Numbered from the stretch's first letter, positions 1 through 64,000 are shown. The stretch is 64,000 nt of DNA from Paragordius varius (GCA_964247055.1 OZ176050.1:5518001-5582000), one strand, 5' to 3'. Numbers and translations: made by a program. Notes: generated by a model from the letters alone, not told the origin.

Positions 1-3000
1 GTTGGATATACTCATATTTGATTAAAGAATATAATTTGATTGTTGAGAAGTTAGGGTTGATTGTTGGATATACTCATATTTGAATGGAAAATATAATTTG
101 ATTGTTGAGAAGTTACGGTTGATTGTTGGATATACTCATATTTGAATGGAAAATATAATTTGATTGTTGAGAAGTTACGGTTGATTGTTGGATATACTCA
201 TATTGAAAATATAATTTGATTGTTGAGAGGTTACGGTTAATTGTTGGATATACTCATATTTGAATGAAAAATATAATTTGATTGTTGAGAGGTTACGGTT
301 GATTGTTGGATATACTCATATTTGAATGGAAAATATAATTTGATTGTTGAGAAGTTACGGTTGATTGTTGGATATACTCATATTTGAGTGGAAAATATAA
401 TTTGATTGTTGAGAAGTTACGGTTGATTGTTGGATGTACTCATATTTGAATGGAAAATATATTTTGATTGTTGAGAAGTTACGGTTGATTATTGGAAATA
501 CTCATATTTGTATGGAAAATATATAATTGATTGTTGAGAAGTTACGGTTGATTGTTGGATATACTCATATTTGATTGGAGAATATAATTTGATTGTTGAG
601 AGGTTACGGTTGATTGTTGGAAACACTCATATTTGAATGGAAAATATAATATGATTGTTGAGAGGTTACGGTTGATTGTTGGAAATACTCATATTTGTAT
701 GGAAAATATATAATTGATTGTTGAGAAGTTACGGTTGATTGTTGGATATACTCATATTTGAGTGAAAAATATAATTTGATTCATATTTGAATGGAAAATA
801 TAATTTGATTGTTGAGAAGTTACGGTTGATTGTTGGATATACTCATATTTGAGTGGAAAATATAATTTGATTGAAGTTACGGTTGATTGTTGGATGTACT
901 CATATTTGAATGGAAAATATATTTTGATTGTTGAGAAGTTACGGTTGATTATTGGAAATACTCATATTTGTATGGAAAATATATAATTGATTGTTGAGAA
1001 GTTACGGTTGATTGTTGGATATACTCATATTTGATTGGAGAATATAATTTGATTGTTGAGAGGTTACGGTTGATTGTTGGAAACACTCATATTTGAATGG
1101 AAAATATAATTTGATTGTTGAGAAGTTACGGTTTATTGTTGGATATACTCATATTTGAATGGAAAATATAATTTGATTGTTGAGAAGTTACGGTGGATTG
1201 TTGGAAATACTCATATTTGAATGGAAAATATATTTTGATTGTTGAGAAGTTACGGTTGATTGTTGGAAATACTCATATTTGATTGGAGAATATAATTTGA
1301 TTGTTGAGAAGTTACGGATTATTGTTGGATATATTCATATTTGAGTGGAAAATATAATTTGATTGTTGAGAAGTTACGGTTGAATGTTGGATATACTCAT
1401 ATTGAAAATATAATTTGATTGTTGAGAGGTTACGGTTGATTGTTGGAAATACTCATATTTGAATGAAAAATATAATTTGATTGTTGATTACGGTTGATTG
1501 TTGGATATACTCATATTTGAATGGAAAATATAATTTGATTGTTGAGAAGTTACGGTTGATTATTGGATATATTCATATTTGAATGGAAAATATAATTTGA
1601 TTGTTGAGAAGTTACGGTTGATTGTTGGATATACTCATATTTGAGTGGAAAATATAATTTGATTGAAGTTACGGTTGATTGTTGGATGTACTCATATTTG
1701 AATGGAAAATATATTTTGATTGTTGAGAAGTTACGGTTGATTATTGGAAATACTCATATTTGTATGGAAAATATATAATTGATTGTTGAGAAGTTACGGT
1801 TGATTGTTGGATATACTCATATTCGAATGGAAAATATAATTTGATTGTTGAGAAGTTACGGTTTATTGTTGGATATACTCATATTGAAAATATAATTTGA
1901 TTGTTGAGAGGTTACGGTTGATTGTTGGAAATACTCATATTTGAGTGGAAAATATAATTTGATTGTTGAGAAGTTACGGTACATTATTGGAATATACTCA
2001 TATTTGAATGGAAAATATAATTTGATTGTTGAGAAGTTACGGTTGATTGTTGGATATACTCATATTTGAATGGAAAATATAATTTGATTGTTGAGAAGTT
2101 AGGGTTGATTATTGGATATACTCATATTTGAATGGAAAATATAATTTGATTGTTGAGAAGTTACGGTTGATTATTGGATATACTCATATTTGAATGGAAA
2201 ATATAATTTGATTGTTGAGAAGTTACGGTTGATTGTTGGATATACTCATATTTGAATGGAAAATATAATTTGATTGTTGAGAAGTTACGGTTGATTGTTG
2301 GATATACTTATATTTGAATGGAAAATATAATTTGATTGTTGAGAAGTTACGGTTTATTGTTAGATATACTCACATTTGAAGGAAAATATAATTTGATTGT
2401 TGAGAAGTTACGGTTGATTATTAGATATACTCATATTTGAGTGGAAAATATAATTTGATTGTTGAGAAGTTAGGGTTGATTGTTAGATATACTCACATTT
2501 GAAGGAAAATATAATTTGATTGTTGAGAAGTTACGGTTGATTATTGGATATACTCATATTTGAGTGGAAAATATAATTTGATTGTTGAGAAGTTAGGGTT
2601 GATTGTTGGATATACTCATATTTGAGTGGAAAATATAATTTGATTGTTGAGAAGTTACTTTTGATTGTTGGATATACTCATATTTGAGTGGAAAATATAA
2701 TTTGATTCTTGAGAAGTTACGGTTGATTGTTGGATATACTCATATTTGAATGGAAAATATAATTTGATTGTTGAGAAGTTACGGTTGATTGTTGGATATA
2801 CTCATATTTGAATGGAAAATATAATTTGATTGTTGAGAAGTTACGGTTGATTATTGGATATACTTATATTTGAATGGAAAATATAATTTGATTGTTGAGA
2901 AGTTACGGTTGATTATTGGATATACTCATATTTGAGTGGAAAATATAATTTGATTGTTGAGAAGTTACGGTTGATTGTTGGATATACTCATATTTGAATG

Positions 3001-5491
3001 GAAAATATAATTTGATTGTTGAGAAGTTAGGGTTGATTGTTGGATATACTCATATTTGAGTGGAAAATATAATTTGATTGTTGAGAAGTTACGGTTGATT
3101 GTTGGATATACTCATATTTGAATGGAAAATATAATTTGATTGTTGAGAAGTTACGGTTGATTGTTGGATATACTCATATTTGAATGGAAAATATAATTTG
3201 ATTGTTGAGAAGTTACGGTTGATTATTGGATATACTCATATTTGAGTGGAAAATATAATTTGTTGTTGAGAAGTTACGGTTTATTGTTGTTGGATATACT
3301 CATATTTGAATGGAAAATATAATTTGATTGTTGAGAAGTTACGGTTGATTATTGGATATACTCATATTTGAGTGGAAAATATAATTTGATTGTTGAGAAG
3401 TTACGGTTGATTGTTGGATATACTCATATTTGAATGGAAAATATAATTTGATTGTTGAGAAGTTAGGGTTGATTGTTGGATATACTCATATTTGAGTGGA
3501 AAATATAATTTGATTGTTGAGAAGTTACGGTTGATTATTGGAAATACTCATATATGAATGGAAAATAAATTTTGATTGTTGAGAAGTTACGGTTTATTGT
3601 TAGATATACTCACATTTAAGGAAAATATAATTTGATTGTTGAGAAGTTAGGGTTGATTGTTGGATATACTCATATTTGAGTGGAAAATATAATTTGATTG
3701 TTGAGAAGTTACGGTTGATTGTTGGATATACTCATATTTGAATGGAAAATATAATTTGATTGTTGAGAAGTTACGGTTGATTGTTGGATATACTCATATT
3801 TGAATGGAAAATATAATTTGATTGTTGAGAAGTTACGGTTGATTATTGGATATACTCATATTTGAGTGGAAAATATAATTTGATTGTTGAGAAGTTACGG
3901 TTGATTGTTGGATATACTCATATTTGAATGGAAAATATAATTTGATTGTTGAGAAGTTAGGGTTGATTGTTGGATATACTCATATTTGAGTGGAAAATAT
4001 AATTTGATTGTTGAGAAGTTACGGTTGATTGTTGGATATACTCATATTTGAATGGAAAATATAATTTGATTGTTGAGAAGTTACGGTTGATTGTTGGATA
4101 TACTCATATTTGAATCGAAAATATAATCTGATTGTTGAGAAGTTAGGGTTGATTGTATATATACTCATATTTGAATGGAAAATATAATTATTTTGTTGAG
4201 AAGTTACGGTTGATTATTGGAAATACTCATATTTGAATGGAAAATATAATTTGATTGTTGAGAAGTTAGGGTTGATTTTTGGATATACTCATATTTGAAT
4301 GGAAAATATAATTTGATTGTTGAGAAGTTACGGTTGATTATTGGAAATACTCATATTTGAATGGAAAATATAATTTGATTGTTGAGAAGTTACGGTTTAT
4401 TGTTAGATATACTCATATTTGAGTGGAAAATATAATTTGATTGTTGAGAAGTTACAGTTGATTATTGGAAATACTCATATTTGAATGGAAAATATAATTT
4501 GATTGTTGAGAAGTTAGGGTTAATTGTTGGATATACTCATATTTGAATGGAAAATATAATTTGATTGTTGAGAAGTTACGGTTAATTATTGGAAATACTC
4601 ATATTTGAATGGAAAATATAATTTGATTGTTGAGAAGTTACGGTTTATTGTTGGATATACTTATATTTTAGCCGAAAATATAAATTGATAGTTGAGAAGT
4701 TACGTTTGATTGTTGGATATACTCATATTTGAATGGAAAATATAATTTGATTGTTGAGAAGTTACGGTTGATTGTTGGATATACTCATATTTGAATGGAA
4801 AATATAATTTGATTGTTGAGTAGTTACGGTTGATTGTTGGATATACTCATATTTGAATGGAAAATATAATTTGATTGTTGAGAAGTTACGGTTGATTATT
4901 GGATATACTCATATTTGAGTGGAAAATATAATTTGATTGTTGAGAAGTTACGGTTGATTGTTGGATATACTCATATTTGAATCGAAAATATAATCTGATT
5001 GTTGAGAAGTTAGGGTTGATTGTATATATACTCATATTTGAATGGAAAATATAATTTGATTGTTGAGAAGTTACGGTTGATTATTGGAAATACTCATATT
5101 TGAATGGAAAATATAATTTGATTGTTGAGAGGTTACGGTTTATTGTTAGATATACTCATATTTGAGTGGAAAATATAATTTGATTGTTGAGAAGTTACAG
5201 TTGATTATTGGAAATACTCATATTTGAATGGAAAATATAATTTGATTGTTGAGAAGTTAGGGTTGATTGTTGGATATACTCATATTTGAATGGAAAATAT
5301 AATTTGATTGTTGAGAAGTTACGGTTGATTATTGGAAATACTCATATTTGAATGGAAAATATAATTTGATTGTTGAGAAGTTACGGTTTATTGTTGGATA
5401 TACTCATATTTGAATGGAAAATATAATTTGATTGTTGAGAAGTTACGGTTGATTGTTGGATATACTCATATTTGAGTGGAAAATATAATTT

Positions 5492-5615
5492 CGAAAAAAG
5501 AAAGACTTTACTATAAAAGTCGAAAATTAAAATATATATTTTTTATATTTGTACGCATTTCAGCTTAATTTCTTTAATAAATTTCATAAATACAATGCGT
5601 AATTCTCTCAATTTT
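5492..5615. other. 124-bp non-satellite insert within the satellite (copy 1)
   Basis: CGAAAAAAGAAAGACTTTAC...TTCTCTCAATTTT interrupts the array and is flanked on both sides by AATATAATT. Confidence 0.9.
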
Positions 5616-6056
5616 AATATAATTGGATTGTTGAGAAATTACTGTTTATTGTTGTTGGATATACTCATATTTGAATGGAAAATATAATTTGATTGTTGAG
5701 AAGTTACGGTTTATTGTTGGATATACTCATATTGAAAATATAATTTGATTGTTGAGAGGTTACGGTTGATTGTTGGAAATACTCATATTTGAGTGGAAAA
5801 TATAATTTGATTGTTGAGAAGTTACGGTACATTATTGGAATATACTCATATTTGAATGGAAAATATAATTTGATTGTTGAGAAGTTACGGTTGATTGTTG
5901 GATATACTCATATTTGAATGGAAAATATAATTTGATTGTTGAGAAGTTACGGTTTATTGTTAGATATACTCACATTTGAAGGAAAATATAATTTGATTGT
6001 TGAGAAGTTACGGTTGATATTTGGATATACTCATATTTGAGTGGAAAATATAATTT

Positions 6057-6180
6057 CGAAAAAAGAAAGACTTTACTATAAAAGTCGAAAATTAAAATAT
6101 ATATTTTTTATATTTGTACGCATTTCAGCTTAATTTCTTTAATAAATTTCATAAATACAATGCGTAATTCTCTCAATTTT
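6057..6180. other. 124-bp non-satellite insert within the satellite (copy 2)
   Basis: Same sequence as 5492-5615, 565 bp downstream, with the same flanking satellite variants. Confidence 0.9.
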
Positions 6181-9100
6181 AATATAATTGGATTGTTGAG
6201 AAATTACTGTTTATTGTTGTTGGATATACTCATATTTGAATGGAAAATATAATTTGATTGTTGAGAAGTTACGGTTTATTGTTGGATATACTCATATTGA
6301 AAATATAATTTGATTGTTGAGAAGTTACGGTTGATTGTTGGATATACTCATATTTGAATGGAAAATATAATTTGATTGTTGAGAAGTTAGGGTTGATTAT
6401 TGGATATACTCATATTTGAGTGGAAAATATAATTTGATTGTTGAGAAGTTACGGTACATTATTGGATATACTCATATTTGAATGGAAAATATAATTTGAT
6501 TGTTGAGAAGTTACGGTTGATTATTGGATATACTTATATTTGAATGGAAAATATAATTTGATTGTTGAGAAGTTACGGTTGATTATTGGATATACTCATA
6601 TTTGAATGGAAAATATAATTTTATTGTTGAGAAGTTACGATTGAATGGATATACTCATATTTGAGTGGAAAATATAATTTGATAGTTGAGAAGTTACGGT
6701 ACATTATTGGATATACTCATATTTGAGTGGAAAATATAATTTGATTGTTGAGAAGTTACGGTTGATTGTTGGATATACTCATATTTGAATGGAAAATATA
6801 ATTTGATTGTTGAGAAGTTAGGGTTGATTGTATATATACTCATATTTGAATGGAAAATATAATTTGATTGTTGAGAAGTTACGGTTGATTATTGGAAATA
6901 CTCATATTTGAATGGAAAATATAATTTGATTGTTGAGAAGTTAGGGTTGATTTTTGGATATACTCATATTTGAATGGAAAATATAATTTGATTGTTGAGA
7001 AGTTACGGTTGATTGTTGGATATACTTATATTTGAATGGAAAATATAATTTGATTGTTGAGAAGTTACGGTTTATTGTTAGATATACTCACATTTGAAGG
7101 AAAATATAATTTGATTGTTGAGAAGTTACGGTTGATTATTAGATATACTCATATTTGAGTGGAAAATATAATTTGATTGTTGTGAAGTTAGGGTTGATTG
7201 TTAGATATACTCACATTTGAAGGAAAATATAATTTGATTGTTGAGAAGTTACGGTTGATTATTGGATATACTCATATTTGAGTGGAAAATATAATTTGAT
7301 TGTTGAGAAGTTAGGGTTGATTGTTGGATATACTCATATTTGAGTGGAAAATATAATTTGATTGTTGAGAAGTTACTTTTGATTGTTGGATATACTCATA
7401 TTTGAGTGGAAAATATAATTTGATTGTTGAGAAGTTACGGTTGATTGTTGGATATACTCATATTTGAATGGAAAATATAATTTGATTGTTGAGAAGTTAC
7501 GGTTGATTGTTGGATATACTCATATTTGAGTGGAAAATATAATTTGATTGTTGAGAAGTTACGGTTGATTGTTGGATATACTCATATTTGAGTGGAATAT
7601 ATAATTTGATTGTTGAGAAGTTACGGTTGATTATTGGATATACTTATATTTGAATGGAAAATATAATTTGATTGTTGAGAAGTTACGGTTGATTGTTGGA
7701 TATACTCATATTTGAATGGAAAATATAATTTGATTGTTGAGAAGTTACGGTTGATTGTTGGATATACTCATATTTTAGCCGAAAATATAAATTGATAGTT
7801 GAGAAGTTACGGTTGATTGTTGGATATACTCATATTTGAATGGAAAATATAATTTGATTGTTGAGAAGTTACGGTTGATTGTTGGATATACTCATATTTG
7901 AATGGAAAATATAATTTGATTGTTGAGTAGTTACGGTTGATTGTTGGATATACTCATATTTGAATGGAAAATATAATTTGATTGTTGAGAAGTTACGGTT
8001 GATTATTGGATATACTCATATTTGAGTGGAAAATATAATTTGATTGTTGAGAAGTTACGGTTGATTGTTGGATATACTCATATTTGAATCGAAAATATAA
8101 TCTGATTGTTGAGAAGTTAGGGTTGATTGTATATATACTCATATTTGAATGGAAAATATAATTTGATTGTTGAGTAGTTACGGTTGATTGTTGGATATAC
8201 TCATATTTGAATGGAAAATATAATTTGATTGTTGAGAAGTTAGGGTTGATTGTTGGATATACTCATATTTGAATGGAAAATATAATTTGATTGTTGAGAA
8301 GTTACGGTTTATTGTTGGATATACTTATATTTTAGCCGAAAATATAAATTGATAGTTGAGAAGTTACGGTTGATTGTTGGATATACTCATATTTGAATGG
8401 AAAATATAATTTGATTGTTGAGAAGTTACGGTTGATTATTGGATATACTCATATTTGAGTGGAAAATATAATTTGATTGTTGAGAAGTTACGGTTGATTG
8501 TTGGATATACTCATATTTGAATCGAAAATATAATCTGATTGTTGAGAAGTTAGGGTTGATTGTATATATACTCATATTTGAATGGAAAATATAATTTGAT
8601 TGTTGAGAAGTTAGGGTTGATTGTATATATACTCATATTTGAATGGAAAATATAATTTGATTGTTGAGAAGTTACGGTTGATTGTTGGATATACTCATAT
8701 TTGAGTGGAAAATATAATTTGATAGTTGAGAAGTTACGGTACATTATTGGATATACTCATATTTGAATGGAAAATATAATTTGATTGTTGAGAAGTTACA
8801 GTTGATTATTGGAAATACTAATATTTGAATGGAAAATATAATTTGATAGTTGAGAAGTTACGGTACATTATTGGATATACTCATATTTGAATGGAAAATA
8901 TAATTTGATTGTTGAGAAGTTACAGTTGATTATTGGAAATACTCATATTTGAATGGAAAATATAATTTGATTGTTGAGAAGTTACGGTTTATTGTTGGAT
9001 ATACTTATATTTTAGCCGAAAATATAAATTGATAGTTGAGAAGTTACGGTTGATTGTTGGATATACTCATATTTGAATGGAAAATATAATTTGATTGTTG

Positions 9101-12100
9101 AGAAGTTACGGTTGATTGTTGGATATACTTATATTTGAGTGGAAAATATAATTTGATTGTTGAGTAGTTACGGTTGATTGTTGGATATACTCATATTTGA
9201 ATGGAAAATATAATTTGATTGTTGAGAAGTTACGGTTGATTATTGGATATACTCATATTTGAGTGGAAAATATAATTTGATTGTTGAGAAGTTACGGTTG
9301 ATTGTTGGATATACTCATATTTGAATGGAAAATATAATTTGATTGTTGAGAAGTTAGGGTTGATTGTTGGATATACTCATATTTGAGTGGAAAATATAAT
9401 TTGATAGTTGAGAAGTTACGGTACATTATTGGATATACTCATATTTGAATGGAAAATATAATTTGATTGTTGAGAAGTTACAGTTGATTATTGGAAATAC
9501 TCATATTTGAGTGGAAAATATAATTTGATAGTTGAGAAGTTACGGTACATTATTGGATATACTCATATTTGAATGGAAAATATAATTTTATTGTTGAGAA
9601 GTTACGGTTTATTGTTAGATATACTCATATTTGAATGGAAAATATAATTTGATTGTTGAGAAGTTACGGTTGATTGTTGGATATACTCATATTTGAGTGG
9701 AAAATATAATTTGATAGTTGAGAAGTTACGGTACATTATTGGATATACTCATATTTGAATGGAAAATATAATTTTATTGTTGAGAAGTTACGGTTTATTG
9801 TTAGATATACTCATATTTGAATGGAAGATATAATTTGATTGTTGAGAAGTTAGGGTTGATTATTGGATATACTTATATTTGAATGGAAAATATAATTTGA
9901 TTGTTGAGAAGTTACGGTTGATTATTGGATATACTCATATTTGAGTGGAAAATATAATTTGATTGTTGAGAAGTTACGGTTGATTGTTGGATATACTCAT
10001 ATTTGAATCGAAAATATAATCTGATTGTTGAGAAGTTAGGGTTGATTGTATATATACTCATATTTGAATGGAAAATATAATTTGATTGTTGAGAAGTTAC
10101 GGTTGATTATTGGAAATACTCATATTTGAATGGAAAATATAATTTGATTGTTGAGAAGTTAGGGTTGATTTTTGGATATACTCATATTTGAATGGAAAAT
10201 ATAATTTGATTGTTGAGAAGTTAGGGTTGATTTTTGGATATACTATATTTGAATGGAAAATATAATTTGATTGTTGAGAAGTTACGGTTGATTATTGGAA
10301 ATACTCATATTTGAATGGAAAATATAATTTGATTGTTGAGAAGTTACGGTTTATTGTTAGATATACTCATATTTGAGTGGAAAATATAATTTGATTGTTG
10401 AGAAGTTACAGTTGATTATTGGAAATACTCATATTTGAATGGAAAATATAATTTGATTGTTGAGAAGTTAGGGTTGATTGTTGGATATACTCATATTTGA
10501 ATGGAAAATATAATTTGATTGTTGAGAAGTTACGGTTGATTATTGGAAATACTCATATTTGAATGGAAAATATAATTTGATTGTTGAGAAGTTACGGTTT
10601 ATTGTTGGATATACTTATATTTTAGCCGAAAATATAAATTGATAGTTGAGAAGTTACGGTTGATTGTTGGATATACTCATATTTGAATGGAAAATATAAT
10701 TTGATTGTTGAGAAGTTACGGTTGATTGTTGGATATACTCATATTTGAATGGAAAATATAATTTGATTGTTGAGTAGTTACGGTTGATTGTTGGATATAC
10801 TCATATTTGAATGGAAAATATAATTTGATTGTTGAGAAGTTACGGTTGATTATTGGATATACTCATATTTGAGTGGAAAATATAATTTGATTGTTGAGAA
10901 GTTACGGTTGATTGTTGGATATACTCATATTTGAATGGAAAATATAATTTGATTGTTGAGAAGTTAGGGTTGATTGTTGGATATACTCATATTTGAGTGG
11001 AAAATATAATTTGATTGTTGAGAAGTTACGGTTGATTGTTGGATATACTCATATTTGAATGGAAAATATAATTTGATTGTTGAGAAGTTACGGTTTATTG
11101 TTAGATATACTCACATTTGAAGGAAAATATAATTTGATTGTTGAGAAGTTACGGTTGATTATTGGATATACTCATATTTGAGTGGAAAATATAATTTGAT
11201 TGTTGAGAAGTTACGGTTGATTGTTGGATATACTCATATTTGAATCGAAAATATAATCTGATTGTTGAGAAGTTAGGGTTGATTGTATATATACTCATAT
11301 TTGAATGGAAAATATAATTTGATTGTTGAGAAGTTACGGTTGATTATTGGAAATACTCATATTTGAATGGAAAATATAATTTGATTGTTGAGAAGTTAGG
11401 GTTGATTTTTGGATATACTCATATTTGAATGGAAAATATAATTTGATTGTTGAGAAGTTACGGTTGATTATTGGAAATACTCATATTTGAATGGAAAATA
11501 TAATTTGATTGTTGAGAAGTTACGGTTTATTGTTAGATATAATCATATTTGAGTGGAAAATATAATTTGATTGTTGAGAAGTTACAGTTGATTATTGGAA
11601 ATACTCATATTTGAATGGAAAATATAATTTGATTGTTGAGAAGTTAGGGTTGATTGTTGGATATACTCATATTTGAATGGAAAATATAATTTGATTGTTG
11701 AGAAGTTACGGTTGATTATTGGAAATACTCATATTTGAATGGAAAATATAATTTGATTGTTGAGAAGTTACGGTTTATTGTTGGATATATTTATATTTTA
11801 GCCGAAAATATAAATTGATAGTTGAGAAGTTACGGTTGATTGTTGGATATACTCATATATGAATGGAAAATATAATTTGATTGTTGAGAAGTTACGGTTG
11901 ATTGTTGGATATACTCATATTTGAATGGAAAATATAATTTGATTGTTGAGAAGTTACGGTTGATTGTTGGATATACTCATATTGAAAATATAATTTGATT
12001 GTTGAGAAGTTACGGTTGATTGTTGGATATACTCATGTTTGAGTGGAAAATATAATTTGATTGTTGAGAAGTTACGGTTGATTGTTGGATATACTCATAT

Positions 12101-15100
12101 TTGAATCGAAAATATAATTTGATTGTTCAGAAGTTAGGGTTGATTGTTGGATATACTCATATTTGAATGGAAAATATAATTTGATTGTTGAGAAGTTACG
12201 GTTTATTGTTAGATATACTCACATTTGAAGGAAAATATAATTTGATTGTTGAGAAGTTACGGTTGATTATTGGATATACTCATATTTGAGTGGAAAATAT
12301 AATTTGATTGTTGAGAAGTTACGGTTGATTGTTGGATATACTCATATTTGAATCGAAAATATAATCTGATTGTTGAGAAGTTAGGGTTGATTGTATATAT
12401 ACTCATATTTGAATGGAAAATATAATTTGATTGTTGAGAAGTTACGGTTGATTATTGGAAATACTCATATTTGAATGGAAAATATAATTTGATTGTTGAG
12501 AAGTTAGGGTTGATTTTTGGGTATACTCATATTTGAATGGAAAATATAATTTGATTGTTGAGAAGTTACGGGTATTATTGGAAATACTCATATTTGAATG
12601 GAAAATATAATTTGATTGTTGAGAAGTTACGGTTTATTGTTAGATATACTCATATTTGAGTGGAAAATATAATTTGATTGTTGAGAAGTTACAGTTGATT
12701 ATTGGAAATACTCATATTTGAATGGAAAATATAATTTGATTGTTGAGAAGTTACGGTTGATTATTGGATATACTCATATTTGAATGGAAAATATAATTTG
12801 ATTGTTGAGAAGTTACGGTTGATTGTTGGATATACTCATATATGAGTGGAAAATATAATTTGATTGTTGAGAAGTTAGGGTTGATTATTGGATATACTCA
12901 TATTTGAGTGGAAAATATAATTTGATTGTTGAGAAGTTACGGTACATTATTGGATATACTCATATTTGAATGGAAAATATAATTTGATTGTTGAGAAGTT
13001 ACGGTTGATTATTGGATATACTTATATTTGAATGGAAAATATAATTTGATTGTTGAGAAGTTACGGTTGATTATTGGATATACTCATATTTGAGTGGAAA
13101 ATATAATTTGATTGTTGAGAAGTTACGGTTGATTGTTGGATATACTCATATTTGAATGGAAAATATAATTTGATTGTTGAGAAGTTAGGGTTGATTGTTG
13201 GATATACTCATATTTGAGTGGAAAATATAATTTGATTGTTGAGAAGTTACGGTTGATTGTTGGATATACTCATATTTGAGTGGAAAATATAATTTGATTG
13301 TTGAGAAGTTACGGTTGATTATTGGATATACTCATATTTGAATGAAAAATATAATTTGATTGTTGAGAAGTTACGGTTGATTGTTGGATATACTCATATT
13401 TGAGTGGAAAATATAATTTGATTGTTGAGAAGTTAGGGTTGATTATTGGATATACTCATATTTGAGTGGAAAATATAATTTGATTGTTGAGAAGTTACGG
13501 TACATTATTGGATATACTCATATTTGAATGGAAAATATAATTTGATTGTTGAGAAGTTACGGTTGATTATTGGATATACTTATATTTGAATGGAAAATAT
13601 AATTTGATTGTTGAGAAGTTACGGTTGATTATTGGATATACTCATATTTGAGTGGAAAATATAATTTGATTGTTGAGAAGTTACGGTTGATTGTTGGATA
13701 TACTCATATTTGAATGGAAAATATAATTTGATTGTTGAGAAGTTAGGGTTGATTGTTGGATATACTCATATTTGAGTGGAAAATATAATTTGATTGTTGA
13801 GAAGTTACGGTTGATTGTTGGATATACTCATATTTGAATGGAAAATATAATTTGTTGTTGAGAAGTTACGGTTTATTGTTGTTGGATATACTCATATTTG
13901 AATGGAAAATATAATTTGATTGTTGAGAAGTTACGGTTGATTATTGGATATACTCATATTTGAGTGGAAAATATAATTTGATTGTTGAGAAGTTACGGTT
14001 GATTGTTGGATATACTCATATTTGAATGGAAAATATAATTTGATTGTTCAGAAGTTAGGGTTGATTGTATATATACTCATATTTGAATGGAAAATATAAT
14101 TTGATTGTTGAGAAGTTACGGTTGATTATTGGAAATACTCATATTTGAATGGAAAATAAATTTTGATTGTTGAGAAGTTACGGTTTATTGTTAGATATAC
14201 TCACATTTAAGGAAAATATAATTTGATTGTTGAGAAGTTAGGGTGGATTGTTGGATATACTCATATTTGAGTGGAAAATATAATTTGATTGTTGAGAAGT
14301 TACGGTTGATTGTTGGATATACTCATATTTGAATGGAAAATATAATTTGATTGTTGAGAAGTTAGGGTTGATTGTTGGATATACTCATATTTGAATGGAA
14401 AATATAATTTGATTGTTGAGAAGTTACGGTTGATTGTTGGATATACTCATATTTGAATGGAAAATATAATTTGATTGTTGAGTAGTTACGGTTGATTGTT
14501 GGATATACTCATATTTGAATGGAAAATATAATTTGATTGTTGAGAAGTTACGGTTGATTATTGGATATACTCATATTTGAGTGGAAAATATAATTTGATT
14601 GTTGAGAAGTTACGGTTGATTGTTGGATATACTCATATTTGAATGGAAAATATAATTTGATTGTTGAGAAGTTAGGGTTGATTGTTGGATATACTCATAT
14701 TTGAGTGGAAAATATAATTTGATTATTGAGAAGTTACGGTTGATTGTTGGATATACTCATATTTGAATGGAAAATATAATTTGATTGTTGAGAAGTTACG
14801 GTTGATTGTTGGTTATACTCATATTTGAATGGAAAATATAATTTGATTGTTGAGAAGTTACGGTTTATTGTTAGATATACTCACATTTGAAGGAAAATAT
14901 AATTTGATTGTTGAGAAGTTACGGTTGATTATTGGATATACTCATATTTGAATGGAAAATATAATTTGATTGTTGAGAAGTTACGGTTGATTATTGGATA
15001 TACTCATATTTGAGTGGAAAATATAATTTGATTGTTGAGAAGTTACGGTTGATTGTTGGATATACTCATATTTGAATCGAAAATATAATCTGATTGTTGA

Positions 15101-18100
15101 GAAGTTAGGGTTGATTGTATATATACTCATATTTGAATGGAAAATATAATTTGATTGTTGAGAAGTTACGGTTGATTATTGGAAATACTCATATTTGAAT
15201 GGAAAATATAATTTGATTGTTGAGAAGTTAGGGTTGATTTTTGGGTATACTCATATTTGAATGGAAAATATAATTTGATTGTTGAGAAGTTACGGGTATT
15301 ATTGGAAATACTCATATTTGAATGGAAAATATAATTTGATTGTTGAGAAGTTACAGTTGATTATTGGAAATACTCATATTTGAATGGAAAATATAATTTG
15401 ATTGTTGAGAAGTTACAGTTGATTATTGGAAATACTCATATTTGAATGGAAAATATAATTTGATTGTTGAGAAGTTACGGTTGATTATTGGATACTCATA
15501 TTTGAATGGAAAATATAATTTGATTGTTGAGAAGTTACGGTTTATTGTTGGATATACTTATATTTGAGCGGAAAATATAAATTGATAGTTGAGGAGTTAC
15601 GGTTGATTGTTGGATATACTCATATTTGAGGGGAAAATATAATTTGATTGTTGAGAAGTTACGGTTGATTATTGGAAATACTCATATTTGAATGGAAAAT
15701 ATAATTTGATTGTTGAGAAGTTACGGTTTATTGTTGGATATACTTATATTTGAGCCGAAAATATAAATTGATAGTTGAGAAGTTACGGTTGATTGTTGGA
15801 TATACTCATATTTGAATGGAAAATATAATTTTATTGTTGAGAAGTTACGGTATATTGTTAGATATACTCATATTTGAGTGGAAAATATAATTTGATTGTT
15901 GAGAAGTTACGGTTTATTGTTAGATATACTCATATTTGAGTGGAAAATATAATTTGATTGTTGAGAAGTTACGGTTGATTGTTGGATATACTCATATTTG
16001 AGTGGAAAATATAATTTGATTGTTGAGAAGTTACGGTTCATTGTTGGAAATACTCATATTTGAATGGAAAATATAATTTGATTGTTGAGAAGTTAGGGTT
16101 GATTGTTGGATATACTCATATTTGAATGGAAAATATAATTTGATTGTTGAGAAGTTACGGTTTATTGTTAGATATACTCACATATAAAGGAAAATATAAT
16201 TTGATTGTTGAGAAGTTACGGTTGATTATTGGATATACTCATATTTGAGTGGAAAATATAATTTGACTGTTGAGAAGTTACGGTTGATTAATGATTATAT
16301 TTATATTTGAATGGAAAATATAATTTAATTGTTGAGAAGTTACGGTTTATTGTTGGATATACTCATATTTGAATTTAAAATATAATTTGATTGTTGAGAG
16401 GTTACGGTTGATTGTTGGAAATACTCATATTTGAGTGGAAAATATAATTTGATTGTTGAGAAGTTACGGTTGATTGTTGGATATACTCATATTTGAATGG
16501 AAAATATAATTTGATTGTTGAGAAGTTACGGTTGATTGTTGGATATACTCATATTTGAATGGAAAATATAATTTGATTGTTGAGAAGTTAGGGTTGATTG
16601 TTGGATATACTCATATTTGAGTGGAAAATATAATTTGATTGTTGAGAAGTTACGGTTGATTGTTGGATATACTCATATTTGAGTGGAAAATATAATTTGA
16701 TTGTTGAGAAGTTACGGTTGATTATTGGATATACTCATATTTGAATGAAAAATATAATTTGATTGTTGAGAAGTTACGGTTGATTGTTGGATATACTCAT
16801 ATTTGAGTGGAAAATATAATTTGATTGTTGAGAAGTTAGGGTTGATTATTGGATATACTCATATTTGAGTGGAAAATATAATTTGATTGTTGAGAAGTTA
16901 CGGTACATTATTGGATATACTCATATTTGAATGGAAAATATAATTTGATTGTTGAGAAGTTACGGTTGATTATTGGATATACTTATATTTGAATGGAAAA
17001 TATAATTTGATTGTTGAGAAGTTACGGTTGATTATTGGATATACTCATATTTGAGTGGAAAATATAATTTGATTGTTGAGAAGTTACGGTTGATTGTTGG
17101 ATATACTCATATTTGAATGGAAAATATAATTTGATTGTTGAGAAGTTAGGGTTGATTGTTGGATATACTCATATTTGAGTGGAAAATATAATTTGATTGT
17201 TGAGAAGTTACGGTTGATTGTTGGATATACTCATATTTGAATGGAAAATATAATTTGTTGTTGAGAAGTTACGGTTTATTGTTGTTGGATATACTCATAT
17301 TTGAATGGAAAATATAATTTGATTGTTGAGAAGTTACGGTTGATTATTGGATATACTCATATTTGAGTGGAAAATATAATTTGATTGTTGAGAAGTTACG
17401 GTTGATTGTTGGATATACTCATATTTGAATGGAAAATATAATTTGATTGTTCAGAAGTTAGGGTTGATTGTATATATACTCATATTTGAATGGAAAATAT
17501 AATTTGATTGTTGAGAAGTTACGGTTGATTATTGGAAATACTCATATTTGAATGGAAAATAAATTTTGATTGTTGAGAAGTTACGGTTTATTGTTAGATA
17601 TACTCACATTTAAGGAAAATATAATTTGATTGTTGAGAAGTTAGGGTGGATTGTTGGATATACTCATATTTGAGTGGAAAATATAATTTGATTGTTGAGA
17701 AGTTACGGTTGATTGTTGGATATACTCATATTTGAATGGAAAATATAATTTGATTGTTGAGAAGTTAGGGTTGATTGTTGGATATACTCATATTTGAATG
17801 GAAAATATAATTTGATTGTTGAGAAGTTACGGTTGATTGTTGGATATACTCATATTTGAATGGAAAATATAATTTGATTGTTGAGTAGTTACGGTTGATT
17901 GTTGGATATACTCATATTTGAATGGAAAATATAATTTGATTGTTGAGAAGTTACGGTTGATTATTGGATATACTCATATTTGAGTGGAAAATATAATTTG
18001 ATTGTTGAGAAGTTACGGTTGATTGTTGGATATACTCATATTTGAATGGAAAATATAATTTGATTGTTGAGAAGTTAGGGTTGATTGTTGGATATACTCA

Positions 18101-21100
18101 TATTTGAGTGGAAAATATAATTTGATTATTGAGAAGTTACGGTTGATTGTTGGATATACTCATATTTGAATGGAAAATATAATTTGATTGTTGAGAAGTT
18201 ACGGTTGATTGTTGGTTATACTCATATTTGAATGGAAAATATAATTTGATTGTTGAGAAGTTACGGTTTATTGTTAGATATACTCACATTTGAAGGAAAA
18301 TATAATTTGATTGTTGAGAAGTTACGGTTGATTGTTGGATATACTCATATTTGAGTGGAAAATATAATTTGATTGTTGAGAAGTTACGGTTGATTATTGG
18401 ATATACTCATATTTGAATGAAAAATATAATTTGATTGTTGAGAAGTTACGGTTGATTGTTGGATATACTCATATTTGAGTGGAAAATATAATTTGATTGT
18501 TGAGAAGTTAGGGTTGATTATTGGATATACTCATATTTGAGTGGAAAATATAATTTGATTGTTGAGAAGTTACGGTACATTATTGGATATACTCATATTT
18601 GAATGGAAAATATAATTTGATTGTTGAGAAGTTACGGTTGATTATTGGATATACTTATATTTGAATGGAAAATATAATTTGATTGTTGAGAAGTTACGGT
18701 TGATTATTGGATATACTCATATTTGAGTGGAAAATATAATTTGATTGTTGAGAAGTTACGGTTGATTGTTGGATATACTCATATTTGAATGGAAAATATA
18801 ATTTGATTGTTGAGAAGTTAGGGTTGATTGTTGGATATACTCATATTTGAGTGGAAAATATAATTTGATTGTTGAGAAGTTACGGTTGATTGTTGGATAT
18901 ACTCATATTTGAATGGAAAATATAAATTGATAGTTGAGGAGTTACGGTTGATTGTTGGATATACTCATATTTGAGGGGAAAATATAATTTGATTGTTGAG
19001 AAGTTACGGTTGATTATTGGAAATACTCATATTTGAATGGAAAATATAATTTGATTGTTGAGAAGTTACGGTTTATTGTTGGATATACTTATATTTGAGC
19101 CGAAAATATAAATTGATAGTTGAGAAGTTACGGTTGATTGTTGGATATACTCATATTTGAATGGAAAATATAATTTTATTGTTGAGAAGTTACGGTATAT
19201 TGTTAGATATACTCATATTTGAGTGGAAAATATAATTTGATTGTTGAGAAGTTACGGTTTATTGTTAGATATACTCACATTTAAGGAAAATATAATTTGA
19301 TTGTTGAGAAGTTACGGTTGATTGTTGGATATACTCATATTTGAGTGGAAAATATAATTTGATTGTTGAGAAGTTACGGTTCATTGTTGGAAATACTCAT
19401 ATTTGAATGGAAAATATAATTTGATTGTTGAGAAGTTAGGGTTGATTGTTGGATATACTCATATTTGAATGGAAAATATAATTTGATTGTTGAGAAGTTA
19501 CGGTTTATTGTTAGATATACTCACATATAAAGGAAAATATAATTTGATTGTTGAGAAGTTACGGTTGATTATTGGATATACTCATATTTGAGTGGAAAAT
19601 ATAATTTGATTGTTGAGAAGTTACGGTTGATTGTTGGATATACTCATATTTGAATGGAAAATATAATTTGATTGTTGAGAAGTTAGGGTTGATTGTTGGA
19701 TATACTCATATTTGAGTGGAAAATATAATTTGATTGTTGAGAAGTTACGGTTGATTGTTGGATATACTCATATTTGAATGGAAAATATAATTTGTTGTTG
19801 AGAAGTTACGGTTTATTGTTGTTGGATATACTCATATTTGAATGGAAAATATAATTTGATTGTTGAGAAGTTACGGTTGATTATTGGATATACTCATATT
19901 TGAGTGGAAAATATAATTTGATTGTTGAGAAGTTACGGTTGATTGTTGGATATACTCATATTTGAATGGAAAATATAATTTGATTGTTCAGAAGTTAGGG
20001 TTGATTGTATATATACTCATATTTGAATGGAAAATATAATTTGATTGTTGAGAAGTTACGGTTGATTATTGGAAATACTCATATTTGAATGGAAAATAAA
20101 TTTTGATTGTTGAGAAGTTACGGTTTATTGTTAGATATACTCACATTTAAGGAAAATATAATTTGATTGTTGAGAAGTTAGGGTGGATTGTTGGATATAC
20201 TCATATTTGAGTGGAAAATATAATTTGATTGTTGAGAAGTTACGGTTGATTGTTGGATATACTCATATTTGAATGGAAAATATAATTTGATTGTTGAGAA
20301 GTTAGGGTTGATTGTTGGATATACTCATATTTGAATGGAAAATATAATTTGATTGTTGAGAAGTTACGGTTGATTGTTGGATATACTCATATTTGAATGG
20401 AAAATATAATTTGATTGTTGAGTAGTTACGGTTGATTGTTGGATATACTCATATTTGAATGGAAAATATAATTTGATTGTTGAGAAGTTACGGTTGATTA
20501 TTGGATATACTCATATTTGAATGGAAAATATAATTTGATTGTTGAGAAGTTAGGGTTGATTTTTGGGTATACTCATATTTGAATGGAAAATATAATTTGA
20601 TTGTTGAGAAGTTACGGGTATTATTGGAAATACTCATATTTGAATGGAAAATATAATTTGATTGTTGAGAAGTTACAGTTGATTATTGGAAATACTCATA
20701 TTTGAGTGGAAAATATAATTTGATTGTTGAGAAGTTACGGTTGATTGTTGGATATACTCATATTTGAGTGGAAAATATAATTTGATTGTTGAGAAGTTAC
20801 GGTTGATTGTTGGATATACTCATATTTGAATGGAAAATATAATTTGATTGTTGAGAAGTTAGGGTTGATTGTTGGATATACTCATATTTGAGTGGAAAAT
20901 ATAATTTGATTATTGAGAAGTTACGGTTGATTGTTGGATATACTCATATTTGAATGGAAAATATAATTTGATTGTTGAGAAGTTACGGTTGATTGTTGGT
21001 TATACTCATATTTGAATGGAAAATATAATTTGATTGTTGAGAAGTTACGGTTTATTGTTAGATATACTCACATTTGAAGGAAAATATAATTTGATTGTTG

Positions 21101-22480
21101 AGAAGTTACGGTTGATTATTGGATATACTCATATTTGAGTGGAAAATATAATTTGATTGTTGAGAAGTTACGGTTGATTGTTGGATATACTCATATTTGA
21201 ATCGAAAATATAATCTGATTGTTGAGAAGTTAGGGTTGATTGTATATATACTCATATTTGAATGGAAAATATAATTTGATTGTTGAGAAGTTACGGTTGA
21301 TTATTGGAAATACTCATATTTGAATGGAAAATATAATTTGATTGTTGAGAAGTTAGGGTTGATTTTTGGGTATACTCATATTTGAATGGAAAATATAATT
21401 TGATTGTTGAGAAGTTACGGGTATTATTGGAAATACTCATATTTGAATGGAAAATATAATTTGATTGTTGAGAAGTTACAGTTGATTATTGGAAATACTC
21501 ATATTTGAATGGAAAATATAATTTGATTGTTGAGAAGTTACAGTTGATTATTGGAAATACTCATATTTGAATGGAAAATATAATTTGATTGTTGAGAAGT
21601 TACGGTTGATTATTGGATACTCATATTTGAATGGAAAATATAATTTGATTGTTGAGAAGTTACGGTTTATTGTTGGATATACTTATATTTGAGCGGAAAA
21701 TATAAATTGATAGTTGAGGAGTTACGGTTGATTGTTGGATATACTCATATTTGAGGGGAAAATATAATTTGATTGTTGAGAAGTTACGGTTGATTATTGG
21801 AAATACTCATATTTGAATGGAAAATATAATTTGATTGTTGAGAAGTTACGGTTTATTGTTGGATATACTTATATTTGAGCCGAAAATATAAATTGATAGT
21901 TGAGAAGTTACGGTTGATTGTTGGATATACTCATATTTGAATGGAAAATATAATTTTATTGTTGAGAAGTTACGGTATATTGTTAGATATACTCATATTT
22001 GAGTGGAAAATATAATTTGATTGTTGAGAAGTTACGGTTTATTGTTAGATATACTCATATTTGAGTGGAAAATATAATTTGATTGTTGAGAAGTTACGGT
22101 TGATTGTTGGATATACTCATATTTGAGTGGAAAATATAATTTGATTGTTGAGAAGTTACGGTTCATTGTTGGAAATACTCATATTTGTTGAGAAGTTACG
22201 GTTGATTGTTGGATATACTCATATTTGAATGGAAAATATAATTTGATTGTTGAGAAGTTAGGGTTGATTGTTGGATATACTCATATTTGAGTGGAAAATA
22301 TAATTTGATTATTGAGAAGTTACGGTTGATTGTTGGATATACTCATATTTGAATGGAAAATATAATTTGATTGTTGAGAAGTTACGGTTGATTGTTGGTT
22401 ATACTCATATTTGAATGGAAAATATAATTTGATTGTTGAGAAGTTACGGTTTATTGTTAGATATACTCACATTTGAAGGA

Positions 22481-22654
22481 ATAATATCCAATAATGTACC
22501 GTAACTTCTCAACAATCAAATTATATTTTCCACTCAAATATGAGTATATCCAATAATAAACCGTAACTTCTCAACAATCAAATTATATTTTCCATTCAAA
22601 TATGAGTATATCCAACAATCAACCGTAACTTCTCAACAATCAAATTATATTTTC
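22481..22654 (-). repeat. Inverted block of ~2.8 satellite monomers
   Basis: ATAATATCCAATAATGTACCGTAACTTCTCAAC...CAAATTATATTTTC is the reverse complement of the satellite. Forward orientation resumes at 22655. Confidence 0.95.
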
Positions 22655-25600
22655 TATACTCATATTTGATTGGAGAATATAATTTGATTGTTGAGAAGTT
22701 ACGGTTGATTGTTGGATATACTCATATTTGATTGGAGAATATAATTTTATTGTTGAGAAGTTACGATTGATTGGATATACTCATATTTGAATGGAAAATA
22801 TAATTTGATTGTTGAGAAGTTAGGGTTGATTGTTGGATATACTCATATTTGAATGGAAAATTTGATTGTTGAGAAGTTACGGTTGATTATTGGAAATACT
22901 CATATTTGAATGGAAAATATAATTTGATTGTTGAGAAGTTAGGGTTGATTTTTGGATATACTCATATTTGAATGGAAAATATAATTTGATTGTTGAGAAG
23001 TTACGGTTGATTATTGGAAATACTCATATTTGAATGGAAAATATAATTTGATTGTTGAGAAGTTACGGTTTATTGCTAGATATACTCATATTTGAGTGGA
23101 AAAACGGTTGATTGTTGGATATACTCATATTTGAATGGAAAATATAATTTGATTGTTGAGAAGTTACGGTTTATTATTGGATATACTCATATTTGAGTGG
23201 AAAATATAATTTGATTGTTGAGAAGTTACGGTACATTATTGGATATTATCATATTTGAATGGAAAATATAATTTGATAGTTGAGAAGTTACGGTTGATTA
23301 TTGGATATACTCATATTTGAGTGGAAAATATAATTTGATTGTTGAGAAGTTACGGTTGATTATTGGATATACTCATATTTGAATGGAAAATATAATTTGA
23401 TAGTTGAGAAGTTACGGTTGATTATTGGATATACTCATATTTGAGTGGAAAATATAATTTGATAGTTGAGAAGTTACGGTTGATTATTGGATATACTCAT
23501 ATTTGAATGGAAAATATAATTTGATTGTTTAGGAGTTACGGTTGATTGTTGGATATACTCATATTTGAATGGAAAATATAATTTGATTGTAAAGAAGTTA
23601 CGGTTTATTGTTAGATATACTCACATTTGAAGGAAAATATAATTTGATTGTTGAGAAGTTACGGTTGATATTTGGATATACTCATATTTGAATGGAAAAT
23701 ATAATTTGATTGTTGAGAAGTTACGGTTGATTGTTGGATATACTCATATTTGAATGGAAAATATAATTTGATTGTTGAGAAGTTAGGGTTGATTGTTGGA
23801 TATACTCATATTTGAATGGAAAATATAATTTGATTGTTGAGAAGTTACTTTTGATTATTGGAAATACTCATATTTGAATGGAAAATATAATTTGATTGTT
23901 GAGAAGTTAGGGTTGATTTTTGGATAATATCATATTTGAATGGAAAATATATTTTGATTGTTGAGAAGTTACGGTTGATTATTGGAAATACTCATATTTG
24001 AATGGAAAATATAATTTGATTGTTGAGAAGTTACGGTTTATTGTTAGATATACTCATATTTGAGTGGAAAATATAATTTGATTGTTGTGAAGTTACGGTT
24101 GATTATTGGATATACTCATATTTGAGTGGAAAATATAATTTGATTGTTGAGAAGTTACGGTTGATTGTTGGATATACTCATATTTGATTGGAGAATATAA
24201 TTTGATTGTTGAGAAGTTACGGTTGATTGTTGGATATACTCATATTTGATTGGAGAATATAATTTTATTGTTGAGAAGTTACGATTGATTGGATATACTC
24301 ATATTTGAATGGAAAATATAATTTGATTGTTGAGAAGTTAGGGTTGATTGTTGGATATACTCATATTTGAATGGAAAATTTGATTGTTGAGAAGTTACGG
24401 TTGATTATTGGAAATACTCATATTTGAATGGAAAATATAATTTGATTGTTGAGAAGTTAGGGTTGATTTTTGGATATACTCATATTTGAATGGAAAATAT
24501 AATTTGATTGTTGAGAAGTTACGGTTGATTATTGGAAATACTCATATTTGAATGGAAAATATAATTTGATTGTTGAGAAGTTACGGTTTATTGCTAGATA
24601 TACTCATATTTGAGTGGAAAATATAATTTGATTGTTGAGAAGTTACGGTTGATTATTGGATATACTCATATTTGATTGGAGAATATAATTTGATTGTTGA
24701 GAAGTTACGGTTTATTGCTAGATATACTCATATTTGAGTGGAAAATATAATTTGATTGTTGAGAAGTTACGGTTGATTGTTGGATATACTCATATTTGAT
24801 TGGAGAATATAATTTGATTGTTGAGAAGTTACGGTTGATTGTTGGATATACTGATATTTGAATGGAAAATATAATTTTATTGTTGAGAAGTTACGATTGA
24901 TTGGATATACTCATATTTGAATGGAAAATATAATTTGATTGTTGAGAAGTTACGGTTGATTATTGGAAATACTCATATTTGAATGGAAAATATAATTTGA
25001 TTGTTGAGAAGTTACGGTTTATTATTGGATATACTCATATTTGAGTGGAAAATATAATTTGATTGTTGAGAAGTTACGGTTTATTATTGGATATACTCAT
25101 ATTTGAGTGGAAAATATAATTTGATTGTTGAGAAGTTACGGTACATTATTGGATATACTCATATTTGAATGGAAAATATAATTTGATAGTTGAGAAGTTA
25201 CGGTTGATTATTGGATATACTCATATTTGAGTGGAAAATATAATTTGATTGTTGAGAAGTTACGGTTGATTATTGGAAATACTCATATTTGAATGGAAAA
25301 TATAATTTGATTGTTGAGAAGTTACGGTTTATTATTGGATATACTCATATTTGAATGGAAAATATAATTTGATAGTTGAGAAGTTACGGTTGATTGTTGG
25401 ATATACTCATATTTGAGTGGAAAATATAATTTGATTGTTGAGAAGTTACGGTTGATTATTGGAAATACTCATATTTGAATGGAAAATATAATTTGATTGT
25501 TGAGAAGTTACGGTTTATTATTGGATATACTCATATTTGAGTGGAAAATATAATTTGATTGTTGAGAAGTTACGGTTTATTATTGGATATACTCATATTT

Positions 25601-28004
25601 GAGTGGAAAATATAATTTGATTGTTGAGAAGTTACGGTACATTATTGGATATACTCATATTTGAATGGAAAATATAATTTGATAGTTGAGAAGTTACGGT
25701 TGATTATTGGATATACTCATATTTGAGTGGAAAATATAATTTGATTGTTGAGAAGTTACGGTTGATTATTGGATATACTCATATTTGAATGGAAAATATA
25801 ATTTGATTGTTGAGAAGTTACGGTTGATTGTTGGATATACTCATATTTGAATGGAAAATATAATTTGATAGTTGAGAAGTTACGGTTGATTATTGGATAT
25901 ACTCATATTTGAGTGGAAAATATAATTTGATAGTTGAGAAGTTACGGTTGATTATTGGATATACTCATATTTGAATGGAAAATATAATTTGATTGTTGAG
26001 AAGTTACGGTTGATTGTTGGATTTACTCACATTTGAAGGAAAATATAATTTGATTGTTGAGAAGTTACGGTTGATTATTGGATATACTCATATTTGATTG
26101 GAAAATATAATTTGATTGTTGAGAAGTTACGGTTGATTGTTGGATATACTCATATTTGAATGGAAAATATAATTTGATTGTTGAGAAGTTACGGTTTATT
26201 GTTAGATATACTCACATTTGAAGGAAAATATAATTTGATTGTTGAGAAGTTACGGTTGATTATTGGATATACTCATATTTGATTGGAAAATATAATTTGA
26301 TTGTTGAGAAGTTACGGTTGATTGTTGGATATACTCATATTTGAATGGAAAATATAATTTGATTGTTGAGAAGTTAGGGTTGATTGTTGGATATACTCAT
26401 ATTTGAATGGAAAATATAATTTGATTGTTGAGAAGTTACGGTTGATTATTGGAAATACTCATATTTGAATGGAAAATATAATTTGATTGTTGAGAAGTTA
26501 GGGTTGATTGTTGGATATACTCATATTTGAATGGAAAATATAATTTGATTGTTGAGAAGTTACGGTTGATTATTGGAAATACTCATATTTGAATGGAAAA
26601 TATAATTTGATTGTTGAGAAGTTAGGGTTGATTTTTTGATATACTCATATTTGAATGGAAAATATAATTTGATTGTTGAGAAGTTACGGTTGATTATTGG
26701 AAATACTCATATTTGAATGGAAAATATAATTTGATTGTTGAGAAGTTACGGTTTATTGTTAGATATACTCATATTAGAGTGGAAAATATAATTTGATTGT
26801 TGAGAAGTTACAGTTGATTATTGGAAATACTCATATTTGAATGGAAAATATAATTTGATTGTTGAGAAGTTAGGGTTGATTGTTGGATATACTCATATTT
26901 GAATGGAAAATATAATTTGATTGTTGAGAAGTTACGGTTGATTATTGGAAATACTCATATTTGAATGGAAAATATAATTTGATTGTTGAGAAGTTACGGT
27001 TTATTGTTGGATATACTCATATTTGAGTGGAAAATATAATTTGATTGTTGAGAAGTTACGGTTGATTGTTGGATATACTCATATTTGAATGGAAAATATA
27101 ATTTGATTGTTGAGAAGTTACGGTTGATTATTGGAAATACTCATATTTGAATGGAAAATATAATTTGATTGTTGAGAAGTTACGGTTTATTGTTAGATAT
27201 ACTTATATTTGAGCGGAAAATATAAATTGATAGTTGAGAAGTTACGGTTGATTGTTGGATATACTCATATTTGAGTGGAAAATATAATTTGATTGTTGAG
27301 AAGTTAGGGTTGATTGTTGGATATACTCATATTTGAATGGAAAATATAATTTGATTGTTGAGAAATTAGGGTTGGTTGGATATACTCATATTTGAATGGA
27401 AAATATAATTTGATTGTTGAGAAGTTACGGTTTATTGTTAGATATACTCATATTTGAGTGGAAAATATAATTTGATTGTTGAGAAGTTACGGTTGATTAT
27501 TGGAAATACTCATATTTGAATGGAAAATATAATTTGATTGTTGAGAAGTTACGGTTTAATGTTGGATATACTTATATTTGAGCGGAAAATATAAATTGAT
27601 AGTTGAGAAGTTACGGTTGATTGTTGGATATACTCATATTTGAGTGGAAAATATAATTTGATTGTTGAGAAGTTACGGTTTATTGTTGGATATACTCATA
27701 TTTGAATTTAAAATATAATTTTATTGTTGAGAAGTTACGGTTGATTGGATATACTCATATTTGAGTGGAAAATATAATTTGATTGTTGAGATTTTATATA
27801 TATGAGAAAAAAAACCAGAAGGTTGATTAGAAAACTTAACCGGTTTTAGGAGCCAGGTGCTATTTTCTGGTATAAATATTTTCGCACATAAATTTGTATT
27901 AGTTTCTCCAGAGCAAGTTCAAAAAATAAATTAATTTAGGATCTATCATATTGGGCCAAATATAAAATCATGCATTTGTTTTAGGCACAATCTGCAAAAA
28001 TATT

Positions 28005-29490
28005 TTTTGAAACAGAGGAAACAATACACGATGATTGAGGAAGCCAACAAAAGGCCTAGTAAACCTCTTTCCGAACCATCAGAGGAGCAACAAATCAAAA
28101 CTTCCCAGCATTAAAATTAAGGACGATCAAGGAAAGAGTTGACGACGGAAATAGAAATTAAAGAAAGATGGGAAAGCTACACCAAACAGCTATCGCACCC
28201 AGGTGCAAACGATAGACATATATATGGGAATGTGGATGCTGTGTTATGTATATTGGAAGCAGTTGTGGTAAAAACACCAATAAGGAAAGCCTTTGGAATA
28301 GATAATTTGGAATTAATAAAAGATTTGCCGATATCAGGTTTACATAGATTGTGTCAGGAAGTATGTGAGTCAGGTATTTGGCAAAAAGACTGGAAAACAT
28401 CACTGTTTATCCCAGTCTTTAAATAGGGAGAAAATCGAATTTCGAGAACTATAGAAACATGGATCTCATCAGGTATGCAAGCATATTACTGAAAATGATC
28501 CAGAACAGATTTCATTAAGTGATAGCCAGAGAGATTCCAGATGTTGGAGAAGGATTTGTGAAAGGGCATAGCACAAGGGATCACATCTCTAATGTGAGAC
28601 GCATGGTTGAAACGAGAATCAAGTGAATTTATTTATATGTTGTATAAATTATATACAGGCGTTTGGTCCATGCACATTTATGACAAAGTTTGGAAGCATT
28701 GGGAGTACAGCAGAACTTATAACCTTGCTTAAAGTTTTGTATGAATACCAAAAAGCCATAATACAAACCCCGGTGTGCAGCAATCAATATCTAATATAGA
28801 AAGGTGTTAGACAAGGATGTTGCCTCTCACCATACTGGTTTAATATATGTACAATGATCATGAGAAAAGTAGATGAAGCCACTAAAAGCCCAAGGATATA
28901 GGGAATAGATTAACAATCTAAGATTCGCAGATGACACGACATCGCAGATAATGTAGGAAATTTAAATAATAAGATAAGGTTAGTAAGAGAAGAAAGTATT
29001 GGATTGAAGCTCAATCCTAAGAAAACCAAAGTTATGAGTTTATCAAAAAACAAAAATAATAGAAGCATAGACGGCACCCCAGCAGAAGTAGCAAATAAAA
29101 TCCGATAATTAGGCTCTATAATAGATATCAACGGATTCTCCACGCCACATATTAAACGCCGCATAGAATCACGGAATGATAAAAAAGGATTTCAGCATTT
29201 GAAATGTGGTGTTGGAGGAGAATGTTGAATATGAGATGGTCTGACAAGGTAGAATAAAACAAGAGAAAAATTAAATATTGAGAATCACTTATATAATAAA
29301 AAAAAAGTTTACGCACATTGGTCACATTTTAAGAATCTTTTGAGAAGGATTTGATTTTTGGGGAAAGTTGAAGGGAAATTGAAGATCGATGTTAAGATGG
29401 GTGGACACTGTAAAGAAGGAATCTGAAAAGTGGAGAGATCGAGTCATTTCCTTTTTCGTGGGGTCGAATTAGGGAATCACCTATACCTAC
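28005..29490 (+). mobile_element. Decayed, 5'-truncated RTE-clade non-LTR retrotransposon (reverse transcriptase pseudogene)
   Basis: Frameshifted translation gives typical RTE RT motifs: EIKERWESYTKQL, LHRLCQEVCESGIWQKDWKTSLFIPVFK, GFVKGHSTRDHI, KGVRQGCCLSP, NNLRFADDT, GLKLNPKKTKVM, GKVEGK. Many stops and frameshifts; no endonuclease domain seen. Confidence 0.9.
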
Positions 29491-31295
29491 CAACGTAAAA
29501 ACGCAGAAAAATTCTAATTAACTTAAAACCGTCCTTATTAAAAATTTTATGTTAGCAGTTTGCATATAAAATATTTATGTTGAAATTAATTAACAGTACC
29601 AAATAAATAAAATTCCATAATCAAAAATATGCTGTTGAAATATTAGTAAAATATATATTTTTTAACGGATTTTCAGAAAAGATCTTTCCAATTGGCAAAG
29701 AACTAGCAAAAATTTGCGAAATATAATTATTTACAAAGTGTTTTTAATTTGAGATAGTCATATGTTTGAATCTATTAATGGATATATATTTTTCTACAGA
29801 GTCATCTGTGTTGGTCACCGCTGTTTTATAATATATCCTTAATAATTTTTATACGCATTAGATGCACACAAAATAATATTTTGTTGAAATATGTATTTTT
29901 TGATAGAAAAATGGATCAGGGTTTTTATCAAGCTTTTGGTTTAAAATCTTACGAGTCATTTTTTACATTCTCATTTTTTACTTTCAAACCAGTAGTTTTG
30001 GTTAAAATTTATAATCAAATCTCTTTTCCTGTATATAAAAAACTTAGAATTATTAGTTACTAACTCTAATCCCGAATTCAGATTCCAAAACATGATAGAT
30101 ATAAACAACTGTTAATAAATATTGATTATAAAAAAATTTTAGAACTTGAATTTTTAAACCATAATATGCATTTATTTGCTTGTTTTATTAGTGATATAAA
30201 AAATAAAGAATAATGGTAAAATTTGAGATGATTTTACATTATAAAAAATCTATTTGTATCAGGCACACAAAAGGCTATCATAAAATATAATTGTAAATTT
30301 GACCTAAATCTATTTTTTGGATATTAAATCTTCAAACGTTGGGTGAGTTGAGACAGATTCAACCATAACATTCTGTTGTCATATATCTGCGCGAGTTCAT
30401 GGATTGAATTTTTTTCGCTAAAAGTCAAATTCTCATTTCAGAAGATGTATACATAGTTTCTACAAAAATATATCCTGATAAAAAATATATATTATTATGG
30501 GAAAATATGTCAGAATTAGACGGCGCTTTTAATTTTTGTCCTCACGTGTGATTTAAGTAGTTATTTATTTTTTTACGGTAGCTCATTATCAGGAAATGAT
30601 AAAATTTGCGCACATTAGAATTTTAATGAAAGTTAAATGCCTCATTATAAAAAATGTCACTAAAATATATTATAAACATATAAAAGGCAAATAAAGTTTT
30701 TCATTATTAGATGTGGCTCCGAAAGTCCAACCTTTGTTCTAAAATGAGCTACTTTAAATAAAACAAAATATGCTGAGATTTTACGATAAAAATTATAAAA
30801 ATATGTTTAATCTTTACCACAAAAACTATTTACAAAAAATGGATATATTTTTTAAAATTTTATTTACCTTTGTTGAATAGTGCTTGATAGGCTTTAAAAT
30901 ATTTTAAAAACAGAACTTTATGTGAATAAACGAGAAATTTTGGACAAAGGTTCAAAACCAGTGTCTAAAATTATCTCGAATTGCCTTTATTTTGATACCT
31001 TTTGGAACAAAATATTTATAAACTAGACTCTCAGCTTTGGTTCCTAAAAAATAGAACTAGAAACAAACTGAAGGTTCATGTGGATCGAATGATGATTTTT
31101 TATTATATTAAATTTTTATATGTTTTTTTGGAAGGTCCTCAAGAATTTTTTTTCGATTTGGTGGGGCGTGAAATAAAAGTTAGACTAGTGTAAACAGTGT
31201 TTTTATAATAAGCCTGATAATTCTGTTAAAAAAAAATTTTTAGAAACTTCTCAATTATAAAATACATCTGGTTTTATATATTTGTGCGAAATAAT

Positions 31296-34140
31296 ATGGC
31301 AAGAAACGCCGAAAAAGCAATGACGGCTCTAAGCCGATGGAGAAAACTAAAAATGCAGGAAACTAATGTGATGACAGTTAAACGTCCATATTTGGCAAGC
31401 GAGTGTCACGACCTTCATAAGGCAGAAACCTGGCGCCGTCAGATCATTCGCGATATAGCTAAGAAGGTGTCCCAAATTCAAAACCGTAAAATTACTTGTA
31501 ATTTCTAGCTGGCTTGGGTGAGTTTCGCACACGGGACCTAAATGATGAGATCAACAAACTACTACGTGAAAAACGTCATTGGGAGGTGCGAATTAAAGAG
31601 CTCGGTGGTAGAGATTATTTATCAAGTTCACAATCCGTCAAAATATTAAATAGAGAGGGCAAAGAAATTCCATCAAACCCTGGTTACAAATATTTTGGAG
31701 CAGCTCGCGATTTACCTGGAGTTCGGGAACTTTTAGCTCCAGCTCAATGTAAAATAAAATAATTATTTGTACAAGCTTCACTTTTGGCAAATTATCACTG
31801 TATCTAGTTAAATTTAAACATACTATCCAAAGTGTAATTTGAACGGCTAATTATTTGATGTTTTAAATTAAATGACTTATATACGACGTTTTCCTGTAGC
31901 TTTTATTAATCCCCCAAGACAGTGGTCCCTAACCTTTTTTGTTCAAAAATTTCTAAATTTATAAAAGATCATGCACCCTCTTGCCAAAAAACAAAGATAA
32001 AATTGCAAAATTTATTATTAAATGCCATTTTATTATGCAAAAAACATTTTTTCAACCAAACGCAACATTTTTTTCAAGCAACGACAGCATTTTTCATCTA
32101 AACGCAAAACTTTTTTCAACCAAAGAACATTTTTCAATTTTTTTTATATTAGGACAATTTTAAGTCCTTAATTTTAAGCTATTGTATTAAATTTTAGCGT
32201 TGCCATATGATTTTTATTGTTTTATTATCAATATTTGATGATAAAGAGATTGATTTTCAAACATTTAATTTTGCCCATAAATATTTTTATTTATATTAAT
32301 TATTTTTTTATTTTACATATTTAGTTTAACCTATAATCAATTTATATAATATGCACTTCAAGGGTGTCCTTGAACATTCAAAGTTGTCCTTCACTTAAAG
32401 TTAATCCTTCAATATTTTAATTTTGATTATTTATCAAGCCATATAATATTCATCTATGCTATCATTTTAAACCTATTTAACCTAAACTTTTAAATGAAAA
32501 CCAACTTTTTTTTCATAAAGACCGTATTATTATTTTAAATAAATTTTTTTATCCATATAAATATCTAGGTTTTGTGGATTATTGATTGTAATATTTAGTT
32601 TAAAACATTAATAATTTTATAATATTTTTAAATTAAAGAAAGTTAGTTCGAAACAAATAAAGTCAAAAAATACTAATAAATAAAGATATTAGGTTAAATA
32701 TAAAAAATAGTTAATTACATATAAAAATAACGGTTGTATGCAAACTGCAAAAAATGTAAGGACGAACTTTAAATGTTCAAGGACATTCTTGAAGTGCAAA
32801 TTGTATAAATTGATTATAAGGGAAACTAAAGTTGTAAAAGAAAAAATAATGAATATAAATAAATAATGCAATTTATGGGCAAAATTAAAAAGTTTTAAAA
32901 TCAACTTACCATCATATTGATGATAAAAATAAAAATCATAATTCAACGCTAAAATTTAATTACATTAACTTAAAATTAAATTTAATATTTAAATTGTCAT
33001 AAAATAAAAAAAATTATCATTAAATAAAGTGTTGTTTTTGCTTGATGTTGTCTTTGCTTGAAAAAATGTTTCGTCTGACCAAAAAGTTTCGTTTTGAAAA
33101 CATGTTGTTGGTTGAAAAAATGTTGTTTTTGCATGAAAAATGGCATAAAAATCATAATCAATGAGATTCTTGCATCTGCTATTGTCGAAATATTTTTTTA
33201 TATCAGTGACAAATCTTGATAATTTGTGCCTGAAATCCTCATTAATTCTCCATTTGTTTCTAGTATTTTTTAATTAAATTTTCCAAATTTCACCCCACCA
33301 TCCCCCTAAATTTTTCTACGCCTCCCATTTGCGAACCATTGATATATTATTGGACCAGTGCAAAATCTTTTTTGAATTTTTATATATAAAATTTCCTGAT
33401 ATTATTAATTTTTAAAATTTTTATATTTTATTCAATCAATAGCTCAACAAGCAATTAAAAAAACAAAAGCCGAACTTATGCGTCATATTGACGCACATTA
33501 CTATGGTTACCTTGATGAAGACGACGGCCTTTTACTTCCAGAAGAGTGTATTGCTCAAAGAAATTGTAATTATTTTATTTCATTTTTTTATTTAAAATAA
33601 ATTATTTTAAAAAATCATTATTTCAAGCCGAATTCTTTTTTACCTATTTTATACTTTCGAGCCTAATCCGATTTTTATCCAATTTATAAATAAAAACTTA
33701 TTTAAATGTATATAACTAATATTTACGAATACTAAACTATGTTACAAAAAGCATTTATATTTAACGTTTTTTTCGTATTTTGAGCTCTATAAAATATTGT
33801 TATTTTAAAAGATCGTCAGAAATTAGTGGCAGAATGGGAAAAAAATAATGCTGGCCCTGAACACAAGGATAAAACAGTTGAAGAATTCGAAAAAGAATTA
33901 GAATCCGACCCCAATTATTTCGACTTTGCAGACGATATTCATTTCTCTGATGAAGTTATGGAAATTAAAATACCATCCCAGGAAGATGTATTATTTAAAA
34001 TTTTATATCCTATTATTTTATAATTAATTATTGTTTCAACCAATATTTTTTATTTATACATATTTTCATAGGTTGAAAACGCAATTTTAGAGAAAAAGAA
34101 ACAAGATCTCTTACGACAAATTGACGCCCAATATAGTTAA
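31296..34140 (+). CDS. ISY1: Pre-mRNA splicing factor ISY1 (Prp19/NTC complex), 5 exons, 265 aa
   Basis: Exons 31296-31485, 31509-31748, 33443-33565, 33812-33987, 34072-34140. All introns are GT-AG, phases are consistent, and the CDS totals 798 nt. Translation MARNAEKAMTALSRW...KKVSQIQNPGLGEFRTRDLNDEINKLLREKRHWE...YKYFGAARDLPGVRELL...KTKAELMRHIDAHYYGYLDEDDG...IPSQEDVENAILEKKKQDLL carries the recognisable ISY1 motifs. Confidence 0.95.
31920..33341. mobile_element. Non-autonomous element in ISY1 intron 2 with a long internal inverted repeat (arms ~32020-32395 and ~32755-33150) and hAT/Charlie-like ends
   Basis: The arms are clear reverse complements: TTTTAGCGTTG...GCCCATAAA...TGCACTTCAAG..GTCCTTGAACATT versus AATGTTCAAGGAC..CTTGAAGTGCA...TTTATGGGC...CAACGCTAAAA. 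The ends CAGTGGTCCCTAACC and GCGAACCATTG resemble hAT MITE termini but pair imperfectly, and no TSD was found. Confidence 0.65.
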
Positions 34141-34168
34141 AATAAATATATTGTTTTACATATTTATT
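34141..34168. terminator. Back-to-back polyadenylation signals: AATAAA on + at 34141-34146 (ISY1) and on - at 34163-34168 (AFG2)
   Basis: Both hexamers lie in the 36-bp spacer between the two convergent stop codons. Confidence 0.6.
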
Positions 34169-34176
34169 ACTAATTT

Positions 34177-42827
<8,651 letters not shown>

Positions 42828-43639
42828 GATTTCCAGTATTAAATTCGAAAATATTAATTTATTCTGAGTATATATTTATGTATCATATTTTAAAATATTT
42901 TACAATTTTTTTAATATTAAAAAACATGCTTAACCAAACATAAAAACGGTTACACATGATAATTGTTGCCCAAGTAAAAATTGAAAAGTATATTTTTAGA
43001 AACACAATTTTATCAGAGATATTATAGAGCGAATTCTATAACACATGTGTGAATTAATTGAAAATATGTAGATGTTAAAGGTAACAAATTAACACTTCAT
43101 TCTTTTTATAAAATTGCTTACCTTTGGCAATGTTAATTTTAAAATTCTTAATTTAAATAATACCATTAAAAGTTAAATATAAAGCATTACAAAATTATTT
43201 TGTTATAAATTTCTAAACCATATTAACAATTATTTTGCCTGTTGTATTGGCGAATTAAAATATCTTAAGAAACAAAAGCTAAAAAGTGTGATATAAGTAT
43301 TTTTAACAAATTTTAATTTTCTAATGAAAATTTTAAGCCTGAGGTTAAAAGGATATAGAAAACATATTTTTAAATATACTCTAACTTTTCAGGATAGTTT
43401 AAAATGGCTTTATATAAAACTACCCCAAAACATAATAAAGTTTTATATACTGTAATCTTACTGTGCCCATACGTAAAAATATATTAAATTTTAGGAAGTT
43501 TTATAAACCATTTTATATGATATCACTCTTTGGAGCGGTCATTTACGTAGACAACAATGTTATATAACCCTATCTATATAATCTTAGCGTTTTGGTTCGG
43601 TTTTACCATATCTCTTTTAACCGTATCTATCCGTTACTT

Positions 43640-43860
43640 AAAAAACCCCCTCTTCCCCTATTATATTCCCTAATATATTCACCAATCATTTTACTCATAT
43701 ATATATATATATAGTTACCATCCCTTCTTTTATGTCCAAACCATTTAAGTCGATTTAACATAGTTGTGTTATCGGTTTGATTTCTATACTTTTTCTAAAT
43801 AAATTCTATACTTTGTCTTTCTTGGTACCGCACATCAATCTAAGCATACTCACTTCATTA
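43640..43860 (-). mobile_element. RTE LINE fragment (C-terminal region)
   Basis: The minus strand reads EVSMLRLMCGTKKDKV...KSIEIKPIT...NRLKWFGHKRRDG, with stops and frameshifts. Confidence 0.7.
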
Positions 43861-44419
43861 CCACTTCGATTTAAATTGGGGTATCTAAATACCCCAGACT
43901 AAAATTAAATAAATATTAAAAAACTACTAAAGGAAACGGTTCTAAATTAAATTTATACTTCTGTTCTAATAAAAATTGTATAAAAAAGCCAAATATCTAG
44001 ATAAAATTCCGTTTTGAAAAAGAGTTCCACGTCAAACTACTTCGACCCCATTTTTATTTTAAGAAATATCCAAAATATCGTATTCATTTATTTTTAAAGG
44101 TAAAATTAAAGCTAATTATTTATTTAAATTACATCTAACATTGATAGAAGTAGAAAAAGTAGTTTTTATTTTTAAATTTAGCTAATGGACACATGTCATG
44201 TTGACTAAATTTTTACTTTTGGGTTTTGAATTAAAGGATCAAGTATTTTGGAATCATTTTATATATTTCGGTTTATTAATGTTATATAAGGGCAAACTCT
44301 GGCCATAGTTTTAATTCCTTTTGTATTTTTTTAAAATAATTAATTTTAAACAGGCCTGGGGTATCCAACTACCCAATTTGAATCAAAGGACGAGATGAAT
44401 GTGTTGTATCCAAGTGTTA
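43861..44419. mobile_element. ~550-bp MITE-like repeat with GGGGTA-N6-TACCCC hairpins near both ends (copy A)
   Basis: The start CTTCGATTTAAATTGGGGTATCTAAATACCCCAGACT is the imperfect reverse complement of the end AGGCCTGGGGTATCCAACTACCCAATTTGAATCAAAGG. Homologous to 50662-51245 and 51370-51932. Confidence 0.8.
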
Positions 44420-44553
44420 ACCTAAACGTGCCTTTTTTCTTATTATTTTATCGCCCAACTCTTTGAGTTTTACATCCTTGTTGGCTGTCCAACATTGTGA
44501 TTTATTCCCTTATTTTCTAAATCGCTTAGCAAAAATTTTTACAAATATCCTTA

Positions 44554-44555
<2 letters not shown>

Positions 44556-44595
<40 letters not shown>
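44556..44595. repeat. (TA)n microsatellite
   Basis: About 20 perfect TA units. Confidence 0.9.
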
Positions 44596-44607
<12 letters not shown>

Positions 44608-44814
44608 GATAGAAAATATATCAAGATTATCATGATGCTTTTGATTTTAAGTCTTACGAGTAATTTAAGAAAATACTTAACTGCTCCATATCAAAAAATA
44701 AAAAATGCGTTAAATATTTTCCGCGAAATAGCTTATGATTTGACTATTAGCATGTGTGTCATATGACACATAATTAAATTAACACCTATAGAAATATCTT
44801 AAAACAAGGAACAC

Positions 44815-45345
44815 CTATAGACACTTCATTACCTTTTCACTGTTTTGTCCTAGTCTACCGTTTGGGCTTGTTTTATATCCAGAGCTCATTTAATAAACTA
44901 CATTTTTGAAATTTATTTTAGTTAAAAATTAATTATCAAACATTGTTCTCATGTATTAGATAAAAAGGCTAATATTTTATACTGTTTTGTGACTTCTAGA
45001 GTCTCAAATTGGCACACCTCTAAAACACAATTGAAACGAACAGTTGATATTAAAATCAATATATAACTTTTTTGCTGGAAAAATGTAACCTGAAACCTTG
45101 AGTTAATTATTTACTCTATATACCATAATATAATTTATTTGCCTGGTGCATCAGCGAAAAAATTCATAGAAGAAATGGCAGCAAAGAAGTTTATGAGGAT
45201 TTTTTTATTTCACATTATTTTTAAATTTTTTTGGTAATGCGCTCTAAAGGCTAAAGATGGCATTTTTTTAAATTCAGTTTAATAGCATAAACTTTTTTGA
45301 GATAATTTCAGATGGCTCTGGGATATAAAACCACCCCAAAAAGTA
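44815..45345 (+). mobile_element. Interspersed repeat family, diverged copies also at ~47105-47450 and ~57920-58395
   Basis: Shared collinear blocks TTACCTTTTCA..TTTTGTCCTAGT, TTAATTATCAAACATTGTT, GACTTCTAGA, AAAATGGC(G/A)GC, GCGC.(C/T)TAAAAG, AAAAC(T/C)ACCC. The 47 kb copy ends in AGAGTTAA, suggesting a TTAA-type non-autonomous DNA transposon. Confidence 0.65.
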
Positions 45346-48305
45346 TTGGAGTGTTATATAAAGCATTTTAAATATGCTATATTTTTGATTATATTAATTT
45401 TTGTCAAAATGTTTTTTACGTTTGAACCTATTTTTGTTTTGTATAGTTAGATTCCTTTTATTTAGAATATAAGCTAGTTTTAAAAAATTGCCAGCCCAAA
45501 AACACACAGTGTAAAGCACAAACTTTTGATTGATTAGTTTGGAAAAAAAATTATGCTGTATATATGTCGAATAGCCACAATTCTTATAAAGAATCAGTAA
45601 AATATAATATACCCAATTATGTATTAATATCTTTGACACAGTTTCCAAAATCGGATATCATAAATATCCACAAAAATAGATACTGAATATTAGGAGCTTG
45701 AAATCGGTTTTGGTTTCACAAATTAATAAGTATAATTTTCACTTTTACAGTAATAGTTTGGTATAATAAATAAAATTCGGAATGACGCTGAATCAGTGTT
45801 TTGATATGGAGCAATTTCTAGAAAAATTAAAATTTCTTTCTTCAATCACTCCTAAAGTCCAACCCCCGTTAATTGAATACATTATTTTATAAAATAAATA
45901 TATTTGTGGATATTATCACGTGTTTAATCACTCGTTAAACATAACAAGATTTTCGCAATAGAAAATTTTTGTAATATATATAGCATTTGCAACATTAGCC
46001 TAAAATTTGGTCTGCAATCGTTATTTATTTTCAAATAAATAATACTCTTTAAACTGGATTATATTTATTAAAAAAACTATGACCTTATAGATCCAATTAA
46101 ATCAGCTTAAAACTATATACTATCGAACAAAATTTCATTATAAAAAATTTGACCTATACTTTACACATTTGATGATATGAAGGCATATTGATTAATAAAT
46201 TGCAACCATTTACCTGAAATCATTTCAGGTAATTAAATTTTCATTATAATTATTAACATATGTTAATATATATCTATTCTTGTCAATATTTACTTTTGTG
46301 GTATATTTAAAAAGAAATTATTCGTAAATTTTATTGGTAGAAGTTCAATTTCATCAAAATTTGATATGATTAGAAATAATAGTCAAATATTAATTTATTA
46401 TGTAAGTAAAGAACTGTAGTGATGAGCTAAACACAAAGAAGACCCTATCAAGAGGTAAAATTTCTATTATATACTAGTATGACATATAATATTTTTTCCT
46501 ATTTGCCTTAGAAAGCAAATTATTTTGGGGCCCAGTTTGAGATATTAAATCAAAGAATATAAATATTAAATTTATATAGATATTAATTCAAGCTCGCTAA
46601 AGATTTCAGTTTTCACTTAAATTTTATATCGAAAATAAAAATAATAGGAATGAGGTGGAGAAATTTTTACATCCAATTAGTTGCAATATTGTATAATTTT
46701 TTTATACCTAAATAAAATTCCAATTATTTGATCTCTTTCACAAAGTATATTTTGAATTAAGCATATATAGATATATCTTTCCTCCCAACTTTTTGTTTAT
46801 TTAAGGTCATAGTAGGATTTTATGAGCGCTTTTAAAACTTAATACCAATTATACAGACATTGTTTGGCTTTTAAATTACATATGGTATGCACACAATTTT
46901 ATGTTTGAAATAAATTCCAGCAAAAAAATATTCACATGTTTAATTTTGTTGGTTAGCAATTACCATATAAATGATGACTAAATCTTTTTGTTTTAACCAC
47001 TCAATGAAATAGTTCTCTACCACGGAGCTTCAAGTAATAAACGAAGTACCCTTTTAAATGTTTTTTTTTGGTTAAAAATTAATTTTTAAACCCGTATTTT
47101 AAACTTTTTAAAGTATTTTGACTTCTAGAGTTGATTTAGATAGCTCCAAAACCCGATTGTAATGAACAGCTGATAGTAAAATAAATATCAAAAATTTTCT
47201 GATAATTGTAATTTGAAAGCTTTCCGAAGTATAATATACATTACCTGTTGTATTCACAAATACATAAAAATGGCGGCGAAAAAATTTAAGATTAGGTTTT
47301 TTTACGATTTTCATTTTTTTTAGAATTTTTTTGTATCAAGCGCCTAAAAGACTAGAAAAGGCTTATCTGTTAATTTGTCTCAAAATTTAAAAATAATTTA
47401 ATAAATTGACCTGGTGCATAAAACTACCCTAATAGGTCATAAAGAGTTAAATATACGGTAATAAATAAACTGATGAAATGTAAAAAAGACATTTTTTTTA
47501 TTAGTTTATTTCAAAAAAGAATAAAAATTTAAATTGAAAATATTATTTATTTATTTTCAAATAGTAATTATATAGTAGTTTACATAAGATATATCAAAGT
47601 TCAAAACGGTTTCTTTTTAAAAAAATATTTGTTTTTTTAGTTTGCTAGTATAATTTTAATTATTGGTGTATATTAGGCATAAACAAACCATTCCGGAAAA
47701 AACTACCATATTGAGAATGACAATATTTTAAATGGTAATTTTCGCATTGTCGGCAAACTTTCAAAACCCTTTTATTGCCGATCGCCGAATTTCAGAATCT
47801 TTCAAATATGGTTTTAAGGTTTATTTTGCGTATTTCTTAGAAACTTTACGACAAAACTTATAATGTTAAGCTCAAATATATAACAATTAAATAGTGTGCA
47901 AGTAACCTTAAATATAATGATCAACACAAATAATTTCATTGTAGAAAACATTATTTTGGGATAGGTTTAAGAAGCACGCAAAAGAGCTGTTAAACGATGA
48001 ATATTAAATCCATATCCTATTTTGCCTGAAATAATTTGACTCAGAATGGAAAATAATATTAATTTGTAATAAAGTTTTGAGTTGTGTATTGATTTATTTA
48101 CTAAATACATGAAAATCGAAAAAAAAATTTAAATGGTCAATTGATATTTTTGGATATATAAATATAACATTTTAAATCCACTTTAAGTTAACTTTGTTAT
48201 ATAAATAGAAATTGCTTATTAGGCATTTTTTTGATTAAAAGATTAGTTACGATATATACATATATATTTAAAAAAATAATATATGTTTCATTGTATTATG
48301 TAGAA

Positions 48306-51300
48306 ATGATGTTTAAATTAATTCTGTCTTATGTTATAATTCTAACAGTAGATCAAGGTAACATTGAGCTTATAATATAAAATTAAAATGTCATTTTTTA
48401 AAATAACAATCTAATCAAAGTGTTATTCAAATTTTTTTATGAAAACTACTTGTTTTTGTGGTTTAAGACCTAATTCTTAAAAATTAAATAAATATATATA
48501 TGTAATATGCCATGGCACTGCTAAATACTTCAAACAATCATTATTTAATCATAAGTATATCATGTTTTTGAAGTGTTGTAATGTGAATGGCTGTTACACA
48601 ATTAATTTTGTATCCTTTGATTCATAAGTAAGTATTAGGAAAATGTTTTGATGACATCCTTTTTTTGGAAGTAGAGGGGAGTATGCGCGAAATCTTTTGA
48701 ATTCAATTGACCAACCAGCCAACCAGCCAATCAACTTTCATAGCTTATATATAAATATTGAAAAAACTATTTATAATTAATTTATATTTTTTATCAACCT
48801 TTATATATCCTTCCTTTATAACTCATAGGCCTCACAACCTAAAGCTTAACGAAAATTCTGATACGTTTCCCACTATTTTTATTTCAAATATTTTTGACGA
48901 CCGAATTATTTAATGTATAATAATTAATATTATTAAAAGAATTCCTGCATAATATCATATAATTATTCAAAATTGACGCCACCAAAGAACTATTATTAAA
49001 TTTTGTGAGGAATTTTCAAAAAAAATGTTAATCTTACAATATATCATCTAAACATTTAGTTAGCTCTTTATTGTGTATAATTAAAATTCTTTTGTATTTT
49101 AACCCTATTTGATAATTAATATAGACTGATTTGAGCCAATACGCTAAAAGTTTGTAGATCCTTTTGTCCCAAATTTTTTTTATTAGCCGATAAATGTTAA
49201 AATCTATAAAATAAATGCTTCCTTATATTTCAATATAACTTGTTTGAAATTAATTAATTAATATTTATCATTCAAGCGCCAAATAAGCCTTAATAATGGC
49301 ATTATCTATATTTAATCGAGTTAATTTTCCTGATCCAATCATGTTAAATTCAAATCAACATTTTATATTTTTTAGTTTCAACAATCCCACGCCACTGCAA
49401 TTGCTTAACTCAAGTGTCCTCATATGAATGCCTTTGGTCAAATAAATGCCAATGTGATAAAAATTATTATGGGAAATATTGTGAAAATGGTATGAATATT
49501 TGCATTTTTTCAAGTTGGACATAAAAAATACATCTTGATGTTTAATGACAAATATGGATTAATAAGAAATTGCAAAACCTAATTCAACTAATCAATAAAT
49601 TGGTTTTCAAAATGCACTAAAATAAAGTCCTTATTTACACCCAATAATAAAATTGATATTTTAATACACATATAGTGTTTAAATATCCATGTTTAATGTT
49701 AAATGCCGTAAACCTCATATGTGAAGTAAAAGCAAAAAAATGCGCTTGCTTATCAATATTTAGTACATGAGTGGATGATTTGTAATCAGTTTAAGGTAAG
49801 CGCATAATCCGTTTTTTTTAAAAGCTCAATATTTTTTTACAAATTAAAGTATACTGTAACAGATAATGTATGTGTTTTTATTTAATAAAATAGCGTATAT
49901 GCGTTAATATCACAGCACAACAACTTTTCATATTAAATCTATGTTTACGATTTATATAACGCTCGACTGCAGTTCTTTTTAAAGAAAGCACATGTTATAA
50001 AATTAATATTTCAGCCTTATAACCTTAATTGTATATCATTTTTTTCATTTAATAGGCCAAATAATGTGAGTATAAAGTTTTTAAAGTTAAATTATAGCAT
50101 ATATTATTATAGAAAATTTGTTACCTTGGACATACATAAAATACTGAAATTTTACATTTTTTAATTTCTTTACTTATAATTAGCTTAGATAATACCATTT
50201 ATATAAACGGCTGTTTATTAAGCTAAATTTCAATTGCCCAACATTTTATTAACTAAAAGTAGCGATTTCGCTGAAAAATTAATATTATTTGGCGCTAAAA
50301 GTTTGTTATTAATTCAGTAAAATTATATATATAATAAGGGATACATAAAATGATGCCTATGTAATATTTCATTTTATAATTAGTTTAGGGTAAATTTTTG
50401 ATTGATATTGAAGCATCTATATATGGCGAAAAGTTTTTGATTTAAGACTTTGTACTTTTCTTAATAAAACGCCGAAATTTACATTTTAAATTTAATTTGA
50501 TTAATTTCATCTTAAGTCTAGATAGGCACTATAGTCTACCTTTCTATTTTTTAGTTAATTATAATAGGAATAATATAACCGTAAGTACACTATGTCGAAT
50601 CACTTATTAAACTTTTTTTTAATTTAATTTTTTAATTTAACATAATAATATATTAAACAACCATATGAGGGCTTTTTAAAACACTTGGATACAACACAGT
50701 CCTTTCAGTTTCAAATTGGGGTAGTTAGAAAACCCAAGCCTGTTTAAAATAAAATTCTTAAAAAATATGGAAGGAAAATCAATACCATTTTAGATTTTGC
50801 ACTAATATAACATTAATAAACCAAAAATAAAAAACTTTTTTCAAAAATACATGATATTATCATTTTAAGGTACCCAAAGGTAAAAATTTAGTCAATATGA
50901 CATATGTGCACTGGTAAAACTGAAAAATAACGCAAAATAACCCGCTTTTTATTTCTATCAATTTTAGATATAATTTAAATAAAAAATTATCCTTAGTTTT
51001 ACCCTTAAAATTAAATGAAAACGATATTTTGCGAAAGTTTTGTAAAACAAAAATGGCGTCGAATTAGTTTGACATGGAACTTTTTTTTCAAAACAAATTT
51101 TATTAAGATAATTTGGCCTATTTATATAATTTTTATTAGGATAGAAGCATATATTTAAATTAGGACCGTTTCCTTCAGTAGATTTTTTAAAATTTTACTT
51201 TAATTTAGTCTGCGGTATTTAGATACCCCAAATTGAATCGAAGTGACTTTTGGTAAACAATGGTTTTATTATTATTCATTTAAATATAAAAAATTTTAAT

Positions 51301-54300
51301 GTGGAAATTAAATAAATTATTTTAATTTAATTATATTGTCAATACTAAAGTATATTATCCAAGCCTCGGTAATTTGCTTCTAAATAGCCCAGACTTAATT
51401 AAAGTTAAAATTTTAAGTAAACTACTGAAGGAAACGGTCCTAATTTAAATTTACCCTTCTATACTAATAAAGCCAATATATCTTAAGAAAATTTGTTTTA
51501 AAAAAAACTTCCATGTCAAACTAATTCGACGCTATATTTGTTTTACAAAACTTTCTCAAAATATCGTTTTCATATTATAAGGGTAAAACTAAGGATAATT
51601 TTTTATATAAATTATATCTAAAATTGATAGAAATAAAAAAGCGGGTTATTTTGCGTTATTTTTCAATATTACCATTGCACACATGTCATATCGACTAAAT
51701 TTTTACCTTTGGGTTTTACCTTAAAATATGTAATATCAAGTATTTTTGAAAAAATTTTAATATATTCCGGTTTATTGATGTTCTATAAGTGCAAAATTTT
51801 ACAATGGTTTTGATTCTTCCCATATTTTTTAAAAATTTAATTTTAAACAGGCCTGGGGTATCCAACTACCCCAATTTGCGAAGGACTAAAATGAATGTGT
51901 TGTATCCAAGTGTTTAAATACAAGCTCAGATGACAAATTGATAATGCCATTCTATTCTAATTAAAAATTAATTTCAAAAATATAGTCCACTCTTCACAAA
52001 ATCCAAAATAAATATAATTGTTTTTAAATATAAATTTTATGTTGTTTAAACAAAATTAGAATGTGCCTGCAATGTTTCCAATACCGTTGACGAATTTTGT
52101 ACATTTATGGGTTGCCAATGCAAAAATGGGTTTTATGGAAGACATTGTAACAATAGTAAAGCCATAAATTTTATAGGACATGCTATCTTTCATTGTGTTT
52201 AAGGATGTCTGTGCGTAGCATCAAACACTATAAATGGCGAATGCCTTCATGGGCAATGCAAATGTAAACCCAATTTTTATGGTCTGTACTGTGAAAAATG
52301 TAAAATTTTATGCCTTATTGAGAACCTTATAAAAATAAGTGTTTTATAATGACATTAATATTAGCGACACTCTGCAGAATTTAGGCAGTTGTAAGTTATA
52401 AATACAAAAGCCATTATATCTATATAAGTTTGTAAAAAGGCTTTAAGCAATATAAAACGGACTGACCTTTTCCTCATTATAGTAGAGCATCTTTTTGATT
52501 TGCCCTGTGTATAACCTCATTAGTTTTTTCCGGACAATGTATACTATTTCCCAGTCTAATTAAACGTTTTCCCAATCAATCGAAACATTTTCCCAATCAA
52601 TCGAAACGTTTTTCCAGTCAATCGAAACGTTTTCCCAGTCAATCGAAACATTTTCCCAATCAATAAAAACATTTACCCAATCAATAAAAACGTTTTCCCA
52701 GTCAATATAAACGGTTTTATTTTTAATGATAAATATCAACAAGATATTAACATAACTTTTAACCATTATCAGCCTAATTATAATTGTAATTTTTAAAAAA
52801 ACACAATTATAGAATGACAATTTTTCAATTATATTCCAGTGCACAATCATTAATGACATATTCTTTAAAAGTTATATTTTTTGGAATTTGAGATATTTTG
52901 AAGATAATATTTTTTACATCGATTCGCATTACTATTTGCGAACTTATAAAATCTATTACGGATGAAATAATAAAATTTATAAAAATATACCATTTTTATC
53001 TCAAATTTTTTAAACATGTCAAGTTTGTGGATAAAAGTACTGTCTTAAAAATATCTATAAAAAACATGTTTTTTAAAATATATTTTCGGCCGCATTTTTA
53101 ACTCAAAAGCACGGCTTTCGGCATTTAAAATATATACGGGCATTCTTTAACAATTTATTCGATTTTAGACGTAGGACTGTGAACTACAAACACAATATAA
53201 CAATTTATTTTAATTCCTTGCCAATTTAATAGACTTATATTCAGAATAATTGCGTAAGAAATATGAATTTCACAAAGATATTGTGGGCATATTTTTGCAT
53301 ATGGATTTCCAAATTTTTCGCGAGCTGCACAAAAATTTCGGAGGGCCGCGTTTGGCCACTCCTGGACCTGATAAATATTATATAAATTAGGGTATTTATG
53401 TTTATAATATCGAATATTAAGCGTTAAATGATTTTATGCGTAACTACAGACTTTATAAGTTAGTCTCGAATATTAATGCGAACCATTGATGAAATAAAAA
53501 ATTTATTAAATATTTTTTCTTAAAAACCATAAAATATTCATCCAGTTAATAAAATATAGCATTTAAAAAATAAGTCATTAATGATTGCGCATTGGAATAT
53601 AATTGGAAAAATTATTATTCAATAATTGTGTTTTTATAAAAAATAATCCCCTAATATTACGCTGATAATGGTTCAAAGTTATTTTTTAATCATTTGATAA
53701 TTATCAATAATAAAACCGTTTTTATTGACTGGGAAACGTTTTTATTGATTGGGAAAACGTTTTTATTGACTGGGAAAACGTTTTTATTGACTGGGAAAAT
53801 GTTTCTATTGACTGGCAAAATGTTTCGATTGACTGGGAAAACGTTTCGATTGACTGGGAAAACATTTCGAGGGACTCGGAAAATGTTTCGATTGACTGGG
53901 AAAACGTTTTTTTGACTGGGAAATGGTATATATCCTCCGATCATGGTCAATCTTCATTTTTAATCTTTCCAGTATCCTGTCCATCTATATATACTAACTG
54001 TTAATATCACCCTTGAACAATTCGAATTCACCCTTGAACAATTCGAATTCACACTTGAACAAATTAAACTTACCCTAAAAATAAATTATGTGTCTTCGAA
54101 CTAATATAACTTATTATTATTATAAAATATTTGGTGTAATTTATTATTTTTTCATTATAAATAATTTTATTGAGGGAGAATTTAGTTGTTAAAGGGACAT
54201 TTGTTCGAGGGTGAATTTAAAATGTTCAGGGGTGGATATGAGTTTAAGGGTAAATATGAATTGTAAATGGTATATTTTCCGATTCACAAATTTTTGTTTT

Positions 54301-57300
54301 GACTTCACAGAAATGCATGACAGGGCATATCTATTTATAAATAAACTTAAACCAATTCTACCTTATATTAAAAAAGCCGTATATTATTATCAATTTTTAG
54401 TAATAGTATTTGACATTCTGAACACACTTACAAAAAAGTGCCTAAAATTATTATAAATAAAAAATTTAATTGGATATATATTCGTAAATTATATATTATT
54501 CAATTTACATTTTATATTTTCTTTCAGTCCTCTGGAAAGTAGGTGGCGATCGAATAACTAAGACCAATAAAATTTATAATAAATTATTGTATTAAAATAT
54601 TATGTTAAAATATATATAAAGCAATATTGTTCTAACATTATGATTAGTTTATTGTAAAATATAATTTGAATATGTTTTTTTCAAGTTAAGTCATTTTTTG
54701 TTTTTTTATTACATTTTTTAAGTGGCTCTATATGAATATACCATGTATATAAAATTATTTTGTTAAGCCTGTAATTGTCCCCGTTTCAATAATTGTGACA
54801 ATGAAGGCCAATGTATGTGTACATTCAATTATTACGGGAAAACATGCACTGAAAGTAAAATATATTTATTAAATTTGTTCATAAATTTTAATGATTATAG
54901 GACTAGTATAGATCGAATTTAATGACCTGTTCCTTATAATTTTATGGACGGGTTAACCCAAAATTATAATTTTGTAAAAATAAGGAAAGCGAGAATACAT
55001 ATCAGTGGTACTCACCAAAAAAATTTGACGGTCCAAATAAAATACATTTTTTTAGAGGGCCATGAATCTTGTAATGGCAAATATTCTATACCTATTTGAC
55101 ACATATGCACTATTTATACTCTAAATCAGCATAATAAATTTTGCGGATCACATGTGAATCGAGAAATATCGTTTTGCACTGGTTAATTAAAAAATTTAAA
55201 TATTTGATAACAATATTAATTTTGATATCCAAAAATTTTTGACAAATTTCATTTCGCCGCATGACAGGCCAATCTTAATACGTCGTCCATATGATCATCG
55301 ATTAAGCGATTTCTGTATGTATTCTTGGCATACTTCATTGAATATGCGGTCTCACTAGTGTAAGTTGAGGGGAAACAGTTAGGATATCTTGAGCACATTT
55401 TTTTATATTGTCATATTTATTTGGCACATCTTGCAAAAACTCTACATATCTTTCTTCTCTACGATTCTCCTTAAATATAGCCTCCTAATAGGAATCATTT
55501 CTAAAATCTACGAATTCTTCAATGATATGCGCCTGATCAAAACCAAAATGCTCAAGTTGCTTTATATTGGATACCATATGCCATGAATTTTCAACGAGTT
55601 TTAAGCTATTTTTAATATTTTCTTATTCTTGAAATCTAAATTTCATCTCATTAGATAAAAATATTAAATAATTGTTCATTATTAAATTTAAATTCCATTA
55701 GCAAATTGGATTATTATTTTGCTCCCTTGACTTGTATTAAATATACTATTATAAGTAATGACGCAAAGGTAGGCTAATAACCCATCATTTGTGACTATTT
55801 ATTTCCTCGTCAAACTTTCTGTTAGCATTTATAAATAATATTTCACGTCTCTAAACAAAAAATCTATTTAATACTTTGCTAAGGCTTAGCTATCTCACAG
55901 CGGTGTACAAAAGAATATCGTCAAACTCACTGTGGATATCTTTCAGAGGGTATTTGTATTTATGGCGGTTGAATTCTCTGCCACTGATGTGGTTAACTAT
56001 ATCCACTTTTAATTACTGAATAGTGATTCATCTTTTACATGCTAAGCCAAGTTATCTAATTAATAAAGCAGTGAAAGGATTAAGTATTTTGCAAATATTT
56101 GTTTTTCAAAATAGGAATAAATCATTTGTTTATTCCAATCATAGAGGGACAGCCATGTGCAGATCAAAACTAATTTTTTCATAGATATACCATTAATATC
56201 GAAAAAAGTGCTAATTATTTCTAGGAAATCACATTCTTTCGTTGGTATTATTCATTGGTAAAAATTTAAATATTCCTCGTTCATTATGTTGTCGTTGCAA
56301 AATCTCACGAACAGCGCACATTGAGATGTTGAACTAATATCAGTACTAGAATAGATAGCAAAACTAAAATATATGCAGTTTTTCAGAGCCCATAATGTAT
56401 TGTTAAAAATATATTTGGACATATATTCAATGCGTCGAGCACACGTTGGATCAGAAAGTTGAAGTTTTTAATTTGCCTCATGATTTGATCTTTATAATGG
56501 AATTTATCAAATAAAAAAAGTGCAACCATCTATTATACATTCTTTTATTAGTTGGGAATCAAACGGTTTCATATTTTTTCTTAAAATATAGCAAAATTAA
56601 TGGAAGCTAATGTTACAGCTTTTTCTGGGAGAAAGCTATGAAAATAATAGATTTTTCTTTTTGATATAATTCCTTGATCTTTTTTTTAGTTTTTTTCCTT
56701 ATGATTTTCTGGTAATTTGTGAAAATGAAGGATTTTAAAATGTTTTTCAAATGTTGTCCTTACATATATGGCAGGAACAACATTTTTATTTAAAACGACA
56801 ATTTTTTCTTCCCATTCTCTTCTTAAAAGGAGCGATTTCGGATAATTTGCGTTTTTTAACATTAGATGTCATCCTTTAAATTTATGTTTAAATATTATGT
56901 AAATTTTTTCAAAGAAGGAATATAATTTAAATTATGTTATAAAAAAATAGGTCGAAAATTAATAATGTTGATTTAAATATTTTATAGGAATGAGTTATAA
57001 AAAAATGATGCAGGATAGCAATTAATAGAATAATGCAAGTTTGGGTGAACGGCTTGCTTAAATACAAAAAAGAATGCTTTAATTTCAAAATAGAAAGTAA
57101 TAGAATGCAGAAACAACGTGTGCCAAAATTTTGCATTCATTTTAATGTATGAAAATTTCATTACATTAAATGGTAAAAATAAAAATTACCAAATTTAATC
57201 TAAAGAAAATAAATTGATATCAAAATAAGCAAAATCCGTTCATGTGTATTTTAAAAATTTATCGCATGCAGCCCGCGGGCCGCGGTTCGAGTATCACTGA

Positions 57301-60300
57301 TATATATAGGTGTCACTGGGATCTAATTTGTATTTTTAAAAATAATATTTTTAAGGTTTCGAATCCAAAGTAAATGGAGCTTAAACGTCTTATAAGTTAT
57401 AAAGAAAAAGGCAAAAATATAAGAATAATAGTGTTTTTTCAATATTTTTCTCATATGGATTGTGTAAAATTTTCCCCTATTATTAAAATATTAGAAACGA
57501 CAAAATGGAACCAGTAAAGATCTTTTAATAGTTTACCTAAAACTGTTTTGGGGTTTGTTTTCACGGTTTAAGAGCCCAAATTTAATAATATTAAATTAAT
57601 TTCAAATAAATCATAGAATGTACATTGTTTATTAAGAAACCTTTCAACGATATATGAGCTATCCTGCATTCCTAACCAAATATGTTAATTACTAAAGCAA
57701 TTAATAACTATTTATAAAATGTGAAAAAAAACATTTTAAATAACGGTTTAAATACCTACAATCATAAAGCTATGCGAGATTAAACCAAATTCCATTATAT
57801 AAAAATGTTTTTAAAGATAACTTATTTTTTATATTTTTACCTACATGGGTTATTTTAGTTCAATTATTGTCATGAAAATTAAACCAAAGAATTTTGCTCG
57901 AATTGTGAAAATATGTTAACACGGTTACCTTTTCATTTTTTGTCCTAGTTTACATATTGGGTAGGTTCATAAGCCAGTGCTTGAAAATGTTAAAGACAGT
58001 TTCGATTGTGTAGTTAAAATTTAATTATCAAACATTGTTTTCATTAGTAGATAAAAAACTTATACTTTACAGTTTTGGACTTCTAGAAAGTGGGACAGCT
58101 CCAAAACACGATTGAAAAAAGTAGCTGATTTAAAATCAAAATATATTAAAATGTATATAGCCTGAGGGCTTTCTTAGTTAATTATTTACATATTCTAACG
58201 AAAATGTATATCTATAGGCCCTTTGCATTAGCGAATTAAAAAAAATAGAAAAAAATGGCGGCAAAAAACATTTATTTGTATAATGCGCCTAAAAGGCTAA
58301 AAATGCATATTTTTATTGGCTTCTTACCTTAAAACCTTTTCTGAGATATACGAATTTCAAATCATTTTGTTATCTAAAACTACCCCAAAAAGCATATACA
58401 TTTTCACTTTTGGCCGATTTTGATTTTCATTCAATATTTCAAAAATTAGGTCGTCAACAAATTAAAATATTTGCGGCAAATGAATTTACTGGTCATAAGC
58501 TATCCCATGAATAAAATTACCCTTATTTTTGCACACAGTGTTATAATGAAGCTATATAAAAAGACATATTTTCATTATTGAAGTTAGTTGGTGGCTAGTT
58601 AAGCCAATGTTAAAAACAAAGGTTAAAAATATTTTTATGATTTATTTGAAAACAATCTGACCCATGTTAAAATAAATACGAGTACGTACTTATACTTACG
58701 TCCTTATTTTTTACTTATGCTTACATCTTTCAATAAATATCATACATTCATCATAAGTCTCCTAGTAGACTTGTTAAAATTTCAAAATCTTATTGATATA
58801 AATAAGCGATAATAATTCCAATCATCTTGGTTTTAATCTTGGTGAAAAAGATTATATTCTGCGACCAAAATTTTAAAAATAATTCATTTCTGACAATCGA
58901 TTGTCAAAAAAAGAATAAATTATATTTAAATTGTGGATCCATGAATACTGAAATGTCTCCAAAGCCGTTGTTATATTAATCCGAAAGTATTTGAATTGTA
59001 CAAAAATATATATATTCATATTAAACAATATTTTTTATAAATTATAACTGGGAAAATGGTAATTTTGTTATTAATATAAAAAGTTAGAAACTAAATAATA
59101 TTTTTAATTAACAGGATGTCATTGCATAAACTCTGCCACGAATGAATGTGATTTTCAAGGCAATTGTAAATGTCTACCTGGTTTCTATGGAAAACACTGT
59201 GATTTAAGTATAACCTAAATTTTTATATTAACTTAAATATTGAACAATCGCGATGGCTCTAAATTGCTATTGTTGTTGCTTAAGTCGATTTCGACTAAGT
59301 GCAACCTGAAAAATCCACTCATTGCGAATACCAGTTTAGTTCGGCAAATGTTTGGCATGTTTCTTAAGGGATTTTATCCATCCAATGAATTCTTCTTCTC
59401 CCTCTTGTACGAGCACCACTCACTTTTTCCAGCATGAGTGACTAATCGAGTGAGTTGATTCTCATAATCTGGCCGAAGTAGAAAAGAGTAATTTTGGGCG
59501 TATTAGGCTGCTAGAAACATTTCGGGATTGATTTTGTTGAAAATAGTGCAGTTGGGTATTTACTCTGACTATTTTGTTTGGAGAAGTTTCTTCCAAACCC
59601 ATATTTGGAAAGAATTTATTAATCGTACGCTATATTTCTTCAATGCTTCCGCACCCATATAGCAATTTGGGGTATACGGTCTTGATTAATATTTTTTTGG
59701 TTATTAATATGATAACATGCGCAAATCTTTTTGTATTTGAATATAACTGCTTTTGCAATGGCATTTCTTCGCTTTTATTCGGGAGTAGAGTTGTTGTCAT
59801 TTCTATACTTTCCAAATACGTGTAGCTGTTTACGGTTTCAATGATTTCCGGTGAGTATTTGGAGATAGAACCAAGCTTTGGCGTAAGTTGACTTGAACCT
59901 ACATATATCAGTTTAACCGTGAGGAGTAGATACTATAGCCGCGAAATATAAGTAAATTGAAATATGACGTTGATTAAATGGGTTGATACTCAAAGTTGTT
60001 TTAGGGATGATTTTGTAATTTATTGTTTCAGATATAAAATGCTTTGGAAAAATCAACAAAGCACGCAGTTCTTTGTATGTTTCTCGAGTCTTCCACCTCA
60101 TATGGCATATCATTATTCGGCATCCTCTTCCTTTTCGAAAACCTATGAATTGTGGATATCTCAGGATCAAAAATGACATTTAGTCGAACCTGTATTATTT
60201 TTAGGAAAATTATGGACACCTGGTTAATGAGCGCTATGGTGCGATAATTGTGGCACAGTTCTGGATTACTTTTTAAAATAGGATTATAATTGATTAAGCA

Positions 60301-62921
60301 TCAGGAATTATTTCCATATCAAATATATTTTGGAATAATATAGTTAGTATATCGATCGGAATATACTAGAGTGTTTAATAGCATATTCAACTTCTTTCAT
60401 TATAGGTGGGTCTTTCTCTTGAGTAGGTTCGTTGATAATCTGATAGCTATTACATATGTAAGCGACTGATAAAAATTAATTATGTTATTTTATAAAATTT
60501 AAATAATCTATTAGAAAGTGGTTTTAACAGTGATCCAACATATTTTTTTCTTTTGGACTTTATTAAACTCAACAAAAATATGACTAAAATGCAAATCATG
60601 AACATTTTAAAAATAAGGATGAGTAAATAATTTGTTGCTCGTCTAATGTTTTGTACTTCGATGTACCTTATAACTTTGCGTGAAAATTATAATCCAAATT
60701 TATAATTATCCAATTAAGAAAGAACACTTACCAATTTTTTATTAGTTATGGCATTTGTGTAATAAAAATTTGATAAATATATTTTCATTTTGAGGTTAAT
60801 TAAGGTATATCCTCTTTAGGATGCAGATGCAACCCTAATGTATCGTATGGGGATTGCGATATCTTTGGCCACTGCAATTGTAAACCGGGTTTTAACGGAT
60901 TTTATTGTCAATCTGGTAAGTATTTAGTATTATTTTAGCAAGATCATCTATATTAAGAATGATTATTTAATTTATAAAATTTTAGAGGACCTATATTGTG
61001 GGAGACATTATTACGGTAACTGGAATTATAATGGCACTGATCAATCAATTCCGAATTGGCCATCAAACATTGTTGTATCTCCATGGTTTTAATATATAAT
61101 TTGTATATACGACCCCGTGCTTGCCCCCCTGCCGTCTCAATTATTTGAAATAAAGCTCATTATCCGCATGCTGACCCTTTTTTAAATAATATAAAATATT
61201 TTTATTTATTTTTAAATAATCTAATAATTACTATCTACACAAAAATATTGATATGTTTTTTTTTTCAATCTTATTAAAACTAAATAAATATATATTTAAA
61301 AATCTATTACAATACAATATACTATATATTACATGCAGGCTAGCCCGAGTTTTTTATGCTGGTGATGAAGTATGTTCGGGCGTTATTGTTAACGAATATT
61401 ACGTTCTTTCAACCACATTGTGTTTACCAAACAATAATAATTTAAGTTTTGCGGATTTTTACGTGAAGGTTGGAGATGTTTCCCAATATCATTGGGATGT
61501 TTCTGAATCCGTTTACGATGTAGAGACAATGTTCGTGCATAGTAAGAAAATATTGAAATAATGTAAACTTATGATATTCATAGCTTCACTATATGCTTAT
61601 AATGTTCTAAAATAGAGCTTATAATTAAAAGAGTATCAGATTTTGATTCAGGGTTAAACTAGCGGGTGCTTTTTTGAGATAATTATTTCATTGAAGAATA
61701 TAAATTATTTTCGACACGTGAATAGTATAAAAATATGGAAATTTATTTAAAACGTGTCATAGAATAAATAAAATTCGAACGGTTTCGGACATTTTAACGT
61801 GTGTCCGTCCTCAGCGTGACTTCTATAACGGACCGGTTTGTACAATGTTTATTTAGTTTGTGTATTTAAATATTGTTCCTATATACATCTCTGATACCAC
61901 AGCCGGTTTTATTTTGTATATATAAATTAAAATATTTTATTAGGATTTGGCATATTGGACTTTTTATTAGAGTTGAATAATTTTTTTATCATAAGTTTAA
62001 AGATAAATTTAGCTAATAAATATAAATCAAATTTACATCCCAAATTGTTTTATTTTTTAGGGTATATTTAACAAGACGATTGAAAAAATTGATTATTATT
62101 TTACCAATTTAAATTTATTGAATTAGAGTCATTTCTAAAAATATAGTGCTAATTAATTATTCCTTTGGGGTTAGAATATCTATGCTAAAATCACGCTATA
62201 CTTACGAGCTTATAAAAAAAGATTAATCTATGGATTAAAGACTACAAATTACTTAGTTATTTGAACCTTGTATTACATAATGATAAAGTGAATAAATAAT
62301 CTACCTATGTAAGTTGCATAAAGTGTAGAAATTATAACCTACAGTTATTTCAGGATGATTTGATTTATAAAAATCGTTTTGATTCATTCCATAGATTCTG
62401 CAAGATCATCCAATAATTATTCATTTATGTCAAACAAATCGCAACTGTGGAACATGCTTTATGGTCAAATGATCCCACGTCCTCTGCTAATCAAAATTAA
62501 AACACTTGGAAACGAAATTATCAGGGGATTCAGATTTAACAGCTTTTGCCAACCCATTTGTTTAACTGACGCACCATTCAATGTAGTTGGTTATATGACA
62601 AGTTTCGGAATGGCAAGTTCATTACTTTAATGTTTACTGCATAATGATTTAAATTTTTTTCTCCTTTAATAAAAATCATCGTTAAAACTTTAATCATCAA
62701 TCTAATTAATATAGTTTTCTACTTTTTAGATCAATACAAATACAAGTCCTTACTCAAAATTAGTCGTGTCAAAAAAATTTCATCCATTTTATGTCCTTTT
62801 ATGAATAGTATATTAGATATTAGAACAGTAGTATGTTTGAAAAGCATTTCCACATATCCCGAGAATGTTTATAGTTTGTGTATGGATGAAGTGGGAAGCC
62901 CAGTTATCAGCATTGTAAATG
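48306..62921 (+). CDS. Secreted protein: signal peptide, 6 EGF-like (laminin-EGF-like, 6-Cys) repeats and a catalytically dead trypsin-like domain; final exon(s) not found, probably beyond the window
   Basis: Exons 48306-48357 (MMFKLILSYVIILTVDQ); EGF exons 49376-49489, 52060-52155, 52204-52299, 54768-54854, 59115-59207, 60820-60915 (all phase 1-1, CxC...C...CxC...G..C); 60986-61085 (DLYCGRH...SPW); 61339-61541 (LARVFY..VCSGVIVNEYYVLSTTLC); 62395-62616 (PRPLLIKI..FNSFCQPICL..MTSFG); 62730-62921 (LC..VC..CMDEVGSPVISIVN). All GT-AG and in frame. Linking the signal-peptide exon to the rest is inferred, and small exons could have been missed. Confidence 0.8.
50662..51932. mobile_element. Head-to-head pair of the ~550-bp MITE (copies B 50662-51245 and C ~51370-51932) forming a ~1.27-kb fold-back in intron 2 of the EGF gene
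   Basis: The arms are reverse complements along their whole length, e.g. AACACTTGGATACAACAC / GTGTTGTATCCAAGTGTT and GGACCGTTTCCTTCAGTAG / CTACTGAAGGAAACGGTCC. Confidence 0.85.
52544..53926. mobile_element. Foldback-type element with ~330-370 bp TIRs built on a 21-bp subrepeat, flanked by TA
   Basis: TA|CTATTTCCCAGTC ... GACTGGGAAATGG|TA. There are 8 left and 10 right copies of TTGA(C/T)TGGGAAAACGTTT(TT/CG)A in inverted orientation, followed by inverted unique sequence (52715-52870 versus 53565-53720). Confidence 0.85.
54005..54250. repeat. Short inverted-repeat element with 21-bp tandem subunits (TTCACCCTTGAACAATTCGAA x3)
   Basis: Three tandem units at ~54005-54065. Degenerate inverted copies TGTTCGAGGGTGAA and TGTTCAGGGGTGGA lie at ~54200-54240. 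Confidence 0.55.
55003..57299 (-). mobile_element. Full-length decayed hAT (Charlie/Buster-type) DNA transposon with a transposase pseudogene (~56872 to ~55250, minus)
   Basis: TIRs CAGTGGTACTC and GAGTATCACTG; near-perfect 8-bp TSD ATACATAT / ATATATAT. The broken minus-strand translation has MTSNVKKRKL, CARRIEYMS, STDISSTSQCALFVRF, IVNHISGREFNRHKY, DILLYTAVR*LSLSKVLNRFF, all typical of Buster/SPIN/GTF2IRD2-like transposases. Confidence 0.88.
59265..60240 (-). mobile_element. Decayed, internally deleted RTE LINE in an intron of the EGF gene
   Basis: Minus-strand motifs GFRKGRGCR, FVDFSKAF, YTYLES, LIKTVYPKLLYGC, EKVSGARTRGRRRIHWMDKI, followed by a (CAA)n-like tail. Confidence 0.85.
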
Positions 62922-63171
62922 GTAAGTTTTTTAAAATACTGCTATAGTTATATGTTAAAGTTTGAATATATATTATCAAATTAAATATAGATTTTGCAAC
63001 TGAATACCACCTTTAATTTTTTTGAAACTTGATAATCCAGTTTTATATATTACTTTATTAACAAAACCTTTTATTTTAATTCATGCTAAATATTAATGAC
63101 AAAATTAAATGGACATTACTAATAATTTTAAACATAACCTTTAATACATAAGATAGCGTATAGTATTTTAC

Positions 63172-63386
63172 CAGGGCTTGGAACCGGAACCGGAACCTAG
63201 TTCCTGGGATTTTAACAAGAACCGGTTCCATTGAGATGGAACCAACGCTTTCATTTCCCCGGGAACCACCCCGGGTCCGGTTCCAATATTTAAGGAAACA
63301 TCCCGGTTCTAACTATAATCTTTTTGGAACCAACCCGGTTCCGGTTCCAACCGTTCAGGAACAAACCCTGTTCCGTTTCCACCCCC
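63172..63386. mobile_element. GC-rich hAT-like MITE with GGAACC/GGTTCC subterminal repeats
   Basis: Starts CAGGGCTTGGAACCGGAACCGG and ends GTTCCGTTTCCACCCCT, with many GGAACC and GGTTCC motifs arranged as inverted repeats. No TSD recognised. Confidence 0.7.
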
Positions 63387-64000
63387 TTAATTTTTATTAT
63401 ACAGTAAAAAGTGAAATTATACTGACGAAAAATATAAAACTTTTCACAAAGATCTTGATTTTTTTTAAATATAACTCTTTTTTTTAATCTACAAGGTATA
63501 ATACAGAAATGTAAATTTGTAATATAATAAATTATATTTACAATATTAATTAATAGTTTATATAGGATTATTAAGGTTTAAAAAAGTATGGTTGTCTTTT
63601 GAAAAAAAATTGTCTTTACATTTTTATATTTTGTCCGTATAATATCAATTATTACTGTAAAAATTTTATTCTATTATTTAAATTTGATTGTACCATTACA
63701 TATTATATACTTCAAACTTTAAACCTAAAACTAAGCGCCTTATATTATATTAGCGATACTTTCTGAATTTTGGGCGATTGGGCTGTTCTAAAAAAAGTAA
63801 TAGTCATAAGTCGAGTTTATTTATAATACATATGTTCGAGGATATAGGTCTCCGTTGGGAATTTTTTTACCCTTAATTTAATATTTTTAGACAGAAGCAG
63901 TTTGACCAGCGATTTTTATGGTGCAATAATTTTTTTTTAATAAGTTTTGTTAAATGCCATACTTAATTTAACTCTCAATTTATACCTTTGTACTTATACA

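Follow-up and report, generated by a model that had tools for sequence, protein, structure and literature searches.

Ultra-short introns ahead of long ones in two neighbouring genes and in a genome-wide sample of conserved genes

Two neighbouring genes each begin with an intron of 23 nt and carry far longer introns further on. Is this order peculiar to the pair, and are introns of this size genuine? The genes lie in a 64-kb stretch of AT-rich DNA (hereafter the window; GC ~23-33%), the first 27.8 kb of which consist of a 62-bp satellite with strong GC skew, genes starting after it. They stand tail to tail (Table 1), the one on the plus strand coding for the splicing factor ISY1 and the one on the minus strand for a two-ring AAA ATPase of the AFG2/SPATA5 type. 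Intron lengths in order are 23, 1694, 246 and 84 nt in ISY1 and 23, 25, 25, 25, 1064, 712, 1318, 555, 187, 312, 304, 464, 990 and 427 nt in AFG2, and the mini-introns fall at coding positions 28, 214, 367 and 457 of AFG2 and 190 of ISY1. An original prediction, made on reading the window, read this pattern as a bimodal intron system with ultra-short introns at the 5' ends of genes and longer ones, swollen by transposable elements (TEs), downstream. We revisited it in the two genes and in a sample of conserved genes from the rest of the genome.

Mini-introns of ISY1 and AFG2

The mini-intron of ISY1 interrupts a well conserved protein. Positions 1-65 of the Pfam family Isy1 lie on exon 1 and positions 67-141 on exon 2. 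The same junction is seen with the human and Caenorhabditis elegans proteins of solved spliceosome structures, in which residues 1-62 (human ISY1) and 1-63 (isy-1) correspond to exon 1 and residues 64-136 and 65-137, respectively, to exon 2. Residue 63 is the split codon, so that exactly 23 nt must be removed. By homology, the predicted 23-nt intron can be taken as confirmed. A protein word search with exon 2 returned no fragment of this species, the best identity being 76%.

The AFG2 model was obtained by a search from the ATG at 42827 (minus strand) that combined an open frame, GT-AG ends and the 14 predicted lengths in order. Exactly two gene models emerged, one of 15 exons and 739 codons plus stop and another differing only by a truncated end; with the ISY1 model, all of the predicted intron lengths are reproduced exactly. 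Exon 8 matches first-ring positions 314-355 of TIGR01243, and exons 11-13 match this family contiguously (450-519, 520-563 and 567-604), which fixes the boundaries of introns 11 and 12. The best eukaryotic match of exons 8 and 11 among solved structures is human AFG2A (SPATA5), p97 scoring nearly equally on exon 11 and an archaeal VCP-like ATPase slightly higher on exon 8. The name AFG2-like thus seems fair for this ATPase, short of proven orthology.

Table 1. Genes, introns and multi-copy DNA in the window (positions counted from its first nucleotide)
Feature	Position	Strand	Remarks
ISY1 splicing-factor gene	31296-34140	+	5 exons, 265 codons plus stop; Pfam Isy1, human and C. elegans ISY1 contiguous
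ISY1 exons	31296-31485, 31509-31748, 33443-33565, 33812-33987, 34072-34140	+	gene model
ISY1 intron 1	31486-31508	+	23 nt, GT-AG, phase 1, coding position 190
ISY1 intron 2	31749-33442	+	1694 nt; about two thirds fold-back element; exon 3 picks up at Pfam position 148
Fold-back mobile element	32005-33147		in ISY1 intron 2; arms 32022-32391 and 32758-33146, 75% alike
AFG2/SPATA5-like two-ring AAA ATPase gene	34177-42827	-	15 exons, 739 codons plus stop
AFG2 intron 1	42777-42799	-	23 nt, GT-AG, phase 1; frame logic only
AFG2 intron 2	42566-42590	-	25 nt, GT-AG, phase 1; between 61- and 50-codon open frames with in-frame coding bias
AFG2 intron 3	42388-42412	-	25 nt, GT-AG, phase 1; gene model, coding bias
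AFG2 intron 4	42273-42297	-	25 nt, GT-AG, phase 1; gene model, coding bias
AFG2 introns 5-14 and exons 6-14	34372-42038	-	introns of 1064, 712, 1318, 555, 187, 312, 304, 464, 990 and 427 nt
Multi-copy stretch, AFG2 intron 5	41550-41950		depth 60-150 against ~2-5 in the flanks (run X5); also raised in run X6
RTE-like non-LTR retrotransposon 3' tail	39458-39748	+	in AFG2 intron 7, antisense to AFG2
Multi-copy stretch, AFG2 intron 8 (putative MITE of the original prediction)	38150-38549		contig depth 259-655 (run X5)

Exons 2-5 of AFG2, which make up its N-terminal region, match no family in the exon-wise search, and its four mini-introns accordingly lie outside the reach of homology. All homology searches were run exon by exon. 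Evidence of another kind comes from the exons themselves. They are open frames of 61, 50, 29 and 77 codons; where stop codons make up 7.6% of background triplets, the probability that all four would be open by chance is ~3e-8. Their codon score in frame is -0.04 to +0.19 bits/codon, similar to that of the weakly conserved first-ring exons 6-7, against -0.25 to -0.80 in the five other frames and -0.30 to -0.65 in intron controls. The intron sequences, in turn, look like those of 13 homology-validated mini-introns elsewhere in the genome. The open frames, coding bias and sequence likeness provide indirect support for the four predicted introns, of which intron 1 is the least secure because exon 1 is only 28 nt long. 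The chance that four mini-introns would fill the first four of the 14 places in AFG2 is 1 in 1001.

Two small runs carrying the same species label and guessed to be RNA give no cover of 36950-42949, and five possible-RNA runs under that label contain almost none of the window. Among the listed runs in which the window is present, none is recorded as RNA. We infer splicing of the mini-introns from the sequence, and the genome offers many further cases from which to judge it.

Intron length classes and their order within genes

The sample comprises 172 homology-anchored introns in 84 genes of the 110.6-Mb assembly (44 contigs), none of them from the window. Nine Pfam families (CCT, proteasome, Ras, UQ_con, HSP70, DEAD, Arf, actin and kinesin) were searched exon by exon with their profiles, and where exon matches were contiguous on the profile, intron length was calculated by subtracting three times the gap on the profile from the genomic gap. 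In 72 of the 172 introns the boundaries were also refined on the sequence by a local open-frame rule; table coordinates supplied the lengths for UQ_con, HSP70, DEAD, Arf, actin and kinesin and for three Ras genes. Wherever both methods resolve an intron within the 72, they place it in the same class and agree in length to within a few nucleotides (e.g., 25, 25, 23, 22, 22, 29 and 28 nt). A separate ab initio scan of 198 kb for GT(16-60 nt)AG bridging open frames was dropped, being swamped by alternative in-frame GT/AG pairs with a period of 3.

Lengths in this sample fall into three classes. The ultra-short class (mini-introns) covers 19-31 nt with modes at 22, 23 and 25 nt (n = 29), the short class 46-90 nt (n = 26) and the long class 100 nt or more with a median of 496 nt (n = 117). 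No intron measures 35-45 nt and none 91-99 nt, and these empty gaps suggest that intron lengths in this genome are confined to permitted windows. The prediction of a bimodal system therefore holds as to the multimodality of lengths, with three classes in place of two. Mini-introns account for ~17% of the sampled introns (29 of 172) and are not the bulk of them. None of the 29 is divisible by three in length, in a six-frame search that is blind to mini-introns of such lengths.

Is the order seen in the window found in these genes as well? When introns of one gene are compared in pairs, mini-introns stand ahead of long introns in 17 pairs and behind in a single pair (p about 0.0005 by within-gene shuffling), and introns of up to 90 nt precede long ones by 45:8 (permutation p about 1e-4). 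Ten genes have both mini- and long introns, and in 9 of them every mini-intron lies ahead of every long intron; the median length rises from 76 nt for the first resolved intron to 396 nt for later ones (p = 0.0002). Families whose domain begins near the N-terminus have 2, 16 and 8 mini-introns in successive 150-nt bins over the first 450 nt of coding sequence. Of the 40 introns that these families have further downstream, none is mini, a limit that rests on few long genes because mini-introns mostly turned up in short proteins. The preference of ultra-short introns for 5' positions claimed for the window thus recurs in the 84 genes sampled independently, and length compared with ordinal position over the 172 introns shows that short introns are not randomly placed. 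Within the sample the short-first ordering generalises genome-wide and, on the evidence of sequence, is real.

The ordering is a tendency with exceptions. One Ras gene has introns of 46, 1388 and 31 nt, in which the order is reversed, and one actin-family gene (23, 234, 3135, 191, 64 and 82 nt) has short introns again towards the 3' end. In six small genes all introns are mini-introns. In the first tally of 145 introns, 13 genes had long introns only, some of them beginning at profile position ~50; the first anchored intron of several CCT genes, located around profile position ~50-70, already measures 232-1192 nt. That promoter-proximal introns stayed minimal, as had been proposed, holds as a tendency (17:1) but fails as a rule, many genes having long introns at the 5' end. 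Taken as a whole, the observation that prompted this work is partly confirmed.

Mobile DNA, the spliceosome and competing explanations

The long class spans 100 nt to several kb and consists in part of mobile-element DNA. The fold-back element of ISY1 intron 2 has at least 30 copies elsewhere in the genome, at 70-76% identity and in both orientations; without it ~550 nt of the intron remain. The RTE-like repeat in AFG2 intron 7 (260-290 nt) has many genomic copies at 90-94% identity. An overlapping open frame (39349-39636) ends in a tail of the form ...RLRWTGH...GRPFKSW..., which we take to be typical of RTE-like elements. Contig depth in two DNA runs peaks at 39350-39750 and over the two multi-copy stretches listed in Table 1, and from the latter two peaks AFG2 introns 5 and 8 also contain multi-copy DNA. 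Of the four long introns originally said to carry TEs, copy searches bear out the fold-back element and the RTE-like tail, and depth identifies the other two, with a putative second RTE and a putative MITE, as multi-copy.

Removal of the mini-introns would seem to call for nothing unusual. All 18 that were sequenced, 13 elsewhere and five in the window, are GT...AG introns of 22-31 nt with a uniform pattern, GTWT...YAG. T occupies position 4 in 15 of the 18, against 22 of 50 long introns (hand count), and none of the 18 sequences has a U12-type donor (/RTATCCTT). The genome contains many copies of U2 snRNA, the best of which (177.7 bits) has an intact canonical GTAGTA branch-site box in its 5' region, and an SF1-HH domain was found. 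As the mini-introns are of the GT-AG kind and free of U12-type donors, U2 snRNA is canonical and SF1 is represented by a domain, the proposal that a single spliceosome works in both intron modes is plausible, and one ordinary major spliceosome may well serve all intron classes. A single ordinary major spliceosome is also what was found in myxozoans (PMC13644364).

The explanation that we consider probable is a genome-wide, three-class system of GT-AG introns in which the ultra-short class is held to the first ~450-500 nt of coding sequence, ahead of long introns, by limits on where it is tolerated. The ordinary major spliceosome would pair the donor and acceptor of a mini-intron directly across the intron and would accept only a narrow range of lengths. 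Because this range would be narrow, a mini-intron could not grow gradually, and to leave its class it would need a large insertion, which would typically be a mobile element. If ultra-short introns were spliced or tolerated only near the transcript start, they would be restricted to 5' positions, and introns further downstream would be free to gather insertions. A stricter form of this mechanism is conceivable, in which introns of 22-31 nt are removed only within ~0.5 kb of the transcript start, perhaps in connection with the cap or early transcription, so that one machinery would handle all three classes and the animal would represent a third lineage with introns below 30 nt. Such position-gated splicing remains a speculative proposal, on balance rather unlikely.

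How do other accounts fare against this one? The original prediction envisaged a miniaturised ancestor in which all introns were ~23-25 nt, most being later inflated by mobile elements and those near promoters kept minimal by selection against insertions. The long introns do hold copies of mobile elements of different ages (70-76% identity for the fold-back element, 90-94% for the RTE tail), mini-introns do come first within genes, and some small genes still have mini-introns only. However, the separate class of 46-90 nt matches the published minimum for animal introns (PMC13644364), and because of this match the 22-31 nt class could be the derived one rather than the ancestral. Many genes also have long introns right at the 5' end, and the remainder of ISY1 intron 2 is still far from minimal once its fold-back element is subtracted. 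We regard descent from such an ancestor as possible though unlikely, and the interpretation as a whole as partly supported. Nothing in these data speaks for the myxozoan or dicyemid affinity that it brought up.

Neutral feedback on target size, in which tiny and large insertion targets drive intron lengths apart by chance alone and any 5' bias is put down to the type of gene or to sampling, accounts for the discrete classes and for the genes with all-mini or all-long introns. It predicts no order within genes, yet the 17:1 and 45:8 ratios (p about 0.0005 and 1e-4) are rarely reached by shuffling, and the four mini-introns of AFG2 are the first four of 14; we hold it to be improbable. For this reason we prefer a limit on the positions at which ultra-short introns can be tolerated, as target-size feedback would explain the classes but not their order within genes. 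Might the mini-introns instead be unspliced, the product of a faulty assembly, of decaying genes or of wrongly modelled coding sequence? The RNA runs and the protein word search, which yielded no junction, count for this account, but 29 independent cases in conserved domains, together with ISY1, restore profile continuity, the 13 sequence-checked cases and the five of the window are uniformly GT...AG and 22-31 nt long, and the genes are otherwise intact housekeeping genes, which makes this reading very hard to credit.

Parallels in other animals

In a survey of 51 animal genomes, introns below 30 nt are reported only from myxobolid Myxozoa and Dicyema (Hadjez et al., Mol Biol Evol 2026, PMC13644364). 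In the myxobolids and Dicyema japonicum the ultra-short class forms the bulk of introns, with medians of 22-27 nt and in compact genomes (PMC13644364). The present genome resembles those of the myxobolids and Dicyema in having ~20-30 nt GT-AG introns between conserved exons and a canonical U2 snRNA, and in belonging to a parasitic animal. The donor motif is reduced in both, to GTWT here and to 'GTa' there (PMC13644364). Unlike in those lineages, the ultra-short class of the present genome amounts to ~17% of the introns in the sample, keeps to the starts of genes and exists alongside a 46-90 nt class and long introns that bear TEs.

The ordering has its closest parallels in flatworms. The Schistosoma mansoni genome, as described by Berriman and colleagues in 2009, reportedly has small 5' introns and large 3' introns. 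In Gyrodactylus salaris, for which modes of 32 and 58 nt were compared, most introns at ordinal positions 1-2 belong to a ~32-nt mode (Hahn et al. 2014, PMC4040987), and tapeworms have bimodal introns (Tsai et al. 2013, as cited in PMC4040987). As in flatworms, lengths here are multimodal, with the shortest mode concentrated at the first ordinal positions and longer introns later. The short mode is nevertheless 22-25 nt here against ~32-36 nt there, and whereas mean intron length in Gyrodactylus falls with ordinal position overall (PMC4040987), median length here rises (76 to 396 nt). The likeness to the flatworm ordering would be convergent if the animal is a horsehair worm. The genome preprint of Gordionus montsenyensis makes no mention of introns.

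The short class of 46-90 nt fits the minimal-intron class of animals, given as ~50-90 nt (Yu et al. 2002, as cited in PMC4040987, PMC13644364). An extra class of 22-31 nt lies below it, with an empty gap between the two. What this genome combines are two known things, the ultra-short introns of a few animals and the short-first ordering of the flatworm type.

If the finding is true, the genome would add a further animal lineage with introns below 30 nt. How such introns are recognised is a question raised by the 51-genome survey (PMC13644364), and the present genome would offer a contrast within one organism, whose cells, and frequently a single gene, contain ultra-short, short and long introns sorted by position. 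This contrast bears on what sets minimal intron length and on whether distance from the transcript start matters. There would also be practical consequences for annotation, as gene finders and aligners with a minimum intron above ~30 nt would be expected to break such genes at their 5' ends. Breaks of this kind could depress measures of completeness and make gene loss in the group look greater than it is.

Mini-intron lengths, donor sequence and U2 copies

The ultra-short GT-AG introns (mini-introns; 29 in the genome-wide sample of 172 introns and five in the window, one in ISY1 and four in AFG2) have lengths of 19, 22, 23, 25, 26, 28, 29 and 31 nt, none of them divisible by three. The six-frame method is blind to mini-introns with lengths divisible by three, and therefore the absence of such lengths may be a detection effect. 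The mini-intron donor is GTWT: 15 of 18 mini-introns have T as the fourth base, compared with 22 of 50 long introns (≥100 nt; hand count). The donor GTAAGT was found in none of 18 mini-introns but is present in both the 46-90 nt and long classes.

At least 35 U2 snRNA copies in the assembly score above the gathering score. The copies are clustered, and several lie less than about 10 kb from contig ends (see table).

Repeat arrays and two identical Arf genes

The window opens with a 62-bp satellite array of approximately 450 copies, which match one another at 80-93% and have a very strong GC skew (+0.6); the first genes begin shortly past its end. Two further arrays of 21-nt units (63-nt higher order) lie within the region originally labeled as an EGF gene. 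As their consensus units are mutual reverse complements and they are spaced approximately 1 kb apart, the pair resembles a further fold-back-like structure.

Two small contigs each carry an intronless Arf gene, and the two genes are identical (E = 5e-75, equal scores). The contigs may be duplicates or haplotigs; a recent duplication and foreign DNA are further possible explanations.

Positions of features in the window and in its assembly (G000; C, contig)
Feature	Sequence	Position
62-bp satellite array	window	1-27791
AFG2 intron 8, insertion-deletion difference	window	38081-38196
AFG2 exon 7, expected Walker B site	window	40037-40077
21-nt-unit array	window	52547-52718
21-nt-unit array	window	53713-53923
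Intronless Arf gene	C10	1742354-1742872
Intronless Arf gene	C11	1307069-1307587
U2 snRNA cluster	C3	257000-528000
U2 snRNA cluster	C2	11950000-11988000
U2 snRNA cluster	C5	12727000-12788000
U2 snRNA, near contig end	C8	6857
U2 snRNA, near contig end	C6	8570
U2 snRNA, near contig end	C4	7260
U2 snRNA, near contig end	C1	15223126

AFG2 intron 8 and the first AAA ring

In the multi-copy part of AFG2 intron 8, one contig from the DNA sequencing run X5 has 29 other letters in place of 114 nt. Elsewhere in this gene, the first AAA ring retains an intact Walker A motif (GPSGVGKT, exon 6), but the expected site of the Walker B acidic pair reads VVIDNIE, both read by eye. The first AAA ring of AFG2 is probably not a working ATPase.
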